Of a DNA stretch of 63,687 nucleotides, positions 1-63,687 are shown piece after piece. How positions within the stretch are numbered: the stretch's first letter is position 1; every line of letters begins with the position of its first letter. Source of the stretch: Cyanobacteria bacterium RYN_339 (GTDB taxonomy: Bacteria; Cyanobacteriota; Sericytochromatia; S15B-MN24; JAQBPE01); NCBI GenBank assembly GCA_028287685.1, contig JAQBPE010000080.1, positions 1 through 63,687 on the forward strand. Reading direction: 5' to 3'. Under the pieces are notes generated by a model, which was not told where the DNA came from, made no database searches, and worked only from the letters and a program-made list of their open reading frames with translations. The position numbers were made by a program, and so were the translations under genes.

Positions 1-1348
1 GCTGCTCGCCGTCGAAAACCGGGATCTGAGGCTCCAGCCCCAACGCCTGCGCCTCGCAGACGCGGTCGCGGCCGGAGTTCTTCGCACGGTAAAGGGCCTG
101 GTCGGCCCGTTGCAACAGCTTGGCGGGGGACTCGAGCGGGTCTTCCAGGCAGGCCACGCCGAAGCTGGCCGTCACGGTGCCGATGGACTCGCCGTCCAGC
201 GTGTTGATCTGCAGCGCGCGGATGGCCTCGCGCAAGCGCTCCGCCGTTCGGACGGCGCCCTCGGCATCCGTCTCGGGCAGCAGCGCCACGAACTCCTCGC
301 CACCGTAGCGGGCGGCCAGGTCGCTTTGCCTCAGCGTTTCGCGCAGCGCGTCCGCCACCAGGCGAAGCACCTGGTCTCCCGTCTGGTGCCCGTGCTCATC
401 GTTGACGCGCTTGAAGCGGTCCACGTCCACCAGGATCACGGAGAAGGCGCCCTGGTACCGGCGCGCGCGGTCGGCTTCCTCGCGCAGGCGCTGTTGGAAG
501 AAGGCATGGTTGTAGAGCCCGGTCAGGCCGTCGCGCAGCGCCTGCTGCTTCACGTCCTCCAGGTAACGCAAGTTCACGGCCGCCATGGCCACCTGCCCGC
601 ACAGCGAGCTCAGCAGCGGCGCGGCGTCGATCAGGCGGTCGATGCCGTCCGGCGGCCCGTTGAGCCAGACCTCGCCGACGGGCCGGCCATGGGCGATCAG
701 GGGGATGGTGGCCACGTATTCGCGGCCTTCCAGCTTCCAATGGTAGGTGCCGTCCCGCTCGGCCAGTGCCCGCAGCTCGTCACGGCATTCCGCCGCGAAG
801 GCCGGCGGCTCGTCGGAGCCCCAGTCCAGCAGCGCCAGCTGGCCCCTCGGTGCGCCGGCGGCCTCGAGCAGGGGCGGCAACACCTGGCGGCCCAGGTCGT
901 CCAAGCCGTTGCAGCGGTTCAGCCCCTCCAGCAGCTCGTTCACGAACGACAGCGTGTAGCTGCGGTCGATCAGGTCATGCAGCAGGGCTTCCTCGCCGTG
1001 CGGCCGACGCTGGGAAGCGAAGTAGCGCCGCACCGCGTCCTGGATCGGGCGGTCACCGGATTCCTTGGAGAGCGCGGCCACCGCGCCCGCCTTCAAGGCG
1101 CTCAGCCCGGCCGGCTTGCAGCTCTCGCCTTCCCAAACGACGATCAGCCCGGGGGCCCCCTTGGCCCGCCGGAGGTCGGAGAGCAGGTGGACGACGTCGC
1201 AGGGGTACTGCGACAGGTTCCACACCACCAGGTCCTTGCCGGACAGACCGGTTCGCTTGGTGCAAATCGAGACTCCGTGAGGCTTGCAGCCCATCGCCAT
1301 GGCGCCGGCGAAGGTGGAGTCGCGGTCGAAGAGTGCTATCTTGCCCAT
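1..1348 (-). CDS. Diguanylate cyclase with pseudo-receiver, GAF-like and GGEEF domains; 3' end lies outside the window
   Basis: Absent from the ORF track because it runs off the edge. Manual translation from ATG 1348: MGKIALFDRD...DLVVWNL...DGLTGLYNH...DVDRFKRVNDEHGHQTGD...RQSDLAARYGGEEF. RxxD I-site present. Confidence 0.9.
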   Translation of the reverse strand, partial: MGKIALFDRDSTFAGAMAMGCKPHGVSICTKRTGLSGKDLVVWNLSQYPCDVVHLLSDLRRAKGAPGLIVVWEGESCKPAGLSALKAGAVAALSKESGDRPIQDAVRRYFASQRRPHGEEALLHDLIDRSYTLSFVNELLEGLNRCNGLDDLGRQVLPPLLEAAGAPRGQLALLDWGSDEPPAFAAECRDELRALAERDGTYHWKLEGREYVATIPLIAHGRPVGEVWLNGPPDGIDRLIDAAPLLSSLCGQVAMAAVNLRYLEDVKQQALRDGLTGLYNHAFFQQRLREEADRARRYQGAFSVILVDVDRFKRVNDEHGHQTGDQVLRLVADALRETLRQSDLAARYGGEEFVALLPETDAEGAVRTAERLREAIRALQINTLDGESIGTVTASFGVACLEDPLESPAKLLQRADQALYRAKNSGRDRVCEAQALGLEPQIPVFDGEQ

Positions 1349-1363
1349 CTGGCCCGCCCTTCC

Positions 1364-2026
1364 TTAGGCTACCTCGCCGGGATGGCCGAGGATCGCCTCC
1401 AAGGCGCGCACGAGGTTGACCGCTTCCGGCCGGCGGCCGGTGCTCCAGAGGTCGTCGAAGCGGGTCTCGCCGGCCAACGGCACCGGCGCCATGTCGCGGA
1501 TCTGCGTCATCAGCCGGCGCAGCTCGACCAGCGAGCCCGCTTCGCGGCAGAACCACTTGCGCAGCACCAACCGGTTGCCGCCTTGCGGGCAGGTCTGGTA
1601 GTCGACCTGGTCCATCAGGCGGTAGAGCAGCACCAGGCCGAAGCCGGCCGGCTCGCCGAGCACGTGGCTGGCACGCGTCTGGTCCACGCGCTCCGTGGGC
1701 TTGTAGCTAGCGCCGTGGGGCCCGCGGTCCACCAGGATCACGCTCAACAGCGACAGCAGGCCGCCGTTGAGGGTTTCCAGCACGATCTTCATCTGCACGG
1801 GGTGCCCCGGCTCGCGGGCGCAGGAGTGCTGCATGATGTTCGTGAGCGCCTCGTCGATGATCACCTCCATGTCCTCGACGTCGGCGGTGTCATGCAGGTA
1901 GGCGTCCAGGAACTTGCGGGCACGGTGGCGGCAAGGGCCGATCCGCCCCAGGTCGCTGGTGAGGAACAGCTCCAGGCTGTGGGTTTCGGCGGCAGCTGGC
2001 GGGGAAAGCGTCAGGGTCGCGGTCAT
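1364..2026 (-). CDS. RsbW/SpoIIAB-like anti-sigma Ser/Thr kinase (HATPase_c_2) with C-terminal extension
   Basis: EALTNIMQH N-box, DRG, GFGLVLLYRLMDQVDY, GNRLVLRK motifs; adjacent to STAS gene. Confidence 0.85.
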   Translation of the reverse strand: MTATLTLSPPAAAETHSLELFLTSDLGRIGPCRHRARKFLDAYLHDTADVEDMEVIIDEALTNIMQHSCAREPGHPVQMKIVLETLNGGLLSLLSVILVDRGPHGASYKPTERVDQTRASHVLGEPAGFGLVLLYRLMDQVDYQTCPQGGNRLVLRKWFCREAGSLVELRRLMTQIRDMAPVPLAGETRFDDLWSTGRRPEAVNLVRALEAILGHPGEVA

Positions 2027-2028
2027 GA

Positions 2029-2379
2029 TCAGGCCCCTTTCACGGCGAGTTCGGTGCCGGCGCAGGCCACGTCCTCGTCAAGGAAGTTGAAGTACGATTC
2101 CAGCCCGCAGTACTGGAAGATCCGGCGCAGCCGGGCCGTGGCGTTCGTGAAGACGAAGCGCTTGCCTTCGGGCGCGAGAAGCTTCTCCAGGCGGATGAAC
2201 GAGCGGATGCCGGTGCTGTTCAGGTACGACAGCTGGCCGAGGTCCACCGTGAGCTCGCCCTTGCAGAGCGGGATGATTTGTTCGAGCTGGGTGTCCAGCT
2301 CCTGGGCGGCGCAAGAGTCCAGATCCCCGATCAGGGCCACGGTGAGGCGCTCCGGAGACTCGAAGATTTCGATTTTCAC
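2029..2379 (-). CDS. STAS anti-sigma-factor antagonist (RsbV/SpoIIAA-like)
   Basis: LIGDLD and DLGQLSYLNSTG with conserved phospho-acceptor Ser; 116 aa. Confidence 0.9.
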   Translation of the reverse strand: MKIEIFESPERLTVALIGDLDSCAAQELDTQLEQIIPLCKGELTVDLGQLSYLNSTGIRSFIRLEKLLAPEGKRFVFTNATARLRRIFQYCGLESYFNFLDEDVACAGTELAVKGA

Positions 2380-2384
2380 GGGTC

Positions 2385-4154
2385 TTACTCCTTCCCAACG
2401 AGGGGGCCGACGGCGTCGACCTCCGCGAGCAACAGCGTCATGTCGTCCCAGGGTGAGGCCACGTCCACGTGCTCGCGGATCGCCCCCATCAGGCTCGCCA
2501 AGGCGTCCTCGATGGGCAGCGTGCCGGAGGCCAGGAGGCGCTCCTTGAACCGGTCTTCTCCGAATTCCTCGTCCGTGGGGCTGAGCGCCTCGATCACGCC
2601 ATCCGTGAAGAGGGCGATGCGGTCGCCCGCGCTCAGCTGGATCTGGTGGCTTTCGAGGGCGGTTTCGAAGTGCTTGGGGTCCAACCCCAACGGCAGGCCC
2701 CGACCCGCCAGGTCATGCATGCCGGTGCCGGTGACCCACACGCCCAGGTTTTGGCCCGCGGAGGCGTAGGTGAAGGTCCCGCTGGCCGCGTCGTAGACGC
2801 CCAGGAAGCAGGTGATGAAGCTACCGTCCTTGATGTCGTCGTGGATGCGCGAATTGACCTCGACCAGCACCTCGCGGGGTGTTTGGCCATAACGCAGTGC
2901 CATGCGCAGGGCGGTCCGGACCACGGCCATGTAAAGGGAGGCCGCGATGCCCTTGCCGGAGACATCCCCCAGCGTGATGGCAACTTGGCCATTGGCCAGC
3001 GGGATGATGTCGAAGTAGTCGCCGCCCACTTCCTGGGCGGCCTCGCAGGCGCCGACCACCTTGAGGCCGCCCACCTGGGGCACCTGCTTGGGGAAGAAGC
3101 TCTGCTGGATGGTGTGGGCGATGGCAAGCTCCGCCTCGATCAGGCGCTTCTGGTGCACCTGCACGAACTGGCGGGCGTTGTGGATGGCGAGCGCGGCATG
3201 GTTGCCCATGGCCTGCATCATCGCGAGATCGGAGTCGCGGAAGTTCCTCACGGACAGGCGCGAGCTGACGTAGAGCACGCCCAGCAGCTGGTTCTGGACG
3301 GCCAGGGGCACACACATGATGCTGGAGTCGCCGCTGCCCTCGCCGTCCGTAACGCAAAGGGCCTCGCCGGTTTCCACCACGGTGTCGACCACATGCCGTA
3401 AGTAGGTGGGCTCGACGGCCTCCGGGCCGCGGGCGGCCAAGATCACGAGGTCACGGTCTTGGGTGCCGAGCGCCAGCGCGACCTCGCCGCTGGTCAGGCG
3501 CAAGACCTGGTCCAACAAGTGTGCCAGGATGCGTTCCGCGTCCAGGCTGGACGACACGAGCAGGCTGGTGCGGTTCAGCGTCTGGAGCATCTCGTTGCGC
3601 TCGTTGGCTTGCTCGATCATGCGGGCGTTGCTCATGGCCACCCGGCCGAACTGTGCCAGCGATTGAAGCATCCAGACCTGCCCCAGCCCGAACGTCGCGC
3701 CCGCCGCGGCGGGGCGGTCGGCGTAGAAGACCAGGAAGTCCGGCTCCGTTTCCAGGGGCATGCAGATGATGGCGCGCGAACCTTCCGGCTCGCCGGTCTC
3801 CGCGCTGGCATGGACCTGGACGTAGGCCTGGCCGCTCTCCAGGGAGAAGCGCACGAGCGACTCGCTGACGAAGGGCCCGGCTCCCCAGGTGATCAGGCCG
3901 TCCTGCCGGCCCAGCAGGGCTTGCGCGCCGTTCGGGCCGTGGCGGAGGATCGCGCCACGGTTCGCACCCAGGGCGTCCATGCCGTGGATCAGCAGGGTGC
4001 CCAGGATCTCCTCCTGCATGGTGCTGTCGGCCACGGCATCGGAGAAGCGCCGCAGCGCCTCCAGCTTGGTGATTTCGTCGCGTCCGTCGCCGTCGTACGG
4101 CACGGTCGCGGTCAAGGGGTCGAGGGACCTCGACGTGGGAGAACGGGGGGGCAT
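2385..4154 (-). CDS. GAF-GAF-SpoIIE (PP2C) phosphatase, RsbU/RsbP-like
   Basis: VGGDYFD, GDVSGKG, FTDGV, DDMT motifs; two GAF-like segments. Start moved to ATG 4154 behind a GGAGG RBS. Confidence 0.9.
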   Translation of the reverse strand: MPPRSPTSRSLDPLTATVPYDGDGRDEITKLEALRRFSDAVADSTMQEEILGTLLIHGMDALGANRGAILRHGPNGAQALLGRQDGLITWGAGPFVSESLVRFSLESGQAYVQVHASAETGEPEGSRAIICMPLETEPDFLVFYADRPAAAGATFGLGQVWMLQSLAQFGRVAMSNARMIEQANERNEMLQTLNRTSLLVSSSLDAERILAHLLDQVLRLTSGEVALALGTQDRDLVILAARGPEAVEPTYLRHVVDTVVETGEALCVTDGEGSGDSSIMCVPLAVQNQLLGVLYVSSRLSVRNFRDSDLAMMQAMGNHAALAIHNARQFVQVHQKRLIEAELAIAHTIQQSFFPKQVPQVGGLKVVGACEAAQEVGGDYFDIIPLANGQVAITLGDVSGKGIAASLYMAVVRTALRMALRYGQTPREVLVEVNSRIHDDIKDGSFITCFLGVYDAASGTFTYASAGQNLGVWVTGTGMHDLAGRGLPLGLDPKHFETALESHQIQLSAGDRIALFTDGVIEALSPTDEEFGEDRFKERLLASGTLPIEDALASLMGAIREHVDVASPWDDMTLLLAEVDAVGPLVGKE

Positions 4155-4156
4155 GT

Positions 4157-4840
4157 TTACCTCCGGCCGGCGGGGAGCGTGAATGTGAAGGTGGTCCCGG
4201 TCCCGCATTCCGACACGACGGAGAGCGTGCCCCCATGGGCTTCGATGAGGTGCCGGGCGATCACCAGGCCCAGGCCGGTCTCGGGCTCGTCCGGGTCCAG
4301 CAGGCGCGGCAAACGGTCCGGGGCGATGCCGGGGCCCGTGTCGCTGATGGCGAATGCCACTTCGCCGGCTCCTGGTGAGGCGCCGAGCACGATGCTGCCG
4401 CCGGGTGGGGTGGCCTTCAACGCGTTGGTGATCAAGTTGTCGAAGATCTGGCCGAGCCGGCGCGGGTCGGCGATCACATCCGGCAGCTTGGGGGCCGCGC
4501 GGAAGGAGAGGTCGACGCCCCGCGCGGCGGCGATCGCCTCGAAGGCCTCGGACTGGCGGGAGAGCAAGAAGGCGGGGGTGAGTGCCTCGCGGGCCAGCGT
4601 CAGGTAGCCGTTCTGCAGGCGGGCGTAGTCCAGCGCGTTGCGGATCAGCAACTCGATGTCCTCGGACCGGCCGCGGATTTGCTCGAGGTAGAGTTTTTGT
4701 CGGGTGGTGAGCTCGCCGGCGGTGCCGTCTTCCAGGAGCTCCGAGAAGCCGGCGATGATCGTCAGCGGTGTGCGGATTTCATGGACGATGGCGCGGTACA
4801 TGAGGTCCCGCGACAGCGGGGGGAGCGGGGTGGTGGTCAT
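4157..4840 (-). CDS. Sensorless histidine kinase (HisKA + HATPase_c)
   Basis: HEIRTPLT H-box, NLITNA N-box, DTGPGI, GLGL; only about 20 aa precede the H-box. Confidence 0.85.
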   Translation of the reverse strand: MTTTPLPPLSRDLMYRAIVHEIRTPLTIIAGFSELLEDGTAGELTTRQKLYLEQIRGRSEDIELLIRNALDYARLQNGYLTLAREALTPAFLLSRQSEAFEAIAAARGVDLSFRAAPKLPDVIADPRRLGQIFDNLITNALKATPPGGSIVLGASPGAGEVAFAISDTGPGIAPDRLPRLLDPDEPETGLGLVIARHLIEAHGGTLSVVSECGTGTTFTFTLPAGRR

Positions 4841-4844
4841 CGGC

Positions 4845-5675
4845 TCACGCCAGCGTCTGCGTGGTCCAGGCCGAGACCTCGCGGGCCGGTTGCGGCGTGC
4901 CGAACGCCGAGTTGATGCCGTCCCACAACGCCACGCGCGCACGCAGGGCGGCCTGGATGGCCTGGTCGGCTTCGCGCAGCTTGGTCGGGTCGTCCTTGCA
5001 GAGGACCTCCAGCATGCTCATCGCCATGGGCGTGTGGTGCTCTTCGTCCAGCTGGATGTGGCGTTCGAGGTAGTCGATCAGGAGCGCGAGCTGGCCCGGG
5101 AACTTGGCGTTCAGATCCGCCACCAGGCTGCGGAACATGTCCGGGATCAGGTCTTCACGTCCCAGCGTGAAGGCGCCGGCGACGCCATGGGTCTTGCCGG
5201 CGTGGATCGTCTCGAAGGTGGTGGCGACGAACGCGCGGGCGGCGGCAGGGGCGCCGGCGCGCAGCAGGGCGTCCTGAACGGGCACGCCCTGGTCCAGCAG
5301 GCAGATGAAGGTGTCGATCGGCAGGGTGTTGGCCCCGCACTGCGCCATCGCGGCGCGGTAGAGCTCGAAGTGGCTCAGGTAGGACCCCTGCGTGTGGGGG
5401 CTCTCGATGTCGGTCTCCTCGCCCAACACGATCTCGTTGATCAGGCGCCGGCTGAGCGCATCGCCCACGGGCCGCCAGGGCAGCGTGACGCACGTGAGGT
5501 CGCGTTGCAGTGCCTTCAGGAGGCTCATGAAATCCCAGACCGCGAAGACGTGGTGCTCCATGAAGATCCTGAGGTGCTCGATGGATTTGATCGCTGCATA
5601 GACCGGGTGCCGGACGAGCCTGTCGCGGATCGGCTCGATCGAGGCCTTGAGGTCCATGCAGTTCGTGAGGGTCAT
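4845..5675 (-). CDS. DUF3050 family protein (heme-oxygenase-like diiron fold)
   Basis: FMEHHVFAVWDFMSLLKALQ, RLINEIVLGEETD, SHFELY, GREDLIPDMF, YLERHIQLDEEHH. The long N-terminal part of the ORF-track call overlaps the upstream gene and was discarded. Confidence 0.85.
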   Translation of the reverse strand: MTLTNCMDLKASIEPIRDRLVRHPVYAAIKSIEHLRIFMEHHVFAVWDFMSLLKALQRDLTCVTLPWRPVGDALSRRLINEIVLGEETDIESPHTQGSYLSHFELYRAAMAQCGANTLPIDTFICLLDQGVPVQDALLRAGAPAAARAFVATTFETIHAGKTHGVAGAFTLGREDLIPDMFRSLVADLNAKFPGQLALLIDYLERHIQLDEEHHTPMAMSMLEVLCKDDPTKLREADQAIQAALRARVALWDGINSAFGTPQPAREVSAWTTQTLA

Positions 5676-5773
5676 CGTCGGTTCTCCCATTTCAACCTCC
5701 GTGTCTTGGCGTGCGCATGCCGCCCCCGGCCTGAGCCGCGGGGTCGGTGTCCTTGATGAATGCCCGGGGGGCG

Positions 5774-6193
5774 TTAGAGCCCGATCGGCTCGCGGGAGGA
5801 GACCTGGGTGTAAGCCAGGTACAGGATGTCTTCTTCCTTGCGGATGCGGGTCTTCAAGATCGTGTACAGCTTGCCGAAGTCGCGGGCCAGGTCGAGGCCC
5901 GTGCTTCCCTGCGAGTACTTGTCGAAGAACCCCATCGCCAGGCTGGAAACGATTTCCATGTCCTTGGCGAAGATGTCGATCGTACGCTTGAGGTTGACGT
6001 CCATCTCCCCGGCCCGCTTCAACATGGGGTACAGCTCGTCGTCTTCGCGGCGCAGGTGGGCAATCAGGTGGGCCTTCACGGAGAACAGCTTCTGCTTGCC
6101 GTCGACCGACGCGATGCCGGACTCCTTCACATGCTCCAAGGCGGAGACGATGCCGACGTGGTCCTCGGTCAGGCGTTCGATGAGGTGGGACAT
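5774..6193 (-). CDS. Hemerythrin/HHE-like cation-binding protein
   Basis: LTEDH...AHLRREDDELYP...RIRKEEDILY repeated helical-bundle motif. Confidence 0.75.
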   Translation of the reverse strand: MSHLIERLTEDHVGIVSALEHVKESGIASVDGKQKLFSVKAHLIAHLRREDDELYPMLKRAGEMDVNLKRTIDIFAKDMEIVSSLAMGFFDKYSQGSTGLDLARDFGKLYTILKTRIRKEEDILYLAYTQVSSREPIGL

Positions 6194-6255
6194 GGCAGCC
6201 TCCCCTTCGCACTTGGCGAATGTGAATAAACTTTATGAAGATATTTAGCGAACAC

Positions 6256-6284
6256 ATCATCACGACTAATCGTGATTATGTCAA
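6256..6284 (-). promoter_or_regulatory. sigma70-like promoter with a palindromic operator overlapping its spacer
   Basis: TTGACA-17 nt-GATGAT on the minus strand; perfect inverted repeat ATCACGA-ctaa-TCGTGAT at 6259-6276. Confidence 0.55.
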
Positions 6285-6315
6285 TGCGCTTTTTCTATTC
6301 TTCGCTTGAACGGCG

Positions 6316-8187
6316 CTAACTGCGCGTCAGAGCCCGTTCGCGGAGAGCCAGGTGGACCATCAGCAAGGACACGTCTGCCGGCGTGACCCCCCCGACGCGG
6401 CCAGCCTGGCCAACGGACCGCGGGCGCACCCGCGTCAGCTTGTCCTGGGCCTCGCGGCTCAGCCCCACCAGCGCCATGTAGTCCAGGTCTTCCGGGATGA
6501 CATGGTCTTCCTGCCGGAGGGTGCGCTCGATCTGCGCTTGCTGGCGCTTGATGTAGCCTTCGTACTTCGTTTCGATCGCGAGCTGCTCCGCCACCAGCGG
6601 ATCCACCTCGGCGGGATCGCGCCCGACGGCGCGCATCAGCTGGGCCATGGCCAGCTCCGGCCGGCGCAACAGCTCCTCCAGCGTCTGGCTGCGGTCAACG
6701 GCCTCGCCGGCTTCCGCCAGCAAGGCGGCAGCCTGGGCCGAGCCGGGGTTGATGCGGTGGGCCCGTAGCCAGGCCCGCTCGCGGGCGATCGCCTCGAGCT
6801 TGCGGCCGAACCGCTCGAACCGCTCGCTCGGCACGAGGCCCAGGGCAAAGCCCAGCGGCGTGAGGCGTTGATCGGCGTTGTCCTGGCGCAGGGTCAGGCG
6901 GTACTCCGAGCGCGAGGTCAGCATGCGGTAGGGATCCCGAATGTCCTTGGTGACAAGATCATCAACCAAGGTGCCGATGTAGCTTTCTTGCCGCGGGAAG
7001 ACCACCGGCGCCTGGCCCAGCGCATAGCGGGCGGCGTTGATGCCGGCAACGATGCCCTGGGCAGCGGCCTCTTCGTAGCCGGAGGTGCCGTTGATCTGTC
7101 CGGCGGTGAACAGGCCGGGCACGGCCTTGGCCATCAAGGTCGGGGTGAGTTGCGTGGCGGGCAGGCAGTCGTACTCCACGGCATAGCCGTAGCGGAGGAT
7201 CTTCGCGGCCTCCAGGCCGGGGATGGTCTTGAGGAAGGCCTCCTGGACGTCTTCCGGCATGCTGGTGGACAGGCCCTGGATGTACATCACGTCCTGGTCA
7301 AGGCCTTCCGGCTCGACGAAGATCGGGTGCGAGTCCTTGTCCTTGAACCGCACGACCTTGTCCTCGATCGACGGGCAGTAGCGCGGCCCGACGCCCTCGA
7401 TCTGCCCGCCGTAGATGGGCGAGCGGTCGAGGTTGGCCAGGATGATGGCGTGGGTCGCCGGGGTGGTGCGTGTCTGCCAGCAGCTCAGCTGGGGCAGGCG
7501 GGCGGCGGGCTCCAACAGGGAGAAGTGCGGCGCGTCCAGGTCGCCGCGTTCCTCTTCCATGCACGAGTAGTCGATCGAGGCGGCGTCGACGCGAGGCGGC
7601 GTGCCGGTCTTGAGCCGGTGCAGCTCGAAGCCCAGCGCGCGCAGGCTGTCGGAGAGCTTCTCGGCGGAGGGCTCGCCGGCGCGGCCGGCGGCGACCTGGG
7701 TCTGGCCGGTGTGGCACTTGCCCTTGAGGTAGGTCCCCGTGGTGATGACCACGGTCTTGGCTTCGTAGCGCTCGCCGGCGGCCGTGATCAGGACCAGGCC
7801 GCTCGGTCCGCGCTCCAGCACGTCGACCATGCCTTCGCGCAGCGTCAGGTTGGGTTGCTCCTCGCACACGCGTCGCATAAACGCGGCGTACTTCGCCTTG
7901 TCCGACTGCGCCCGCAGGGCTTGCACCGCAGGACCCTTGGAGCCGTTCAGCACGCGGATCTGCAAATAGGTGGCGTCGGTGGTGACGCCCATCTGGCCGC
8001 CCAGGGCGTCCACCTCGCGCACCAGGTGGCCCTTGGCCGGGCCGCCGATGGCCGGGTTGCACGGCATCGTGGCGATCTTGTCGAGCGCCAGCGTCAGCAT
8101 CAGCGTCCGCGCACCCAGGCGCGCCGCGGCAAGGCCGGCTTCCACGCCCGCATGTCCAGCGCCTATCACGATCACGTCCCAGGTCAT
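6316..8187 (-). CDS. mnmG: tRNA uridine-5-carboxymethylaminomethyl modification enzyme MnmG (GidA)
   Basis: [56 protein letters not shown]. Start may be 8187 or 8193. Confidence 0.97.
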
Positions 8188-8387
8188 GGTCATGATTCTA
8201 CCAGATCACCGGTCGATCCGCCGTTCAAGCGGGCTTCCAGGCCTCGAAGGTTAAATTTCAAAAAAAACCTGTCAAGGGGCTATCAATATTGCGAATGAAA
8301 CGTTAAGATGACTATAAGGTTGAATAAACTTCTCTTAAACTCTCTCACTTCCCTTGACTCCCCCGCCCCGAAAGGAGCTTCCCCTTC

Positions 8388-9716
8388 ATGAACCGCAAGC
8401 TTCAGTTGGCCCTGGCTGCCAGCGTTGTCGTATCCGCGCTCGCCGGCTGCTCGAAGACCGCCCTCGTGGCCGGCGTGAGCCAGCCCAGCGACTCCACCGC
8501 CGTCGTCGCCGGCAAGCCCATCGAAGGCAGCGCCGTCGTCCGCATGAAGCCGGGCCGCACCCGCCTGGGCGCCACCTTGGCCTCCGGCGCCAAGTCGAAG
8601 CTCGCTATCGACGCGTTGGACATCTACGAAGTCACGCTGCCGAAGGGCAAGACCGTTGCGGATCTGAAGAAGGAGCTGGGCGACAGCGCCATGTACGTGG
8701 AGGCGAACACGACCTTCACGATGGCCGACCCGGTCGACACCTTGACCGGCCAGGGCCTCGGCACCGACGCGCCTCCCGTGGTGCCCGTGCCCGGCTTCAA
8801 CGACCCCATGAGCGACAAGCAGTGGGGCATCGCCAACACCCACCAGGCCGAGGCCATCGCGGCCTCGAAGGGCGGCTCCGACAAGGTCACGATCGCGATC
8901 GTGGACACCGGCATCGACCTGGGTCACCCGGACCTGAAGGACAAGATCGTCAAGGGCTACAATGCCACCGGCGTCAGCGGCCTGTTCGGCTTCGGCAGCC
9001 CGGCCGACGACAACGGCCACGGCACCCACTGCGCCGGCATCGCCGCCGCCATCTCCAACAACGGCACCGGCATCGTCGGCATGGCCCCGAACTGCCGCAT
9101 CATGCCCGTCCGCGTGCTGGCCGGCATGGGCTCCGGCTCGCTGCTGTCCGTTGCCACCGGCATCACCTGGGCGGCCGATCACGGCGCCGACGTCATCAGC
9201 ATGAGCCTGGGCGGCGCCGGCACGATGGACGCCCTGGGCGACGCCGTGAAGTACGCGCTCTCCAAGAACTGCGTGATCGTTGCCGCGATGGGCAACTCCG
9301 GCCACGAGCAGAACCCGGTCTCGTTCCCCGCTTCCTACCCCGGCGTGATCGCCGTGGCGGCGAGCGACTGGGACGACAACCACGCGTTCTTCTCGAGCTA
9401 CAACAAGTACTGCTCCGTGGCCTCGCCGGGCTGCAAGATCTTCGCCTCGACCCCGACCTACCCGGTCTGGCTGACGAAGAACACCGGCGGCCACATCACC
9501 AACAACTACTCCTGGATGAGCGGCACCTCGATGGCGACCCCGCTGGTCGCCGGCCTCTGCGGCCTGATCCGTTCGCAGCACCCCGGCATGAAGCCGGCCG
9601 ACGTGAAGGCGCTGCTGGAGCGCACCGCGGACAAGGTGCCCGACATGGGCGGCGCCGACTGGACCGAGCGCCTCGGCCACGGTCGCATCAACGCCCTGAA
9701 GGCCGTCACGCTCTAA
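8388..9716 (+). CDS. Subtilisin-like S8 serine protease, lipoprotein
   Basis: Lipobox LAGC; catalytic triad motifs VDTG, HGTHCAG, GTSMATP. Confidence 0.93.
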   Translation: MNRKLQLALAASVVVSALAGCSKTALVAGVSQPSDSTAVVAGKPIEGSAVVRMKPGRTRLGATLASGAKSKLAIDALDIYEVTLPKGKTVADLKKELGDSAMYVEANTTFTMADPVDTLTGQGLGTDAPPVVPVPGFNDPMSDKQWGIANTHQAEAIAASKGGSDKVTIAIVDTGIDLGHPDLKDKIVKGYNATGVSGLFGFGSPADDNGHGTHCAGIAAAISNNGTGIVGMAPNCRIMPVRVLAGMGSGSLLSVATGITWAADHGADVISMSLGGAGTMDALGDAVKYALSKNCVIVAAMGNSGHEQNPVSFPASYPGVIAVAASDWDDNHAFFSSYNKYCSVASPGCKIFASTPTYPVWLTKNTGGHITNNYSWMSGTSMATPLVAGLCGLIRSQHPGMKPADVKALLERTADKVPDMGGADWTERLGHGRINALKAVTL

Positions 9717-9730
9717 GCTCCTCGAAATTG

Positions 9731-9761
9731 GCCCCGGACCGAACGGTCCGGGGCTTTCTTT
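9731..9761 (+). terminator. Rho-independent terminator
   Basis: GCCCCGGACC-gaac-GGTCCGGGGC hairpin followed by TTTCTTT, just after the S8 stop codon. Confidence 0.85.
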
Positions 9762-9789
9762 CTGGCGCAAGAACCGCTAGGATCGACGA

Positions 9790-10242
9790 GTGAACAGCTT
9801 CCCCCCGATCCCTCCGCTCGATGCCAAGCAGGTCAAGGCGCTGGTGCGCATGATCCGCGTGCTGCGCTACGATCACCCCGCTTGGGGCGATGACGCGGTG
9901 GCCGAGGAGTTCGAGACGGTACAGCGCTGGCTGGCCTCCCAGGAGCGGCCGGCCCCGTTCCTCGAATGGCTGGAGACGCCGCGCTGGCGGGCGGGCTTCG
10001 ACCGGGCCGCGGCCCTGGCCGGGCGGGTCACGGAGCAACGGCAACGCGAGAAGGCCTCCCGCCAACGTTGGAAGGACGTCGTGCGCGACAAGCAGCCGTC
10101 CACCGCCGCCCAGCAACGCTACGTCACGCGGCTGGCCCGCCAGGCCGGCGAGCCGCTGGAGTTGCCGCCCGCCGATATGTCCAAGCTCGCCGCCAGCCGC
10201 GCCATCCAGCGCCTCAAGGCCTCTGCCCCACCCACCTCCTGA
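9790..10242 (+). CDS. Hypothetical protein with a DUF3072-like C-terminal motif
   Basis: C-terminus STAAQQRYVTRLARQAG...MSKLAASRAIQRLK resembles the DUF3072 pattern; fits between neighbouring genes. Confidence 0.55.
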   Translation: MNSFPPIPPLDAKQVKALVRMIRVLRYDHPAWGDDAVAEEFETVQRWLASQERPAPFLEWLETPRWRAGFDRAAALAGRVTEQRQREKASRQRWKDVVRDKQPSTAAQQRYVTRLARQAGEPLELPPADMSKLAASRAIQRLKASAPPTS

Positions 10243-10252
10243 ATTAGGCCCG

Positions 10253-12001
10253 ATGACCACCACCCTCCGCCGCCTCGTCACCGCCCTGACCCTGCTCGCC
10301 GCCTTCGCGCCGGCCCCGGCCTTCGCCGCCGGGCCGACCAAGGAGCAGAACGAGGCGACGCAACGCCTGCAACAAGATCGGCAGGCCTTGCGGAAGGCAG
10401 ACGCCCGGCTGCAGGAGGCGCGCGCCGCCCTGCTGGACGTGCCCACCTCGCGGGCCTCCGTCAGCCTGTCGCTGGCGAAGATGGCCTTCGACACGGCCAA
10501 CCTGAGCATCGTGATGAACGCGAAGCCGGAAGACGTGCTGTCCTGGCTGCGGAAGGGCGAGCGCTACGTCATGGAGGCGAGCATGAGCCTGATCCCGTCC
10601 CGCGGGGCGGAGGTCCGGGCCATGCTGATCGACGCGGGCAGCCTGCCCAAGACCGAGGTGGAGCTGATCAAGCTGCTCGACAAGCTCGCCGCCGCCCACT
10701 TCAACGTGCTGGTGCCGGAGGTCTACCGCCGCGGCTACACGATCTACCCCAGCGCGTTCACGGACCGCGATCCGGACTTCAAGGACGCCCCGGACATCTT
10801 GAAGATCCTCGTGCGCGAGGCCCACGTCCGCGGCATGGAAGTGCAGCCCTGGGTCTGGACCTTCCGGGCCCGCTCGCCCGGCTTCGGCAACCCGTTGCTG
10901 GGGCGCTTGCCCGGCCTGGGCGCGAGCACGGACGGCAAGGAGACGCGCTTCCTGAGCGCCGCCAACCCCCTGGCGCGCGAGTACGTCTTCGGGCTGCTGG
11001 ACGAGCTGGCCGAGCACTACGACATCGACGGCTTGTTGCTGGATTACATCCGCTACGACGAGGAAATCCCCGAAGACGACACCAGCAAGACCCGCTTCGC
11101 CCTGGAGTACCGCGCGCGCCACGGCGTGATGCCCACCTTCCCCGTGCCGCCGCACTCGCAGCTCGCCGTGGAGTGGCAGCTCTGGCGCGAGCAACAGGTG
11201 AACACGGCCGTGCAGGAGCTCTCGCGCATGCTGCGGGCGAAGCACCCGCGCTTCCCCATTGGGGCCGCGATCTTCCGCGGTGAAGGCTACGCTCGTTTGG
11301 CCAAGATGCAGCATTGGCGCCATTGGTCGAATAACCAGTGGGTCGATTGGGCGGCGCCGATGCTCTACACCCCCAAGAACGAGGACCTCGTGAAGTGGCT
11401 GGATTGGGAAACCGATCACCACACGCGCACGAACTTGATCTATCCGATCCTGGGCGTCCACCGCATGGACGAGCGCTCGGACCTGGTCGATGAAATCGTG
11501 GAACTGCACGCCAAGAACGTGCCCGGCTTCATGATCTTCGCGCTGGCCCACTTCGACATGACCCTGCTGGATGACCTCAAGGCGGGCCCGTTCCGGGAAG
11601 CGGCCGCCGTGCCCCACCGGAACCTGATTCGCGCCACGCGACGGGTGTTGGTGCAAGCCAACCACTACCTCACCCGCGTCTTCACGGAAGGCGACTTCGA
11701 GGCGGCCGCGACCGCGCGCATGCTGCACAAGGAGCTGGTGGCCATCAGCGTGCAGCTGCCCCTGCACGAGCTGCCGTATTGGCAGAACCAGCCCCTGATC
11801 GAGCGGATCCAGGGGGTCCAGGCTCTCGCGGACGCCGCGCCCTGGCCCGACGCCGTGCGCAAGGAGTTCAAGCACCGGCTGGATTACGCCATTACGCTGG
11901 TGCAGGCCAATGCCTTCCAACTGGACCACACGCGCTTCGTGCCGAGCAGCTTGCCGCCGATCCAGATCCAGGACGCACCGAAGAACGGGCAGGGGGACTG
12001 A
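10253..12001 (+). CDS. Secreted GHL10 (DUF187/YddW-like) glycoside hydrolase
   Basis: Signal peptide; RGYTIYPS, EAHVRGMEVQPW, YDIDGLLLDYIRY, MQHWRHW, PMLY motifs. Confidence 0.85.
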   Translation: MTTTLRRLVTALTLLAAFAPAPAFAAGPTKEQNEATQRLQQDRQALRKADARLQEARAALLDVPTSRASVSLSLAKMAFDTANLSIVMNAKPEDVLSWLRKGERYVMEASMSLIPSRGAEVRAMLIDAGSLPKTEVELIKLLDKLAAAHFNVLVPEVYRRGYTIYPSAFTDRDPDFKDAPDILKILVREAHVRGMEVQPWVWTFRARSPGFGNPLLGRLPGLGASTDGKETRFLSAANPLAREYVFGLLDELAEHYDIDGLLLDYIRYDEEIPEDDTSKTRFALEYRARHGVMPTFPVPPHSQLAVEWQLWREQQVNTAVQELSRMLRAKHPRFPIGAAIFRGEGYARLAKMQHWRHWSNNQWVDWAAPMLYTPKNEDLVKWLDWETDHHTRTNLIYPILGVHRMDERSDLVDEIVELHAKNVPGFMIFALAHFDMTLLDDLKAGPFREAAAVPHRNLIRATRRVLVQANHYLTRVFTEGDFEAAATARMLHKELVAISVQLPLHELPYWQNQPLIERIQGVQALADAAPWPDAVRKEFKHRLDYAITLVQANAFQLDHTRFVPSSLPPIQIQDAPKNGQGD

Positions 12002-12003
12002 AC

Positions 12004-12714
12004 ATGGCCCGGGGGCTCGTGGTCTTCGACAAAGACGGCGTCCTGATGGACTTCCACCGGCGCTGGGCGGCTATCACCCACGCCCGCGCGGAGGCCCTGG
12101 CGGACTTCGTCGATCCCGAGGTGATGACGGCCTTGCTCGGGCTGACCGCGGACGACCGCGTCCTGCCGGGCGGCCTGCTCGCCGGCGCCTCGCGCCAGGA
12201 ATCGATGGTCGCCGCGGCCGTGGCGGTGCACCAGACTGGGTTGCCGTGGCATGAGGCGATCGGCCATGCCCGCATGGCCTTCGACCAGGCGGACTTCGAC
12301 GTGGACTTCGACCAGAGCTCGCAACCGTTGCCCGGCGTGGTCGAGACGGTGCGCACCCTCCACGCCGCGGGATGGGTGCTGGCGATCGCTACCACGGATC
12401 AAACGGATGATGCCTGGAAGTTCTTGCACCACGCGGGCCTGGCTGAGTGTTTCCGCACGGTGATCGGTGCGGACCGGGTGACGGTAGGGAAGCCCGACCC
12501 GGGCATGTTCATCCTGGCCTGCGAAAAGGCCGGCATCGCGCCGGCAGACGCCGTGATGGTCGGCGATCTCGACATCGACCTCATGATGGGCCGGGCCGCG
12601 GGCGCCCGCCTCATGGTCGGGGTGTTGTCCGGCGTGGGCGATACCGAGTTGCTGCGGCCCCACGCCGACCTCCTCATGGAGGACATCCAGGACCTGGTCG
12701 GGGCACTCGCTTGA
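12004..12714 (+). CDS. HAD-superfamily hydrolase (phosphoglycolate-phosphatase-like)
   Basis: FDKDGVL motif I, ATT motif II, GKPDP, MVGD motif IV. Confidence 0.88.
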   Translation: MARGLVVFDKDGVLMDFHRRWAAITHARAEALADFVDPEVMTALLGLTADDRVLPGGLLAGASRQESMVAAAVAVHQTGLPWHEAIGHARMAFDQADFDVDFDQSSQPLPGVVETVRTLHAAGWVLAIATTDQTDDAWKFLHHAGLAECFRTVIGADRVTVGKPDPGMFILACEKAGIAPADAVMVGDLDIDLMMGRAAGARLMVGVLSGVGDTELLRPHADLLMEDIQDLVGALA

Positions 12715-14042
12715 TCGCCTGGGCGTTGGCCGCGGCGCTGGCCACGCCGCCGAAGTTGGTGGTCCTCGAGTGGGAAGGCGGCGGCAGCCAGCTGGTGCGC
12801 CGCCTCCTGGCCGAAGGGGCCATGCCCCACCTGGCCGCGTTGGTGGCCCGCGGCGCCGTGGCCGAGGAGGCCCGGCCGCCTTTCGTGCGGGGTCGCCTGG
12901 CCGCCGGAGCCGCCTTATGGACTGGCGCCGCGCCGGACGTCAGCGGCGTAACGGGTGGGTACGTGCCGCTGGCCGGCCGCTCGATCCTGGAAGGCCACCC
13001 GGCCGACGTGCTGGCGGCGGCCTCCCTGCCCGAGGCGGCGGCCACGGCCGGCCGGCAAGTCGTGGCGGTCGACCTGCCCTGGCGCCCCGCGGGCGCCGCT
13101 GCCCTGACCATCGAGGAAGCGGTGCCGCTGGATGAGCGCTTGCCGGATGACCAGTACGGCGCGGAAATCATGACGCGGCTGGCGCGCCACCGCCATGCGG
13201 TGGTGGCGGCCATGAAGGCCCGGTCATGGGACGTTTTCACCGTGAGTCTGGCCCTGCCGGCGCGCGCGGAGGCCCGCTGGTGGGGGATCGTCGTGCCCGG
13301 CACGCCTGCGGCGGATGGGGCCGCGGCCGTGCGCGTCTGGCCGCGCTTGCGTCAGGTTTGCCAGGGCGTGGATTTGACCATCGGGGCGCTGGCGGACGCG
13401 TTGCCGCCTGGGGCCGTGTTTGCCGTGGTGGGCGAGCGCGGGCTGACGCCGACGCGCTGGACCTTCCACCCCAACGTGGCCTTGCGCCGGGCCGGGCTCC
13501 TGGCGTTGGACCGCACGGGACAGGTCGACCTGGCCCACACGGAGGTCATGTACGGTCCGACCAACGGGGGGTTCCTGCTGATCAACACGCTGGATCGCCC
13601 CGGCGGCATCGTGGACCCGGTGCGCGGTCCCGCCGTGGTCAATGCGGCACGGCGGGCGTTGCTGGAGGTCAGCGTCAAGACGCTTGAAGGCGTCCGCCCC
13701 GTGGTGCGGGCGGCCTTGCCGCCCGGTCCGGGCACGGGCACTGCCGGCGTCTTGTACCTGGGGCTCCAGCCCGGTTACGACATGGATGCCCAGCCCACCG
13801 GCGAGGCGTTGTTCAGCCCACGTCCGCCGGCTACCAGCGCCGGCGATGGCAGCCCGGAGGAGCCCGGCTTCCTGGCGGTCATAGGCCCCGGCCTGGCACC
13901 GCGGGGGCGCATGGCCGCCATCTCTACCCTGGACGTTGCGCCAACGCTCGCCCGCTTGATCGGCCTGCCGCCCCTCAAGGATGCGCGTGGCCGGGTGCTG
14001 ACGGAGCTGCTTAGATCCGCAGGCGCAGGCCAACCCAACTGA
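12711..14042 (+). CDS. Alkaline-phosphatase/NPP-superfamily protein with a degenerate active site
   Basis: TTG start overlaps the HAD stop. AEGAMPHLAALVARG, LWTG..P..SGVTG and DVAPTLARLIGL match the family scaffold, but the DG, nucleophile and SDHG positions are substituted. Confidence 0.65.
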   Translation: MIAWALAAALATPPKLVVLEWEGGGSQLVRRLLAEGAMPHLAALVARGAVAEEARPPFVRGRLAAGAALWTGAAPDVSGVTGGYVPLAGRSILEGHPADVLAAASLPEAAATAGRQVVAVDLPWRPAGAAALTIEEAVPLDERLPDDQYGAEIMTRLARHRHAVVAAMKARSWDVFTVSLALPARAEARWWGIVVPGTPAADGAAAVRVWPRLRQVCQGVDLTIGALADALPPGAVFAVVGERGLTPTRWTFHPNVALRRAGLLALDRTGQVDLAHTEVMYGPTNGGFLLINTLDRPGGIVDPVRGPAVVNAARRALLEVSVKTLEGVRPVVRAALPPGPGTGTAGVLYLGLQPGYDMDAQPTGEALFSPRPPATSAGDGSPEEPGFLAVIGPGLAPRGRMAAISTLDVAPTLARLIGLPPLKDARGRVLTELLRSAGAGQPN

Positions 14043-14583
14043 AGTCCGGCGGCCAGGAGAGGCTCGGGATCACGCTGACCTCGACCAGGCCCATGCGGTA
14101 GGCGATTTCCGGCGAGATCAAGACGCCCTGCCCGTCGGGGGTGCCCCAGTTGGTGTCGTAGAGCTGGAAGCCACAGCGGAAGGTCAGGCCCGCCTCGCTT
14201 TGGAGCGATACCAGGAAACCGCCCTGCCAGCCCCAGACAGGCGGCTGGAAGACGTCGCCCGCGAGCCGCTCGCGCGTTTGCAGCACGCCGCCGTTGAGCG
14301 CAATTTGCATGCCGGCGGCTTCGCTGTTGAACAGGCGCCATGTGCCGCGGTAACCCCAGTTCTGGGGCGCGAAGACCTGGTCCATCGACACGCCCAGGCT
14401 GATGGCATCGGTGAACGCGAAATCCAGCGTGCCCGGGCCGAAGCCGTAGAAGAGCGCGAGCTCCTTGTCGTGGTAGTCCGCCTTGCCCTCGCGCAGCGTG
14501 GCGCGCGGGGGATCCGCGGCGAAGACGGGCGCTGCCAGGCCCAGGATGCATGTGGCGGCTGCCAGCGCGGGTACCAACTTCAT
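14011..14583 (-). CDS. Secreted protein, probable small outer-membrane beta-barrel
   Basis: Signal peptide; alternating hydrophobic strands; ends VGLRLRI. Confidence 0.55.
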   Translation of the reverse strand: MKLVPALAAATCILGLAAPVFAADPPRATLREGKADYHDKELALFYGFGPGTLDFAFTDAISLGVSMDQVFAPQNWGYRGTWRLFNSEAAGMQIALNGGVLQTRERLAGDVFQPPVWGWQGGFLVSLQSEAGLTFRCGFQLYDTNWGTPDGQGVLISPEIAYRMGLVEVSVIPSLSWPPDFSWVGLRLRI

Positions 14584-14689
14584 CGTTCGATGCCTCCTGT
14601 GATGCCTATCTTAGACGACGAGCGCGACCGCCGTCACGTTCCCCGGCTCGGTTGGCGGGGTATAACCATAACAAGAGGGTTCGCCTGCC

Positions 14690-15232
14690 ATGCCATTTCG
14701 CTACCAGATGCAAAAGGTCCTTGACCTCATGCTCAACCGCGAGAAAGCGATCGACGCGGAGGTCATGGCCGCCACCGCCGCGCGCAACATCGAGCAAGCC
14801 AAGCTCGACGAGATCGATATGCGCAAGAACGCCGCCCAGAAGGGCCTGAGCGCCCAGATGGGTGCCGGCGCCACGGCCGACGTCGCCGCCAGCAACGACT
14901 ACATCCAGGCGCTCAACCTCCGGGCCGAAGCCCAGATGAAGTATGTGAAGGCCGCCCAGACGGTCGTCAACGCCGCCTCGGAGAAGCAAACCGCCGCGCG
15001 CCGCGAGCGCAAGAAGATCGAGCAACACAAAGAGATGAAGCTCAAGATCTGGCAGGCGGAAGAGAAGAAGAAGGACGCCAAGAAGATGGACGAAATGGCC
15101 GGCACCATCTTCATGAAGAAGCGCGCCCTCAACGAAGAAAACGCCCGCGACGAAGCGGAGCGCGACGTGAAGATGGAACAGCTGCGGCTGCTGCGGGAAC
15201 TGCGCGAGAAGCGGGAAAAGAAGGGCTACTAA
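14690..15232 (+). CDS. fliJ: Flagellar export protein FliJ
   Basis: MPFRYQMQKVLDL N-terminus, coiled coil, ARRERKKIE...KKMDEMA; directly upstream of a fliK-like gene. Confidence 0.75.
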   Translation: MPFRYQMQKVLDLMLNREKAIDAEVMAATAARNIEQAKLDEIDMRKNAAQKGLSAQMGAGATADVAASNDYIQALNLRAEAQMKYVKAAQTVVNAASEKQTAARRERKKIEQHKEMKLKIWQAEEKKKDAKKMDEMAGTIFMKKRALNEENARDEAERDVKMEQLRLLRELREKREKKGY

Positions 15233-15234
15233 GC

Positions 15235-16116
15235 ATGAACATCCAACTTGCCGTCACCCCGCCCCCCGCCGCCCCGGAGCCGCCGAAGCCCAACACCGGG
15301 CGCGAAGACGCCATCGCGGCCAACAAGAAGCAGGCTGACTTCCAGAAGCTGATCCACGACGAAGTGGAGAAGAAGAAGGCGCTGGAAGGCAAGAACCTGC
15401 CCACGCCGCTGCTGCCCTGGCTGGCGACGCAAGCCCCCGTGGCCAGCGACAATACCGAAGAGGAACTGGCCGGCATCAGCGCCGCGAACGCCCTGTCCGC
15501 CGGTGAGCGTGCCGCCGCCCGTGCCTTCGCCGCTTCCTTGGCGGGCCAGCGGCCCGTCGACGGCGCCAACGCCCGCGGTCGCAAGCCGGAGGAGCCGGTC
15601 GATTTCGAGGCCGTGAAGCCGACCGCACCCAAGGAAGCCGACGTCACCCCGGTCCACGTGGTTGTGGAAGCCGGGCTTCCCCCGGTGCAGCCGACCGAGT
15701 CCATCAAGCCGGGCCAGGACGTGCCGCTGGCACAGCTGCCCCAGGCCGTGGCCGGCACCGCGCGCCAACTGGTCAAGGACAACCAGGCCATCACCCAGCT
15801 TGATTTTCAGATCACCCCGCCGCACGTCGGCCCGGTGAACTTGGAGGTTAGCCTGCAAGACCGTGTCGTGAGCATCCAGATTGTGGTGCCCAACATCCAG
15901 GCCAAGCACGCGCTGGAAGGACAGATGGGCAACATCGCCTCGATCCTGCAGGCCCAGAACCTCACGGCCGGTCCCGTACGCATCGTCACGGCCGCCGCCG
16001 GGAAATCGGGCGCAGGCGCCATGGGCGCGCAGGGCGAACAGGCCGGCTTTGGCCTCCTAAACGGCGGCCGCAAGCGGGCTGCCGGGCCAGATGACATGAC
16101 GGCTGGTTCGGTTTAG
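15235..16116 (+). CDS. fliK: Flagellar hook-length control protein FliK
   Basis: Pro/Ala-rich N-terminus plus FQITPPHVGPVNLEV...LEGQMGNIASILQAQNL (Flg_hook C domain). Confidence 0.75.
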   Translation: MNIQLAVTPPPAAPEPPKPNTGREDAIAANKKQADFQKLIHDEVEKKKALEGKNLPTPLLPWLATQAPVASDNTEEELAGISAANALSAGERAAARAFAASLAGQRPVDGANARGRKPEEPVDFEAVKPTAPKEADVTPVHVVVEAGLPPVQPTESIKPGQDVPLAQLPQAVAGTARQLVKDNQAITQLDFQITPPHVGPVNLEVSLQDRVVSIQIVVPNIQAKHALEGQMGNIASILQAQNLTAGPVRIVTAAAGKSGAGAMGAQGEQAGFGLLNGGRKRAAGPDDMTAGSV

Positions 16117-16157
16117 CATAGGGGCGTCACCCCAAGCTTCCTTAAGGAGGAGGTCTC

Positions 16158-16646
16158 ATGCTAAACGTTGGCGACAAGTTCCCAAGCGTCTCGCTTGAAG
16201 GCACCCAAGGCGGCGAAGCCAAGCGCTATAACCTGGGCGATCCGTCCGGCAAAATCCGCGTGTTGGTCTTCTACCCCTTCGCCTTCACCCCCGTTTGAAC
16301 GCGGGAACTGCCGGACGCGAATTCCAAGTTATCGGAATTCAGCGCCCGCAACGCCGAGGTCTTCGGCGTTTCCATGGACAGCGTTCACACGAACCGGGCC
16401 TATGCCACTGAAATTGGCGGCCTCGGTTACCCCCTGCTCTCGGATTGGAACCCCCACGGCCACCTGGTGGATCAGCTCGGCATCCGCGTCGCGGAGAAGG
16501 GCTGTCCCAGCCGGACCACCGTGATCGTGGACAAGGATGGCGTCATTCGCGACATCCAGACGAACGCGCTCGGCGACGACCGCGACTTCGACGTCACGTT
16601 GGCGAAGGTCGCCGAGATCAACCAGGGGGAGGCGGCGGGAAGCTAG
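16158..16646 (+). CDS. Peroxiredoxin (AhpC/TSA, AhpE-like) with in-frame TGA at the peroxidatic Cys; probable selenoprotein
   Basis: AAGGAGGAGG RBS and ATG 16158. Reads MLNVGDKFP...LVFYPFAFTPV[TGA 16296-16298]TRELP...VFGVSMDS...YPLLSDW...RTTVIVDKDGVIR, in frame with ORF 16374-16646. Confidence 0.88.
16311..16349 (+). promoter_or_regulatory. Candidate bacterial SECIS hairpin
   Basis: GAATTCC(16319-25)-aagttatc-GGAATTC(16334-40) stem, extendable by CGC/GCG across a bulged A; loop lies about 27-30 nt after the UGA. Confidence 0.65.
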
Positions 16647-18565
16647 CTTAGCTCCAAGTAGCCCCGGCGACGCACGATCCCTCGTGCGGTTTCGCCGGGG
16701 CTCGCGCATTTCGCGCACTCCGCCACCGGCGCCGCCGTGTGGCCGCAGCCTTGGCAGATGGATAGCGGGAAGTCCAGGGCGTAAGCCCGCACGCCCGCGG
16801 CCGCGGCCGCCTGCACCCGGGCAATCGCCTGCTCGGCGGGCAACGTGGTGGGCTGCACGTCCCGGAAGACGCAGCCACCCGCGAACAGCGGCGCGTAGGC
16901 GCCCTCGATCGTCAGGCGCTCGTGCCAGGCCAGCCCGGCATCCGCCGGCAGCGACACGCCCGCACTGTAACCGGGCATCTCCGTCACGCCCTTGATCAGG
17001 CCGAACTCGCGTCGGTCCAGGCGCGCGAAGCGCTCGCTCACGCCGTCAGCATCGGCCGACTGCAGCACCAACCGCACGCCCAGCTGATCGCCCAGTTCCG
17101 CGCAGAGCGCGGCGGCCCGGCGGATGATGGTAAGGCCCTCGGCCTGGACGGACGGCGAGCCACCATGGTGTTCGCCCGCCAACACGACCAGGGCCTGCGC
17201 CAGGCCTACCAGCCCGATGGCCAGCGTTCCCTCGCGCAGCACATCGCGGATCGGGGCTTCCGGCGTCAGGGCGGCAGAGCCGTTCCAGAGGCGCTGGCCC
17301 ATCAGGAAGGGGAAGTCGGCCGCGGGCCGGGCGCCCAGGGCATCCAACCGGTGGACGAGGTGTTGGGCGGCCACCCGGATGGCGGCGTCCAGCGCCTGGT
17401 GGAAGTCGGTGGCTTCGCGGCGCGCCGTGAGGGCCAATCGGGGCAAGTTCACGCTCAGGCGGGCCACCTGTCCGACGCCGGTGCCGGCACCCACGCGGGC
17501 TTCATGCCCCGCATAAGCCACGCCTTCGCCGTCATGCACGAAGGTCACCAGCCGGCGGTCGCAGGCCAGCTCGACCGCCTGGCGCGTCAGGTCGAAGTTG
17601 GGGTCGCCCGGGTTCAGGTTCACGCCGGCACGAAGCAGGAAGACGACGTGGGGCCGCAAGGCCGCCTCGCCGCGACCCAGGCCCCGGCCGGCAGCCGTCA
17701 GCAGGGCCCGCGTGACCTCACGCCCCAGCGGGCTAACGTCGAGGCCGACCTGCAAGCTCGCGTAGGGCAAGTGGTCGCCGCCCTGAACGGACATTGTATT
17801 GAGGTTGTACACCAGGGATTCCATGGCCTGGTCCAGCTCGGCGGGCGTGGTCTGGGCCGGCAGCACCGTGGCCAGGTCGCTGTCGAAGGTGGCCAAGGTC
17901 TGGCCGCCATGGCAATCGGCCTGGGCGGCCTGGAGGATCACGGAGGTCAAGGCGGCGGCGGAGGCGGCGCGCTTCGGCGCCCGCATGAAGCCGTGGCCGC
18001 TGGCGAAACCATCTTGCAAGAGCCGCAAGTAAGGCACGACGAAGCCGTGGGGCGCCTGAGCGTAGTCCGCGAGTCCGTGCAGATGGATGGCGCCAGCCTC
18101 ATGGGCCTCCGCCATGGCCTCGGGCAGCACGCGGTTCATGTAGAACTCGCGGCTAGCGGCCACCCCGATGGCGGCGCGGCGCCAGCGGCTGCCGGCGGCG
18201 CGCGCCGGGGCCTCGTCGTTGGAGAGGATCTCCGCCACGGTGTCCATCAACTCGCTCTTGCCTTCGCGGATGCGGCTGCGGCGGGCACGGTAAAGGATGA
18301 AGGCCTTGGCCGTGCGGGCGTGCCCGTGCTCGATCAGGACCTTCTCGATCGTGTCCTGGATGGTCTCCACGGTGGGGATCTTGCCGGAGGCGTCGGTGCC
18401 TACCCGGCGCAGCACGTCCTGGGCCAACTCGTCGGCGAGGTTGTAGTCGGAACCCTGGACGGCTTGGGCGGACCGCATGATGGCGGCCACGATCTTGCTG
18501 CGGTCGAAGGCGACGATCCGTCCGTCCCGTTTTTGGATTTCCGAAATTTCCCGCGCCATGACCAT
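16643..18565 (-). CDS. ATP-cone plus class III ribonucleotide reductase (NrdD)-like protein lacking catalytic cysteines
   Basis: ATP cone (KRDGRIVAFDRSKI); NrdD scaffold motifs NLNTM, PGDPNFDL, NLPRLA, FPFLMGQ, HHG; CxxC...CxxC; terminal RGYL. TCC and YMGCR equivalents are replaced. Confidence 0.85.
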   Translation of the reverse strand: MVMAREISEIQKRDGRIVAFDRSKIVAAIMRSAQAVQGSDYNLADELAQDVLRRVGTDASGKIPTVETIQDTIEKVLIEHGHARTAKAFILYRARRSRIREGKSELMDTVAEILSNDEAPARAAGSRWRRAAIGVAASREFYMNRVLPEAMAEAHEAGAIHLHGLADYAQAPHGFVVPYLRLLQDGFASGHGFMRAPKRAASAAALTSVILQAAQADCHGGQTLATFDSDLATVLPAQTTPAELDQAMESLVYNLNTMSVQGGDHLPYASLQVGLDVSPLGREVTRALLTAAGRGLGRGEAALRPHVVFLLRAGVNLNPGDPNFDLTRQAVELACDRRLVTFVHDGEGVAYAGHEARVGAGTGVGQVARLSVNLPRLALTARREATDFHQALDAAIRVAAQHLVHRLDALGARPAADFPFLMGQRLWNGSAALTPEAPIRDVLREGTLAIGLVGLAQALVVLAGEHHGGSPSVQAEGLTIIRRAAALCAELGDQLGVRLVLQSADADGVSERFARLDRREFGLIKGVTEMPGYSAGVSLPADAGLAWHERLTIEGAYAPLFAGGCVFRDVQPTTLPAEQAIARVQAAAAAGVRAYALDFPLSICQGCGHTAAPVAECAKCASPGETARGIVRRRGYLELS

Positions 18566-18787
18566 GAGTGACATAACCTCTCTATGATGACCTGTAAGCC
18601 AATGCACCACGCGCGTCATGAGCGTGTTCGGCTGCTGAAAACCCGCGCCGCGCCCGTGATTTAAGTCATGACAAGCTGGGGTACATGTGGGAAAATGATG
18701 CCAATCATTCTACACAAAGGCGCCTGATTTCCGCAGTTTCCGCGATCTGGAAATCGACCTGGCCTGTGCAACGGAGGACGACAACGA

Positions 18788-21064
18788 ATGCGTAACCGCC
18801 TGGCTTACCGCCAATTGCTGGTTTCTTGCTTCGGATTGGGAATGGCCATGGGCGTTGTCCCTGGCTCCGCTTCGGCGGCACAGCCCAGTAAGGTCGGCTC
18901 TGTGAGCTACGATCAGGCCCATCAGGCCCTGGCGATCCCCGTCACGGGGCAAGAGCCGAAGGTGCAAGTGCGCCGGCTGGCCCCGCACCAGTACGTGGCG
19001 GATCTGGGCAACTGTGTGTTGGCCCGGTCGGAGGTTCAGGGGCAGCGGATGCATGGCCCGCTGCTGGCCGGCTGGTCGCTGGATGAGACACCCACCGGTC
19101 AGACCGTCCGGCTGCGCCTGACGCTGAACCAGGACGTCGATCCCCAAATCCGGTTCGTCCGGCAGGGCGGCGTGATGCTGATGACCTTCGGCGGCCGCCC
19201 GGTCGCCACGGTGGCCGCAGCGACGACGGCGGCCAAGCGCCCTGTTGCCACGGTGGCCGCCGCTGTGAAGCGCACAACCCCCGTGCTTCCCAAGGTAACG
19301 ACCAAGTCCCAGCTGGCTTTCCCTACCGCCGCGCCGGTTCCGGTGCACCTGGCGGAAGGCCATCTTCGCTCCGACGTGCCGCGCTATGTCGGCCTGCAGC
19401 TTAACACCGCGACGCACGCCGCCCCCAAACCGGCCCGTACCCTCGTGGCGACGCACCACGCCGCGGCCCATCAGGCCGTGAAGCCCGCCACCAAGCCCCC
19501 CTTCCCGTTGATGTTGGCCGGTCGCAACCTGCCGTTCGCCGTTCCGGCCCAGGCCGCGGCGCCGGTGCTGCCGGCGCCGCGCATCCCGGCCGGTCTCGCG
19601 ATGCCCGGCGTCGTGGCACCCCTGGCCTCCGCCCCGCAGTTCGCCTCGCTGGGATCCGCCCGCTACGACGCCAAACGCGGCGTGCTGGTCATCCCGGTCA
19701 GCGGTGAGTTGGATCCCAAGCGGCTCGAAATCGTGCAGCTGAACAAGCGTTGGGCCTACCTGGACGTCCCGGCGAGCATCCCCAACTTCTCCGGCGTGAA
19801 GTTCGAGGAACGGGCGGACAAGACTTTCCAGCGCTGGGTGATGGCCAAGCGCCCCAATCGCAACACCACCCGCCTGTCGTTCGCCCTGGGCGCCGCGGCG
19901 AACTTCGACGTCAAGCTCGAAGGCAAGGAGTTGCTGGTGACCGTGCGGCCGCAGGGTGACCTGATTGCCAAGCAGCCGAAGGCTTCGGCCCCGGTGGTCG
20001 CGGCCAAGCCCGCAGCGCTGGTCGCCGTTGCGCCGGTCGTTACCGCGCCGATCGTTTCCGTGCCCGTGGCCGCTCCGGTGGCGCCTATCGCCGCCAAGCC
20101 GGTGGTCGCGCCTGTCGCGGCCAAGCCGGTGGTCGCGCCGGTTGCGGCCAAGCCGGTCGTTGCCGTCAAGCCGGCCCCGATCGCCCAGCTGCCCGTCGCC
20201 AAGCCCGCTGCCAAGCCGACCGTGGTGCTGGCCAAGGCCCCGGTGCCGGTGAAGGCGCAAGCCCCGGCCAAGCCCACCACCATTCTGGACCGCCCGTTCT
20301 TCGACCAGGAGCGCCACGGCCTCGTGGTCCCCTACACCGGCGAGATCCCGCTTTACCGTTGGAGCAACCAGGAAGACGCTTCCGTCGCCCTGGAAGTGAA
20401 GGGCGCCGCCTCCGTGGCCGGCGAGCTGGAGCAGTCGTTCAAGCAACATCCCGTGATGAAGACCTGGCGCGTCGGCCCCGACGCGGCCGCCGGCACCGTA
20501 CAGTTGGCGATGACCTTCCGCCGGCCCTCCGAAGTGGTGGTCGCGGTCGACACCGCCCGCCGGCAGCTCCTGTTGATCCCCCAGCCCCGCCTCACCGGCG
20601 AGCAGGTGCCGACCGCCGCCGCCCCGACCACCACCTTGTCGGCGGTGAAGCTGCCGGCCGACGGCCAGCGCCTCTACATCTCCTTCACCGGCAAGGTGCC
20701 CGCCTACACCATCGAGACGGTCAGCTCCCAGTTCGCCTACATCAACTTCGAGGCCGCCAAGCTGGAGACCAAGTCGGTTCAGTTCTTCGCCCCGGACTTC
20801 CACCCCAGCCTGAACTACTGGCTGCTGTCGGAGCGCCCGCTGCAAGGCGGCGTGCGCCTGGCCCTCGCCCTGACCCAGGCCGGTGGCCCCTCCGTCTTCG
20901 AAGACCGCTCCAACCAGCGCCTGGTGATCGAGCTCGGCGGCGACGACACCCAAGTGGGCGCCCGCAGCAAGCCCTCGTTCCCGGCGCCTTGGCCCGGTGA
21001 GCACGCCCCGACGGGCTACCAGCCGGCGGACCCGCTGGTGAAAGTCAGCCGGAAGGCGAGCTAA
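18788..21064 (+). CDS. Secreted protein with four AMIN-like repeats and Pro/Ala linkers
   Basis: Signal peptide; repeated YDxxxxxLxIPxxG...YxD...W...VRLxLxL units. Confidence 0.65.
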   Translation: MRNRLAYRQLLVSCFGLGMAMGVVPGSASAAQPSKVGSVSYDQAHQALAIPVTGQEPKVQVRRLAPHQYVADLGNCVLARSEVQGQRMHGPLLAGWSLDETPTGQTVRLRLTLNQDVDPQIRFVRQGGVMLMTFGGRPVATVAAATTAAKRPVATVAAAVKRTTPVLPKVTTKSQLAFPTAAPVPVHLAEGHLRSDVPRYVGLQLNTATHAAPKPARTLVATHHAAAHQAVKPATKPPFPLMLAGRNLPFAVPAQAAAPVLPAPRIPAGLAMPGVVAPLASAPQFASLGSARYDAKRGVLVIPVSGELDPKRLEIVQLNKRWAYLDVPASIPNFSGVKFEERADKTFQRWVMAKRPNRNTTRLSFALGAAANFDVKLEGKELLVTVRPQGDLIAKQPKASAPVVAAKPAALVAVAPVVTAPIVSVPVAAPVAPIAAKPVVAPVAAKPVVAPVAAKPVVAVKPAPIAQLPVAKPAAKPTVVLAKAPVPVKAQAPAKPTTILDRPFFDQERHGLVVPYTGEIPLYRWSNQEDASVALEVKGAASVAGELEQSFKQHPVMKTWRVGPDAAAGTVQLAMTFRRPSEVVVAVDTARRQLLLIPQPRLTGEQVPTAAAPTTTLSAVKLPADGQRLYISFTGKVPAYTIETVSSQFAYINFEAAKLETKSVQFFAPDFHPSLNYWLLSERPLQGGVRLALALTQAGGPSVFEDRSNQRLVIELGGDDTQVGARSKPSFPAPWPGEHAPTGYQPADPLVKVSRKAS
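20090..20164 (+). repeat. 27-nt coding tandem repeat (AAKPVVAPV, about 3 copies)
   Basis: gccgccaagccggtggtcgcgcctgtc / gcggccaagccggtggtcgcgccggtt / gcggccaagccggtcgttgcc. Confidence 0.85.
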
Positions 21065-21927
21065 GCTCCCGTCCGAACTCCCGATGAAAGCGCGGCCTCG
21101 AGCCGCGCTTTTGCTTTAGGCAGGAACCCGCGCGGCAGCTCGCCGGCCCCGTGCGCCGGGAAGGCATGGTTCCAGGGCTCCGCCAGCAGCGCCCGCGCCT
21201 GGGCCTGTTGGAGGTCCCAGTCGTAGGTCCAGTCGAAGCGTTCGGGCACGAGGGCGTCGCCCTGGGGCAACAGGTGGTCCCCCACGAACAGGCAGCCGCC
21301 ATGGCGGCGCCAGAGGAGGCAGCTCGAGCCGCGCGTGTGGCCCGGGGTGTGGATCACCTGGAGGTCGTCGGCAAAGGCGTGGGTGCCCGTGAAGGCATGC
21401 GCCACGGCCAGCTGGACCTGGTCCGCCTCCGACTCATGCATGATCACCTCCGCCCCGAAGTGGAGCTGGAAGTCCTCGACCTCGCCCAGCGTGTCCTCGT
21501 GCGTGACGAAGATGTAGCGGAGGTCTCCCAGGGCCTGCAGCTGCGGCAGCAGATCCTGGTGGAAGGCCGGCAGGTCGACCAAGACGTTGCCATCGGGGCG
21601 CACGATCAAGTAAGCGTCGGCGTCGTCCGTCAGCGGGCTGGGGTGGCCCAAGGCGAAGAGGCCCGGCAGGAGCTGGCGGATAGGCGGGGGACCCTCCAGG
21701 TGGCCGTCCGCGCCGATGGCGCCGACGGGGCAGGTCTCTTTCGCTCGCTCGCAGGCGGCGATCGCCTCCGGGGTCTCCGGCTGGCTGAACACCCACGAGT
21801 GCCCGGCCTCGTCCCAGCCGAAGTGCTCCGGCGCGATCCGGCGGCAGCGCTCGCAGTCGATGCACTTGCGGTCGACATAGAAGACGCCATCGACGTTCTG
21901 GGGATATCGGAGGTCTTTGCGGGCCAT
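21061..21927 (-). CDS. Ferredoxin plus MBL-fold metallo-hydrolase
   Basis: CIDCERC...CPVGAI Fe-S motif; THED, HTPGHT, GDHL, PAHG. Confidence 0.85.
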   Translation of the reverse strand: MARKDLRYPQNVDGVFYVDRKCIDCERCRRIAPEHFGWDEAGHSWVFSQPETPEAIAACERAKETCPVGAIGADGHLEGPPPIRQLLPGLFALGHPSPLTDDADAYLIVRPDGNVLVDLPAFHQDLLPQLQALGDLRYIFVTHEDTLGEVEDFQLHFGAEVIMHESEADQVQLAVAHAFTGTHAFADDLQVIHTPGHTRGSSCLLWRRHGGCLFVGDHLLPQGDALVPERFDWTYDWDLQQAQARALLAEPWNHAFPAHGAGELPRGFLPKAKARLEAALSSGVRTGA

Positions 21928-22026
21928 TACACCTAGCTTACCCAAATGTCCAAACAATACTGGGCGGGGCGGACCGGGGCAAGCGCCTTGGCTTCGTATA
22001 ACTTTACAATTAGAAACCTGGAGGCC

Positions 22027-23112
22027 ATGATGTTGCGTCCCATCAGCTGTATCGCCCTCGCCGCCCTCTTGGCCGGCTGTGCCACCGGCCCCGCCGCGCC
22101 CATCGAGGCGCCTGCCCTACGCATGCCGATCCAGGCCCATGTGACGACGGACCCCCGGGCGCTGCTCGCCGACGGCGAGCCCACCCGCTACGACTGGAAC
22201 CTACGCCAGATCCAGATCGGCGGCTACCGGGTCCAGAGCGAGCCGGGCGTCCGCACCGTCGTCGCGATCATGGACACCGGCGTGGACAACAACCAGCCCA
22301 AGTTGGCCGGCCGGGCCTACGGCATGCTCGACGTGGTCGGCCACGACGTTTACCAGCAGAACGGGCACGACGTCGATTTCACCGGCAAGGACGGCAACGG
22401 CCATGGCACCCACGTGGCCGGCCTGGTCGCCGAAGTCGCCGCGGGCTTCAACGTCGAGGTGTTGCCGATCAAGGTCATCCCCAACTCCGGCGTGGGTGAC
22501 GACAAGCTGTTGGCCGACGGCATCGAGAAGGCCATGGCCTGGCGGGACCCCGCGGACCCCAGCGTGCGGGTGCGGGTCATGAACCTGAGCGTGTCCAGCC
22601 CGCGCAAGTCCGATCGCCTGGAGGCCATCATCAAGCGCGCCACCGATGCGGGGATCTTGGTGGTCGCCGCGTCGGGCAACGAAGGCAAGGGGGTGGATTT
22701 CCCGGCCACGATGCCCGAGGTCCTGGCGGTCGGCGCGACCACCGTGGTGGACGAGATCGCCGGTTACTCCTGCTACGGCAGCGCCGTCGACATGGCGGCG
22801 CCGGGCGGCAGCGACGACATGCCGATTTATTCGACCTGGCCGACGTACTTGACCAGCTCCGACTACGACGCCGGGCTGGAGCGCGTGCACACCCGCGCGG
22901 GGCTGGTGGGCACCTCGATGGCGGCACCCCACGTGGCCGGCATGGCCGCGGTGGCCTGGGCCTTGCACCCCTCGATGACCCAGCGCCAAATCCGGTCCCT
23001 GCTGCTGGCCATGGCCGACGACCATGGCACGCCGGGGCCGGACACCTTCTACGGCTTCGGCCGCCTGAACTTCGCCCGCGTATTGGGAGGCACCACCCAT
23101 GATGCGCACTAG
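22027..23112 (+). CDS. S8 serine protease, lipoprotein
   Basis: GGAGG RBS; LAGC lipobox; MDTG, HGTHVAG, GTSMAAPHVAG. Confidence 0.92.
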   Translation: MMLRPISCIALAALLAGCATGPAAPIEAPALRMPIQAHVTTDPRALLADGEPTRYDWNLRQIQIGGYRVQSEPGVRTVVAIMDTGVDNNQPKLAGRAYGMLDVVGHDVYQQNGHDVDFTGKDGNGHGTHVAGLVAEVAAGFNVEVLPIKVIPNSGVGDDKLLADGIEKAMAWRDPADPSVRVRVMNLSVSSPRKSDRLEAIIKRATDAGILVVAASGNEGKGVDFPATMPEVLAVGATTVVDEIAGYSCYGSAVDMAAPGGSDDMPIYSTWPTYLTSSDYDAGLERVHTRAGLVGTSMAAPHVAGMAAVAWALHPSMTQRQIRSLLLAMADDHGTPGPDTFYGFGRLNFARVLGGTTHDAH

Positions 23113-24052
23113 CTGGCTGCTGACCCTGACGCTGTTGTCTGGCTGTGGGTGGGGGGGACCGCCGCAGCCCCTGTTCACCGTGAGCGGGCGCGTGCTGGAC
23201 GGTAACGACGTCCCCGTCCCCGGCGCCGTGGTCACGGACGGGAACGGCAGCGTCCTCACGGAGGAGAACGGACGCTACAGCCTGGCGGTCTTCTCGACCC
23301 ACCTCACGGTGACCAAGCCGGGCCTGAGCACGGTGCGCTTCGAGGTGGAGAAGGGCGACAGCCCGACCTCGCACCTGGCGGCCCGTCCGGGCGCGCCCAA
23401 GGTGGGCCTGGACACCCGCTGGGGCGCGGCCGACCTCAAGGGCCTGCGCACTGCGCTGGGCGCGGCGTTGAAGAGCTACCCCGCCACGCCGCTGGCGGAG
23501 CTCGACGCCCTGGTGATGGTCACGCCCGGCTACCTCGACCCGGCCGAACAAGCCGCGCTGGACCGTTGGATCCGCGCGGGCGGGCGGCTGGTGTTGGCCG
23601 GCGAATGGGGCGGCTACCCGTCCCAGAGCCTGGACACGCTCAACACCTTGGCCCAGCCGGCCGGCATCACCTTCACGGGGGCCACGGTGAAGATCGCGAT
23701 TGGGCCGGATGACACGGAAGGCTGGGACAGCAGCGCGGCGATCGCCCCCGCCTCCCTCGCCACGCTCGCCGGCGGGACCGACCCCGTCTACATGTTCACC
23801 AGCACCTCGTTGGCCCTGGGCAGCCCGGCGCGCGCGATCTTGCAGTCCGACAAGCGCGCCTACAGCGTGCTGGCGACCTCCAGCCGGCTGTCATCGCAGG
23901 TGTTGGCTGCGGTCGGCGCCACGGGCTCCGGCAAGGTCTTCGCCCTGGGCGACAGCTCGCTGTGGCTGGACGAGGCTAGCGACGGCGGCGGCACGCCCAA
24001 CGTGGCCCGGGGCGCGAACGCGCGCCTGGCGAGCGCGCTGGTCGCCTGGTAA
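23099..24052 (+). CDS. Lipoprotein with carboxypeptidase-regulatory-like and GATase-like/DUF4350-type domains
   Basis: LSGC lipobox; VSGRVLD...PVPGAVV...TEENGRY; WIRAGGRLVLAGE; GKVFALGDSSLW. Confidence 0.65.
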   Translation: MMRTSWLLTLTLLSGCGWGGPPQPLFTVSGRVLDGNDVPVPGAVVTDGNGSVLTEENGRYSLAVFSTHLTVTKPGLSTVRFEVEKGDSPTSHLAARPGAPKVGLDTRWGAADLKGLRTALGAALKSYPATPLAELDALVMVTPGYLDPAEQAALDRWIRAGGRLVLAGEWGGYPSQSLDTLNTLAQPAGITFTGATVKIAIGPDDTEGWDSSAAIAPASLATLAGGTDPVYMFTSTSLALGSPARAILQSDKRAYSVLATSSRLSSQVLAAVGATGSGKVFALGDSSLWLDEASDGGGTPNVARGANARLASALVAW

Positions 24053-24092
24053 GATGGTCCCTTCGTAGCTTAAATCTACTTAAGGGGCCCGA

Positions 24093-26384
24093 TTGAACGT
24101 CACCTTCGTCGATCGCCAAATCCTGATCGATGGTCGCCCCGACGTCCTGATCGGAGGCGAGTTCCAGTACTTCCGCATCGACCGGGCGCTCTGGCGCCCC
24201 AGCCTGGAGGCCTTCAAGGCCGCGGGCATGAACGCCATCTCCGCTTACGTGCCCTGGGTCTGGCACGAGGTCACGGAAGGCGACTTCGACTTCACCGGGC
24301 GCACGGATCCCGCCCGGGACCTGGAGGGCTTCCTGGCCCTGGCCGACGAGCTCGACCTGCCGCTGATCATCAAGCCGGGCCCGTACATCTTCGCGGAGTA
24401 CCAGGGCTTCGGGCTGCCGCTCTGGCTGCAGACCAACCACCCGGAGATCCTGATGCAGGTGAGCAGCCCGCAAGACTACCCGCAGCCCAGCATCAACCAC
24501 CCCGGCTACCTGGCCCTCGTGAAGGTCTGGTTCGAGACCGTCGCCGCCGTGATCCGGCCGTACGTGGAGCGCGGCCGGGTCTGCGCCATCCAGGTCGACA
24601 ACGAGACCGGCTACCCCCAGTACGGGCAGGGCCCCCACATGACCGACCGCAACCCCGCCACGCTGGCGTTGCTGCGCGAGGCGCTCCAGCGCCAGTTCAG
24701 CTCCGTGCATGAGCTCAACAAGGTCTGGGGGACGGACTTCGCGGCCTTCGACGAGGTGGTGCCCCCGGTGGAGCGCCTCTACAACGCGGCCCAGCTCGAC
24801 ACCATGGCGCGCTTCGTCGAAGACGAGATCGTGCGCTACCTCGCCGCCTTGAAGGCCATCTGGGAGGCGATCGGCCTGCCCACCTTCTACTTCATCAACG
24901 ACATTTGGCTGGACGCCTGGCCGAGCCATATGGGCAAGAAGAACGCCGTGGCGCCCCTGGCCTTCGACATCTACCCGCGCTACTCCGACCTGCCCGTCAC
25001 CTTCGATCAGCCCTTCTCGATTTCCTACGTCCCCAAGCTCTTCCACGCCTTCCTGCGCAGCGGCCCCTTGATTTGCGCGGAGATGGGCGCCGGCTGGCTG
25101 GACCCCGCCTGCACGGTCTCGAACGCGGCGACCTGGCAATCCACCATGGCCGCCTTCGCCCACGGCACCCAGGCCTGCCTGTATTACATCCTCCAGGACG
25201 GACGGGATAGCGACGGCGATTACGTGTTCCGGTCGTTCATCGGGATCGACGGCGAGGAGCTGCCTCGCATGGACATCGCGCGGCGTGCTGCGCGGTTCTG
25301 CAAGGCTTGGGGCAACCGGCTCGCCGAGACCGCGGAGCGCACCTCGCCGGTCGCCGTGTTGCACTACCCGGCCATCACGCGCGAGATGATGTCCGCCGCC
25401 CTGGACCCGGTGGGCATGCTGGTCCAGGGGTCCCATCGCGCCGTCGACGAGGCGCTGACCATCGTCTCCGTGAACGCCGGGCTGTATGGGGCGTTGGCCG
25501 AGGCCGGCTACAACCCCCGCGTGCTCAACCTCGAGAAGGCTTCGCCCGCGGAACTGGCGGCCCACGAGGTGATCTTCTTCAACTCGATCGGCACGGTCGA
25601 CCCGGCCAGCCAACAGAAGCTGCTGGCCTACGTGCAGGGGGGCGGCCGCCTGGTCACGCTGGGCACGCCGTTCTCGGAAGACAGCCGGCTCTTCCCGGCC
25701 AAGGTGAAGGGTGTGCTGAACCCGCGTGCCTGGCGTGTGCTTGCCCAGGTCGCTTGGGACTATGTGAAGCTCTACTGGCGCCTGGGCCGCCAGTTCCCCC
25801 ATAAGTTCTGCGCCTATACCATCGAGGGCATGTACCCCGCGATGCTGATGACGCGCCACGCTACCCGTGCCGGCGTCTGGTTGGACGGCGAGGATCCGCT
25901 GTGGGCCTCGCGGCTGGTCACGCTTTCGCGCCTGGGGGCGGACGCCAAGCTGTTGTTGAGCTGCCGCGGCAAGGCCGCCGGCTACGAGGCCAGCGTGGGC
26001 GAGGGCAAGAGCGTCTTCGTCGGCACCCTGCTGGGTGCCAGCTTCGACTCGCCGGGCTTCTACCTCGACGATCCGGCCCGCAAGCGCTCCGTTTCCGGCT
26101 TCCTGGCGCGCCTGTTGATGGGCTACGGCCTGCACCCGGAGGTGACGCCGTTGGCCGACGTCGAGACCGTGGTGCGCGAGGGCGTCGGGCAGCGCCTGGC
26201 GTTCATGATCAACCGCGGCCCCGCCAAGGACTTCACGCTGCGCCTGGACCGCCCCTGGGACGGGCTCGCGCTCACGGACGTCTTCGCGGGCGAGGGGTCC
26301 ACCGCCACCTGGGACGGCGAACAGGTCCGCGGCCGCCTGGAGGCGGACGACGTGCTGTGCCTGTGCTGGGAGACCACCCCGTGA
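24093..26384 (+). CDS. Beta-galactosidase-like glycoside hydrolase (GH35/GH42 clan)
   Basis: GEFQYFR, YVPWVWHE..EGDFDF, KPGPYIFAE, QVDNE acid/base, AEM nucleophile. Confidence 0.88.
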   Translation: MNVTFVDRQILIDGRPDVLIGGEFQYFRIDRALWRPSLEAFKAAGMNAISAYVPWVWHEVTEGDFDFTGRTDPARDLEGFLALADELDLPLIIKPGPYIFAEYQGFGLPLWLQTNHPEILMQVSSPQDYPQPSINHPGYLALVKVWFETVAAVIRPYVERGRVCAIQVDNETGYPQYGQGPHMTDRNPATLALLREALQRQFSSVHELNKVWGTDFAAFDEVVPPVERLYNAAQLDTMARFVEDEIVRYLAALKAIWEAIGLPTFYFINDIWLDAWPSHMGKKNAVAPLAFDIYPRYSDLPVTFDQPFSISYVPKLFHAFLRSGPLICAEMGAGWLDPACTVSNAATWQSTMAAFAHGTQACLYYILQDGRDSDGDYVFRSFIGIDGEELPRMDIARRAARFCKAWGNRLAETAERTSPVAVLHYPAITREMMSAALDPVGMLVQGSHRAVDEALTIVSVNAGLYGALAEAGYNPRVLNLEKASPAELAAHEVIFFNSIGTVDPASQQKLLAYVQGGGRLVTLGTPFSEDSRLFPAKVKGVLNPRAWRVLAQVAWDYVKLYWRLGRQFPHKFCAYTIEGMYPAMLMTRHATRAGVWLDGEDPLWASRLVTLSRLGADAKLLLSCRGKAAGYEASVGEGKSVFVGTLLGASFDSPGFYLDDPARKRSVSGFLARLLMGYGLHPEVTPLADVETVVREGVGQRLAFMINRGPAKDFTLRLDRPWDGLALTDVFAGEGSTATWDGEQVRGRLEADDVLCLCWETTP

Positions 26385-27514
26385 CGGACGTGTCCAAGCG
26401 CTGGAAGGTGCTGCGCGACGCCGCCGCCCCGGTGCTGTCCGCCCCGGCCCTGGTGGTGGCGATCGCCCTGGCCTTCTCGCTGGCGATGGCCCTGGCGCTG
26501 CAGTTCGGCACCAACCTCTACGACCAACGGGCGGAGCTGGCCTACGTGCATGCCGGCCTGAACGCACTCTTGGCGCTGGGGTTGGGCGTGATGATGCTCC
26601 TGCGCCCGACCTGGCAACGCGCGCACATGATCATGCTGGGCGTGGCGCTCGCCGTGATCCTGGGATCGTTGTGGGCGGCCGGGGCCAAGCTCCAGTTCCG
26701 CCGCAGCCAGGTCTCGGGCAACGCCTTCTACTCGCTGCCCCACCAACCTTTCCGTTACGAGGAGCCGGCCGTGACGGTCTGGATCCGGACGGCGGACAAC
26801 GTGCAGCTGGCCTGCACCTTGATTTCCCACAAGCGCACGCGGGCCGTCGTGTTCTACCCTGGCTGGCGCACCAACCGCGATGCCTTCGCCGTCGCGACCC
26901 TGGCCCAGTGGCTGGCCAACACCGTCGACGTCCTGGTGGTGGACCCGCGCGGCCAGGGCGAGAGCGAGGGCGCCAAGACGCCGGACGGCCAGGAAAAGCA
27001 GGACGTGCTGGCGGCGGTCGGCTACATGCGCAGCACCGGCCACCCCCACGTGGGTGTGCTGGCGGAAGAGGACGCGGCCTTGCCCGCGGTCCAGGCCGCC
27101 ACCTTGCATGAAGGCATCGAGAGCCTGGCGTTGGTCTCGCCGGCGGCGGTGTGGGGCGAGTCGCTCGGCCAGGACGGGCGGTTCTTCGACCCGCACGGGC
27201 TGTTCGGCCGGCTCTATTGGCGCGTGGCGGCCGGCTTGCGGCTGGCGTCCGGCCAGAACGCGCCGCCGCTGACGGACGCGATTCGCTTCGTGGCGCCCAC
27301 CCCGATCCTGATCACCGGCACGAAGCCCCAGGCCGGCAGCACGATCGACCAGTTGCACCTGGCGGCGGGCGAGCCCAAGAGCCTGATCGTGCTGGGTGGC
27401 GAGGGCAAGCCCGTCACCTGGACCCACTTCGCGGAGTACTACAAGACCCTGGAAGGCTGGTACGACATCACGCTGCGCGCGGTCGTGCCGGTGGAGCCTA
27501 CTGCCGGCCCGTGA
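26381..27514 (+). CDS. Membrane-anchored alpha/beta-hydrolase-fold protein lacking GxSxG
   Basis: Three TM segments; DPRGQGESEG, DVLAAVGYM; nucleophile elbow reads VGVLAEEDAA. Confidence 0.7.
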   Translation: MTDVSKRWKVLRDAAAPVLSAPALVVAIALAFSLAMALALQFGTNLYDQRAELAYVHAGLNALLALGLGVMMLLRPTWQRAHMIMLGVALAVILGSLWAAGAKLQFRRSQVSGNAFYSLPHQPFRYEEPAVTVWIRTADNVQLACTLISHKRTRAVVFYPGWRTNRDAFAVATLAQWLANTVDVLVVDPRGQGESEGAKTPDGQEKQDVLAAVGYMRSTGHPHVGVLAEEDAALPAVQAATLHEGIESLALVSPAAVWGESLGQDGRFFDPHGLFGRLYWRVAAGLRLASGQNAPPLTDAIRFVAPTPILITGTKPQAGSTIDQLHLAAGEPKSLIVLGGEGKPVTWTHFAEYYKTLEGWYDITLRAVVPVEPTAGP

Positions 27515-28469
27515 TCAGGGTGAGCAGGGTCTCCTGGCGCGAGTTGGCGGCGCTGAAAAGGGCCGTGGTGGAGTTCTTGAGGATTTCGGCGCGGGTCTTC
27601 GCCACCATCTCGTCGGCCATGTCGGCATCGCGGATCTTCGACTCCGAGCTCGAGACCTGCGTGTCGTAGTTCGTGACGTTGTTCAGCTGGTGGCCCAGCT
27701 TGTTGATGCAGGCGCCGAAGTAGCCGGCCTGCTGGGAGAGGCCGCCGGTGGCGGTGTCGACCGTGTTGAACGCTTGCTGCATGTTCAAGGGGGTGTTCGG
27801 GTTGACCAGGAGCTTCTTGGGGAAGGCCTGGTCGAGGGTCACGCCCGGCGGGAAGGGTGCGGGCGCCTGGGACGTGGGCAGCGGCAACGGCTTGCCGAAC
27901 AGGCTCTCCAGCTGGGGGTTGAACTTCGAGCCGTAGAGCTCGCTGTAGCCGAAGGAGTCCAGGGTAAAGGTCAACAACGTGTCGTGCAGGGGGTTGTAGT
28001 CCACGGACTCCACCTGGCCCCGGTCGGCACCCACCTGGAAGTCGAGGATGCGGTCCGACGGGTTGCCGTCCAGCTTCAAGCGGAACTGGTGGGCGGCGTC
28101 GAAGGCTTCCGGGATCAGGTTCTTGATCTGGTCGATTTCGTCCTGGATGTCTTGGAGGTCGGCGCTGGAGTTCGTGGAGTTGCCGGCGCGCACCACCAGC
28201 TCGCGCATGCGCTGCATGATCGGGAACATGCCCTGGACCGCGCCCTCACCGATTTGCACGGTGTTGATCGCGTCCTGGATGTTGCGGGCCGCTTGCTGGG
28301 TGCCCTTCACCTGGGCGCGCATGCCTTCGGCGATCGTCAGGCCGGAGGCGTCGTCGGAGGCGCGGTTGATGCGCAGGCCGGACGACAGGCGCTCGATCGC
28401 CGCCGACTCCTTGGTGTCGTTGGTGGCGATGCGCGCGGCGATGGGCAGGCTGGTGTTCAGCGATAGCAT
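27498..28469 (-). CDS. fliC: Flagellin
   Basis: ERLSSGLRINRASDDASGL and SKIRDADMADEM conserved termini. Confidence 0.9.
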   Translation of the reverse strand: MLSLNTSLPIAARIATNDTKESAAIERLSSGLRINRASDDASGLTIAEGMRAQVKGTQQAARNIQDAINTVQIGEGAVQGMFPIMQRMRELVVRAGNSTNSSADLQDIQDEIDQIKNLIPEAFDAAHQFRLKLDGNPSDRILDFQVGADRGQVESVDYNPLHDTLLTFTLDSFGYSELYGSKFNPQLESLFGKPLPLPTSQAPAPFPPGVTLDQAFPKKLLVNPNTPLNMQQAFNTVDTATGGLSQQAGYFGACINKLGHQLNNVTNYDTQVSSSESKIRDADMADEMVAKTRAEILKNSTTALFSAANSRQETLLTLITGRQ

Positions 28470-28475
28470 CAGACG

Positions 28476-29462
28476 TTACCTCGAGGAACGGAGCAGGTCG
28501 ATAACTTGCTGCGGGCGGGCGTTGGCCTGGGACAGCATCGCCTGGGCGGATTGCTGGATCACCTGGCTCTTGGACAGTTGGGTGACTTCGTGGGCCATGT
28601 CGACGTCGCGGATCTTCGACAGCGAGTCGGTGATGTCGATTTCGAAGGAGCTTAGCCGGTCAGCCGTGTGCTCCAGGCGGTTGGCGATCGCCCCCAGGTA
28701 GGTGACCTGGCCGAGCAGCGCGGTCTTGTTCTGGTCCAGGAACTTCATGGTGTTGTCGGTGTCGGTGCTGGTGCCGTTCATCGACACCTGCTTCGGGAAG
28801 TACTGGGCCCAGGTCGTGCCCGGCGGGGTGACGGGGCCGAGCGGCGGCGGGGGCACCGGGTCATTGGGCTTGGGGATCGGCTGCGGCATATAGCCGGCCA
28901 GCAGCTCCTGGTACGGCGAGTTGTAGAGGTCATCGTAGCCGTACATGTTGATGACCATCGGGCCGAGGATGTTGCGAAGCGGGTTGTAGTCCACCTGGAC
29001 CAGGTCGCCGGCGTTCGGGCCCACCTGGAAGTTCAGCACGCGGTCGGCGTTGTCCTTGCCGTCCAGGGCGATGCGGAAGTCCTTGGCGGTGAAGTAGGCC
29101 TGCGCGAACAGGCCGCGCAACTCGTCCGCTTCGTTCTGGATCGCGTCTTTGTCGGCCTGGGTGTTGGTGCTGTTGGCCGCCTTGACCGCCAGCTCCTTCA
29201 TCCGGTCGATGATGGGCATCAGGCCCGTGACGCCGTCCTCGCCGATCTTGACGATGTTGAGGGCGTCCTGGATGTTGCGACCCGCCTGTTGGGCGCCTTC
29301 CACCTGGGAGCGCATGGTCTCCGCAATGGTGGCGCCGGCGGCATCATCGCTGGAGCGGTTGATGCGCAGGCCGGTCGACAGGCGCTCCATGATGGAGTCG
29401 GTCTTGTCGGACTGCGCGCTCAAACGCTGGGAGAAGAACGAGCTGACGTTCAGAGACAGCAT
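28476..29462 (-). CDS. fliC: Flagellin
   Basis: ERLSTGLRINRSSDDAAG, FQVG, SKIRDVDMAHE, MLSQANARPQQVIDLL. Confidence 0.92.
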   Translation of the reverse strand: MLSLNVSSFFSQRLSAQSDKTDSIMERLSTGLRINRSSDDAAGATIAETMRSQVEGAQQAGRNIQDALNIVKIGEDGVTGLMPIIDRMKELAVKAANSTNTQADKDAIQNEADELRGLFAQAYFTAKDFRIALDGKDNADRVLNFQVGPNAGDLVQVDYNPLRNILGPMVINMYGYDDLYNSPYQELLAGYMPQPIPKPNDPVPPPPLGPVTPPGTTWAQYFPKQVSMNGTSTDTDNTMKFLDQNKTALLGQVTYLGAIANRLEHTADRLSSFEIDITDSLSKIRDVDMAHEVTQLSKSQVIQQSAQAMLSQANARPQQVIDLLRSSR

Positions 29463-29513
29463 CGGTGACGCTCCTTGTCTTGGGATCCACGGGGCTTTCG
29501 GCCCCTGGTATCC

Positions 29514-29540
29514 GTATCGACATAAGCGGCACCGACTTTA
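29514..29540 (-). promoter_or_regulatory. sigma28 (FliA) promoter of the flagellin pair
   Basis: TAAA-15 nt-GTCGATAC against consensus TAAA-N15-GCCGATAA, about 50 nt upstream of the flagellin ATG. Confidence 0.8.
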
Positions 29541-29551
29541 GTCCATCCCGA

Positions 29552-31669
29552 CTAGGAGGCGGCCGTCACCGACATGCTGACGTTGCCCACGGATTGCACG
29601 CGGAACTTGGGGTGGACTTCGCTGTAAGAGAGGACGCGCAGCGTGGGCAGGTTGCGCTCCAGCATCGGGAAGATGAAGGGGCGCACGGCCGGATCGCACA
29701 GCACGGCGGGCGTATAGCCCTGTGCCGAGGCGTTCTGGTAGGCGTTGCTGATGCGCTCGATGATCATGTTCTTGATCTGGACGTTCATGGCCAGCTGCTG
29801 GCCGGCCACGCCGGGCACGATGCCGTTCTTGATGGCCTGATCGACGCCCGGATCCAGGGTGATTGCGTACACGATGCCGTTCTCGTCCGCCAGGCTCGCG
29901 CAGATCTGGCGGCTCATGGTGGTGCGCACCAGCTCCGTGAGGATGAAGGGATCCTTCACCATCTTCGAGAAGTCGGAGAGCTTTTCCAAGATCGTCGCCA
30001 TGTCGCGGATCGAGACACGTTCCTTGAGGAGGGATTGGAGCACGCGCTGGACCTCGCCCAGCTCCATCTTGTCCGGCACCAGCTCCTTGACGGTGGTGGG
30101 CGCCTTTTCCCGCACCTTGTTCAGCATGATCTGGACCTCTTCGCGGCTCAGGATCTCGCTGGAGTGCGAGCGGACCACCTCATCGAGGTGGGCGATCAAG
30201 ACGTTGGTGGGGTCCTGGACCAGGTAACCCAGCTGCGAGGCGCGCTGCGCCTCGGCGCCGGCAACCCAGACGGCAGGCTTGCCGAAGGCGGGCTCCGTGG
30301 TAGGGAAGCCCACCAGTTCTTCGGAGGTGTCCGTGATGTTCTGCTGGATCGCCAGCATGTAGCCGACGAGCAGCTCGCCCGTGGCGACCTGGTTTTGCTT
30401 CACGAGGATGGAATAGGTGTTGGGGCGGAGGTTCAGGTTGTCCTTGAACTGGATGCCCGGCATGATGAAGCCCATGTCCATGGCGATGTTCACGCGCATC
30501 GGCACGACGCGGTCCATCAGCTCGCCGCCCAGGGCCGGATCGACCAGGGGGACCAGGTCCAAGCCCAACTCCAGCGTCAGCGGCGGCACGCCGATCATCT
30601 TCATGACCGTCTCGGGGTTCTTGAGGTCTTCTTCCGGGTCCGGATCGCCGCCCCAGTCGCCGTCGCCGCCCATGTCGTTCATATCACCGCCCATGGTGGG
30701 CGCGATCAGGGAGCTGCGGTAGGTCATGAAGGCCACGCCCCCGACCACCGCGGAGATCAGCCAGAACGGCCAGTGCGGCGGCAGGACCACGCCGAAGAGC
30801 ATCAGGATGAAGCTCGCGATGCCCATGACCTTGGGGCTGGTGAACAACTGCGTCTTCAAGTCCATGGCGAGGTTGAAGTCCGAGGTGGCGCGGGTGGCGA
30901 CGAAGCCGGCCGACAGCGAGATCAGCAGCGACGGGACCATCGTGACCAGGCCGTCACCGACGGTCAGGATCGTGTAGGTGGAAGCCGCCTCGGGCGCCTC
31001 CATGCCGCGCCAGATCATGCCGACCAGGAAGCCGCCGATGATGTTCACGACCATGATGACGATGCCCATGATGGCGTCGCCCTTTACGAACTTGTTGGCA
31101 CCGTCCATGGAACCGAAGAAGTTGGCTTCGCGTTCCACGTCTTTGCGGCGCTTCTTGGCTTCTTCCAGCGTGCACATGCCCTGGGCCAGCTCGCCGTCGA
31201 TCGCCATCTGCTTGGCAGGCATGGCGTCCAGGGTGAAGCGCGCGGCGACTTCGGCGACGCGCTTGGCGCCTTCCGTGACCACGATGAACTGCATGAGGAT
31301 CAGGATCAAGAAGATCAGGATGCCGACCAGGTAGTTGCCTTGCATGACGAAATCCGCGAAGGCGTGGATGACGCCGCCGGCCTCGGCGTACAAGAGGATG
31401 CACTTGGCCGTGGCGACGTTGATCGATAGTCGGAAGAGCGTGAGGATCAGCAGGAGGGATGGGAAGCTGGCGAAGTCCAGCGGCCGGATGATGTACAACG
31501 ACACGACCACCGTCACCAGGGCCATGGCCAGGTTGATGATGATCAGGATGTCCAACAGCCAGACCGGGATCGGGAAGATCAGGATGGCCAACACGCAAAC
31601 AACGACCGCCGCTAGCGCGAGGTCGTAGATGATGTTGGAAGTTGCGGGAGCCGGTCCGCCCATGGCCAT
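29552..31669 (-). CDS. flhA: Flagellar export gate protein FlhA
   Basis: RVAEVAARFTLDAMP, FFGSMDGANKFVKGDA, LTVGDGLV. Confidence 0.96.
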   Translation of the reverse strand: MAMGGPAPATSNIIYDLALAAVVVCVLAILIFPIPVWLLDILIIINLAMALVTVVVSLYIIRPLDFASFPSLLLILTLFRLSINVATAKCILLYAEAGGVIHAFADFVMQGNYLVGILIFLILILMQFIVVTEGAKRVAEVAARFTLDAMPAKQMAIDGELAQGMCTLEEAKKRRKDVEREANFFGSMDGANKFVKGDAIMGIVIMVVNIIGGFLVGMIWRGMEAPEAASTYTILTVGDGLVTMVPSLLISLSAGFVATRATSDFNLAMDLKTQLFTSPKVMGIASFILMLFGVVLPPHWPFWLISAVVGGVAFMTYRSSLIAPTMGGDMNDMGGDGDWGGDPDPEEDLKNPETVMKMIGVPPLTLELGLDLVPLVDPALGGELMDRVVPMRVNIAMDMGFIMPGIQFKDNLNLRPNTYSILVKQNQVATGELLVGYMLAIQQNITDTSEELVGFPTTEPAFGKPAVWVAGAEAQRASQLGYLVQDPTNVLIAHLDEVVRSHSSEILSREEVQIMLNKVREKAPTTVKELVPDKMELGEVQRVLQSLLKERVSIRDMATILEKLSDFSKMVKDPFILTELVRTTMSRQICASLADENGIVYAITLDPGVDQAIKNGIVPGVAGQQLAMNVQIKNMIIERISNAYQNASAQGYTPAVLCDPAVRPFIFPMLERNLPTLRVLSYSEVHPKFRVQSVGNVSMSVTAAS

Positions 31670-31958
31670 CAGGTAGGTCTCCTACTCTGCGTTACATAAC
31701 CTGGTCGAGTGTAGCCCACTTGGTTCCCGGGTTCTGTGTGACATGCACACATGAGATATACCCGTCAAAACGGCTTCTCAAAAGGCCCCGTGCGGGTTTC
31801 CAGGCATCCGGGCGAGGGTTTTATTTTGTGAAATGGGTTGCAAAACCGCGCAGTGCAAACCTAAAGGGACAATTATAGGTTTTCGCACGTGCATGTTATC
31901 TGGAGTTATCACCCGTGCAGGATGTCTATATTTATTGTCGTGCAGCGCGTACGGCAAT

Positions 31959-31981
31959 AAAAAAGCCCCCTTGCGGGGGGC
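31959..31981 (-). terminator. Rho-independent terminator after fliF
   Basis: Minus strand GCCCCC-cgcaa-GGGGGC-TTTTTT. Confidence 0.8.
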
Positions 31982-31988
31982 CGGTGGG

Positions 31989-33827
31989 CTAAGCGGGGAC
32001 GCCGAGCCGTCGCTTGAGCTGTTGGGCAACGGTCTTCTGCTGGAAGGCCGGCAGCTGGGGTTGGGTCTGCAGTCGGTTGATGAGGTCTTCCTGCATCTCC
32101 GGCGGCATGATCTGGAGGACCATGTCCGCGTAACCGGGGTTGAGCAGCCCCAGGATGCCGGCGGCCGTGCCCGGGCGCTCCTGCGAGAGCAGGTCGGCCA
32201 CCATCTCCGGGTCCATCTGCTCGAGGAAGCCGAACGGTCCCTCGTCGCCGCCCGCCATCGGGACGGTGCCCTGCATCTCCATGCCGGGGTAGCCACCCAG
32301 GGCGTTGGGGTCGAAGCCCTGCGGCAGGCCGGGATCGCCCAGGGAGTTGACGAGCACCTCCGTGGTGTCCTCCTTGCGGCTCGCCAGGCGAATCAGGGCG
32401 ACGATGATGATCAGGGCCAGGATCGCGCCACCCACCATCAGGATGAAGTTGAGCGAGAGGCCGCCCTCCTTCTTGCCCTTGGCCGCGGCCGTCTTCTGCT
32501 GTTCCTGCTGCTCCAGCAGCTGCTTCAGCATGTCGGTTTGGCTGGTGTCGAATGCTACCGGCTGGACCACCACCACGTCGCCTCGGCCGGCCTGGTCGGC
32601 ACCCGCGGTGGCGGATACGATCTGGGTCATGGCCGGGATGCGCTCGTTGGGCAGGCCTTGAATCAGGGCGGTGACCGATAGGCGCTTGAGCATGCCCACT
32701 TCGTCTTCCGTCAGTGTCTGGTTCATCGAGAGCTGGCCGTTGTTGATGGTTTCCTGGCGGCGTTCGGACACCTGGTTGCCGTTGGCGGGGTTGGTGATGA
32801 TGCCGTAGGTGGGCTTGCCCGGGATGTTGGCCGTGGAGCCGATCACGCCACCGCCACCGGCGCCGTTGGTGCTCTTCTCCGTGATGGTCTGCTTCGAGGT
32901 CGGGATGTTGTTCCGGTTGGCGTCCACCGGGGGCGCGTACAGCGTGGTCTTGGTCTTCTTCTGGGTGAAGTCCAGCTCCGCGGCGACGCGCACCACGGAC
33001 TTGCCGGCGCCGAAGATCTTGTCGAGCAGGCTCTGGACCTTGGTTTCGATGGCTTGCTCGCGCTCGTGCGTGAGCATCATCTGGCGGTCCAGCTCGCGGG
33101 CCGCGCGGCGGTCTTCCTGGTCACCGGCGTTGTCGGCGAAGCCATCGGACAGCAGCTTGCCGGTTTCGGCCACCACTTCGACGTTGTTCGACTTCAGACC
33201 GGGCACCGCACTCGCCACCAGGTGCTGGACACCTTCGATTTGCTGCTTCGTGAGGCTCTTGTTGGCTGCCACCTTGACCATGACGGAGGCGGTGGTGGGC
33301 TTGCGCTCTTCGGTGAAGAGCTGCTCCTCGGGCGTGTTGATCAACACGGAGGCGGCTTCGATGCCTTCCACCTTCTTGATCAGCTTGCTGAGCTCGCCGT
33401 TCAACGCGCGGTTGAAGGCCACCTTCTTCTCGAAGTCGGTGGACAGGAAGCTGTTCGGCTTGTCACCGAAGAGCTGCGAGTAGCCGACCGCTCCGTCCTT
33501 CGGTAGCGGGTTGCCCGGGTTCTGCGAAAGCTTGACGCGGGCTTCATCGGCATCGCTGGCCGAAACCGCGATGGCGGTGCCGTCCTGGATGATGTGGAAG
33601 CCGATCTTGTTCCGCTCGAGCACGGTGGCGACTTCGCCGGTGTCCTTTGGTTCCATGTTCTTGAACAGGATCACCTGGCCCGGACCTGCCACGTCGGAGA
33701 CGGAGCCGCCCCCTGACGAGGAACTGCCGCCACTCTTCATGAAGAAGAGGACGGTCATCAAGATCGCAAAGCCCAAGATGGCACCAAAGGCCGCCTTCAT
33801 GGGCGTGGACAATTCCGCGAAGTTCAA
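31989..33827 (-). CDS. fliF: Flagellar MS-ring protein FliF with a C-terminal FliG-middle-like domain
   Basis: Two TM segments; RALNGELSKLI, PTTASV, HLVASAVPGL, LKRLSV; tail PFGFLEQMDPEMVADLLSQERPGTAAGIL. Confidence 0.9.
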   Translation of the reverse strand: MNFAELSTPMKAAFGAILGFAILMTVLFFMKSGGSSSSGGGSVSDVAGPGQVILFKNMEPKDTGEVATVLERNKIGFHIIQDGTAIAVSASDADEARVKLSQNPGNPLPKDGAVGYSQLFGDKPNSFLSTDFEKKVAFNRALNGELSKLIKKVEGIEAASVLINTPEEQLFTEERKPTTASVMVKVAANKSLTKQQIEGVQHLVASAVPGLKSNNVEVVAETGKLLSDGFADNAGDQEDRRAARELDRQMMLTHEREQAIETKVQSLLDKIFGAGKSVVRVAAELDFTQKKTKTTLYAPPVDANRNNIPTSKQTITEKSTNGAGGGGVIGSTANIPGKPTYGIITNPANGNQVSERRQETINNGQLSMNQTLTEDEVGMLKRLSVTALIQGLPNERIPAMTQIVSATAGADQAGRGDVVVVQPVAFDTSQTDMLKQLLEQQEQQKTAAAKGKKEGGLSLNFILMVGGAILALIIIVALIRLASRKEDTTEVLVNSLGDPGLPQGFDPNALGGYPGMEMQGTVPMAGGDEGPFGFLEQMDPEMVADLLSQERPGTAAGILGLLNPGYADMVLQIMPPEMQEDLINRLQTQPQLPAFQQKTVAQQLKRRLGVPA

Positions 33828-33879
33828 CTGGGATCTCCCCCCGTGCCGCCGCGCTACAACCCCGGTGTCTGGATACTAC

Positions 33880-34242
33880 CTAGATCTGGGTCTGCAGGAG
33901 CTGGTTTACGCTGGTAGCCGTCTTGGAGACGACGGCCGAGGTCAGCTGCATGGCGATATCGGCCTTGGCGACCGCGATCATCATGGTGTGCACGTCGATG
34001 GGCTTGCCCGTGGCGTAGTCGAAGCTGATTTGCTCCGCCTCGTTCTTGGTGTGCTGGACTTCGTTGATGGCACCATGCAGCACTTCCATGAAGGACGGGC
34101 CCTCGACATTCGACATGTCGGTGGGCGCGATCTTCGGAAGCTTCCCAAAGGTGTCGAATTCGCGATCGAAGCCAGACATGGGGTCGAGCTTCGGCGCTCC
34201 CCCATGCAAAATGCTGTTGACGCCGATTCCGTTGATCTGCAT
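33880..34242 (-). CDS. fliE: Flagellar hook-basal body protein FliE
   Basis: SFMEVL..AINEV, DVHTMMIAVAKA, LLQTQI. Confidence 0.88.
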   Translation of the reverse strand: MQINGIGVNSILHGGAPKLDPMSGFDREFDTFGKLPKIAPTDMSNVEGPSFMEVLHGAINEVQHTKNEAEQISFDYATGKPIDVHTMMIAVAKADIAMQLTSAVVSKTATSVNQLLQTQI

Positions 34243-34322
34243 GTTGTCGTCTCCCTGGCGATCTTATCCCCGGGAACCAAGTGGACATAAGGAAACAAGC
34301 GGCGGTAAAAGCCGCTTGGGTC

Positions 34323-34730
34323 TTACTTGGCGATGTCCATCGCCTTGTTCATCATGTTCTTGGCGGCGCTGGAGACGGTGATGTTGGCTTCGTAGGTGCG
34401 GGACGCCGCGATCATGTCCACCATCTCGTTGACGATGTTCACGTTCGGCATGCGGACGAAGCCGCGCGCGTCCGCATCCGGGTGCCCGGGGTTGTAGACC
34501 ACGGGGAAAGGCGTCGGATCCTTCATGACGCTGGTGGCTTCAACGCCACCACCGCCGCCGGTCTCGTTGGCCAGCACCTCGGCGAACACCGGAACTTCCC
34601 GTTGGTACGGGCCACCCGCCACGCTGTGCGTGGAGTTGGCGTTCGCCATGTTGTTCGAGATGCGTTCCAGCCAGAACCGATTCGCCGACATGGCGGAGGC
34701 GGAAACGTCGAGTACGTTGTCGAGACTCAT
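34323..34730 (-). CDS. flgC: Flagellar rod protein FlgC
   Basis: NMANANST, YNPGHPDAD..GFVRMPNVN..EMVDMIAASRTYEAN. Confidence 0.96.
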   Translation of the reverse strand: MSLDNVLDVSASAMSANRFWLERISNNMANANSTHSVAGGPYQREVPVFAEVLANETGGGGGVEATSVMKDPTPFPVVYNPGHPDADARGFVRMPNVNIVNEMVDMIAASRTYEANITVSSAAKNMMNKAMDIAK

Positions 34731-34742
34731 ACTTTCCCTTCC

Positions 34743-35228
34743 TTACTTCGCCTGGGCGATGTTCTTGAGGATGCCGAATTCTTTTTGGATGACCGCCACG
34801 ACCGCGTTGTACTTGACCGCGTTGGACACCATGCCGCTGACCTCCGTCTCCACGGGGGTTCGGTTGCCGTCTAGTCTCTGAGCAGGCTCGCTCGATTTGA
34901 CCATGTGCGGTTGCCAGGTTAGCAGCGGGTTGTTATGTCCATCTGTGACGGATGCACCGGCCATCGGCCGCATGTTGCCCAACTTGAATTCCACGGAGCC
35001 GGGAATCGAGGCCAGGTCAGTGTTTGGATCCAGTGGGTCACTGGAGGCTCCACGAGGCGCCGTTTGGTCGGCCAGGGCGTCTACCAACGATTGCTCGAAG
35101 GAAACGTTCTGGTTTACATAATTCGGCGTATTAACGTTCGCGATGTTGTGTGCAATTGCTTGGTGCCGCAGCGAGAAGCCGTCAAGCGAGCGCTCGAGGG
35201 CATGCACCATCGGAGATGAGAATTCCAC
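34743..35228 (-). CDS. flgB: Flagellar rod protein FlgB
   Basis: RHQAIAHNIANVNTPNY, RLDGN; directly upstream of flgC. Confidence 0.92.
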   Translation of the reverse strand: MEFSSPMVHALERSLDGFSLRHQAIAHNIANVNTPNYVNQNVSFEQSLVDALADQTAPRGASSDPLDPNTDLASIPGSVEFKLGNMRPMAGASVTDGHNNPLLTWQPHMVKSSEPAQRLDGNRTPVETEVSGMVSNAVKYNAVVAVIQKEFGILKNIAQAK

Positions 35229-35287
35229 GTTAGTTACCTCCTACCGGCCGCTACGAAGTCGCGAAAGACGAATATAGCCGCGGGCGC

Positions 35288-36079
35288 TTACCACGAGATG
35301 AAGTCGTCGATCGACTTCTTCTTGCCCAGCTTGTGCCGCAATTGTTCGAGCGCGCGGCGGTGGATGCGGCTGACCCAGGACTCCGAGAGCCCCAGCTTCT
35401 GCCCGATCTCGCTGAAGGACATGTGGTGGAAGTAGTAGTAGCGTAAGGTGGTGCGTTCTTGGATCGGGAGCTGCTCGATCGCGAGGCGCAGGATTTGCTG
35501 CAGCTCCTCGAGTTCGAGCTCGTGTTGGACGGTGTCGCTCTTGCCGAGCTGCTTGAGGAGATTGAAGTCTTCGCCGTCGTCGCCGGAACCGGCGGGGGCG
35601 TCGAGCGACAGGACGTAGCTGTAGGTGATCTGCGTGACCTTGGAGGTCAAGGCCACCGCGTCGGAGCTGGCTTCTTCGCCTTCGTCGAGCGCGTACTCGT
35701 CGGGCTCGGGCTTCTGTTGCTGCTTGTTGGGGATCGTCGGCAGCTTGGGCAGGTTGTCGAGGATCGCGCCCTTGATGTAGTAGGTGGCGAAGGTCTCGAA
35801 CTTGACGCCGCGCTCGGGGTCGAAGCGATCCTTCGCGGCCATCAGGCCCATCACGCCATCGGACACCAGGTCTTCGATGTCGTAGTGGCGGGGCAGCTTG
35901 GTGCTGATGCGGCGGGCGATCGCCCGCACCATCGGCAGGTACTTCTTGATTTGCTCATCGCCCATGGTGCCGGCGCCGGCGGGCCGGGGGGCCTTGGTGC
36001 GCGAAGGCGGGTTGATGGCGCTGGCCGCGGCGTCCAGGGCATCCCCTTCGGCTGCGGTGACGGGTTTCTTCAGGGTCAC
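35288..36079 (-). CDS. fliA: FliA/WhiG-family sigma factor (sigma28)
   Basis: YLPMVRAIA, FDPERGVKFETFA..IKGAILD, EIGQKLGLSESWVSRIH. Confidence 0.88.
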   Translation of the reverse strand: MTLKKPVTAAEGDALDAAASAINPPSRTKAPRPAGAGTMGDEQIKKYLPMVRAIARRISTKLPRHYDIEDLVSDGVMGLMAAKDRFDPERGVKFETFATYYIKGAILDNLPKLPTIPNKQQQKPEPDEYALDEGEEASSDAVALTSKVTQITYSYVLSLDAPAGSGDDGEDFNLLKQLGKSDTVQHELELEELQQILRLAIEQLPIQERTTLRYYYFHHMSFSEIGQKLGLSESWVSRIHRRALEQLRHKLGKKKSIDDFISW

Positions 36080-36432
36080 TGGCCGCCGCCCTCCTGCTGC
36101 TTCTGGTTGGCCTGGGTTTCCAGGCGACCAGCCAGCTGCTTGAAGAGGGCATCCGTGAGGGCGTTGCCGCCTTGCTTCACGAAGGTACGACCGACTTCCT
36201 CGTCCATAAAGTGCATGAACATATTGGTGTCGCCGCCGCCGAACACGCTGTTCTCCTCGTCCTCTTCGCTCTTCCCGGACTCACGCATCTCCGCGAACAT
36301 CTGAGCATACAGGACGGTGGCGAATTCCTCCACCTTGCCCTTCAGCTGCACCTTCTGCGTTTCGACAGTCGGTTGCTGGAGGCCGTCTTTGGGGATCTGG
36401 AGAAACGCCTGGGTCGGGTTGATCGGCTGCAT
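36076..36432 (-). CDS. flgJ: FlgJ rod-binding domain protein (no muramidase domain)
   Basis: EFATVLYAQMFAEMRES...FGGG...LTDALFKQL; follows flgI. Confidence 0.75.
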   Translation of the reverse strand: MQPINPTQAFLQIPKDGLQQPTVETQKVQLKGKVEEFATVLYAQMFAEMRESGKSEEDEENSVFGGGDTNMFMHFMDEEVGRTFVKQGGNALTDALFKQLAGRLETQANQKQQEGGGQ

Positions 36433-36457
36433 GTACGCTCCTATAACCTCTTTTACC

Positions 36458-37609
36458 CTAAATGATTTCCAATTGAGCGTTGAGAGCGCCCGCAGCCTTG
36501 ATATCTTGCACGATCGAGATCATCTCCCGGGGCGTGACCCCCAGGTCGTTCAGGGCCCGGATCAAGGAGCCCAAGGTGGTGCCGGAGCGGAAAACGACCG
36601 TCTTGGCGGGGTCTTCCTTGGCGGAAACGTTGCTGTCCTGCGTCACCACGGTCTGGCCGTTCGAGAACGGGGCCGGCTGGGACACGTTGGTCTTGGTTTC
36701 CACCTTCACGATCAGCGAGCCATGGCTGATCGCCACGGGGTCGATGCGCGTGTTGGCGCCCAGCACCACCGTGCCGGTGCGCTCCTCGATCACCACCTTG
36801 GCGATGTGGTCCGGGCGCAGCGTTAGCTGCTCCAGGCGCGCGATCAGCTCGGGGATGCGGTCTCGGTACACGCTGGTGACGTAACAGCGGATGGTGCCGG
36901 CGTCCAGGGCGGTCGCCACGGCCAGGCCGCTCTTGTTGATGGAGTCCGTGGCGCGCGCGGCGGTGGCGAAGTCCGGGTTGATGAGGTTGATGTACATGTA
37001 GCCCGTGTTATCCACGACCGTGACCGGCACTTCCTTCTCGACGATGCCGCCGTTGGGGATGCGACCGACCAGCACGTTGTTCTTGGTGGTGGAGGAGCCG
37101 TTGGCGGAGGCGCTGAAGCCACCGGTGCTGATAGGACCTTGGGCCGCCACGTAGGTGCGGCCGTCGGCGCCCTTCATGGGGGTCTGCAGCAAGATGCCGT
37201 TGGTGATGCTCTTGGCGTCGCCCACGCTGGCGACCGTCACGTCCACGCCCTGACCGGGCTTCATGAAGGCGGGCAACTGGCACGTGACCATCACGAGGGC
37301 CACGTTGCGCGAGTTGATTTGGTTCAGCAGCTCCGAGGGCGGGATGTTGTTCAGGCGCTGTATCACGTTTTCGAGCGCGCGGTTGGTCACGCGCATCTGC
37401 TGGCTGTCGCCGGTGCCCGGCAAGCCGATCACCAGGCCCATGCCCGTGATCTGGTTGTTGCGGGCGCCCTGGACGTTGGTAATGTCCTTGATGCGCACGT
37501 TCTCGCCCGCGCTGTAGATGCCGCTGGCATCCTGGGCGAGGGCTGCCATGGGCGCGAGGCCGGCGGCGAGGGCCACGGCTACGGCCGCAAGGCAACGGGT
37601 GAGCAACAT
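36458..37609 (-). CDS. flgI: Flagellar P-ring protein FlgI
   Basis: RIKDI, GLVIGLPGTGD, GDAKS, ERTGTVV, AAGALNAQL. Confidence 0.95.
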   Translation of the reverse strand: MLLTRCLAAVAVALAAGLAPMAALAQDASGIYSAGENVRIKDITNVQGARNNQITGMGLVIGLPGTGDSQQMRVTNRALENVIQRLNNIPPSELLNQINSRNVALVMVTCQLPAFMKPGQGVDVTVASVGDAKSITNGILLQTPMKGADGRTYVAAQGPISTGGFSASANGSSTTKNNVLVGRIPNGGIVEKEVPVTVVDNTGYMYINLINPDFATAARATDSINKSGLAVATALDAGTIRCYVTSVYRDRIPELIARLEQLTLRPDHIAKVVIEERTGTVVLGANTRIDPVAISHGSLIVKVETKTNVSQPAPFSNGQTVVTQDSNVSAKEDPAKTVVFRSGTTLGSLIRALNDLGVTPREMISIVQDIKAAGALNAQLEII

Positions 37610-37620
37610 GAAGGAACCTC

Positions 37621-38217
37621 CTACCAAACCCAGTTGAAGACGCGGGTGAGCAGGCCAGGGGTTGCCTTGGCGCTGGCCGGGCCCGTGCCCTTGAAGTCGA
37701 CGGACATGTCCGCCACGCGGCTGGACTCGATCCGGTTGTCCGGGGTGATGTCCATCGGGCGGATGATGCCCTTCACGGTGATCTCCGTCTCCTCGTCGTT
37801 GACGCGGATGTTCTTGTGGCCGACCACGCGCAGGGTGCCGTTGGGCAAGACCTCTTCGATGCGGCAGCTGACGTCCATGGTCAGCTTGCCGTTCCGGCTG
37901 GTGGTGCCCTTGCCGGAGAAGTCGTCGCGGCCGCGCACCTCGAAGGCGCTCTTGGCGACGGTCGGCACCAGCGATCCGAAGTCCCAGTCGCCGCGGGTGC
38001 GGGCGTCCTTGGAGGTGTCGGTGTTCGCCCCGCTCGAGGCGGTGTTGTTCTCCGTCACGCGGACGGTGATGATGTTGCCGATGCCCAGGTAAGGCCGCAC
38101 GAACCCCGTGGGGTTGGCGTTCGGGCCGTCGTCGATGTAGATGGAGTCTGCCAGGGCGGGGCCCGCCGTGAGGCAGACGAAGGCGGCAGCGAGCATGAGG
38201 ACGTTGCGCTTGGCCAT
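37621..38217 (-). CDS. flgH: Flagellar L-ring protein FlgH
   Basis: VLPNGTL.VVG.K.IRVN, GIIRP.DI..DN.IES..VAD, PGLLTRVF. Confidence 0.9.
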   Translation of the reverse strand: MAKRNVLMLAAAFVCLTAGPALADSIYIDDGPNANPTGFVRPYLGIGNIITVRVTENNTASSGANTDTSKDARTRGDWDFGSLVPTVAKSAFEVRGRDDFSGKGTTSRNGKLTMDVSCRIEEVLPNGTLRVVGHKNIRVNDEETEITVKGIIRPMDITPDNRIESSRVADMSVDFKGTGPASAKATPGLLTRVFNWVW

Positions 38218-38220
38218 GGG

Positions 38221-38940
38221 TTAATCCTCCAACTTGACTTCGACCCGGTTGGGTCCGACGACGCGCGCGGTGAACTCGCGCTTTGACTGTAGGTTGATGA
38301 CCTTGATCAGCTGGCCCATTGCGCCGGCCGTGCGGGCCTGCCCGTTGGAAACGATCGTGAGGTCGCCGCTGGTGAGGACGATGCTGACCATCTCGCCCGC
38401 CTTGATGACGTTGGGGAGCCGGAACATCTGCGCCGTCAGGATGGTGCCGGGCGGGATGTCCCGCGTGGCCTCCGCCCCCAGGACGGTGACGATGCTGGTG
38501 AGCGGGGCCTGGTTCATGCCGGACACGGCGGTGCGTTGCATGGTGACGTCACCCCCGTTGGCGACGCTGCCCCTGGTGATGCGGTTCTTCGCAACCGCGA
38601 CCTGTTGGAAGACCTTGATCTCCATCCGCGGGAAGATCGTACGGAACTTGCGGCCGTTGACGGACACCTGGACCGGGACGCTGCCCTTGCCACCCAGGTG
38701 GGCGGTGGGCGAGACCTCGAGCGTGACCGCGCCGTCCGGGAGGGCTGGAACGAGGCTGCTGGCGGACATGTCTTGCCACTCCACCACCACGTCCCTGCGG
38801 GGGACCTGGAGGCGCTTCACGACCTCGTTGGTGACGAGATCCATGATTTCCTGCTCGCGCAGGGCAGCGGCATAGGAAGGAAGGGCGGCGATGGCCACTA
38901 ATACTATACCCAGGACTACTTGGAATGCGTGCTTTAGCAA
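38221..38940 (-). CDS. flgA: Flagellar P-ring chaperone FlgA
   Basis: SAF-like segment; IKAGEMVSI, GAMGQLIKVINLQSKR. TTG start placed after a GAGGTG RBS. Confidence 0.85.
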   Translation of the reverse strand: MLKHAFQVVLGIVLVAIAALPSYAAALREQEIMDLVTNEVVKRLQVPRRDVVVEWQDMSASSLVPALPDGAVTLEVSPTAHLGGKGSVPVQVSVNGRKFRTIFPRMEIKVFQQVAVAKNRITRGSVANGGDVTMQRTAVSGMNQAPLTSIVTVLGAEATRDIPPGTILTAQMFRLPNVIKAGEMVSIVLTSGDLTIVSNGQARTAGAMGQLIKVINLQSKREFTARVVGPNRVEVKLED

Positions 38941-39054
38941 GCGTACACCTCGCTTTGCGGCTTGTCGGTGAGGGGAGCACTTGAGCAACCCTTCCCCGAA
39001 ACGACGAAGGAGACGGGCGGGTCGCCCCGCCGCGTCTCCAGCCGCATGCGTCAA

Positions 39055-39846
39055 TTACCTCGAGAGACCGTTGGCGGTTTCCATCATCTTGTCCGACACC
39101 TGGATGGCCTTGGAGGCCGTGTCGTAAGACTTCTGGGTGGCGATCATGGTGACCATCTCGGTCACGATGTCGACGTTGGAGGTTTCGAGCATGCCCTGCT
39201 TGATCAGGCCGCGGCCTTCCAGTGCCGGCCGGCCGATGACCGGGTCACCACTGGCCGGCGAGGCCTTCAGCAAGTTGTTGCCTTCGGCAGACAGGCCGGC
39301 GGGGTTGGGGAAGCGCGCGATGTTGATGACGCCCACTTCCTCTTGTTCCGCCGACAACGGCCGGCGGATCAGCACCAGGCCGTCCTCGCGGATGTGGATG
39401 TCGGTGGCGTCGGCCGGGATCTGGATCTGAGGGCTGAGCAGCAGACCCGTGGAGGTCACGATGTTGCGGTCCTTGTCCAGCTTGAAGGAGCCGTCGCGCG
39501 TGAAGGCTTGGGTGCCGTCGCGTTCCGTCACGATGAAGAAGTCGTTGACCAGGCCGATGGCGTTGTTGGAGTTGTCGATGGCGAGGTGCAGGGGGTTGTT
39601 GGTGACCTGCAAGGAGCCGTGCGAGTAGAGCTTGGTGCTGGCGATCGGGCGGACGCCGCGACCCACCTGGTAGCCGGCATTTTCCAGGCCGGGCTGGTTC
39701 AGGGTCTGGTAGACCAAGTCCTGGAAGTCGACCATCGACTTCTTGAAGCCCGTCGTGTTGACGTTGGCCAGGTTGTTGGCGATGGTGTCGATGCGCATCT
39801 GCTGCGCCTGCATGCCGGTGGCAGCAGTCCAAATACCGTGGATCAT
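39055..39846 (-). CDS. flgG: Flagellar distal rod protein FlgG
   Basis: IANNLANVNTTGFKK...FQDLVYQ, TRDGSF, LETSNVD. Confidence 0.93.
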   Translation of the reverse strand: MIHGIWTAATGMQAQQMRIDTIANNLANVNTTGFKKSMVDFQDLVYQTLNQPGLENAGYQVGRGVRPIASTKLYSHGSLQVTNNPLHLAIDNSNNAIGLVNDFFIVTERDGTQAFTRDGSFKLDKDRNIVTSTGLLLSPQIQIPADATDIHIREDGLVLIRRPLSAEQEEVGVINIARFPNPAGLSAEGNNLLKASPASGDPVIGRPALEGRGLIKQGMLETSNVDIVTEMVTMIATQKSYDTASKAIQVSDKMMETANGLSR

Positions 39847-39862
39847 GAGCTGACTCCTTCTT

Positions 39863-40597
39863 CTACTGCAGGCGACCGAGGTCGTTGACGGTCTTGTTGA
39901 GCAAGTTGTCCTGGGTGGTGATGGCCTTCTGTCCGAACGAGAACGCCTTGTTGATGGTGATCATGTTGACCATCTCGGAGATGACGCTCACGTTGGAGTT
40001 CTCGAGGAAGCCCTGCTCCACGGAGAAGCCCTTGGCTTGTTGCGGGGCGCCGATGTCGCTGGCGGGGAAGGACGGGCCGTTGGCCTGGTCCGGACCCACC
40101 ACCTTGAGCTGGCCCACCGGCCGGTTGCCGGCGAGGATCGTGCCGTCCTGGCGGATCTTCATGTCCTGCGTGGCGATCACGCCCAGCTGGATCTGCTGGT
40201 TGTTGGTGCCAAGCACCCGTTCGCCGCTCTGGGCCACCAGGAAGCCCTGGGTATCCAGCCGGAAGTCACCGTTGCGGGTGACGGCCACGCGGCCGTCGGC
40301 CGCCTGGGTTTGGAAGTAACCATCACCGGAAATGGCCATGTGTAGCGGGTTGTCCGTACGGATCAGCGCGCCCTGGCTCTCGATGCGGGCGGTGCCGATC
40401 TCGCGCACGCCCAGACCCACCTTGTCGTTGGCGGTAGGATGGGCGAACTGCGTGACGAGGTTGTCGAAGCTCTCGCCCACCAGCTGGGTCCGCTTGTAAC
40501 CCGTGGTCGAGACATTGGCAAGATTTCCAGCGACGTCGTTCAACGCATCAATTTGGTATGACATTCCGGATGCGGCTGTGTAGATGCCTTTGAGCAC
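39863..40597 (-). CDS. flgF: Flagellar rod protein FlgF
   Basis: GIYTAASGM, NLANVSTTGYK, TRNGDF, QGFLENSNV; upstream of flgG. Confidence 0.85.
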   Translation of the reverse strand: MLKGIYTAASGMSYQIDALNDVAGNLANVSTTGYKRTQLVGESFDNLVTQFAHPTANDKVGLGVREIGTARIESQGALIRTDNPLHMAISGDGYFQTQAADGRVAVTRNGDFRLDTQGFLVAQSGERVLGTNNQQIQLGVIATQDMKIRQDGTILAGNRPVGQLKVVGPDQANGPSFPASDIGAPQQAKGFSVEQGFLENSNVSVISEMVNMITINKAFSFGQKAITTQDNLLNKTVNDLGRLQ

Positions 40598-40642
40598 GGG
40601 TTACCTCCTTTCGGTTTGATGGGGGTCGTAGCGCCTACGGCG

Positions 40643-41008
40643 CTACTTCTTTGGCCTGCGGCCGGGATTTTCAAATTGTTGGTCGAGGGCGTAGATAAAG
40701 CCCAAGATCTCGTCGACTGCTTTGTACAAGACCGGTGGGATGGCACCGGAGGCTTCCGCCTCCATAACGTCTGCCTGCGGGATGCGGGACACCATGTGCG
40801 GTGCCTCGATGACGAAGTTGAACTCACCAGGCTTCCCATTCGGATCCAATCGGACGGAAAAGGGATCGGCTTGAGGGGCGCTCGTTTCCGGGAGGGGCGT
40901 CGAGGGGAGGGGAGGCAACTTGCCTGTTCGGTTGAAGGGCGTGATGGCGTTGCCAGGCTGGTTGGGCTTGAGTTTGCGCGGGGGGCGCGGGGGGCGGTTG
41001 TCAGACAT
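40643..41008 (-). CDS. Hypothetical Pro-rich protein
   Basis: ATG overlaps the upstream stop codon (TAATG); MSDNRPPRPPRK... Confidence 0.55.
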   Translation of the reverse strand: MSDNRPPRPPRKLKPNQPGNAITPFNRTGKLPPLPSTPLPETSAPQADPFSVRLDPNGKPGEFNFVIEAPHMVSRIPQADVMEAEASGAIPPVLYKAVDEILGFIYALDQQFENPGRRPKK

Positions 41009-42126
41009 TAGAGGATCCCCTGAGCGCGGCTCAACTTCTTGAGGTCGCGCCGCTTGGGCAAGAGGGCGCTGATGGCGCGGGCGTTGCCCACGGCCTGGCA
41101 ACCCAGGATGTCCACGTGGTACGGGCTGGCCACCAGGCGCTGCCGCAGCAGGACCAGGCGGGTGTCCACCAGCTTCTTGATCTTGTCCTCGGCCACCTCG
41201 AAGCGGGCGTTGAGGTGCTCGCGCACGTAGGTGATGTCCACCGTGATGCGGCCCAGGTTCTTGGTCTCCACGGCCAGCGTGACGCGCATGAAGCCGCCCG
41301 CACCGACCTCGCCGCCACCGCCCTCGTTCTGGACGATCAGCTCGGCGGGCATGGGCTGCTGGTCTCGCCAGACGAAGAAAGGCAGGTACTGGGCCGGGTT
41401 GGGGCCCTGCTCCGCCAGCAGCTTGTGGGCGGCGAAGAGGTCGCTCAGGCGGCCCAGCTCGTCCATGGTGCCGTCGGAGAGGCCGCGCGGGTCGACCTTG
41501 GCGAGCTCCTCGGCCAGGCCGCCCAGCGTCTTCTGGAACTCGCCCAGCTGCTTGATCACGTCCTTGTCGAGGTGGCCCTGCTGCCAGAAGGCGTTCAGGT
41601 GCTTGCCCAGGCCGGCCAGCTTCTGGTTCTGCTCGCCCTTGACGGCCATGGTCAGGCGCGCCAGCAGGTGGCTGAGCGGGCCGCCCGTCAGGAGCTGCAT
41701 CACGGCTTGCATGTTCGCGTTGTTGACGGCCAGGCCGTTGGCGTGGAGGACCACCAGCGCCTCGAGCTTGCTGACGTCGCCGTCGCCGACCTGGCTCCAA
41801 AGATTGGATAGGTTTAGGATCTGCTCCTGTTCCAGGCCCTGGCCGTAGCGCAGGAGCTGTTGGGCGATCCGGAGGTTGGCCATGGTCGGCGAGATGCCCA
41901 TGCCGGCCAGGCGGGCCATGATCGAGGCCTCGTTGTGGAAGCCGAAGAAGCGCGCGGCCTTCTGGGCCGCCTTTTGGGCCGCATCGTTGCCGACGCCGAT
42001 CGCCAAAGGCCCGGTGGCGCCACCGGCCCCTGCACTGCTTTCCAGCCCAGGGGAGCGTGGCGGAATCGAGCCGCGCCCGGGCACCTTGTTGCCAGGCACA
42101 GAATTGTTGCCTGGGATCTCCGGCAT
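41008..42126 (-). CDS. Second FliK-like protein (Flg_hook C-terminal domain)
   Basis: VTLAVETKNLGRITVDI...LVDTRLVLLRQRL; first gene of the rod operon. Confidence 0.6.
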   Translation of the reverse strand: MPEIPGNNSVPGNKVPGRGSIPPRSPGLESSAGAGGATGPLAIGVGNDAAQKAAQKAARFFGFHNEASIMARLAGMGISPTMANLRIAQQLLRYGQGLEQEQILNLSNLWSQVGDGDVSKLEALVVLHANGLAVNNANMQAVMQLLTGGPLSHLLARLTMAVKGEQNQKLAGLGKHLNAFWQQGHLDKDVIKQLGEFQKTLGGLAEELAKVDPRGLSDGTMDELGRLSDLFAAHKLLAEQGPNPAQYLPFFVWRDQQPMPAELIVQNEGGGGEVGAGGFMRVTLAVETKNLGRITVDITYVREHLNARFEVAEDKIKKLVDTRLVLLRQRLVASPYHVDILGCQAVGNARAISALLPKRRDLKKLSRAQGIL

Positions 42127-42347
42127 GACGTTCCCCCGCAGGACCTAAATCCTTGTATATCGCCCCGCTTTATGTACCCGCGGGCCGCGGGACGCAAACG
42201 GGACGGGGCCCCCAGCGAGGTTATGTCACCTTCCAGGGGGTCCGCTATGACGGGGGTCACCGGGTCGCCAAAAAAAGCTTACTCCCGGTCGCGCAACCGG
42301 CGCGACCGGGACCAAGCTTCCTCCTCCACCGTTACCTCGAGATGTGA

Positions 42348-42641
42348 TTAGGTCGAAATCGGCGGCGGCGGAGGCGGCGGCGAGGGCCGTCCTCCACGCG
42401 TGCCGGTGTTCGTGGTCCCCTGGCCGGTGTTGTCGACCAGGATCAACTTGGGCACTTCCACCGAATTCAGGTCCAACGCGGCCGGCGCGGCGTCCAGGCC
42501 GCTTGCCTTGGTGAAGAGCGCATCCTGCGGGGCACCCGGCGCTGCCGGCTCGGCGGGAGCAGCCAATTCCGCTCCGACGGCGGCCGCCGTTCCCGTTGAC
42601 GGCAAGGCCGTGAACGACGAGCTTGCGGGGTTGATTTGCAT
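42348..42641 (-). CDS. Small low-complexity hypothetical protein
   Basis: GGAGG RBS; 97 aa; poly-Pro tail. Confidence 0.55.
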   Translation of the reverse strand: MQINPASSSFTALPSTGTAAAVGAELAAPAEPAAPGAPQDALFTKASGLDAAPAALDLNSVEVPKLILVDNTGQGTTNTGTRGGRPSPPPPPPPIST

Positions 42642-42744
42642 TGGGTGGTTTCCTCCAGCGGGACAAGGTCCATATGGACGAAGCCCGTTGGCACCTGACG
42701 GTATTTAACAGAGATTTGACAGTTCGTGCGGAACTTTTAAAACA

Positions 42745-43110
42745 TCACGCCCAGAACTTCCACCAGGGCCGCCGCACAGGGCGCGCGTGGAGGTCCAGCA
42801 GCTCGGCCTTGAGCGACTCGAACTGCGCCAGATCACCCAACGGTTCCTCGAAATGCTCGCTTGGCGCGGGATCATCCGAGATCAGGCGCACGATCGACTC
42901 GCAAGTGCGGTCGACGTCCTTGAGGCTCTTGATCAGCTTGAGGAACGCGAAGTCCCGCTCCTCCAGGAGCAGATGGCCAAAGCCGTCGTAGCGCCGCTCC
43001 CAGCGGAAGCTGGTGAGCCACTCATGCACGCAGGCCTCCGGAACGGCCAGCCTGCGGGCGGCCTCTTCCATGGTGAGCGGCATCGGGATGGGGGCGCTTG
43101 CGATCGTCAT
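42745..43110 (-). CDS. MerR-like HTH DNA-binding protein
   Basis: LTMEEAARRLAVP..VHEW...RDFAFLKLIKSL; tail RRPWWKFW. Confidence 0.65.
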   Translation of the reverse strand: MTIASAPIPMPLTMEEAARRLAVPEACVHEWLTSFRWERRYDGFGHLLLEERDFAFLKLIKSLKDVDRTCESIVRLISDDPAPSEHFEEPLGDLAQFESLKAELLDLHARPVRRPWWKFWA

Positions 43111-43174
43111 CTCCCTATTCAGATCGGCCTTCTACCTGGCGACCTGTAGGTCCCCGCGCGTAAATAAAATTGTA

Positions 43175-43948
43175 TTATGTAGCGAAGGTCACCGCGCGCG
43201 TCTTGCCAGCCCAGAAGGGCCGGTCTTCCACGGTTACAACTTGGCCGGACGCTGTCGTGAGGCGGGTTCCCGCTGCCGCATGGGCCGCCTTCGCGAAGCC
43301 CAGGCCGATCTCGCCGTGCACGCTGCTAACGTAACCGACTTCGCGATCGGCATCGAAGAGCTTCTCGCCCTCGGCGATCGCCCCGCGCAGGCCCACCAGG
43401 TACCGCTGGACCTTGTCGTAGGCGTTCAAGCGAGCCACGATCTCCTGGCCCAGGTAGCACCCCTTCGCCAGGGATACGGAGCCGTCCAGGCGCCCTTCCC
43501 AGGGGTTGCGGGCGTCCGTCAGATCCTTGCCCACGCACGGCAGGCCCTCCGCCAACCGCCAGGCTTCGAACTCGTCCGCCGTCACCTCCCGGGCGCCTTC
43601 CGGCTTGGCTCCCAGCGCGAACCGCCCATCGGAAAGCGTCCACACCGGCATCTCGCCCGTGTGGTCCTCCAGCTGGACGTCTTCCGTGATCAGGTACCGA
43701 TCAAGCCACGCCATCAGCTCCGCGGCCTTGCCCGGGCTCCCGGTCACCCAGTGCTCGTCGGCGCCCGCCTCCACCGTGACCCAGTCCAGGATCCCGGCGC
43801 GCTGGTTCACCACCACGGCCTGGCAGGCGGCCCCGGGGGCCAGGCCCTTGATGTCGTTGGTGGTCATGTTGTGGAGGAAGGCGGCGCGGTCGGCGCCCGT
43901 GAGGCGGATCCGGGCGCGGTCGGGCTGGAGGTAGGCGAATGGTTCCAT
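43175..43948 (-). CDS. ygfZ: YgfZ/GcvT folate-binding Fe-S maturation protein
   Basis: Signature KGCYLGQE; GADRAAFLHNMTTND. Confidence 0.9.
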   Translation of the reverse strand: MEPFAYLQPDRARIRLTGADRAAFLHNMTTNDIKGLAPGAACQAVVVNQRAGILDWVTVEAGADEHWVTGSPGKAAELMAWLDRYLITEDVQLEDHTGEMPVWTLSDGRFALGAKPEGAREVTADEFEAWRLAEGLPCVGKDLTDARNPWEGRLDGSVSLAKGCYLGQEIVARLNAYDKVQRYLVGLRGAIAEGEKLFDADREVGYVSSVHGEIGLGFAKAAHAAAGTRLTTASGQVVTVEDRPFWAGKTRAVTFAT

Positions 43949-43974
43949 GGGCTAGGTAGTATCATGGATGTGCC

Positions 43975-45135
43975 ATGCCGCGCACCTACCTGGACTACCA
44001 AGCCACCACCCCGCTGGACCCCCGTGTGCTGGAGGCCATGATGCCTTACCTCACGGAGCGCTTCGGCAACGCCGCGAGCGCCTCCCACCCTTACGGCTGG
44101 GAGGCGGAGGCGGCCGTGAAGGTGGCGCGCCGCCAGGTGGCCGACGCGCTGGGGGCCCATCCGGACGAGATCGTCTGGACCTCCGGCGCTACGGAATCGA
44201 TCAACCTGGCCCTCAAGGGAGCCGCGGAGGCGGAGCAAGGTGGGGGCCGGCACCTCGTCACGCTGGCGACCGAGCACCCGGCCACGCTCGATACGTGCCG
44301 CAACTTGGAGGCGCGCGGGTGGTCGGTGACTTACATGCCGGTGGACGCGACCGGCGTGGTGGAGCCCTCGGCGGTCGCGGCCGCACTGCGCCCTGACACG
44401 GTGCTTGTCTCCATAGCCCACGCCAACAACGAGATCGGCACGGTGCAAGCCATCGCGGAGATCGGTGCGCTGGTCCGCGCCGCGGGCGCGCTCTTCCATG
44501 TCGACGCGGCCCAATCGTTCGGCAAGCTCCCGCTGGCCAACATCCCCGTCGACTTGCTGTCGCTCTCCAGCCACAAGCTCTACGGCCCCAAGGGCGTCGG
44601 CGCCTTGTACGTCCGGCGTCGCGATCCCCGTGTCAGGCTGGTTTCCCAGATCCATGGCGGAGGCCACCAGCGCGGCCTGCGGTCCGGCACCCTCAACGTC
44701 CCCGCCATCGTCGGCCTGGGCGTCGCGACCACCCTGGCCCTCGCGGAGATGGACACGGAGCACCTCCGTCTGACCCAGCTCCGCGACCAGCTATACCGGC
44801 GGTTGGCCACGCTGGAAGGCGTGACGCTCAACGGCCATCCTACGCGCCGGCTGGCCGGCAACCTCAACGTGAGCTTCGCGCAGGCTCCCGCGGACGCCGT
44901 GATTGCCAGGCTAACGGGCCTTGCGCTGTCCAGCGGGGCGGCCTGCTCGTCCGCGTCCCTGGAGCCTTCCCATGTGTTGCGGGCGATCGGGGTGCCCGAT
45001 GGCCTGGCCAAGTGTACGCTGCGCTTTGGATTGGGGCGTCCTACCACCCGCGATGAGGTCGAGGCGGCGGCTGACCAGGTGATCGAGGCCGTGCAGGCGG
45101 TGAGGGCGGCCAATCCCATGTATGGGGTAGAATAG
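43975..45135 (+). CDS. iscS: Cysteine desulfurase, IscS/NifS class I
   Basis: YLDYQATTP, SHKLYGPKG, RSGT, SSGAACSS. Confidence 0.93.
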   Translation: MPRTYLDYQATTPLDPRVLEAMMPYLTERFGNAASASHPYGWEAEAAVKVARRQVADALGAHPDEIVWTSGATESINLALKGAAEAEQGGGRHLVTLATEHPATLDTCRNLEARGWSVTYMPVDATGVVEPSAVAAALRPDTVLVSIAHANNEIGTVQAIAEIGALVRAAGALFHVDAAQSFGKLPLANIPVDLLSLSSHKLYGPKGVGALYVRRRDPRVRLVSQIHGGGHQRGLRSGTLNVPAIVGLGVATTLALAEMDTEHLRLTQLRDQLYRRLATLEGVTLNGHPTRRLAGNLNVSFAQAPADAVIARLTGLALSSGAACSSASLEPSHVLRAIGVPDGLAKCTLRFGLGRPTTRDEVEAAADQVIEAVQAVRAANPMYGVE

Positions 45136-45230
45136 GGTCATGCAGTCCGCCTTTTCCAATGGAAAGCACCCGCACTACGGGTTGTGAGCCACCGTTTCTT
45201 TTGAATCCCCCCCTGAGATTTGAAAGGAGC

Positions 45231-46631
45231 ATGTCGATGCTGACCTCCGACCCCTCTTCCATCAACCCCACCGACGACAAGATCGTCCACAAGCGCCCGC
45301 CCGCGGGCCCCGCCGAGCTCGTCCACAAGCACCTGCGCACCGGCGAGTTCTGGCGCACCATCCCGGCCTACAAGGACGTGGACGAGGCGACCTTCCTCGA
45401 CCACATCTGGCAGGGCAAGAACTCGATCGTGACGATCGACCGCCTGATCGAGACGATCCAGGGCTTGGCGTCGCCCGAGTTCATCGAAGACGCCCGGCAG
45501 GGCTTCCTGAGGGCGCCCATGTCCGTGCGCGTGTCGCCCTACATGATCGCGACGATCGACTGGAACGATCCCTACAACGACCCCATCCGCACGCAGTTCC
45601 TGCCGCTGGCGTCGCGCCTGCGCCCCGACCACCCGATGCTCAGCCTCGACTCGTTGCACGAGCAGGATGACGCGCCCGTGCCCGGTCTGACGCACCGTTA
45701 CCCGGACAAGGCGTTGTTCCTGGCGCTCGACGTCTGCCCGGTCTACTGCCGCTTCTGCACCCGCTCGTACGCGGTGGGCACGGACACCCAGGAGGTCGAG
45801 AAGGTCGCCCTGAACGCCAGCCCCAAGCGCTGGGAGCGGATCTTCCAGTACATCTCCGAGCGCCCGGAGCTCGAAGACATCGTGATCTCCGGCGGCGACA
45901 TGTACCAGCTGGCGCCGGCGCACATCAAGACCATCGGCGAGCGGCTGCTAAACATGCCGAACATCCGGCGCATGCGCTTCGCCACCAAGGGCCCGGCCGT
46001 CATGCCCATGAAGATCCTGACGGACAACAACTGGTTCGACGCCCTGATCCACGTGGTGGAGATGGGCCGGAAGATGGGCAAGGAGGTCGTCCTCCACACC
46101 CACTTCAACCACCCCAACGAGATCACCTGGATCACGGAGCGCGCGATGCAGCGCCTCTTCGAGAAGGGCGTGTTCGTGCGCAACCAGTGCGTGCTTCAGC
46201 GCGGCGTGAACGACGACCCGGAAACCATGCGCCTGTTGGTCAAGCGCCTCGGCCACCTGAACGTTCACCCTTACTACGTCTACCTGCACGACCTCGTGAA
46301 GGGCGTGGAGGACCTGCGCACCACGCTGCAGACCGCCATCAACATCGAGAAGTACGTGCGCGGCTCCACGGCCGGCTTCAACACGCCTACCTTCGTGTGC
46401 GACGCTCCCGGTGGCGGCGGCAAGCGCGACGTCCACAGCGCGGAGTACTACGACCGCGAGAACGGCATCTCCGTCTACACGGCGCCGAGCGTCAAGGAAG
46501 GCCAGTACTTCCTGTACTTCGATCCCGTCGACCAACTGGGCCCGGTGGCCCAGGCGCGCTGGAAGGACCCGGTGATCTACAACGCCATGATCGCCGACGC
46601 GATCGAGAAAGCCCGCGCCTACCAGCCTTGA
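45231..46631 (+). CDS. KamA-family radical SAM aminomutase (lysine 2,3-aminomutase-like)
   Basis: HRYPDK, CPVYCRFC, SGGD, HFNHPNE, DAPGGGGK. Confidence 0.9.
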   Translation: MSMLTSDPSSINPTDDKIVHKRPPAGPAELVHKHLRTGEFWRTIPAYKDVDEATFLDHIWQGKNSIVTIDRLIETIQGLASPEFIEDARQGFLRAPMSVRVSPYMIATIDWNDPYNDPIRTQFLPLASRLRPDHPMLSLDSLHEQDDAPVPGLTHRYPDKALFLALDVCPVYCRFCTRSYAVGTDTQEVEKVALNASPKRWERIFQYISERPELEDIVISGGDMYQLAPAHIKTIGERLLNMPNIRRMRFATKGPAVMPMKILTDNNWFDALIHVVEMGRKMGKEVVLHTHFNHPNEITWITERAMQRLFEKGVFVRNQCVLQRGVNDDPETMRLLVKRLGHLNVHPYYVYLHDLVKGVEDLRTTLQTAINIEKYVRGSTAGFNTPTFVCDAPGGGGKRDVHSAEYYDRENGISVYTAPSVKEGQYFLYFDPVDQLGPVAQARWKDPVIYNAMIADAIEKARAYQP

Positions 46632-47446
46632 TCGCCTTCCCGAACATCGATCCGGTGCTCCACCTGGGGCCGTTGAATATTCGCTGGTACGCGATGATGT
46701 ACATTCTCGGCTTCGCCGTGACGTACTTCGTGATCGAGAAGCGCGCGAAGGAGACCAAGCTCCCCTTCGCGCCAACGGACTCGGGCGACCTCATCGCCGG
46801 GCTGATCTTCGGCCTGTTGATCGGGGCTCGCCTGGGCTTCGTGCTGTTCTACAAGCCGGGCTACTACCTGATGGACCCGTTCAAGATCTTCGCGCTGTGG
46901 GAGGGCGGCATGTCCTTCCACGGCGGCTTCATCGGTGTCTTGCTGGTGGCGCTGTGGTTCTGCCGCAAGCGCGCCATCGGCTTCCTGGACCTGTGCGACA
47001 TGGTGTCGCCGGCGGCGCCGTTGGGCCTGGCGCTCGGGCGGCTGGGCAACTTCATCAACGGCGAGCTGTGGGGCAAGCCCAGCACCGTGCCCTGGGCCAT
47101 GGTCTTCCCCAACGACCCCACCCACCTGCCGCGCCACCCGTCCCAGCTCTACGAGCTGCTGACGGAGGGCCTGCTGCTGGCCGCGGTGCTGTGGGGCATT
47201 CGCAACAAGCGTTTGCCGTCCGGCACGATGCTGGGTGTCTTCATCGCGGGCTATGGGTGCGCCCGCATCTTCTGCGAGTTCTTCCGCGAGCCAGACGCCG
47301 AGCTGGTGTTCGGCCTGATCCCGCGCGGGATGTTCCTGTCGCTGCCGATGGTTCTCGGCGGCGCGGCCCTTATCTGGTGGGCAAAAATGCGCCAGCCCTC
47401 CTCCCCCATTTCGGGGGAGGTTCCCGCCATAGCGGAAGGGGCCTAG
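46628..47446 (+). CDS. lgt: Prolipoprotein diacylglyceryl transferase
   Basis: [43 protein letters not shown]. Confidence 0.95.
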
Positions 47447-48039
47447 ACCTCTCGGCGTCCCTCCAGGGCCTTCACCAGCGTGAGCTCGTCCGCGTACTCG
47501 AGGTCGCCGCCGATCGGCAGGCCGAAGGCAATGCGGGTGACCTTCACCCCCGCCGGCTTGATCAGGCGGCTCAGGTAGAGCGAGGTGGCCTCGCCCTCCA
47601 CGCTCGGGTTGATGGCGAGGATCACCTCGTTCACCTCCGAGCCCTGCAACCGGACCAGCAGCTCCTTGATCTTGAGCTGTTCCGGGCCGACGCCGTCCAA
47701 GGGGGAGATCATGCCGCCCAGCACGTGGTAGGTGCCTTTGAACTCGCGCGTTCGTTCCAGCGCCACCAGGTCTCGCGGCTCGGCCACCACGCAGATGGTG
47801 TGGCGATCGCGCGCGGGGCTTTTGCAGATGTCGCAGGGGTCGTCGGCGCTGAGGTTCGAGCAAACGGAGCAGAACTTGATCTGCTCCTTGGCATCCACCA
47901 TCGCTTTCGCTAGATTTTGCACCGCTTGGGCCGGCAGCTTGATCAAGTGGAAGGCAAGGCGCTGGGAAGACTTGGGGCCGATGCCCGGCAGCTTCTCCAG
48001 TTCCTCGATCAGGCGTGCGAGGGGCTTGGTGTAGAGCAC
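47443..48039 (-). CDS. recR: Recombination protein RecR
   Basis: LPGIGPKS HhH, C4 zinc finger, [27 protein letters not shown]. Confidence 0.97.
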
Positions 48040-48045
48040 TGGGTT

Positions 48046-48393
48046 TTAAAACCCCATGCCGGGCAACTTCATCCCACCCGTGATGCCGTTCATCTGGCTG
48101 GACGCCAGGGCATTGGCCTTGGTCTGGGCGTCCTTGATGGCCGCCATCACCAGGTCTTCCAGGGTCTCGACGTCGTCAGGGTCCACCGCTTCGGGCTTGA
48201 TCTTGACCGCCGTGCACTCCATGGAGCCGCTCATGGAGATCGTCACGGCGCCGCCGCCGGCGGTGCCTTCCACGACCTGGCCGCCCAGGTCCTCCTGCAT
48301 CTTCATCATGGCTTCTTGCATCTTCTGGGCCTGCTTCATGAGCTTGCCCATGTCCATGCCGCCGCCGCCACCGAAACCGCCGGGTCCACGCAT
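48046..48393 (-). CDS. ybaB: YbaB/EbfC nucleoid-associated protein
   Basis: MKQAQKMQ, GTAGGGAV, DVETLEDLV; canonical position upstream of recR. Confidence 0.93.
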   Translation of the reverse strand: MRGPGGFGGGGGMDMGKLMKQAQKMQEAMMKMQEDLGGQVVEGTAGGGAVTISMSGSMECTAVKIKPEAVDPDDVETLEDLVMAAIKDAQTKANALASSQMNGITGGMKLPGMGF

Positions 48394-48517
48394 GCGTATT
48401 TCCTCCATCTAAAGCACCCCATTATAGCATCCGGTGCCGATTTCCGCCCCGTGGTACACTGGACGGAACTGTCAGCGATTGGGCGTCGTCCATCCCTCGA
48501 GCGGAGAACCCACCACC

Positions 48518-49126
48518 GTGTCACCAGACGAGCAAGCGGAGCGTCAATTCTTATTGCGGTCTGCCCAGAAGGGCAACAAGGCCGCCTTCGAGAAGCTGAT
48601 CACCCCGCACCTTTCGAAGCTGTACAACCTGGCGTACCACTTGGTACAGCACCGGGATGACGCGGCGGATGCCGTCCAAGACACGGTGATCAAGGCTTTC
48701 CGCTCGATCCACGGGTTTCGCGAGGAGGCGGACCTCGGCACGTGGCTGAGTCGCATCCTCCGTAACACCATCCTGGACGAGGTGAAGCGCGCCGTGCGCC
48801 GCCACGAGGAAGCGACCGAGGTCCTTCCCGAGCGGGGCGAGCACATCACGGAGCCCGGGATGGAGAAGCGGGAGCTTCGGGACCTCATGCTCGGCTTCAT
48901 CAACGAGCTGTCCGACAAGCTCCGGGAACCGGTGGTGTTGTATGACCTGGAAGGGTTCTCTTACGAGGAGATCGCGGAGATCCTGGACATCAACATCGGC
49001 ACCGTGAAAAGCCGGCTGAGCCGGGGCCGCATGGCCCTCAGGGAGAAAATCCTGGCCCAACCGGAGAAGCTGAGCGGCTACCTGCCGCCTCAGCTCGCGG
49101 AGAGCCTGACCCGCGAGGCGAATTGA
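48518..49126 (+). CDS. ECF sigma factor
   Basis: Region 2 (DAVQDTVIKAF, TWLSRI..N) and region 4 (SYEEIAEIL...GTVKSRLSRGR). Confidence 0.93.
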   Translation: MSPDEQAERQFLLRSAQKGNKAAFEKLITPHLSKLYNLAYHLVQHRDDAADAVQDTVIKAFRSIHGFREEADLGTWLSRILRNTILDEVKRAVRRHEEATEVLPERGEHITEPGMEKRELRDLMLGFINELSDKLREPVVLYDLEGFSYEEIAEILDINIGTVKSRLSRGRMALREKILAQPEKLSGYLPPQLAESLTREAN

Positions 49127-49130
49127 GGTC

Positions 49131-50291
49131 GTGATGCGCTGCGAAGAGGCCCAAGGGCTGCTTTCTGACCACCTGAACGGTGCCCTGGCGCCGGCCGAGG
49201 CCGACGCGCTTGAAGCGCACCTCGCCGGCTGCCCGGACTGCCGGGCGGTGCTGGCGGAGCTGCGCTGGGTGGCGGGCCTCTTGCAGGGCGTGCCGCCGCT
49301 GGCGCCCCCCGCGGACCTCGGCAGCCGCATCCACTCCGCCCTGGCGGCACTTGGCGACGAAACCGAGCAAACCAGCGCGCCGCGCATCCCGTGCGACGAA
49401 GCCCAAGACTACTTTTCTGGTCATCTCGAAGCCGATCTCGACGCCTGGGAGGCCCGCGCCCTGAGCGGCCACCTGGAGGCCTGCGCGGACTGCCGCCTGG
49501 CGCTCCAGCAGCTCGAGGCCGTGAAGGCCCTGCTGCGCGCCGTGCCGCCGGAAGCGCTACCCAAGGGCTTCGAGACGCGCATCCATGCCGCCTTGATGGC
49601 GCTGGACGGCGATCTCCCGGCGACGTTGGGTTGCGACGACGTGCGCGAACGGCTGTCCGACCGCCTGGAAGGTGAGCTGGCCGGTCCGGAGCTGGCCGCC
49701 GTGGACACCCACCTGGAGGCCTGTGCCGAGTGCCGCCTGCAGGCCCAGCAGTTGGAGGCCGTCAAGGTCTTGCTGCGCGCGGTGCCCCGCGAGATCCTGC
49801 CCGCCGGCCTCGCGCCGCGCCTGCATGGCGCCCTGGAGGCGTTGCCGGCGGAGGGCGCCCTCACCTCGCCCTTGATCGCGCCCGTGCCGCTGAAGCGTAG
49901 GCTTAACTGGCCGTCCGCGGCCGTTGGCGCCGTAGCGGCCGCGGCCATGGTCTTCTTCTGGCACATACAGCCCACCAACTTGCCGCGCATCGAGACGGCG
50001 GCCGTCAGCACCAACACCAACGTGGCCGTGAACATCGGCTTTGACGTGGCATCCCGTGTCGAAGGCGTGACCTACCAGATCGACCTGCCGGAAGGCCTTC
50101 AGTTCGTGGACGACCACGGCAAGCCCATGCTCGCCCAGTCGGTGGCCTGGAAGGGCTCGTTGGAAGAGGGCAAGACGGTGGTGCCCATCATCGTGCGCGG
50201 CATGCGGCCGGGCAAGTACGAGATCCAGGCCTACGTCCGCAAGGGCGCAATGCGGCAGAAGACGACGATCGTCTTGCCGGTGACGGGGTAA
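49131..50291 (+). CDS. Anti-sigma factor with three tandem zf-HC2 (ZAS) domains, one TM and an extracytoplasmic beta domain
   Basis: HLAGCPDC, HLEACADC and HLEACAEC in about 80-aa repeats. Confidence 0.88.
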   Translation: MMRCEEAQGLLSDHLNGALAPAEADALEAHLAGCPDCRAVLAELRWVAGLLQGVPPLAPPADLGSRIHSALAALGDETEQTSAPRIPCDEAQDYFSGHLEADLDAWEARALSGHLEACADCRLALQQLEAVKALLRAVPPEALPKGFETRIHAALMALDGDLPATLGCDDVRERLSDRLEGELAGPELAAVDTHLEACAECRLQAQQLEAVKVLLRAVPREILPAGLAPRLHGALEALPAEGALTSPLIAPVPLKRRLNWPSAAVGAVAAAAMVFFWHIQPTNLPRIETAAVSTNTNVAVNIGFDVASRVEGVTYQIDLPEGLQFVDDHGKPMLAQSVAWKGSLEEGKTVVPIIVRGMRPGKYEIQAYVRKGAMRQKTTIVLPVTG

Positions 50292-50539
50292 TGACCATGC
50301 GCCTTCCCTTGGCAATTTGCCTGGTCCTGGCCTGTGCCGCACCCGGCTATGCCGCGCAGCCCACACCCACGCCGCGCCCCTTGCCGATCAACGGTGTCAC
50401 GGTGGACGTGCAGAACCGGGAAATTAATGGCCGGGCCCACATCGAGCGGCCGCCGTTCGCGATGCACCGCAGCCTCCACGCAGGCCCCCGCCCGCAGCGT
50501 CCGCACAAGCCCAAGCCCACCCCCACGCCCAAGCCGTGA
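50291..50539 (+). CDS. Small secreted Pro-rich protein
   Basis: Signal peptide; overlaps both neighbouring genes in operon fashion. Confidence 0.55.
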   Translation: MTMRLPLAICLVLACAAPGYAAQPTPTPRPLPINGVTVDVQNREINGRAHIERPPFAMHRSLHAGPRPQRPHKPKPTPTPKP

Positions 50540-51084
50540 CGGTGCTGCATCTCGGGGGGCGCACGGCGATCGATTTCGCGCTGCCGTACCCGCCGGAGGT
50601 GGCGTTCCGCTACTTCGCCCGCAACGAGGGCCTGCTGAAGCAGTTCTTGGGCGAGGACCGCGTCGACAACCTGGGTGACGGCGTCTACCGGGTGCGGTTG
50701 AACCCGCATGGGGCCCTGGGGCTGACGTTGCAACCCAGCTTCGACGTGGCCTTCATCGAGCACCCGCCCGACCGGGTAGAGATGAAGAGCCTGAGGGCCA
50801 GCCTGGTGGAGGCCTCGCACGATGATACCGGCTTCGAGGCCCGCTTCGAGGGCGAGGCGAACTTCAAGCAGGTGCCCGAAGGCACCTTGTTGCGTTGTTC
50901 CTCCCGCATGGACGTGGCCTTGACTCTGCCGGGCTTCCTCGCCTGGATGCCCGCCGCCCCGCTGGAAGCGTTGGGCAACGGGCTGATCCAGACCGCGATG
51001 GGGGCGCTGAGCCACCGGCTGGTGCCGTTGATGCAGCGCGACATCGCGAAGTGGGTGGTGGCTATGCCTCCGGCTGGCCGCTAA
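50536..51084 (+). CDS. DUF1997/SRPBCC-fold protein
   Basis: YRVRLNP...LPGFLAWMP..LEALGNGLIQ...RLVPLMQRD..W pattern. Confidence 0.7.
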   Translation: MTVLHLGGRTAIDFALPYPPEVAFRYFARNEGLLKQFLGEDRVDNLGDGVYRVRLNPHGALGLTLQPSFDVAFIEHPPDRVEMKSLRASLVEASHDDTGFEARFEGEANFKQVPEGTLLRCSSRMDVALTLPGFLAWMPAAPLEALGNGLIQTAMGALSHRLVPLMQRDIAKWVVAMPPAGR

Positions 51085-51205
51085 CGGCCTTGCGGAACTC
51101 CTGGATGGCGCGGCCGGACTCCCTGGCGAGCTGAGGCAGCTTCTGGGGCCCGAAGACAATGATGGCCACGACGGCAGCGACGCCGATGGTCACGGGGCTC
51201 AACAT
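51062..51205 (-). CDS. tatA: Twin-arginine translocase TatA/E subunit
   Basis: TM helix followed by IVFGPQKLPQLAR..GRAIQEFRKA. Confidence 0.85.
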   Translation of the reverse strand: MLSPVTIGVAAVVAIIVFGPQKLPQLARESGRAIQEFRKAVSGQPEA

Positions 51206-51207
51206 GC

Positions 51208-51621
51208 TTACCTCCTGGTTGCGCCCGTCAGGGCGATGAACGTGGCTTCGGTCTCGGGGAGCACCAGCAGGGACTGGGGCACCAGCTTGCCGGTGCGCGG
51301 GTCGAACTGGCCATAGAACTCGACGGGCTCGCCCGCCACCTTGGTCATCAGGTCGAACTGCAGGAGCTTGGGATCGTTCTCGTTCTCGTGGGGCGCCTCG
51401 ATCCACGGCTTGGCCGGGTCGAGGGCGATCTTGGCGCCCGGCTTGGCCTTGGCGACCAGCGCCTGGACCTGGGCGACCACGCCGTCCTTCGCAGCTTGCC
51501 CCTTCGCCGTCACCTGGGCGGCATACATCTTCTGGGCGACGACGCGCACGCCGGCAACGCCGACGGTGCCGCAGCCGGCCAGGAGCGAGAGCCCCAGGGC
51601 GGCGACAATGATCTTGTTCAT
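51208..51621 (-). CDS. Hypothetical lipoprotein
   Basis: MNKIIVAALGLSLLAGC lipobox; AGGAG RBS. Confidence 0.7.
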   Translation of the reverse strand: MNKIIVAALGLSLLAGCGTVGVAGVRVVAQKMYAAQVTAKGQAAKDGVVAQVQALVAKAKPGAKIALDPAKPWIEAPHENENDPKLLQFDLMTKVAGEPVEFYGQFDPRTGKLVPQSLLVLPETEATFIALTGATRR

Positions 51622-51632
51622 GGCTCGTCTCC

Positions 51633-52238
51633 TTAGTTGGCCGGCTTGGCCAGCACGATGTCGAACACGCCCGCCAGGCCGGCCCCGGCTTTCTGGAGCT
51701 TGATCACCAGCGAAGGCCGCGCGAAGGGGTCCTGGGCGATCCACGGATCGCCTTCGAAGTAGAGCTGGGTGGTGACGGGCACGAAGCCGGGGCAGCTCAC
51801 GATGTAGTGGATGTGGCGGGGGCGCATCACGCCAGGGCTCATCTCGTAGAGGCCGGGCAGGATCGAGTCGAAGGCATAATTGCCGTTGGCGTCCGTGCGC
51901 ATCTGGCCGCGCAGGTGGAAGTGGTCCGGGTCGGGCGGGTGGTTGTCGTCGTCGTTGTCGTAGTGGCCGTGGTCATCGGCCTGCCAGACGTCGACCACGG
52001 CGCCCTTCAGGGGCTTGCCGTTCGTGTCCAAAACGCGGCCCCGGATCTGGAGGGCCTGGCCGGGCTCGCCGGCCTCGACGAGGCGGGTCTTCCAGGGGGC
52101 GCCCTTGCGGTGGTAGGGGCCAAGCACCTGGGGAACGGTGGGCTTGGTCCAGGCCAGCGCCTGGGTGGCGCCCAGGGCCCAGAGTGCGGCGGTGCCCAAC
52201 CCGGTCGTGATGAACTGGCGGCGCGAGTTGGTTTCCAT
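51633..52238 (-). CDS. Tat-exported intradiol ring-cleavage dioxygenase-like protein
   Basis: SRRQFI Tat motif; GPY, DVWQAD..GHY, PGLY, RPRHIH, TTQLYF. Confidence 0.88.
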   Translation of the reverse strand: METNSRRQFITTGLGTAALWALGATQALAWTKPTVPQVLGPYHRKGAPWKTRLVEAGEPGQALQIRGRVLDTNGKPLKGAVVDVWQADDHGHYDNDDDNHPPDPDHFHLRGQMRTDANGNYAFDSILPGLYEMSPGVMRPRHIHYIVSCPGFVPVTTQLYFEGDPWIAQDPFARPSLVIKLQKAGAGLAGVFDIVLAKPAN

Positions 52239-52357
52239 CGTAGCTCCGTCCCTTCTTAACGTAGGGTTTTAATTTCCTTAACCTAGAACAGGATAAGCGA
52301 TGGAGTTCGTTTTGGAAAACAGCCTTTCATTGATCGCATATCAACCAGTGGTTGATA

Positions 52358-52675
52358 TTAGTTCGCGATGAAGATGGAGTGCTCGGCCTTGAGCAACACG
52401 CCGTTGTCCGCGCCCCGGGCGATGATGCCCAGCGTTTGCAGGCCGTTGGCAAGCTTGGTGGAGTCGATCTGGAAGACGAAGCCGTCCGAGCCGTCCGTAT
52501 CCTTGCCCACGGTCTTGCCGCCCACCTGGAACTCCACGGTCTTGGCCCCTTCGACGGTCGGCGTCCACTTCAAGTCGATTGCCCCGGTGACCACGGCGTA
52601 AGGGGCGGCCGTGTTGGTGACCTGGCCGTCGCAGCCGGCGAGGGCGAAGATGGCCGTTAGCAGCATAGCGCGCAT
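52358..52675 (-). CDS. Small lipoprotein with an Ig-like (Big) domain
   Basis: LAGC lipobox; VEFQVGG...IDSTKLANG. Confidence 0.7.
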   Translation of the reverse strand: MRAMLLTAIFALAGCDGQVTNTAAPYAVVTGAIDLKWTPTVEGAKTVEFQVGGKTVGKDTDGSDGFVFQIDSTKLANGLQTLGIIARGADNGVLLKAEHSIFIAN

Positions 52676-54073
52676 CTAGAACCTCCAGTCCACGGAGAGC
52701 TCGGGCCCATGAGCCGTATGGGAGAAGTCGTTGCGGTAGCCCGTCATGTAGTCGTATCGGTACGCGGCGCGCACCACGACAGGCTTGGCCGGGCGCCAGC
52801 TGATCCCGATGGAGGCACCATACCCGAACATCGGCGCCAGCGGTGTGACGGTGTCATCGCCCACCACGAAGATGCCGGGCTTGGCCTCCAAGTCCAAGTC
52901 CGCACGCAGGGCCGGCGCCACCACGTAGCCGGCCGTCGCGCTCATGGTGGGTCCATGGTAGCCTCGCGACGGGGCCGAAAGGCGAGGGGAGGACAAAGAA
53001 GGCGGGCGGTTGCTGGCCACGGACACTTGTTGATAGGCGTAGCCCAGGCCCACGGCGACACGTGCAAATTCGAACGGCAGGGTGTAGCCGCCGCCCAACT
53101 TCAAGTCGAACTCGTCGCGGTGGTGGCGGCTATCCGGCGCCTGCTTGTCGGTAATCGTGTACGCGTCATAAGCGAAGCGCCCAGAGGCGTACCAGGTATC
53201 GTCCAGGTCGTACCAGCTGGTCAGCCCCAAGCGCGTGACCAGGGCCGGCGCGAAGTCCAGCCCGCCGGAAGGATCGCTCTCGCCGATGAAGGTGGGCCCG
53301 GCGAAGATCGCGGCGTAGCGGCTGGGGCCCGGCCGGCGAGGCGGCTCCACCAGCTGTGAGGGGTCGGGCACCTGGTCGAAGGGGATCGGGCCGTTCGGGA
53401 ACAGCACCGGCGCGTTGGGGTAGCCCGTGGCCCGGCCGGGCGTGGGCATGGGTTGAGGGTAGGGTCCCCCCGGACCTCCCTGTTGGCCTGGCGCGGGGTA
53501 GCCTTGCTGCCCCTGGTAGGGCGCGCTCCCGTAGGGCGTGCTCCCCTGGTACGGGGCGCCCCGGCCGGGCGTGATCTCCATGGAGTTCACGCCGCCGTTG
53601 TTCTCTACCCGCACCTGGTACTCCTGGCCGCCTCCCGGGAACATCAGGTTGTAGATCACCATCCCGCTTGGCGCACCGGGCACGGCAGGTGCCGTCAGGC
53701 GTTGCGTCTGGCCTGTGGTTTGTGTGGGTGCTGGGATGAAGGTTGGCGGCGGGCCGACGTACGTGCCCGGCCGCTGGACGGGGCCCGTATAGGTCGAAGG
53801 CCGCTGCGGCGGGCCCGTCACCCCGGGCGGCAGCGGCGAGACCGGTGAGGGCGCCGGCGCCGGCACATACAGGGGCTGGGGCGTGCGCAGCCCGGCCACC
53901 GTGGGCGCGGACGCCGGCGCCGGGGTGGCGGTCGGGACGCTGGATGGGGCGGCCTGCAACGGCACGGGCCGCTGGATCTCGTAGGCTTCCACGCGAAGGG
54001 CCCCCACGCCAGGGGCGAGGGAGGCCAGTAGGATCAAGAGGCGCGGACGCCAGTTGGGCCAAGGGGGGGGCAT
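52676..54073 (-). CDS. Pro-rich N-terminus plus outer-membrane beta-barrel protein
   Basis: Signal-like N-terminus, long Pro/Gly/Gln linker, amphipathic strands, C-terminal VDWRF beta-signal. Confidence 0.65.
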   Translation of the reverse strand: MPPPWPNWRPRLLILLASLAPGVGALRVEAYEIQRPVPLQAAPSSVPTATPAPASAPTVAGLRTPQPLYVPAPAPSPVSPLPPGVTGPPQRPSTYTGPVQRPGTYVGPPPTFIPAPTQTTGQTQRLTAPAVPGAPSGMVIYNLMFPGGGQEYQVRVENNGGVNSMEITPGRGAPYQGSTPYGSAPYQGQQGYPAPGQQGGPGGPYPQPMPTPGRATGYPNAPVLFPNGPIPFDQVPDPSQLVEPPRRPGPSRYAAIFAGPTFIGESDPSGGLDFAPALVTRLGLTSWYDLDDTWYASGRFAYDAYTITDKQAPDSRHHRDEFDLKLGGGYTLPFEFARVAVGLGYAYQQVSVASNRPPSLSSPRLSAPSRGYHGPTMSATAGYVVAPALRADLDLEAKPGIFVVGDDTVTPLAPMFGYGASIGISWRPAKPVVVRAAYRYDYMTGYRNDFSHTAHGPELSVDWRF

Positions 54074-54129
54074 GCCCCCCGATCCTACCGTTATGTCAAG
54101 CGTGGGGCAGTGATTGGTGGCACCACAGC

Positions 54130-55986
54130 TTAGAACCAGCCTCGCACCGGGACGGTCGGCGTGGGCTGCGGCGTAGGCAACGCCGTTGGGGCGGCGGCGG
54201 GCCCCAGCTGCGGCACCAAGAACAGGCGCTTGTTGGCCTGGTCGTCCAGCACGTCCACGTGACCGCCGAAGGGCAAGGTCATCGAGACCCGCACGATGTT
54301 CTGCTCCGGGCGCTTGGCCATCAGCCAGAACGTGAGGAGGGGGAAGTTGGGTACCGCCTGCGTCTGCACGCCGACCGGCGTGATCGCGGCGTTCAGGAAA
54401 TCGATGTAGGCCGTGCCGGGCGCGACGTTCTCCACCACGAACATCGGGGTGGTGCCGTAATAGGGGATGGCGACCGCGTTGGTCTTGGCATCGTAGGCGC
54501 CGCGCATGAACACCGTGGTGACCTCCGTGCCGGGCGGAGGCGGCGCCTTCTCCAGCGCGCTGAGCAGCTGCGGGATCAGCAGCAACTCCCGGCGGATGCC
54601 GTCCACGGCCACCAACACCTCGCCGCGCTGCTGGAGGTTGAGCGTGACGCGGAAGACCTCTTCCTTGAGGTTGTCGGCCGCCAGCCAGTTCGTGAGCAAC
54701 GTGGGCTTATCGAAGGTCTGCATCACGGCCTCCTTTTCCCCGGAGCGGGCGGTTGGGAAGTCGACGTACAGCACGGTGCCACCCGCCTGGGCCAACGAGT
54801 AGGCCGGGACGTCACCCGTGAAGGGCAGCACCAAGGCCTGGCGGCTGGGGTCGAAGTACATGCCCTTGAAGGCCGTCTTGACGACGCGAGGCGCGCGCGG
54901 GGTCGGCTTGGGCGTGGGCCGTGGCGTCGGCGTGGGCGAAGGTTCCGGCGGCGCGACCCACGGCTGAGGGCGCTGCAAGGGCGGGGTGCCGCGCGGCGCC
55001 GGCGTTACCTTGAACGGCGCGGGGGTCGGCAGGCCGATCTGGGGTGTCTGCACCGGGTAGGGCGTCATCGCCGGTTCGGGCGTGGGCAAGTAAGCCGGGG
55101 TCGGCCTGGGCGTCGGCGGCGGGGTCACACGGGGCGTGGGCCTGGCCGTTGGGCGTGGCGTGGGTTTGGCCGTGGGCTTCGCGGTGGGCCGTGGCGTGGC
55201 CTGGTTGGCGGTGGCCCGTTCCCGGATCCACAGCATGTGCTGGTCCGGCTTGAGCTGCCCGGCGAGGTCGATCATCCGCTTGCGGCGCAAGCGCAACCGG
55301 GTGATGTCCTGGCCCGCTACCTTCAGGAGCTCCCAGCGGTCGAAATCCGGCCCTGTCAGCGTGCCGGTGCGCGGCTTGCCCTGGATCGGTTCGGCCGGCT
55401 CGAAATCGAGCTCCACCCAGCTGGGGTCTTGCGCGTTGATGCGGCTGTGGAAGTGAGTGAAGGCGCCCTGGTAGGGCAGTACCAGGATGTCACGCGTTGG
55501 GCCCATGTAGGGTGTACCGACCACCATGCGGGAGCCGGCCGGCGGCGGCGTGGGGGCGGCGGCGGCCGCGCCACGGCCAAAGGGCCAGATCGTCAGCCGG
55601 TGCCCGGCGTTGTCCACCAAGAACTCCGGATGCCCCGCGCGCTTCAGTTCCCACGAGATCCGCACGGCGTCGTGGTCCGGCCGGTTGGCCATGGTGAACT
55701 TGAGCACGTCCGTGCCCGGCTTGACCAGTTGCAGCCCCTTGCCCGTCAGGTGGGCGTTGTCCATCTCGTAGTACTGGTGATCCGGCGCCAGCTCGAAGAG
55801 GGCCGGCTGGGGAGCGGGACCGTGGAAGGGGATGGTGATGGCGTTATGGCGTGGATCGAACTTGGCTTCGTCGAAGAGCGTCTGGCGAGCGGCCGGGCCC
55901 CCGCCGTTGCCGGCCGCTTCCGGGGCGAAGGCCATGACCAATCCCACCGCCAGCACCGCGACCAGGGCCGGGGAGGTTGCGCGCAT
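54130..55986 (-). CDS. Secreted protein with four AMIN-like repeats and a TPxP linker (paralog of 18788-21064)
   Basis: FDPRHNAITIPFHG, TRDILVLPYQG, FDPSRQALVLPFTG, YDAKTNAVAIPYYG; shares WxMAKRP and LLLIPQ with the paralog. Confidence 0.7.
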   Translation of the reverse strand: MRATSPALVAVLAVGLVMAFAPEAAGNGGGPAARQTLFDEAKFDPRHNAITIPFHGPAPQPALFELAPDHQYYEMDNAHLTGKGLQLVKPGTDVLKFTMANRPDHDAVRISWELKRAGHPEFLVDNAGHRLTIWPFGRGAAAAAPTPPPAGSRMVVGTPYMGPTRDILVLPYQGAFTHFHSRINAQDPSWVELDFEPAEPIQGKPRTGTLTGPDFDRWELLKVAGQDITRLRLRRKRMIDLAGQLKPDQHMLWIRERATANQATPRPTAKPTAKPTPRPTARPTPRVTPPPTPRPTPAYLPTPEPAMTPYPVQTPQIGLPTPAPFKVTPAPRGTPPLQRPQPWVAPPEPSPTPTPRPTPKPTPRAPRVVKTAFKGMYFDPSRQALVLPFTGDVPAYSLAQAGGTVLYVDFPTARSGEKEAVMQTFDKPTLLTNWLAADNLKEEVFRVTLNLQQRGEVLVAVDGIRRELLLIPQLLSALEKAPPPPGTEVTTVFMRGAYDAKTNAVAIPYYGTTPMFVVENVAPGTAYIDFLNAAITPVGVQTQAVPNFPLLTFWLMAKRPEQNIVRVSMTLPFGGHVDVLDDQANKRLFLVPQLGPAAAPTALPTPQPTPTVPVRGWF

Positions 55987-56063
55987 ACGTTTCCTTGGGG
56001 TCAGGGTTCGCTATTTTAGTTCAAGCAAGCGAAAAATGCGACGCCGGCGGCGCGCCGGGCGCG

Positions 56064-57032
56064 TTATGGAGCCGGCGTCGAGGTTGGCGTGGGGGTAGGC
56101 GTGGCCACGGGAGCGGCGCTGCCGGAAGCATCCACGCCCACGTCCACGGATGCCGTGCCGATCACGCTCAGCTTCAACAGGCCGGTCCCGACCAGGTGGT
56201 CGAACGGATCGTAGGCCCGCGACGTCAGCATGAAGCCTGCCTTGGTATTCCCTGCCACCAACTTGGTCGGCACGAATTCGCCGGAAGGGTTGACCGGCCG
56301 CCATTGGAACTGGTCGAGAGCCGGTGCCGTCAAGGAAGCTACCTGGGCCACTTCCTTGCCATCGCCGTAGGCCTCCCCCGTGATCTGGACTTCGACGCGC
56401 GCCACGCCTGGTGCGGCCTTGGTGACCCCCGTAGAGACGGCCAGGGTCGCGCCCTTGACGATCACGTTGTCGGAAACGTTGATGCTGTCGCTGGCACCGA
56501 TCAGGAACGGCGCCTGGGCGTCGGCGATCATGGGGATATCCAGGTTGTTGGACCCTGGCCGAATGGCGGTGTGGTCCACTTCGCCGCTGGCCACGATGCG
56601 GCCATCCTTGTCGGTCAAGTAAATCCGCACCGTAAAGTCCGATGACGGTGGTAGGCGGCTCAGGATAGGCAGGGCCGAGCGGCCCCGCGCGTCGATCTGA
56701 TCGGCTGCCAGGGAATTGGTGATGACCGCGTCTGCCACGGATGAGCTGGCTGCCGTCACATACACCTGCGCGAAGGCGGGCAGGGGTGCGGGCAAGCTGT
56801 TGGCATCATTGGGATCTGCCGGCTGGATCAAATGGACGGCCAGCGTGCCGAAATTGGCCACGAGCGAGAGGCCGCTTGTGGACTGGAGCTGCAGGAAGCC
56901 AGACGGCGTGTGCAGCGTGTCCACGCTAATCGGGGTGCCGCCACCCAACCTACAACCAGCAAGGAGACAAGCAGCAAAGACAAGGCCGCCGGCAAATCTA
57001 AACCGGCGGCTTCCGAATGCATGGGCCGTCAT
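56064..57032 (-). CDS. Hypothetical lipoprotein, beta-rich (paralog family)
   Basis: LAGC lipobox; similar to 57065-58054. Confidence 0.7.
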   Translation of the reverse strand: MTAHAFGSRRFRFAGGLVFAACLLAGCRLGGGTPISVDTLHTPSGFLQLQSTSGLSLVANFGTLAVHLIQPADPNDANSLPAPLPAFAQVYVTAASSSVADAVITNSLAADQIDARGRSALPILSRLPPSSDFTVRIYLTDKDGRIVASGEVDHTAIRPGSNNLDIPMIADAQAPFLIGASDSINVSDNVIVKGATLAVSTGVTKAAPGVARVEVQITGEAYGDGKEVAQVASLTAPALDQFQWRPVNPSGEFVPTKLVAGNTKAGFMLTSRAYDPFDHLVGTGLLKLSVIGTASVDVGVDASGSAAPVATPTPTPTSTPAP

Positions 57033-57064
57033 GGCTAGTTTTGATCTCCAGCCACGCTTCCCAT

Positions 57065-58054
57065 TTATTGGACCGAGACGCTGACGGTAGGTTTGGTGTA
57101 AATGTTGATCGGGATGACTGCCTTACCAACGTCGTTGACGCCGTCCAGGATGTGGTAGGCACGGAACTCGATGTTCCCCGTCTTCGGGAGGGCCAGGTTG
57201 CCACCCACCAGCGTGGCGGACAAGTAGGTGCCGGGTGCGACCGCATTCACGTTGCTATTCCACGTAAAGCTGGCGAAGTTCGCCGGGTTGGTGATGCGGC
57301 CCAGGATGGCCGAGCCGCCGCCATAGGCCGCGCCGTTGATCACGGCATCGACGTGGTCGACACCGGGGGCGTTGGCCTGGATGCCCGTGTTGAAGTCGAT
57401 CTGATCGCTCTTCACGATGTAGCCATCGGAGACGACGTTCTTGAACGACGAGGACGCCGCAACGATGCTGTAGCTGGACTCGTTGGCATTCAGCGACAAG
57501 GTGAAATTGATGGTGTTGGCACCGGCATCCAGCGTGACCGCCGTCTGCTGCTGCGAAGCCGCCAGGCGCAGCGGGATGGTGGCGCCGACGTCGTTGCGCA
57601 AGAAACAACGGGCCACGTAGTCATTAGCAGGGCGCAGCGGTGGGAAGTTGGCCGCACCCGTCAGGGGCAACCCGAAGAAGAAGCCCTGGGGGATCACCTG
57701 GCTGTGCGTCGCGCTCACGTAGCCGGTATTGGCCGTGGCGGAGAACAGCGTGACTAGCGCATCCGTCCAGGCGCCGGGCAGAGCCTCCAGGTGGAACTTG
57801 GGGATTGCCGGCGGTTGCGCGATCGTCAGGCGCACTTGCACATGCGACATTCCGTCGCCGGGATCGCCACTGTTTACCCCTGTGATTTTGGGAGTGCCGA
57901 AAGCGGTCGCGTTGGCCGCCCTGGCTTGCGCGGGCGTCACCGCTAGGCCCGTCTGAGCGACTGCCTCACCTGGCACCACGCCGAGCTTGCATCCGACGCT
58001 GAGGCCCGCGGCAAGCAAGACGGCGGTACGGAGGACCAATCGGGAATTTTGCAA
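57065..58054 (-). CDS. Hypothetical lipoprotein, beta-rich (paralog family)
   Basis: GGAGGAGG RBS then TTG 58054; SVGC lipobox. Confidence 0.7.
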   Translation of the reverse strand: MQNSRLVLRTAVLLAAGLSVGCKLGVVPGEAVAQTGLAVTPAQARAANATAFGTPKITGVNSGDPGDGMSHVQVRLTIAQPPAIPKFHLEALPGAWTDALVTLFSATANTGYVSATHSQVIPQGFFFGLPLTGAANFPPLRPANDYVARCFLRNDVGATIPLRLAASQQQTAVTLDAGANTINFTLSLNANESSYSIVAASSSFKNVVSDGYIVKSDQIDFNTGIQANAPGVDHVDAVINGAAYGGGSAILGRITNPANFASFTWNSNVNAVAPGTYLSATLVGGNLALPKTGNIEFRAYHILDGVNDVGKAVIPINIYTKPTVSVSVQ

Positions 58055-58168
58055 AATGCACCTCCTCCAGAGCCCGGTAGCACCTTGACTACCTCTCAGC
58101 CTCATACCACCAAGCAGCGAATTTCTCACTTGCCCGATCTTGGGGTACATGGAGCCTCGGAGGGCAGC

Positions 58169-58801
58169 ATGGCCGAAAAGGGTACCTGTCAGTGTTGCGG
58201 TGAAGAAAAGGTCCTGAACGAGCGGTTGTTGTGTGCCAACTGCCGCACGGCCCAACTCTGTGCCGTCCATGACGACCTCCTGACCATGCAACGCTGTGCC
58301 TTCTGCCGCAAACCTGCGTGCGCCTATTGCGTGGCCGACAGGCTCTGCCAGGCCTGTCGGGACGAGGGGCACGAGGCACCCGAGCGAGTGGTCAAGGTCA
58401 AGAAAGAAGCGGCCAACGCCGATGATCTTGCCCAGCGGAAGAAGCTGATCAAGTTGGGAGCCGTGCTGGTGGTGGCGATGGCCGCTAACTATTGGTTCTT
58501 TATCGGTGGGCCGCCATCACCGGCGGACGTCTGCAAGGCTCGCCTCGAGACGGCTCAGGGCATCACCATGTCCTACATGATTCACCACCGCAACCCGCCC
58601 AAGACCTTGTCGGAAATTCGCATGGTGGCCAAGGCCGAGAAAATGGTCCTGCCGCTGATGATCCCGGCAGGCTGCCGGCCGATCCCGGGCGCCGTGGTCT
58701 ACAGCTTCGACGGGAAGCAGTACAGCTTTACGACCTACACCGACGAAGGAAAGGTCTTCACGGCGATCAATGGCAAGCCGATGGTGATGACGGTTCCTTG
58801 A
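58169..58801 (+). CDS. Cys-rich zinc-finger (B-box-like) plus TM plus pilin-like C-terminal domain
   Basis: Six CxxC/CxxH-type motifs, one TM helix, then a helix and beta strands reminiscent of a pseudopilin body. Confidence 0.6.
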   Translation: MAEKGTCQCCGEEKVLNERLLCANCRTAQLCAVHDDLLTMQRCAFCRKPACAYCVADRLCQACRDEGHEAPERVVKVKKEAANADDLAQRKKLIKLGAVLVVAMAANYWFFIGGPPSPADVCKARLETAQGITMSYMIHHRNPPKTLSEIRMVAKAEKMVLPLMIPAGCRPIPGAVVYSFDGKQYSFTTYTDEGKVFTAINGKPMVMTVP

Positions 58802-58802
58802 G

Positions 58803-59435
58803 CTAGTTGCCCTGGTTCGAGGCCTTGGCCACCAAGACGCTTGCGCGCCGGGCCTTTCCGCCACCGTAGATCACATAGGTCTGGCTGCCCGAATCGTAGT
58901 CGTAGAGCAAGGCGCCGTACCGGTCCATGTTGGCGGAGTTGGGCGGCGAGTCCGGGACGATGCCGGAGCCGGCAAGCTGCGTACCCAACTCGGTCATCGC
59001 AATCCCGCTTGAAACGTCCGCCGCGGTGGGCAGCCCAGTGTTCGCGCCTATGCCCACCCGGTACATGGCGCCGAAGATGGCCTGTGAGAGGCCTGGCTGG
59101 GCCCAGGGGGAGACGGGGATCTTGCCGCCCGGCAAGTAAGGATCGAACTTGTCCGTAGCGGTGACTGCGAACGCCCCGTTATAGGTGGTTGTTGGCTGTA
59201 AGAAGCCGCCCGGGTAAGAGCCCCGGTAGTCGGAGGCGTACTGTTCAACCGCGGTCTGCAGCAACTTGACGTTTCCCTGGACTTTGGCGTTGCGCGCCTT
59301 GTCCATGGCCATCGAAAAACTGGGCATCGCGACCGACGCCAGGATGCCGATGATGACAACGACCACCAGCAACTCGATTAGCGTGAAGCCTGCCCGCTTG
59401 GTGCAGGGCTTGCCTGTGGTTTGCCTCACAAACAT
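58803..59435 (-). CDS. Type IV pilin/pseudopilin
   Basis: Prepilin motif KRAG|FTLIELLVVVVIIGILASVAMP. Confidence 0.92.
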   Translation of the reverse strand: MFVRQTTGKPCTKRAGFTLIELLVVVVIIGILASVAMPSFSMAMDKARNAKVQGNVKLLQTAVEQYASDYRGSYPGGFLQPTTTYNGAFAVTATDKFDPYLPGGKIPVSPWAQPGLSQAIFGAMYRVGIGANTGLPTAADVSSGIAMTELGTQLAGSGIVPDSPPNSANMDRYGALLYDYDSGSQTYVIYGGGKARRASVLVAKASNQGN

Positions 59436-59575
59436 TTCAGTCTACCCCCCTGGTAAAGTTGATCGTTACATGCCCGCGATCTGGCGAAGGCAAACGTGGG
59501 TCGATCCGCCATCTGGCCTACCGGGTATAACATGGACAGTGTCCGGAGCCTTGGGCCGGGTGGCGCGGGAGCGCA

Positions 59576-61219
59576 ATGAAGTTCCATAAACCAACCCTAG
59601 CCAAGTTGACCATCATCGCCGGCCTGGCGCTGCTTTCGGCCGGCGGCTGTGCCGTGCAGGCGCCGCCCCTCGGGACATTGGAGGTCTCCAGCCGCGCGTC
59701 CGTCCCGGCCACGGTGACTCCCCTCCCGTTGCCGGCCGGTCAACCGCAACGGCTGCGGATCCAGCTGGATACCCCCGCCCGCGCCCGGCACGTGATGGAC
59801 CTGCCCGCCAGCTGGGACGTTGCGAACGTAACGTTCAATTCGCCCACGAAGCTGACGGCGCCTAGCGTCATTCAGATCCCGTTTGCCTCCTTCGTGCAGT
59901 CGGCCCCCCCTGCCCCCTTCATCTTTACCTTCACTGGCGATGATCTGTCCGACCCAGTACTGCCGCCGTTGCGCCCGGGGACGGACTATAACCTGATGGC
60001 GGATCTCGAGACGTCGTCACCGTTGGCATTGGAGGCTTACGGAATCGTGCCTGGCGCCCAAACCATCGATGCCGGGCCGAATTCCTTCATCATCACGCTC
60101 AAGCCCACGGGCAACCAGGGCAGCGAGATCCCGATCAGCACGGCCGCCGGCAACCAGACGAGCCCGGCACTTGCTTATGACACCAACAACGATCAGCAAT
60201 TGGTCGTCTGGGCTGACGCGGGAAGTATCCTCGCCGCCATGGTGGACAACCTCGGCAACACGGTTCCGGGCATCACCGTGTGCGCCTCCGGCACTGCCAG
60301 CGCCCCCACGGTGGCCTACAACCGGACGGCGGACGCGTTCATGGTGGCCTGGGCCGATACCCGCAATGGCCACAGCGACATTTACTACAACACCGTTTCC
60401 ACCGGCGGCGCGCCGGGCACGGAGGCGCCGCTCGACCACACGGGCGGCCATACGATCGCGGAGACCCAGCCCAACCTGGTGTCGGCGGCCGGGGCGGACC
60501 GTTTCCTGCTCTCTTGGGTGGACAACCGCAACAACGCCACCAGCGGCCGGGACATCTTCGCCTACCGCATCGCCTCCAGCGGCGCCCTGTCCGCGTTGAT
60601 CTCCGTGGCTGTCTCGGCTGGCGTCACGGATCAACTCCGGCCGATCGGCTGCTACGCGGCCACGCTGGACCGCTTCGTGGTCGGCTTCGAGGACAGTGGG
60701 GACCTGCGCTTCCAGCGCATCAACGCCGTCGACGGCGCCATCCTCGATGGCGCCATGGGGTCTTCGCTGACGGCTGCCACTGGCACCCAGGACCAACTCT
60801 CGCTTGCCTTCAATAACAAGGACGCGCTGGTGCTAGCCGCCTGGCGCGACGGCCGCGCCGCCCCCACCCAGGTTTATTACGCCGTGGTGGATCCCGCTGC
60901 GGGCACGTTGGCCCTTCCGGACACCGCCCTCACCAGCGGTACCGCTACGGCGGGCTACCCCCAGGCGGGTTTCGGCGTCGGGCACGGGGACTATGCCATC
61001 CTCTTCCAGGATAACCGCACCGCTGGCCAACATGACCTGTTCCTTCGTCGCTTCAAGCTTGACGGTGTAACGACCTATGGCGAGAAGACGATTTCCATCG
61101 TGGCGGGGAATCAGCGGCCCACTGGCCTGGTCTTCGCTGCAACGGCCGATCAGTTCATGGCCACCTGGGAAGATGACCGAGGCCCGGACACCGACGTCTA
61201 CGGGCAGTTCCTGCGCTGA
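59576..61219 (+). CDS. Lipoprotein with the shared N-terminal domain and a propeller-like WxDxR repeat region
   Basis: AGGC lipobox; six or seven repeats of P.LA....F.V.WxDxR..DIY. Confidence 0.7.
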   Translation: MKFHKPTLAKLTIIAGLALLSAGGCAVQAPPLGTLEVSSRASVPATVTPLPLPAGQPQRLRIQLDTPARARHVMDLPASWDVANVTFNSPTKLTAPSVIQIPFASFVQSAPPAPFIFTFTGDDLSDPVLPPLRPGTDYNLMADLETSSPLALEAYGIVPGAQTIDAGPNSFIITLKPTGNQGSEIPISTAAGNQTSPALAYDTNNDQQLVVWADAGSILAAMVDNLGNTVPGITVCASGTASAPTVAYNRTADAFMVAWADTRNGHSDIYYNTVSTGGAPGTEAPLDHTGGHTIAETQPNLVSAAGADRFLLSWVDNRNNATSGRDIFAYRIASSGALSALISVAVSAGVTDQLRPIGCYAATLDRFVVGFEDSGDLRFQRINAVDGAILDGAMGSSLTAATGTQDQLSLAFNNKDALVLAAWRDGRAAPTQVYYAVVDPAAGTLALPDTALTSGTATAGYPQAGFGVGHGDYAILFQDNRTAGQHDLFLRRFKLDGVTTYGEKTISIVAGNQRPTGLVFAATADQFMATWEDDRGPDTDVYGQFLR

Positions 61220-61251
61220 AAAGGGCCCCCACCTGACGGCGGGAGCCCTTT
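61220..61251. terminator. Probable bidirectional terminator between convergent genes
   Basis: AAAGGGC...GCCCTTT hairpin. Confidence 0.6.
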
Positions 61252-61264
61252 AAGTGTAGACGAC

Positions 61265-61516
61265 CTAGCGGGCCGGCGGCTCGTCGGGAGCAACCAGATC
61301 CAGGCTGACCTGGTGCTGGTGCTTGAGCGCCGCTGCCTTGACCAGGGTGCGTACGGCGTTGATCGTACGGCCCTTGTGGCCAATCACGCGACCCACGTCC
61401 AACTGGTTCACATGGACGGTGATCAGCGTGCGATCGCCCTCCGTCTGGGAGTCGATCACCACGTCCTCGGGGGCGGAGGCGATCGCCTTCAGGATGATTT
61501 CGGCGACTTGCTTCAT
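61265..61516 (-). CDS. khpA: KH-domain RNA-binding protein KhpA/YlqC
   Basis: DVGRVIGHKGRTINAVR; directly downstream of rpsP. Confidence 0.9.
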   Translation of the reverse strand: MKQVAEIILKAIASAPEDVVIDSQTEGDRTLITVHVNQLDVGRVIGHKGRTINAVRTLVKAAALKHQHQVSLDLVAPDEPPAR

Positions 61517-61523
61517 CTAGCCG

Positions 61524-61832
61524 CTACTCCGCGGCCTTCTTGGTCTTCTCGGGGGGCTTGGTGGTCTTAGGGTTCTGCTTGGCCGAAGCGGGCACTTCGA
61601 CGCCGGCGCGCGTCAACAACGTGATCATGGTCTCCGTCGGCTTGGCACCGTTGGAGATCCACTTCTTCGCCAGCTCCACATCAATGCGCAGCTCGGGCGG
61701 GTTGGACTGCGGATCGAAGAAGCCGATCTCCTCGATCACCGAGCCATCGCGACGGGTCTTGCTGTCCTGGACCACCAGGCGGTACTTGGGGCGCTTGATC
61801 GCGCCGATCCGCTTCATGCGAATCTTGACCAT
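61524..61832 (-). CDS. rpsP: 30S ribosomal protein S16
   Basis: MVKIRMKRIG..KRP.YRLVV.DS..RRDG..IEEIG..DP. Confidence 0.97.
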   Translation of the reverse strand: MVKIRMKRIGAIKRPKYRLVVQDSKTRRDGSVIEEIGFFDPQSNPPELRIDVELAKKWISNGAKPTETMITLLTRAGVEVPASAKQNPKTTKPPEKTKKAAE

Positions 61833-61891
61833 GGGTTCTTCTCCTTGAGGGTGTAGGGGGCGTTGAGGACGCTGTTGGGGGTTATCGCGAG

Positions 61892-63322
61892 TTACTTCTT
61901 GCCAAACGGATTGAAGCCCTTGGGCATGGGCGGCATCCCAAATGGTGGCATACCACCGGGCATTCCGCCACCCTGCTTCATCTGTTTCTCCATCTGCTTC
62001 TTCATGTGCTTGGGCATCGACTTCTGCATGTTGGAGAACTGCTTCATCATCTTGTTCATGTTGTCGAAGTCCTTGAGGAGCTTGTTGACCTCTTCGACCT
62101 TCGTGCCGGAGCCCTTGGAAATGCGGATCTTCCGGCTCATGTCCAGGATCTTGGGGTTGCGCCGTTCCTTGACGGTCATCGACGCGATGATGGTCTCGAA
62201 CTTCTTGAGGTGGCCCTCGCCCTGGGCCAAGACATCGTCCGTCAGGGCGGCCTTCAAGCCGGGGATGGGCAACATCTCGAGGATTTGCCCCATCGACCCG
62301 ATCTTCTTCATCTGGTTCAGCTGGTTCGCGAAGTCCTCCAGCGTGAACTCCGCCTTGCGCATCTTGGCTTCGAGCTCCTTGGCGTCTTCCAAGGAGATGG
62401 CGGCTTGCGCCTTCTCGATCAGCGTCAGGACGTCGCCCATGCCCAGGATGCGGGTAGCGATGCGCTCCGGGTGGAACGGCTCGAGGCCGTCCATCTTCTC
62501 GGAGGTGCCCATGAACTTGATGGGCTTGCCCGTGACCTGCCGGACGGACAGGGCCGCGCCGCCGCGGGTGTCGCCATCGAGCTTGGTCAGCACCACGCCC
62601 GTGAGCCCGAGCGCTTCATTGAAGGCTTGCGCGATGTTCACGGCGTCCTGGCCGGTCATGGCGTCCACCACCAGCAGGATCTCCTGCGGCTGCAGCGTGG
62701 TCTGGAGATCCTTGATCTCCTGCATCATCATCTCGTCCACGTGCAACCGGCCCGCGGTGTCGAAGATGATGTAGTTGTGGCTGTCCGCCTTGGCCTTGGC
62801 GAGCGCCTCCGTGGCGATCTTGACCGGGTTCTCCTGGCCCATCGCAAACACGGGGATGTCGATCTGCTTGCCGAGCGCCTGCAACTGGGCGATCGCGGCA
62901 GGGCGGTAGATGTCGCCGGCGACCAGCAGCGGGCGGTGGCCCTGCTTCTTCAACATGAGGCCCAGCTTGGCCGTCGTGGTGGTCTTGCCGGAGCCCTGCA
63001 GGCCGGCCATCAGGATGACGGTGGGGCCGGTGGGGTTCTTCTCCAGCGGGGCCCGCTCGCCGCCCATCAAGACGCAGAGCTCGTCATGCACGATCTTGAT
63101 GAAGCTCTGGCCCGGGTTCAGGCCCTTCTGGACGTCTTCGCCCAGCGCCTGTTCCTTGACCCTGGCCATGAAGGCCTTGACCACCCCGAGGTTCACGTCG
63201 GCTTCAAGCAGCGCACGGCGTACTTCGCGCAGGGCCTCGGAGATATTATCTTCCGTGAGCATTCCCTGGCCGCGAAGCTTGGCGAAAACGCCCTGGATCT
63301 TCTCGGAGAGTGATTCAAACAT
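61892..63322 (-). CDS. ffh: Signal recognition particle protein Ffh
   Basis: GLQGSGKTTT, DTAGR, TKLDGDTRGG, Met-rich M domain. Confidence 0.98.
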   Translation of the reverse strand: MFESLSEKIQGVFAKLRGQGMLTEDNISEALREVRRALLEADVNLGVVKAFMARVKEQALGEDVQKGLNPGQSFIKIVHDELCVLMGGERAPLEKNPTGPTVILMAGLQGSGKTTTTAKLGLMLKKQGHRPLLVAGDIYRPAAIAQLQALGKQIDIPVFAMGQENPVKIATEALAKAKADSHNYIIFDTAGRLHVDEMMMQEIKDLQTTLQPQEILLVVDAMTGQDAVNIAQAFNEALGLTGVVLTKLDGDTRGGAALSVRQVTGKPIKFMGTSEKMDGLEPFHPERIATRILGMGDVLTLIEKAQAAISLEDAKELEAKMRKAEFTLEDFANQLNQMKKIGSMGQILEMLPIPGLKAALTDDVLAQGEGHLKKFETIIASMTVKERRNPKILDMSRKIRISKGSGTKVEEVNKLLKDFDNMNKMMKQFSNMQKSMPKHMKKQMEKQMKQGGGMPGGMPPFGMPPMPKGFNPFGKK

Positions 63323-63364
63323 TTGTTAACCTGACGGGCAAGCGCTTTACCCGAACTTTGGGCC

Positions 63365-63393
63365 ATCATAACCGCCAGACCTTACGCTGTCAA
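63365..63393 (-). promoter_or_regulatory. sigma70 promoter of ffh
   Basis: TTGACA-17 nt-TATGAT. Confidence 0.8.
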
Positions 63394-63442
63394 ACGTTTG
63401 GGGGGGACTTGACACGCCCGGATCGCTACAGGTCAAGCGGCC

Positions 63443-63471
63443 TTGACGCTCTATAAGCACCGGCGTAAGAT
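63443..63471 (+). promoter_or_regulatory. sigma70 promoter of rpoB
   Basis: TTGACG-17 nt-TAAGAT. Confidence 0.75.
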
Positions 63472-63553
63472 GGTTGGTCTGCGATTTTTTCGCGCGATAT
63501 GTCCGTCTAAGCGGACCTACCGATGTCCCCAACATCGAACAAGGGTGGTGTGA

Positions 63554-63687
63554 ATGCCTCAACAGAATAAGCTCCGAGTGACCCCATATAGCGGTGTGAC
63601 CTCACTGGCCGAGAACCTTCCCGACCTGATCGAGATCCAGCGCAACTCCTTCCAGTGGTTCCTGGAAGAGGGGCTCAAAGAGGAGCT
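63554..63687 (+). CDS. rpoB: RNA polymerase beta subunit, 5' fragment
   Basis: Manual translation MPQQNKLRVTPYSGVTSLAENLPDLIEIQRNSFQWFLEEGLKEE; runs off the window. Confidence 0.9.
   Translation, partial: MPQQNKLRVTPYSGVTSLAENLPDLIEIQRNSFQWFLEEGLKEE

What the first reader, a model, noticed from the sequence alone, without database searches (positions are those of the whole stretch)
16158..16646. Hidden selenoprotein: peroxiredoxin with UGA at the peroxidatic Cys and a SECIS-like hairpin
Seen: strong RBS, ATG 16158 and an open frame whose only internal stop (TGA 16296-98, codon 47) falls exactly at the C of the Prx PxxxTxxC motif (PFAFTPV*TREL). The frame continues to a complete Prx including the conserved Arg. 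A GAATTCC/GGAATTC stem-loop follows about 20 nt later and uses AT-rich codons (AAT, TTA) unusual for this GC-rich DNA. Known: bacterial Sec insertion uses UGA plus an immediately downstream hairpin, and Sec-Prx exist in other phyla. Inference: this organism decodes Sec, which would be notable if it is a Cyanobacteriota relative, since oxygenic cyanobacteria are not generally known as Sec users. The ORF track misses the N-terminal part.
Basis: partly seen in the sequence, partly recalled or inferred. Interest (0 to 1): 0.85.

Follow-up and report, generated by a model that had tools for sequence, protein, structure and literature searches.

The report
Selenocysteine peroxiredoxin in non-photosynthetic cyanobacterial relative
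This is a real gene for a peroxide-destroying enzyme that uses selenocysteine instead of cysteine at its active site, an already known kind of protein, found here in a soil bacterium from a non-photosynthetic sister group of the cyanobacteria, a phylum that reviews describe as lacking selenocysteine.

Summary

**The gene.** Window 16158-16646 (+) encodes a 162-aa AhpC/TSA-family peroxiredoxin. Its only internal stop, TGA 16296-98 (codon 47), sits at the peroxidatic position of P40-x3-T44-x2-U47. R119 is conserved.

**Why it is a selenoprotein and not a pseudogene.**
- Three orthologs at 59-66% identity in related genomes carry TGA in the same column.
- Eleven more distant homologs (Eremiobacterota, Chloroflexota and metagenome contigs) also carry TGA there, while 147 homologs carry Cys.
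- A 42-nt hairpin (16309-16350) follows the TGA. It has two compensatory pairs among the four orthologs.
- This kind of structure is specific to the TGA forms (mean z -2.8 against -0.2 for Cys forms).
- The genome has tRNA-Sec, selA-selB and selD, plus three further candidate selenoprotein genes.

**The organism.** It is a non-photosynthetic member of Cyanobacteriota; one same-family record is titled Sericytochromatia. selA is found in 23 of 47 genomes of its class and in 0 of 354 other sampled genomes of the phylum.

**Verdict.** Sec-peroxiredoxins are a long-known, common selenoprotein family, so the protein is a new member of a known kind. The modest novelty is taxonomic: my searches found no dedicated description of Sec decoding in this class.

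The parts
16091..16119 (+). Promoter-like site (ATGACA, 17-nt spacer, TAGCAT) upstream of the gene
   Evidence: Consensus scan: 1 site found against 0.1 expected from shuffles. This is a consensus match only; function is not shown.
16144..16153 (+). Shine-Dalgarno-like AAGGAGGAGG, 4 nt before the ATG
   Evidence: Read directly from the sequence. GGAGG-like motifs also precede the ATG in the three orthologs.
16158..16646 (+). Selenoprotein gene: a 162-aa short peroxiredoxin (AhpE-like / Prx1-like), stop TAG 16644-46 included
   Evidence: Translation with TGA=U. Pfam AhpC-TSA 104.4 bits over residues 4-132. Best solved relatives are M. tuberculosis AhpE and 2-Cys Prx/AhpC. The AF2 model (pLDDT 78.9, pTM 0.82) matches Prx structures at TM 0.80-0.86.
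16296..16298 (+). UGA codon 47, read as selenocysteine at the peroxidatic position of P40xxxT44xxU47
   Evidence: TGA in the same column in 4 of 4 orthologs. It aligns with the peroxidatic Cys of AhpE and with Cys in 147 homologs.
16309..16350 (+). SECIS-like stem-loop: lower stem, upper stem 16319-25/16334-40, apical loop AAGUUAUC 16326-33
   Evidence: MFE -18.8 kcal/mol, z -4.11, 0 of 200 shuffles as stable. 12 consensus pairs, 95.8% of cells paired against 21-50% when slid, 2 compensatory pairs. 27 nt between the UGA and the loop. Built with rare codons AAT and TTA.
16503..16505 (+). Cys116 (TGT), three residues before the conserved active-site Arg119; candidate resolving Cys
   Evidence: Invariant in the 4 orthologs and nearly invariant in 16 database fragments. 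Also present in 76 of 147 Cys-form homologs. The role is inferred, not tested.
16512..16514 (+). Arg119, the conserved peroxiredoxin active-site arginine
   Evidence: Invariant across alignments A3 and A4. It aligns with the Arg of AhpE in the phmmer alignment.

Best explanation
The gene encodes a genuine selenocysteine-containing peroxiredoxin.

How it is made: during translation, UGA-47 is decoded as Sec by Sec-tRNA(Sec), delivered by SelB. SelB is recruited by the stem-loop that begins 11 nt after the UGA (16309-16350). SelA and SelD supply the Sec-tRNA.

How it works: the product is a short (162 aa) AhpE-like / Prx1-like peroxiredoxin. The selenolate of U47, activated by T44 and R119, attacks hydroperoxides to give a selenenic acid. 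This is then resolved, either by Cys116 (forming a selenenylsulfide) or directly by an external thiol reductant, and finally reduced by a thioredoxin-like system.

Where it sits: the host is a non-photosynthetic soil member of Cyanobacteriota (class Sericytochromatia by one relative's record title). Its Sec machinery serves a small set of redox selenoproteins and not formate dehydrogenase.

Shown here: the gene structure, the conserved UGA, the conserved hairpin, the Sec machinery and the Prx fold. Inferred: actual Sec insertion, SelB binding, peroxidase activity, the role of Cys116 and the reductant.
For: 1. Conserved UGA. Of 47 class genomes, 4 hold an ortholog (E <= 1e-35), and each has exactly one in-frame TGA in the same column. 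They span two families of the class.

2. Purifying selection past the TGA. Across 106 downstream codons, third-position differences (46-53 per pair) exceed second-position ones (21-26), and 27-33 codons per pair differ only synonymously.

3. Sec/Cys pairs. Among 162 homologs, 15 have TGA and 147 have Cys at this column. All the stops found there are TGA.

4. Wider database. In a 5.8-billion-protein collection, the 17 other close relatives (61-84% identity; two are the G001 and G003 genes already counted in point 1) are all 90-112 aa fragments. I aligned 16 of them: 14 begin 4-8 residues after U47 and two begin further in. No close full-length Cys form was found; the first full-length hits are at 44-45% identity.

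5. SECIS.
- The hairpin is stable (z -4.11) and conserved, with CG<->UA and CG<->GC compensatory pairs.
- It is made with rare codons.
- It meets the published bSECIS limits on loop length, stem length, 16-37 nt spacing and MFE (criteria read in PMC13188914).
- The 48 nt after the Cp codon are structured in Sec forms (mean z -2.82, n=15) but not in Cys forms (mean z -0.23, n=147; Mann-Whitney p=2e-8, though relatives are not independent).

6. Machinery. tRNA-Sec, selA, selB and selD are all above curated cut-offs in G000. The three ortholog-bearing relatives also have selA and tRNA-Sec.

7. Same organism. The contigs carrying the Prx and the machinery have the bin's composition (tetranucleotide r 0.971-0.997). 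Synteny (FliK-like gene, then prx, then convergent nrdD) is shared with G001 and G003.

8. Other candidate selenoproteins in the genome, each with a downstream hairpin:
- a SelL-related UxxC protein (NF040769, 122.3 bits, cut-off 120)
- a thioredoxin-like UxxC protein
- an AhpD-family CxxU protein (TIGR01926, 133.5 bits)

9. TGA is an ordinary stop here. It ends 786 of 2355 long ORFs, so the genome is not globally recoded.
Against: - There is no direct evidence of selenium in the protein or of expression.
- The apical loop AAGUUAUC has its G at the third position, not among the first two as the bSECIS model asks. The criterion is met only if A31-U37 closes the loop with a bulged C.
- With only four orthologs, covariation is weak statistically: 32 of 500 shuffles reach the observed score.
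- The genome is a 506-contig MAG with 6.69% estimated contamination.
- The active-site loop (residues 44-46) of the model has pLDDT below 50.
- Subfamily assignment is ambiguous: AhpE 84.9 bits, 2-Cys Prx BAS1 86.2, AhpC 84.8.
- The class name rests on one NCBI record title. The other same-family record is titled Oscillatoriaceae.
Confidence: 0.9

Rival explanations
1. Pseudogene: a peroxiredoxin inactivated by a Cys-to-stop (TGC/TGT to TGA) nonsense mutation, with a hairpin present by chance.
For: A single base change turns TGC or TGT into TGA. The genome has four other Prx-family matches without stops that could cover the function.
Against: The same TGA is present in 4 of 4 orthologs at 59-66% identity across two families. 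The downstream 115 codons stay open and show a coding-type substitution pattern. TGA recurs at this column in 11 more distant homologs from other phyla and metagenome contigs. Hairpin structure is specific to the TGA forms. The Sec machinery is complete.
Confidence: 0.03
2. UGA-47 is read through as another residue (Trp, Cys, Gly or Arg, by near-cognate or recoded decoding), not as selenocysteine.
For: One gene caller in the public collection translated a Chloroflexi-type homolog with W at this position (P0019). Leaky UGA read-through exists in bacteria (general knowledge).
Against: The column is the catalytic Cys in 147 homologs, and Trp or Gly there would kill the enzyme. TGA ends 786 of 2355 long ORFs, so it is a normal stop in this genome. 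A dedicated tRNA-Sec, SelA, SelB and SelD are present. A conserved SelB-type hairpin lies at the canonical distance.
Confidence: 0.03
3. The contig is a contaminant in the bin: the Sec-Prx belongs to another soil organism (for example Eremiobacterota or Chloroflexota, which have Sec homologs), so it says nothing about this lineage.
For: Contamination is estimated at 6.69% in a 506-contig MAG. The nearest non-class homologs are Sec forms from other soil phyla.
Against: C334 has median tetranucleotide correlation with the bin (0.989). The orthologs and their FliK-like/NrdD neighbours are shared with two independently assembled same-family genomes. The four class sequences form their own clade (SH-aLRT 99), far (38-44% identity) from the other phyla's forms. 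selA is present in 23 of 47 class genomes.
Confidence: 0.02
4. Two separate small genes: a 46-aa peptide and a 90-aa N-terminally truncated Prx fragment starting at ATG 16374, as ORF callers annotate it.
For: Standard ORF calling gives exactly these pieces, and public gene calls list the C-terminal fragments as proteins.
Against: One Pfam domain (residues 4-132) spans the TGA. The C-terminal fragment would lack the whole P-x3-T-x2-C/U active site. The called fragments start at varying alternative start codons just after the TGA. No RBS was seen before 16374 in the sequence.
Confidence: 0.02

Closest known systems
Sec-containing peroxiredoxins (Prx family, TxxU motif; prototype PrxU of Eubacterium acidaminophilum, Sohling et al. 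2001)
   Same: AhpC/TSA fold, Sec at the peroxidatic position of PxxxTxxU, and a SECIS hairpin directly downstream. The family is listed among the commonest bacterial selenoprotein families: 78 organisms and 91 proteins in PMC5029168 (passages); a table and text passage in PMC13188914; 43 genes in the Sargasso Sea set in PMC1088965.
   Different: It is not the PrxU equivalog (NF040737 53.7 bits against a cut-off of 270). It is shorter (162 aa), closest to AhpE / short Prx1-like enzymes, and comes from a different lineage. The Sohling paper itself was not read; I saw it only as a reference.
Mycobacterium tuberculosis AhpE (Rv2238c; PDB 1XXU/1XVW), the 1-Cys AhpE subfamily
   Same: Same length class. 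It aligns from Met1 (MLNVG in both) to residue 144, and U47 aligns with the peroxidatic Cys (E 5.8e-17). It lacks the C-terminal extension that carries the resolving Cys of typical 2-Cys Prx.
   Different: Sec instead of Cys. It has an extra conserved Cys116 where AhpE has Ile (alignment). By profile it is no closer to AhpE (84.9 bits) than to plant 2-Cys Prx BAS1 (86.2) or AhpC (84.8). That AhpE is a 1-Cys Prx reduced by mycoredoxin/mycothiol is recalled, not from a call.
Sec forms of the same short Prx in Eremiobacterota (Vulcanimicrobiota), Chloroflexota and two metagenome contigs, and Cys forms in Streptomycetaceae
   Same: The same domain over its full length, the same YPFAFTP(V/I)-U/C motif, and a hairpin at a similar offset after the UGA in the Sec forms.
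   Different: Only 38-45% identical. The hairpin sequences are unrelated between phyla. The Sericytochromatia clade sits on a long branch of its own (quick tree only).
Escherichia coli fdhF-type bacterial SECIS / the bSECIS consensus model (Zhang and Gladyshev, as summarised in PMC13188914)
   Same: A stem-loop in the coding region directly after the UGA. Loop of 8 nt (limit 3-9), upper stem of 7 bp (limit 4-16), 27 nt from UGA to loop (limit 16-37), MFE -18.8 (limit <= -7.5).
   Different: The G is at loop position 3, not 1-2, unless an A-U pair closes the loop. No sequence resemblance to E. coli elements was tested. No Rfam family matches.

Membership tests
Peroxiredoxin (AhpC/TSA, PF00578) | Significant match to the family profile across the domain | tested here: met
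   104.4 bits against a cut-off of 26, residues 4-132 on profile positions 1-123 of 124.
Peroxiredoxin (AhpC/TSA, PF00578) | PxxxTxxC(U) active-site motif and the conserved Arg | tested here: met
   P40, T44, U47 and R119 are invariant in 4 of 4 orthologs. U47 aligns with the Cp of AhpE. R119 is invariant in 20 of 20 sequences of A4.
Peroxiredoxin (AhpC/TSA, PF00578) | Thioredoxin-type Prx fold | tested here: met
   The AF2 model (pLDDT 78.9, pTM 0.82) matches Prx1, Prx3 and Prx4 structures at TM 0.80-0.86, E about 1e-13. The active-site loop 44-46 is low-confidence.
Peroxiredoxin (AhpC/TSA, PF00578) | Peroxidase activity with a thiol reductant | not testable with these tools
   Needs an enzyme assay.
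Bacterial selenoprotein | In-frame UGA aligned with Cys in homologs (a Sec/Cys pair) | tested here: met
   15 TGA and 147 Cys at one column among 162 homologs.
Bacterial selenoprotein | UGA conserved in orthologs from other organisms | tested here: met
   4 of 4 orthologs in 47 class genomes. The 17 close database relatives are all fragments; of the 16 aligned, 14 start 4-8 residues after the site.
Bacterial selenoprotein | bSECIS: 3-9 nt loop, 4-16 bp upper stem, 16-37 nt from the UGA, MFE <= -7.5 | tested here: met
   8-nt loop, 7-bp upper stem, 27 nt spacing, -18.8 kcal/mol.
Bacterial selenoprotein | [quoted passage not shown] | tested here: inconclusive
   In the loop AAGUUAUC the G is third. 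It becomes second (AGUUA) if A-U closes the loop with a bulged C. The SelL-related gene of the same genome has the loop AGUU.
Bacterial selenoprotein | Host has tRNA-Sec, SelA, SelB and SelD | tested here: met
   Scores of 70.7, 557.5, 366 and 399.6 bits, all above curated cut-offs.
Bacterial selenoprotein | Selenium found in the protein | not testable with these tools
   Needs 75Se labelling or mass spectrometry.
PrxU equivalog (NCBIfam NF040737) | Score above the equivalog cut-off | tested here: not met
   53.7 bits against a cut-off of 270. It works like PrxU but is not a member of that equivalog.
Prx-SUH selenoprotein (NCBIfam NF045827) | Score above the cut-off; CxxU motif | tested here: not met
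   28.9 bits against 298. The motif here is TxxU.
AhpE subfamily of peroxiredoxins | Closer to AhpE than to other Prx subfamilies | tested here: inconclusive
   A single sequence gives AhpE as top hit (65.3 bits) with BAS1 at 65.0. The profile gives BAS1 86.2, AhpE 84.9 and AhpC 84.8.
AhpE subfamily of peroxiredoxins | Short form without the C-terminal resolving-Cys extension | tested here: met
   162 aa, aligned end to end with the 153-aa AhpE. There is no Cys after residue 116.

The most novel reading that the evidence does not exclude
Selenocysteine decoding is an old, vertically inherited trait of the basal non-photosynthetic class of Cyanobacteriota. It is present in 5 of 7 sampled families and was lost, or never gained, on the lines leading to oxygenic Cyanobacteriia and to the large non-photosynthetic family f9. 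In this lineage the machinery is kept not for formate dehydrogenase but for a purely redox-defence selenoproteome: Sec-Prx, SelL-related, Trx-like and AhpD-like proteins. The short Sec-Prx, with a Sec47-Cys116 selenenylsulfide cycle, would then be a distinct subfamily shared with other soil phyla (Eremiobacterota, Chloroflexota) by ancient horizontal transfer.
Probability: 0.25. Interest if true: 0.6.

Novelty: new member of a known kind. Interest (0 to 1): 0.42.

Why it matters
- **Annotation.** Gene callers cut this gene and at least 16 relatives in public collections into fragments. The antioxidant repertoire of these organisms is therefore under-annotated.
- **Taxonomy of the Sec trait.** Comparative studies and a 2022 review state that Cyanobacteria appeared to lack Sec decoding (PMC1794560; PMC9312934). 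Here the complete machinery is present, and selA occurs in 23 of 47 genomes of one non-photosynthetic class but in 0 of 354 other sampled genomes of the phylum, including all 175 with photosystem I. This gives a clean contrast for asking whether Sec use was lost around the origin of oxygenic photosynthesis or gained separately by the soil-dwelling sister class.
- **Selenoproteome type.** A selenoproteome without FdhN/O-type formate dehydrogenase, made of thiol-oxidoreductase-type proteins, in a 68.5% GC soil bacterium adds a case to the aerobic/redox type of selenoproteome.

The protein family itself is ordinary for the field.

Tried and rejected
- **Metagenome scan for more close orthologs.** It returned 80 loci, none above 45% identity (78 Cys, 2 TGA). 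The SECIS covariation test therefore stayed at four sequences.
- **FdhA (TIGR01553) as the reason for the Sec machinery.** Not found at E <= 1e-20 in G000, G001 or G003. Only G015 has a 148-bit match with one TGA. Other Fdh types (for example TIGR01591) were not searched.
- **Cys116 as a feature unique to this clade.** Rejected: 76 of 147 Cys-form homologs also have Cys there.
- **Tree.** The careful search did not finish in 300 s, so only the quick tree (SH-aLRT, midpoint root, long-branch warnings) was used. I draw no donor or direction of transfer from it.
- **Genome-wide TGA screen.**
  - It is crude: 193 candidates were cut to 133, mostly noise or adjacent same-frame genes.
  - It dropped the Prx itself, because the SECIS uses atypical codons.
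  - It is therefore not a complete selenoproteome. I picked the three extra candidates by eye and then tested them.
- **Terminator scan.** None found.
- **Rfam.** No family at gathering score in the window. One chance-level match (snaR-A, E 0.81) in 16100-16700.
- **Sequencing runs.** No RNA holder listed. The RNA run X3 laid nothing. X2 held only fragments that do not cover the TGA.
- **Structure.** The model's coordinates are not returned, so the Sec47-Cys116 distance could not be measured.
- **Not used.** Complex prediction, the search of protein representatives, the protein-atlas search, the viral collections and the phage/plasmid/E. coli collections had no bearing on the question.
- **Literature.**
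  - 0 papers hold both 'Sericytochromatia' and 'selenocysteine'.
  - 6 papers hold 'Melainabacteria' and 'selenocysteine'. I opened one, PMC9529120, which mentions a single Sec-annotated protein in a 'Candidatus melainabacteria' record. The other five I judged from title and abstract only.
  - 10 papers hold 'AhpE', 'selenocysteine' and 'peroxiredoxin'. I opened one and it did not describe a Sec-AhpE.
  - Papers were read as search listings and matched passages only. Supplementary tables were closed and may list Sec traits for such MAGs.
Full report
**1. The observation**

- A strong Shine-Dalgarno-like AAGGAGGAGG (16144-53) precedes ATG 16158.
- The frame has one internal stop, TGA 16296-98 (codon 47), in PFAFTPV*TRELP. 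It runs on to TAG 16644-46.
- Plain ORF calling splits the gene into a 46-aa and a 90-aa piece.
- Read with TGA=U, the 162-aa product matches Pfam AhpC-TSA over residues 4-132 (104.4 bits, cut-off 26). One domain therefore spans the stop.
- The best solved relative by single-sequence search is M. tuberculosis AhpE. It aligns from Met1, and its peroxidatic Cys lies opposite U47.
- The motif is P40-x3-T44-x2-U47, and R119 is the conserved arginine.
- An AlphaFold2 model from the four-sequence alignment (pLDDT 78.9, pTM 0.82; residues 44-46 below 50) matches Prx1-, Prx3- and Prx4-type structures at TM 0.80-0.86.

**2. Is the TGA a conserved feature or a lesion?**

*Orthologs in the class.* Searching the 47 genomes of the window's class with stops read through, 4 of 47 hold an ortholog at E <= 1e-35. 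These are G000, G001 and G003 in family f1, and G015 in family f3, at 59-66% identity. Each has exactly one TGA, in the same column of FPFAFTPV-U-TRELPD.

*Selection past the TGA.* Downstream of the TGA, the 106 aligned codons show a coding pattern of change in all six pairs. Differences at position 3 number 46-53, against 21-26 at position 2. Between 27 and 33 codons per pair differ only synonymously.

*Distant homologs.*
- Among 80 named genome loci, 11 carry a stop at this column, all TGA. Two are the G001 and G003 orthologs. The other nine are from Eremiobacterota/Vulcanimicrobiota, Anaerolineales and Chloroflexota. The remaining 69 carry Cys, mostly Streptomycetaceae.
- Among 80 metagenome loci, 2 carry TGA and 78 carry Cys.

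*The large protein collection.*
- Besides the window's own 90-aa fragment, the 17 close relatives (61-84% identity) are all 90-112 aa fragments. Two of them are the G001 and G003 genes.
- I aligned 16 of them. Fourteen start 4-8 residues after U47, one starts at residue 58 and one at residue 74.
- The first full-length hits are at 44-45% identity. One of these has W at the site, which is a TGA translated as Trp by a gene caller.
- No close Cys-form ortholog was found anywhere I searched.

**3. The hairpin**

*Stability and conservation.*
- The 42 nt at 16309-16350 fold into a 15-bp interrupted stem-loop. MFE is -18.8 kcal/mol, z -4.11, and 0 of 200 shuffles fold as well.
- In the four orthologs, RNAalifold finds 12 consensus pairs. 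Two are kept through changes on both sides: CG<->UA and CG<->GC.
- On the named structure, 95.8% of cells pair, against 21-50% when the partner is slid by 1-3 columns. With four sequences the shuffle control is only moderate: 32 of 500 shuffles reach the observed score.

*Rare codons.* The stem is built with AAT (5.0% of Asn codons) and TTA (0.5% of Leu codons). This suggests that RNA structure outweighs codon preference here.

*Fit to the published bSECIS model* (PMC13188914, Fig. 2 legend, passages).
- Loop 8 nt, within the 3-9 limit.
- Upper stem 7 bp, within 4-16.
- Spacing 27 nt, within 16-37.
- MFE within the limit.
- The G is at loop position 3, not 1-2, unless an A-U pair closes the loop. 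I score this criterion as inconclusive.

*Control against Cys forms.* This control does not depend on the small clade. The 48 nt after the Cp codon have a mean z of -2.82 in the 15 TGA forms. In the 147 Cys forms the mean is -0.23, even though the Cys forms have higher GC (Mann-Whitney p=2e-8). Relatives are not independent, so the p value overstates the case.

**4. Can the organism decode Sec?**

*The machinery.*
- tRNA-Sec on C153: Rfam 70.7 bits (gathering score 47), and ARAGORN calls it tRNA-SeC with anticodon TCA.
- selA and selB adjacent on C200: 557.5 and 366 bits.
- selD on C288: 399.6 bits.
- All are above curated cut-offs.

*Do the contigs belong together?* The bin is a 506-contig MAG, 95.4% complete with 6.7% contamination, so I checked composition. 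The four contigs correlate with the bin's tetranucleotide profile at 0.971-0.997. The median for contigs of 5 kb or more is 0.989.

*The relatives.* The three ortholog-bearing relatives also have selA and a tRNA-Sec above the cut-off. The local gene order (FliJ, a FliK-like gene, prx, convergent nrdD) is shared by G000, G001 and G003. G015 has the gene beside an encapsulin/EncFtn pair.

*TGA as a stop.* TGA ends 786 of 2355 long ORFs, so the code is not globally changed.

*Other selenoprotein candidates.* A crude genome-wide screen for coding signal on both sides of a TGA gave three more candidates:
- a SelL-related redox protein, FLRHFG-U-MFC (NF040769, 122.3 bits, cut-off 120)
- a membrane-anchored thioredoxin-like protein, STR-U-PAC
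- an AhpD-family peroxidase-related enzyme, NRCFY-U-VAKH (TIGR01926, 133.5 bits)

Each has a hairpin 18-36 nt after its UGA. The SelL-related loop AGUU recurs inside the Prx loop AAGUUAUC. An FdhN/O-type formate dehydrogenase (TIGR01553) was not found in G000, G001 or G003.

**5. Which organism?**

- Two genomes that the collection places in the same family as G000 carry the NCBI titles 'Candidatus Sericytochromatia bacterium isolate LC083' and 'Oscillatoriaceae cyanobacterium isolate SMAG_U16484'.
- G000 has no PsaA/PsaB and no type-II reaction-centre family.
- In an even sample of 401 genomes of the phylum, 175 have PsaA/PsaB. None of the 47 class genomes does, nor any of the 170 genomes of the large family f9.
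- The phylum is therefore Cyanobacteriota and the class is non-photosynthetic. The class name Sericytochromatia rests on one record title.
- selA is found in 23 of these 401 genomes, and all 23 are in the class, counting G000. Without G000 the tallies are f1 6/7, f4 7/8, f3 4/10, f7 4/6, f5 1/1, f2 0/1 and f6 0/13. It was found in 0 of the other 354 genomes.
- The probable source run is a soil metagenome.

**6. Mechanism**

*Shown:* gene, UGA, hairpin, machinery and fold.

*Inferred from established knowledge of bacterial Sec insertion and Prx chemistry:*
- SelB with Sec-tRNA(Sec) binds the hairpin and decodes UGA-47.
- The U47 selenolate, positioned by T44 and R119, reduces hydroperoxides to give a selenenic acid.
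- Resolution could use Cys116, which is invariant in the clade and also common in Cys-form homologs (76 of 147). Alternatively it could use an external thiol, as in 1-Cys enzymes. I could not measure the Sec47-Cys116 distance.
- The reductant is unknown. The neighbouring genes give no clue.

**7. Comparison with what is known**

- Sec-peroxiredoxins have been known since PrxU of Eubacterium acidaminophilum, which I saw only as a cited reference.
- They rank among the commonest bacterial selenoprotein families: 78 organisms and 91 proteins in PMC5029168, and 43 genes in the Sargasso Sea set.
- The present protein is not the PrxU equivalog (53.7 bits against 270) nor Prx-SUH (28.9 against 298).
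- By profile it lies equally near AhpE (84.9 bits), plant 2-Cys Prx (86.2) and AhpC (84.8). In length and termini it resembles AhpE.
- In a quick tree of 162 homologs, the four class sequences form one clade (SH-aLRT 99) on a long branch. The 15 Sec forms need only 1-2 state changes. I draw no direction of transfer from it.

**8. Novelty**

- The protein is a new member of a known kind.
- The taxonomic point is newer. Zhang et al. 2006 did not detect the Sec trait in Cyanobacteria (PMC1794560), and a 2022 review repeats this (PMC9312934).
- No paper in the library holds both 'Sericytochromatia' and 'selenocysteine'.
- The only hint I found is a passing mention of one Sec-annotated protein in a 'Candidatus melainabacteria' record (PMC9529120).

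**9. Verdict**

- Confidence that this is a real selenoprotein gene is about 0.9.
- Interest is moderate at 0.42. The selenoprotein family is ordinary, but Sec decoding in Cyanobacteriota looks to be undescribed, or nearly so, and it is sharply confined to the non-photosynthetic class.

Noticed in passing
G000:C439, TGA at 12948 (+); locus L202:417-971: Candidate selenoprotein: a 184-aa SelL-related redox protein with FLRHFG-U-MFC (NF040769 122.3 bits, cut-off 120; Pfam AhpC-TSA_2). It has a hairpin with loop AGUU 25 nt after the UGA.
   Followed up: partly
G000:C123, TGA at 6639 (-); locus L203:274-741 (-): Candidate selenoprotein: a thioredoxin-like protein of about 156 aa with an N-terminal hydrophobic segment and the motif STR-U-PAC (Pfam Thioredoxin_2 and Thioredoxin). 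The gene ends at a second TGA that acts as the true stop.
   Followed up: partly
G000:C61, TGA at 9798 (-); locus L204:301-969 (-): Candidate selenoprotein: a 223-aa AhpD-family 'peroxidase-related enzyme' with NRCFY-U-VAKH (TIGR01926 133.5 bits). It resembles the CFYUT AhpD-related (seleno)protein family only weakly (56 bits against a cut-off of 175).
   Followed up: partly
window 16643-16646: The convergent anaerobic ribonucleotide reductase gene nrdD (16643-18619, minus strand; Pfam NRDD 285.7 bits plus an ATP-cone) ends with a TAG that overlaps the prx stop TAG in the palindrome CTAG. No terminator was found between the two genes. An inverted repeat (16662-16700) lies inside the 3' end of nrdD.
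   Followed up: partly
window 14690-16116: Flagellar genes (FliJ at 14690-15229, a FliK-like hook-length protein at 15235-16116) lie directly upstream of the prx gene. The FliK-like gene, prx, nrdD order is conserved in G001 and G003.
   Followed up: partly
G000, whole genome: Stop codon use in 2355 long ORFs is TAG 940, TGA 786, TAA 629. A TGA share of only a third looks low for a 68.5% GC genome (by my recollection of typical high-GC genomes). ORFs were defined stop to stop and filtered by GC3.
   Followed up: no
L121 = G015:C27:46099-49860: G015 has a formate-dehydrogenase-alpha-like match (TIGR01553, 148 bits, below the cut-off) with one in-frame TGA. G000, G001 and G003 had no match at E <= 1e-20.
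   Followed up: no
G016:C28:1686-2081 and G002:C104:9223-9531: Two other peroxiredoxin-family matches in class relatives (35% and 40% identity to the query) each contain one in-frame TGA. They may be further Sec-Prx-type genes of a different subfamily.
   Followed up: no
protein P0019: A public gene call of a Chloroflexi-type homolog has Trp at the peroxidatic position (FTPVWTAQMP). This is most simply a Sec-UGA translated under a TGA=Trp code by the caller.
   Followed up: no
window 18713-21004 (-): A 764-aa ORF next to nrdD has no Pfam family at E <= 0.001.
   Followed up: no
L020 = G015:C26:21585-25061: In G015 the Sec-Prx gene lies between NfeD/SPFH (Band 7) genes and a convergent encapsulin (Linocin_M18) plus EncFtn pair. 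This is an oxidative-stress / iron-storage neighbourhood, different from that in family f1.
   Followed up: partly

Follow-up and report, generated by a model that had tools for sequence, protein, structure and literature searches.

The gene designated here as nrdD', located in a contig of 63,687 nucleotides from Cyanobacteria bacterium RYN_339 (the whole stretch analysed is called the window), probably encodes a catalytically inert descendant of NrdD, the class III ribonucleotide reductase (RNR) subunit, as judged from its sequence. The gene was clearly shown to have descended vertically in all of an order that probably belongs to the Sericytochromatia, and to be under purifying selection. 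Since the catalytic parts have been lost and the ATP/dATP-binding domain has been kept, the function of NrdD' probably lies in nucleotide sensing and not in catalysis. A more specific reading, that this non-catalytic descendant has been kept as an ATP/dATP sensor in the control of the dNTP supply, is the one we lean to, at somewhat better than even chances.

Retained scaffold and lost active-site residues

The sequence-only reading of the window had described an uninterrupted open reading frame of about 640 amino acids, and such a frame is indeed present: the end given there (18565) corresponds to a start at Met19 on the minus strand, the gene-caller version consists of 643 amino acids and the stop codon, and an in-frame upstream ATG at 18619 (minus strand) leads to an alternative form of 658 amino acids (16643..18619). 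The GC3 of this frame is 0.87 vs 0.74 for the plus-strand open reading frame overlapping it. The features of the locus are collected in Table 1. In the databases the NrdD' proteins are annotated as "anaerobic ribonucleoside-triphosphate reductase".

Table 1. Coordinates of nrdD' and of its features in the window
Feature	Position	Strand	Basis
nrdD' coding sequence	16643..18574	-	ORF list, gene-caller version, GC3
ATP-cone domain, residues 28-115 (658-aa form), KRDG...F...KI signature	18275..18538	-	Pfam, conservation
Linker where the NxN substrate flap would be	18164..18238	-	alignment, conservation
HxHD/beta-A region, HLHG...APHGF	18041..18085	-	alignment to canonical NrdDs
Conserved QAME..YNLNT stretch (specificity-site region)	17795..17830	-	alignment, conservation
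Finger-loop tip YAGHEA	17498..17515	-	alignment, AlphaFold2 model
SADAD for the TPAE substrate-phosphate loop	17045..17059	-	alignment
YSAGVS for YTNSFH	16952..16969	-	alignment
C-terminal Cys4 zinc ribbon CQGC...CAKC	16706..16756	-	motif search, alignment
RRRGYL, former glycyl-radical loop, predicted hairpin tip	16655..16672	-	alignment, model
15-nt upstream motif	18598..18612	-	alignment of family f1 upstream regions

NrdD' has the domain order and the fold in common with the class III NrdDs that carry an ATP-cone (Prevotella copri, PDB 8p23/8p2c, and the MGCR-type Bacillota), that is an ATP-cone, a linker, a 10-stranded barrel, a Zn ribbon and a Gly-Tyr hairpin. Pfam recognized the ATP-cone (1.1e-20, profile positions 3-87 of 88) and an NRDD domain (PF13597) at residues 153-655 (9.7e-85), and no DNA-binding domain was detected in the protein by the same search. 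The predicted ATP-cone is of full length and has the nucleotide-binding signature, which is conserved in every protein of the order. The AlphaFold2 model (pLDDT 92.2, pTM 0.86) matched the P. copri and T4 NrdD structures in Foldseek with TM values of 0.72-0.82; the comparison with class III NrdD gave a Foldseek E value of 1.9e-37 at TM 0.75 and a phmmer value of 2.5e-63. The identity to canonical Bacillota NrdDs is 40-42%, and the sequences of the ATP-cone and the specificity site are conserved. In the alignment the QAME..YNLNT stretch corresponds to the P. copri NrdD specificity-site region, in which the effector is read by Asn298 according to a section of PMC11226230, and effector binding may be retained in this region. 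The Cys4 Zn ribbon (CQGC at 622 and CAKC at 635 of the 658-aa form) and the RxxGY glycyl-radical motif (RRRGYL at 650) are both present, as the sequence-only reading had said of the cone, the cysteine pairs and RGYL. Its statement that the protein ends right after the Gly loop also holds: the terminus reads ...GYLELS*, three residues past RRRGYL (about five past RGY), and the usual tail of 20-30 residues is missing.

The losses of the two cysteines were assigned from an alignment of NrdD' to 35 canonical NrdDs. The four substituted motifs which had been listed before were all found, HLHGLADYAQAPHGF at 179, YAGHEA at 369, SADAD at 521 and YSAGVS at 551 (658-aa form). His372 aligns under the radical cysteine of the finger loop, whose motif is defined as MGCR/MCCR in the portion of PMC9669993 used here, YAGHEA stands for the canonical YMGCRT, and the finger-loop Met is replaced by Ala. 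The model places His372 at the predicted tip of the hairpin, so no Cys is found there by either approach. Gly192/Phe193 align under the beta-A cysteine (Cys171 in P. copri NrdD, as given in part of PMC11226230), which is absent from all 26 aligned proteins of the order. Two further losses can be added to the earlier list, both in substrate-binding motifs defined for P. copri NrdD in the same part of PMC11226230: the canonical RENANxxNSPSAK of the NxN flap has become a variable Ala/Arg/Gly-rich stretch, and the Asp of HxHD is Gly (HLHG). What NrdD' lacks in comparison with class III NrdD are two cysteines (the radical Cys and the beta-A Cys), the finger-loop Met, the NxN flap and the Asp of HxHD, together with TPAE, YTNSF and the C-terminal tail; no NrdG was found for it. 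Among the NCBIfam NrdD equivalog models it stays under every cut-off (best NF005497, 468.6 bits vs 764; TIGR02487, 254 vs 326.35).

Linkage of nrdD' to nrdR

The order was covered by 27 genomes, namely 8 of the family of the window (f1) and those of three sister families (f2-f4). Among the 19 sister-family genomes nrdR was found in 18, and in all of these it lies directly upstream of nrdD' and in the same orientation; at one extreme the two genes overlap by 4 nt, at the other they are about 160 nt apart, and the outer flanks of the pair differ between the families. It was thus shown that nrdR and nrdD' form a two-gene operon in three of the four families. This operon, which is invisible in the window sequence alone, is the strongest contextual clue. 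nrdR was found in none of the 8 f1 genomes, and there nrdD' adjoins neither nrdJ nor any nucleotide-metabolism gene.

NrdR itself offers a comparison: it likewise joins an ATP-cone to a Cys4 zinc ribbon, is found in nrd neighbourhoods and is co-operonic with nrdD' in f2-f4, and the role proposed for NrdD', ATP/dATP sensing for dNTP homeostasis, would be NrdR-like. The two proteins are not homologous outside the cone; NrdR is a protein of about 150 amino acids with an N-terminal, DNA-binding ribbon, whereas NrdD' has its ribbon at the C terminus, and this ribbon is of the type seen in NrdD glycyl-radical domains.

It might be proposed that NrdD' acts above all on NrdR, as its partner or modulator, for instance through cone-cone hetero-oligomers tuning the repression, and that f1 keeps a remnant of this arrangement; we consider this a rather unlikely explanation. 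The pair is the sole linkage conserved across f2-f4 in spite of the differing flanks, the 4-nt overlaps suggest coupled translation in some pairs, and ATP-cones drive oligomerisation in both NrdR and NrdD according to sections of PMC9110341 and PMC11226230. However, nrdD' is still under selection in the family where no NrdR was found, and an ordinary nrd gene regulated by NrdR would also adjoin nrdR. The complex predicted from NrdD' of the sister-family genome G011 and its NrdR scored 0.00 vs a mark of 0.32, which counts neither way. An NrdR-box consensus, which may not fit the host phylum, was matched with up to 3 mismatches allowed; it gave nothing in the window, nothing upstream of nrdJ and nothing upstream of nrdR at the 6 loci of sister families searched.

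The 15-nt motif upstream of nrdD' is kept in 4 to 5 of 6 aligned f1 genomes and may serve as promoter or operator. With up to 1 mismatch allowed, it occurs once in the own genome, and this single match means that it is not shared with nrdJ. The Rfam search of the window gave 0 matches.

Variation, activase and selection

The finger-tip residue is His in 22 of 24 clade members other than the window and Phe in 2; within f1 it is Asp in G004 and Gln in G007, and the loop is lost in G005 and in genus g10. Among 21 clade sequences (643-aa numbering) several polar residues are newly fixed: Arg416 in 100%, His357 and Arg307 in 90%, His309 and His347/Asp348 in 76%. Such residues could be the mark of a new ligand or catalytic site, and it is conceivable, though improbable in our judgement, that NrdD', as an enzyme or a receptor, now handles a different molecule at a non-radical site of the old barrel built of these His, Arg and Asp residues. 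In favour of this, the replacements are conserved and not random (the finger-tip His, Arg307, His309, His347, Asp348 and Arg416), and the core of NrdD' is under purifying selection; nevertheless, the fixed residues are kept neither in the sister families nor throughout f1, as the deviating and missing finger tips of f1 and g10 show.

The C-terminal elements vary as well. The Gly-Tyr motif is lost in the close relatives G002, G006 and G007, the Zn ribbon in P0017-19 and P0022, and the catalytic motifs of f2-f4 have been lost to differing degrees. A sensor model leaves the retention of RRRGYL and the Zn ribbon in the lineage of the window unexplained.

In a census of the 150 nearest 50%-identity representatives in the database, about 23 carry a residue other than Cys where the finger cysteine aligns. 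The census was made from uncurated pairwise local alignments, with gaps caused by inteins and by distant sequences, and a "Cys-less" member of it (P0254) is an NrdD-NrdG fusion that may be misaligned. All 25 Cys-deficient representatives checked consist of ATP-cone and NRDD. By these alignments, Cys-less ATP-cone NrdDs are common among the nearest database relatives of NrdD'. Like NrdD', they have retained the cone but not the radical residues; the NrdD' lineage is bacterial, carries no extra DNA-binding head, still has both the Zn ribbon and the Gly-Tyr hairpin, and shows losses graded by degree inside a single order, including a family without a found nrdR. Peptide-pattern searches of genome and metagenome contigs returned canonical NrdDs only, 5 loci in one search and 80 kept of 212 at 32-37% identity in another, and consequently gave no close DNA pair for the gene of the window.

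The own genome is a metagenome-assembled genome of 506 contigs (95.4% complete, 6.7% contaminated), in which an absence means "not found" and is not proven. The earlier remark that no nrdG is adjacent is correct, as there is none at the locus, and it can be extended to the genome: the best scores were 21.2 bits on TIGR02491 (cut-off 126.1) and 40.7 bits on TIGR02495 (cut-off 131.15), a third NrdG model, TIGR02826, likewise identified none, tblastn of the contigs gave nothing at E<=1e-3, and the Gly_radical profile had no match. A cognate-type NrdG protein query found nothing at E<=1e-5 in 23 of the 27 order genomes, that of the window included. As a positive control, the NrdGs beside nrdD of canonical relatives scored 128 and 125 bits on TIGR02491; control genomes scored low on both TIGR02495 and TIGR02826, which makes these models unsuited to the NrdG of this lineage, therefore TIGR02491 and the cognate-type protein were relied on. 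NrdG-like radical-SAM genes lie elsewhere in G006 (115.8 bits) and G016 (86.8 bits), under the cut-off, and similar matches of 88-119 bits occur in relatives without any NrdD.

The search for a canonical nrdD elsewhere in the genome had the same outcome. PF13597 matches nrdD' only, and the proposal that NrdD' is a regulatory partner of a true NrdD was rejected for this genome. The one PF02867 match is a class II NrdJ (NF006417, 1020.6 bits vs cut-off 961), NrdB was not found, and TIGR00244 gave no match for NrdR in the genome. The deoxynucleotides of the host should come from the B12-dependent NrdJ. NrdD' is the sole ATP-cone match in this genome, and the count is one, in nrdD', for every one of the 8 f1 genomes.

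Retention of RRRGYL, the Zn ribbon and the barrel might still suggest a glycyl-radical RNR with unusual residues and an unrecognised activase, but this is hardly credible for a protein without Cys at the finger tip or beta-A and without the Met, the NxN flap and the HxHD Asp, considering that the radical mechanism of P. copri NrdD needs both cysteines according to a section of PMC11226230, that no activase of NrdG or other type was found in the own genome, and that close relatives are without the Gly-Tyr motif. A glycyl-radical protein with different chemistry, which had also been suggested, is unlikely on the same grounds, the missing activase and the relatives without Gly-Tyr motif or Zn ribbon.

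Homologues of NrdD' are present in 26 of the 27 genomes of the order, the sole miss being a 64% complete genome, with 0 internal stops among the matches. The dN/dS values lie between 0.09 and 0.42 and below 1 in every pair giving a ratio: 9 of the 10 within-genus pairs have 0.09-0.34, the tenth (G004/G007) has saturated synonymous sites and gives no ratio, and the window compared with G001 and G003 has 0.39-0.42 at dS 0.8-1.1, near saturation. In the G002/G006 pair of f1 omega is 0.04 for the ATP-cone vs 0.25 for the core; by this comparison the cone is the most constrained part of NrdD' in f1. In a quick IQ-TREE gene tree, which left out G004, G005 and G022 as fragmentary or very divergent, f1, f3, f4 and the canonical set each formed one side of a branch with support of 97-100.

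The view of the sequence-only reading, that active-site residues were lost selectively from a kept scaffold and not by decay, is borne out by these data, with neither internal stops nor ratios near 1 in the relatives. Although high GC yields long chance open reading frames and omega is higher in the lineage of the window than in the sister families, a decaying pseudogene merely open in a GC-rich genome is extremely improbable, given full-length stop-free orthologues in four families, dN/dS well below 1, a confidently predicted fold and the GC3 signature of coding sequence.

A putative sensor of the dNTP supply

Out of the three roles suggested earlier, that of an ATP/dATP sensor fits best, with a strongly constrained cone which is the only one in each f1 genome. 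According to the sensor model ATP/dATP would be bound by the cone of NrdD', and dNTP effectors probably by its former specificity site; like real NrdDs, the protein would shift its conformation or its oligomeric state, and the signal would be passed to the dNTP-supply system, with NrdJ, NrdR in the sister families, or another protein as candidate output partners. A bolder extension, which we regard as speculative and not very probable, is that NrdD', a dead class III RNR, works in trans as an allosteric or regulatory subunit which, being the only ATP-cone protein of the cell, senses the dATP/ATP ratio and controls the cone-less NrdJ or its expression, that it replaces NrdR, the otherwise near-universal repressor of nrd genes, in f1, and that ATP-cone pseudo-NrdDs constitute a widespread and so far unrecognised layer of dNTP control.

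Few allosteric enzymes have been studied as much as the RNRs. In the full-text literature no published description of NrdD' and nothing on NrdD or ATP-cone together with "pseudoenzyme" was found, and dead NrdDs are not discussed in those parts of the RNR and glycyl-radical-enzyme papers that were consulted. NrdD' represents a natural dissection, in which the catalytic site has been erased while the sequences of the ATP-cone and the specificity site are under selection throughout the order, and the gene is tied to nrdR in three families but is on its own in the remaining one. From the current labels of these proteins one would wrongly conclude that Sericytochromatia-like bacteria make dNTPs anaerobically, and the sensor reading, if true, gives testable access to new ways of controlling the dNTP pool.

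Residues lost and retained in NrdD'

The feature under study, the minus-strand nrdD homologue nrdD' (see the table), has the coding signature of the rest of this GC-rich genome, with a GC3 of 0.87 in its frame. Its product stays under the curated cut-off of all NCBIfam NrdD equivalog models (top score 468.6 bits vs 764), and among solved structures it is closest to the NrdD of Prevotella copri, which also bears an ATP-cone (8p23, 2.5e-63). The AlphaFold2 model, built from an input alignment of 61 sequences, was confident (pLDDT 92.2, pTM 0.86) and gave TM values of 0.72-0.82 against P. copri and T4 NrdD.

Features of nrdD' and its surroundings in the window
Feature	Position	Strand	Remarks
nrdD' ORF	16643..18619	minus	658 aa counted from the first ATG
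nrdD' public gene call (P0002)	start 18574	minus	643 aa
ATP-cone domain	residues 28-115 of NrdD'		Pfam 1.1e-20
NRDD domain	residues 153-655 of NrdD'		Pfam 9.7e-85
15-nt motif	18598-18612	minus	ahead of the nrdD' start by 25-40 nt
AhpC/peroxiredoxin-like gene	16158-16646	plus	convergent with nrdD', the two stops overlapping
In-frame TGA of that gene	16296-16298		exactly at the expected peroxidatic cysteine (FTPV-TGA-TRE)
758-aa protein	18788-21064	plus	divergent from nrdD'; no Pfam or NCBIfam match
4Fe-4S ferredoxin domain fused to metallo-beta-lactamase fold	21061-21957	minus	also in genome G001

The sequence-only reading had described an intact NrdD-like pseudoenzyme devoid of catalytic cysteines; this description was confirmed, and all the motif strings it cited were found in NrdD' where it had placed them. 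Alignment with the 70 best database matches, including 35 canonical sequences, likewise revealed no Cys at either site: in P. copri numbering (PMC11226230), the radical Cys416 of the finger loop is His and Cys171 of beta-A is Gly/Phe. In the 35 canonical NrdDs these stretches are HIHDLD..K T L N/T C and YMGCRTR, in NrdD' HLHGLA..APHGF and YAGHEAR; the Met belonging to the MGCR motif (PMC9669993) is Ala. The substrate holders of P. copri NrdD are the NxN flap, the HxHD motif and a loop ending in Glu581 (PMC11226230); in NrdD' the flap is replaced and HxHD became HLHG, while TPAE turned into SADAD and YTNSFH into YSAGVS. On the other hand, the ATP-cone signature, the Cys4 ribbon with RRRGYL, and QAME..YNLNT, which aligns with the specificity-site region containing the effector-reading Asn298, were all retained. 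NrdD' stops 3 residues past GYL, whereas its canonical relatives continue for 20-30 residues, thus the C-terminal tail beyond the Gly-Tyr loop is missing. With these residues NrdD' should be unable to perform the known class III chemistry, yet its gene is maintained; what has been conserved is the scaffold and both regions with which a real NrdD senses nucleotides.

Distribution, graded losses and selection

Homologues were surveyed in 61 related genomes. They were present in the window's own family f1 (7/7) and in its sister families of the same order f2 (1/1), f3 (10/10) and f4 (7/8), and in 0/20 genomes from other families of the class; family f9, with its small genomes, gave weak, canonical-type NrdD matches and was the only source of NrdG, the NrdD activase, above cut-off in this survey. 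The order comprises 27 species genomes in the collection, 26 of which carry nrdD' with no internal stop codon in the match; the remaining genome is 64% complete. The source names of the nearest database proteins point to non-photosynthetic cyanobacteria, namely Sericytochromatia and the UBA8530 type. A quick maximum-likelihood tree placed each of f1, f3, f4 and the canonical Bacillota NrdDs on one side of a branch (support 97-100) and gave f1 a long stem (0.67), which fits vertical inheritance from a single ancestral nrdD with faster evolution in some lines.

The beta-A cysteine is missing from all 26 proteins of the order, and the other losses are graded. The f2 protein retains the finger-loop Cys (SGC), the NxN flap, HxHD and a complete glycyl-radical domain; in f4 and the f3 genera g8 and g12 the finger-loop Cys and RxxGY/GW are kept and the flap is gone. 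Gly-Tyr has disappeared from the f3 genera g14, where the finger loop reads GGGM, and g10, where the entire loop is deleted. In f1 the finger loop carries His (also Asp or Gln, or is gone), the tail is cut off, and three genomes (G002, G006 and G007) also lack Gly-Tyr. In the window's clade, metagenomic members carry His (22/24) or Phe (2/24) at the finger tip, and four members have lost the Zn ribbon but retained RRRGYL.

Within genera, dN/dS of nrdD' was 0.09-0.34 (Nei-Gojobori; the G004/G007 pair was saturated and yielded no ratio). The lowest values, 0.09-0.10, belong to g10 (G013, G023, G026; loci L042, L041, L040), which lacks both finger loop and Gly-Tyr; its nrdD' still lies 10 nt downstream of nrdR, the gene of the nrd repressor. 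The window's gene gave 0.42 against G003 and 0.39 against G001 at dS 0.8-1.1. In f1 the ATP-cone was the most constrained part (omega 0.04 vs 0.25 for the core in G002/G006; 0.28 vs 0.43 in G000/G003). These low ratios and the constrained cone rule out simple decay, in agreement with the initial proposal, and a decaying gene is a poorly supported explanation.

Genomic partners of nrdD'

In f2-f4 nrdD' stands directly downstream of nrdR on the same strand wherever nrdR was found (18/19 genomes), the two genes overlapping by 4 nt at the closest and standing ~160 nt apart at the most. Further out, the flanking genes vary by family (f4: PrmA and an HD protein; f3: LspA and DivIC), and no radical-SAM gene lies near these loci. 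The gene for the nucleotide-sensing repressor NrdR was the ancestral genomic partner of nrdD'. The f1 neighbourhood is syntenic across five genera and holds no nucleotide-related genes: on one flank are GHL10, HAD, FliJ/FliK and peroxiredoxin, on the other a divergently oriented protein of 760-830 aa that belongs to no known family, followed by subtilase and DUF4350; nrdR was found in 0/8 f1 genomes.

Some further features of this neighbourhood were recorded. A counterpart of the 758-aa protein (690-840 aa) occupied the same position in 5/5 family loci examined (G001, G002, G003, G006, G007). The 15-nt motif is conserved in G002, G006 and G007, weaker in G003, and occurs once in the window's genome at <=1 mismatch. 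The peroxiredoxin-like gene has the same in-frame TGA in G003 (L131) and G001 (L138); a hairpin begins ~13 nt past this TGA (z -2.16), and aragorn detected two tRNA-SeC genes in the window's genome. It is probably a selenocysteine peroxiredoxin shortened by ORF callers.

The window's genome is a 6.99-Mb MAG of 506 contigs (95.4% complete, 6.7% contaminated). The second NrdD that might have been encoded elsewhere was not found: PF13597 matched nrdD' only, and the single PF02867 match is a B12-dependent class II reductase, NrdJ (NF006417, 1020.6 bits vs cut-off 961). Neither NrdB, NrdR nor a Gly_radical domain was found in this MAG. Its sole ATP-cone is that of NrdD'; all 8 f1 genomes have exactly one, in nrdD', and f2-f4 genomes two or three.

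NrdG was not recovered from the window's genome by profiles (TIGR02491, 21.2 bits vs cut-off 126.1; TIGR02495, 40.7 vs 131.15), by an NrdG protein query, or by tblastn with two NrdGs, two NrdG-like proteins and an NrdR (E<=1e-3). As a check of TIGR02491, NrdGs adjoining nrdD or in-genome in two canonical Bacillota relatives scored 128 and 125 bits, and both remaining NrdG models gave them low scores. The protein query of this type had no match at E<=1e-5 in 23/27 order genomes, the window's included. Among the four with matches, one was PflA beside PflB, and those of G006 and G016 were sub-cut-off NrdG-like proteins on contigs other than that of nrdD'; similar sub-cut-off scores (88-119 bits) occur in relatives without any NrdD homologue. 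A cryptic radical enzyme is accordingly a poorly supported explanation of NrdD'.

Possible function and wider occurrence

NrdD' is very probably a selected, non-catalytic descendant of NrdD. For a role as sensor the chances are about even: NrdD' would respond to ATP/dATP, possibly also to dNTPs, and this response might feed into the control of dNTP supply. NrdD' is the lone ATP-cone protein of f1, where it stands beside a cone-less NrdJ. Partnership with NrdR is plausible for f2-f4, where the two genes adjoin, and impossible as the sole function in f1. Alternatively, the clade-fixed His, Arg and Asp residues could form a new ligand or catalytic site.

Full-text literature searches found no paper on an NrdD or ATP-cone pseudoenzyme and nothing relevant on RNR in Sericytochromatia/cyanobacteria; a 2026 review of glycyl-radical enzymes mentions neither pseudoenzymes nor non-catalytic members (PMC13450708). 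According to passages of the RNR phylogeny papers, 92.6% of 1,375 class III sequences conserve the beta-A cysteine; the remainder is not discussed there (PMC9669993; PMC9531940).

A wider census considered the best 150 of 5,136 matches (50%-identity representatives, E<=1e-3) by uncurated pairwise alignment: Cys/Cys/Gly was complete in 51/150 and the finger position was non-Cys in ~23/150. Many representatives among P0136-P0269 are long NrdDs (900-1,700 aa) with SHN-C-RTR at the finger loop, the pattern left by an intein insertion exactly at the radical cysteine; a Dethiobacter NrdD fragment (L142:2004-3395, minus) gave an intein C-terminal splicing match. P0254 (904 aa) carries a Fer4_12/Radical_SAM domain C-terminal to its ATP-cone and NRDD, and resembles a fusion of NrdD with NrdG. 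All 25 Cys-deficient representatives checked had the ATP-cone + NRDD architecture, and judging from these alignments Cys-deficient ATP-cone NrdDs appear to extend beyond the window's order. The case of this order is therefore not unique, nevertheless its evolutionary series is unusually informative.
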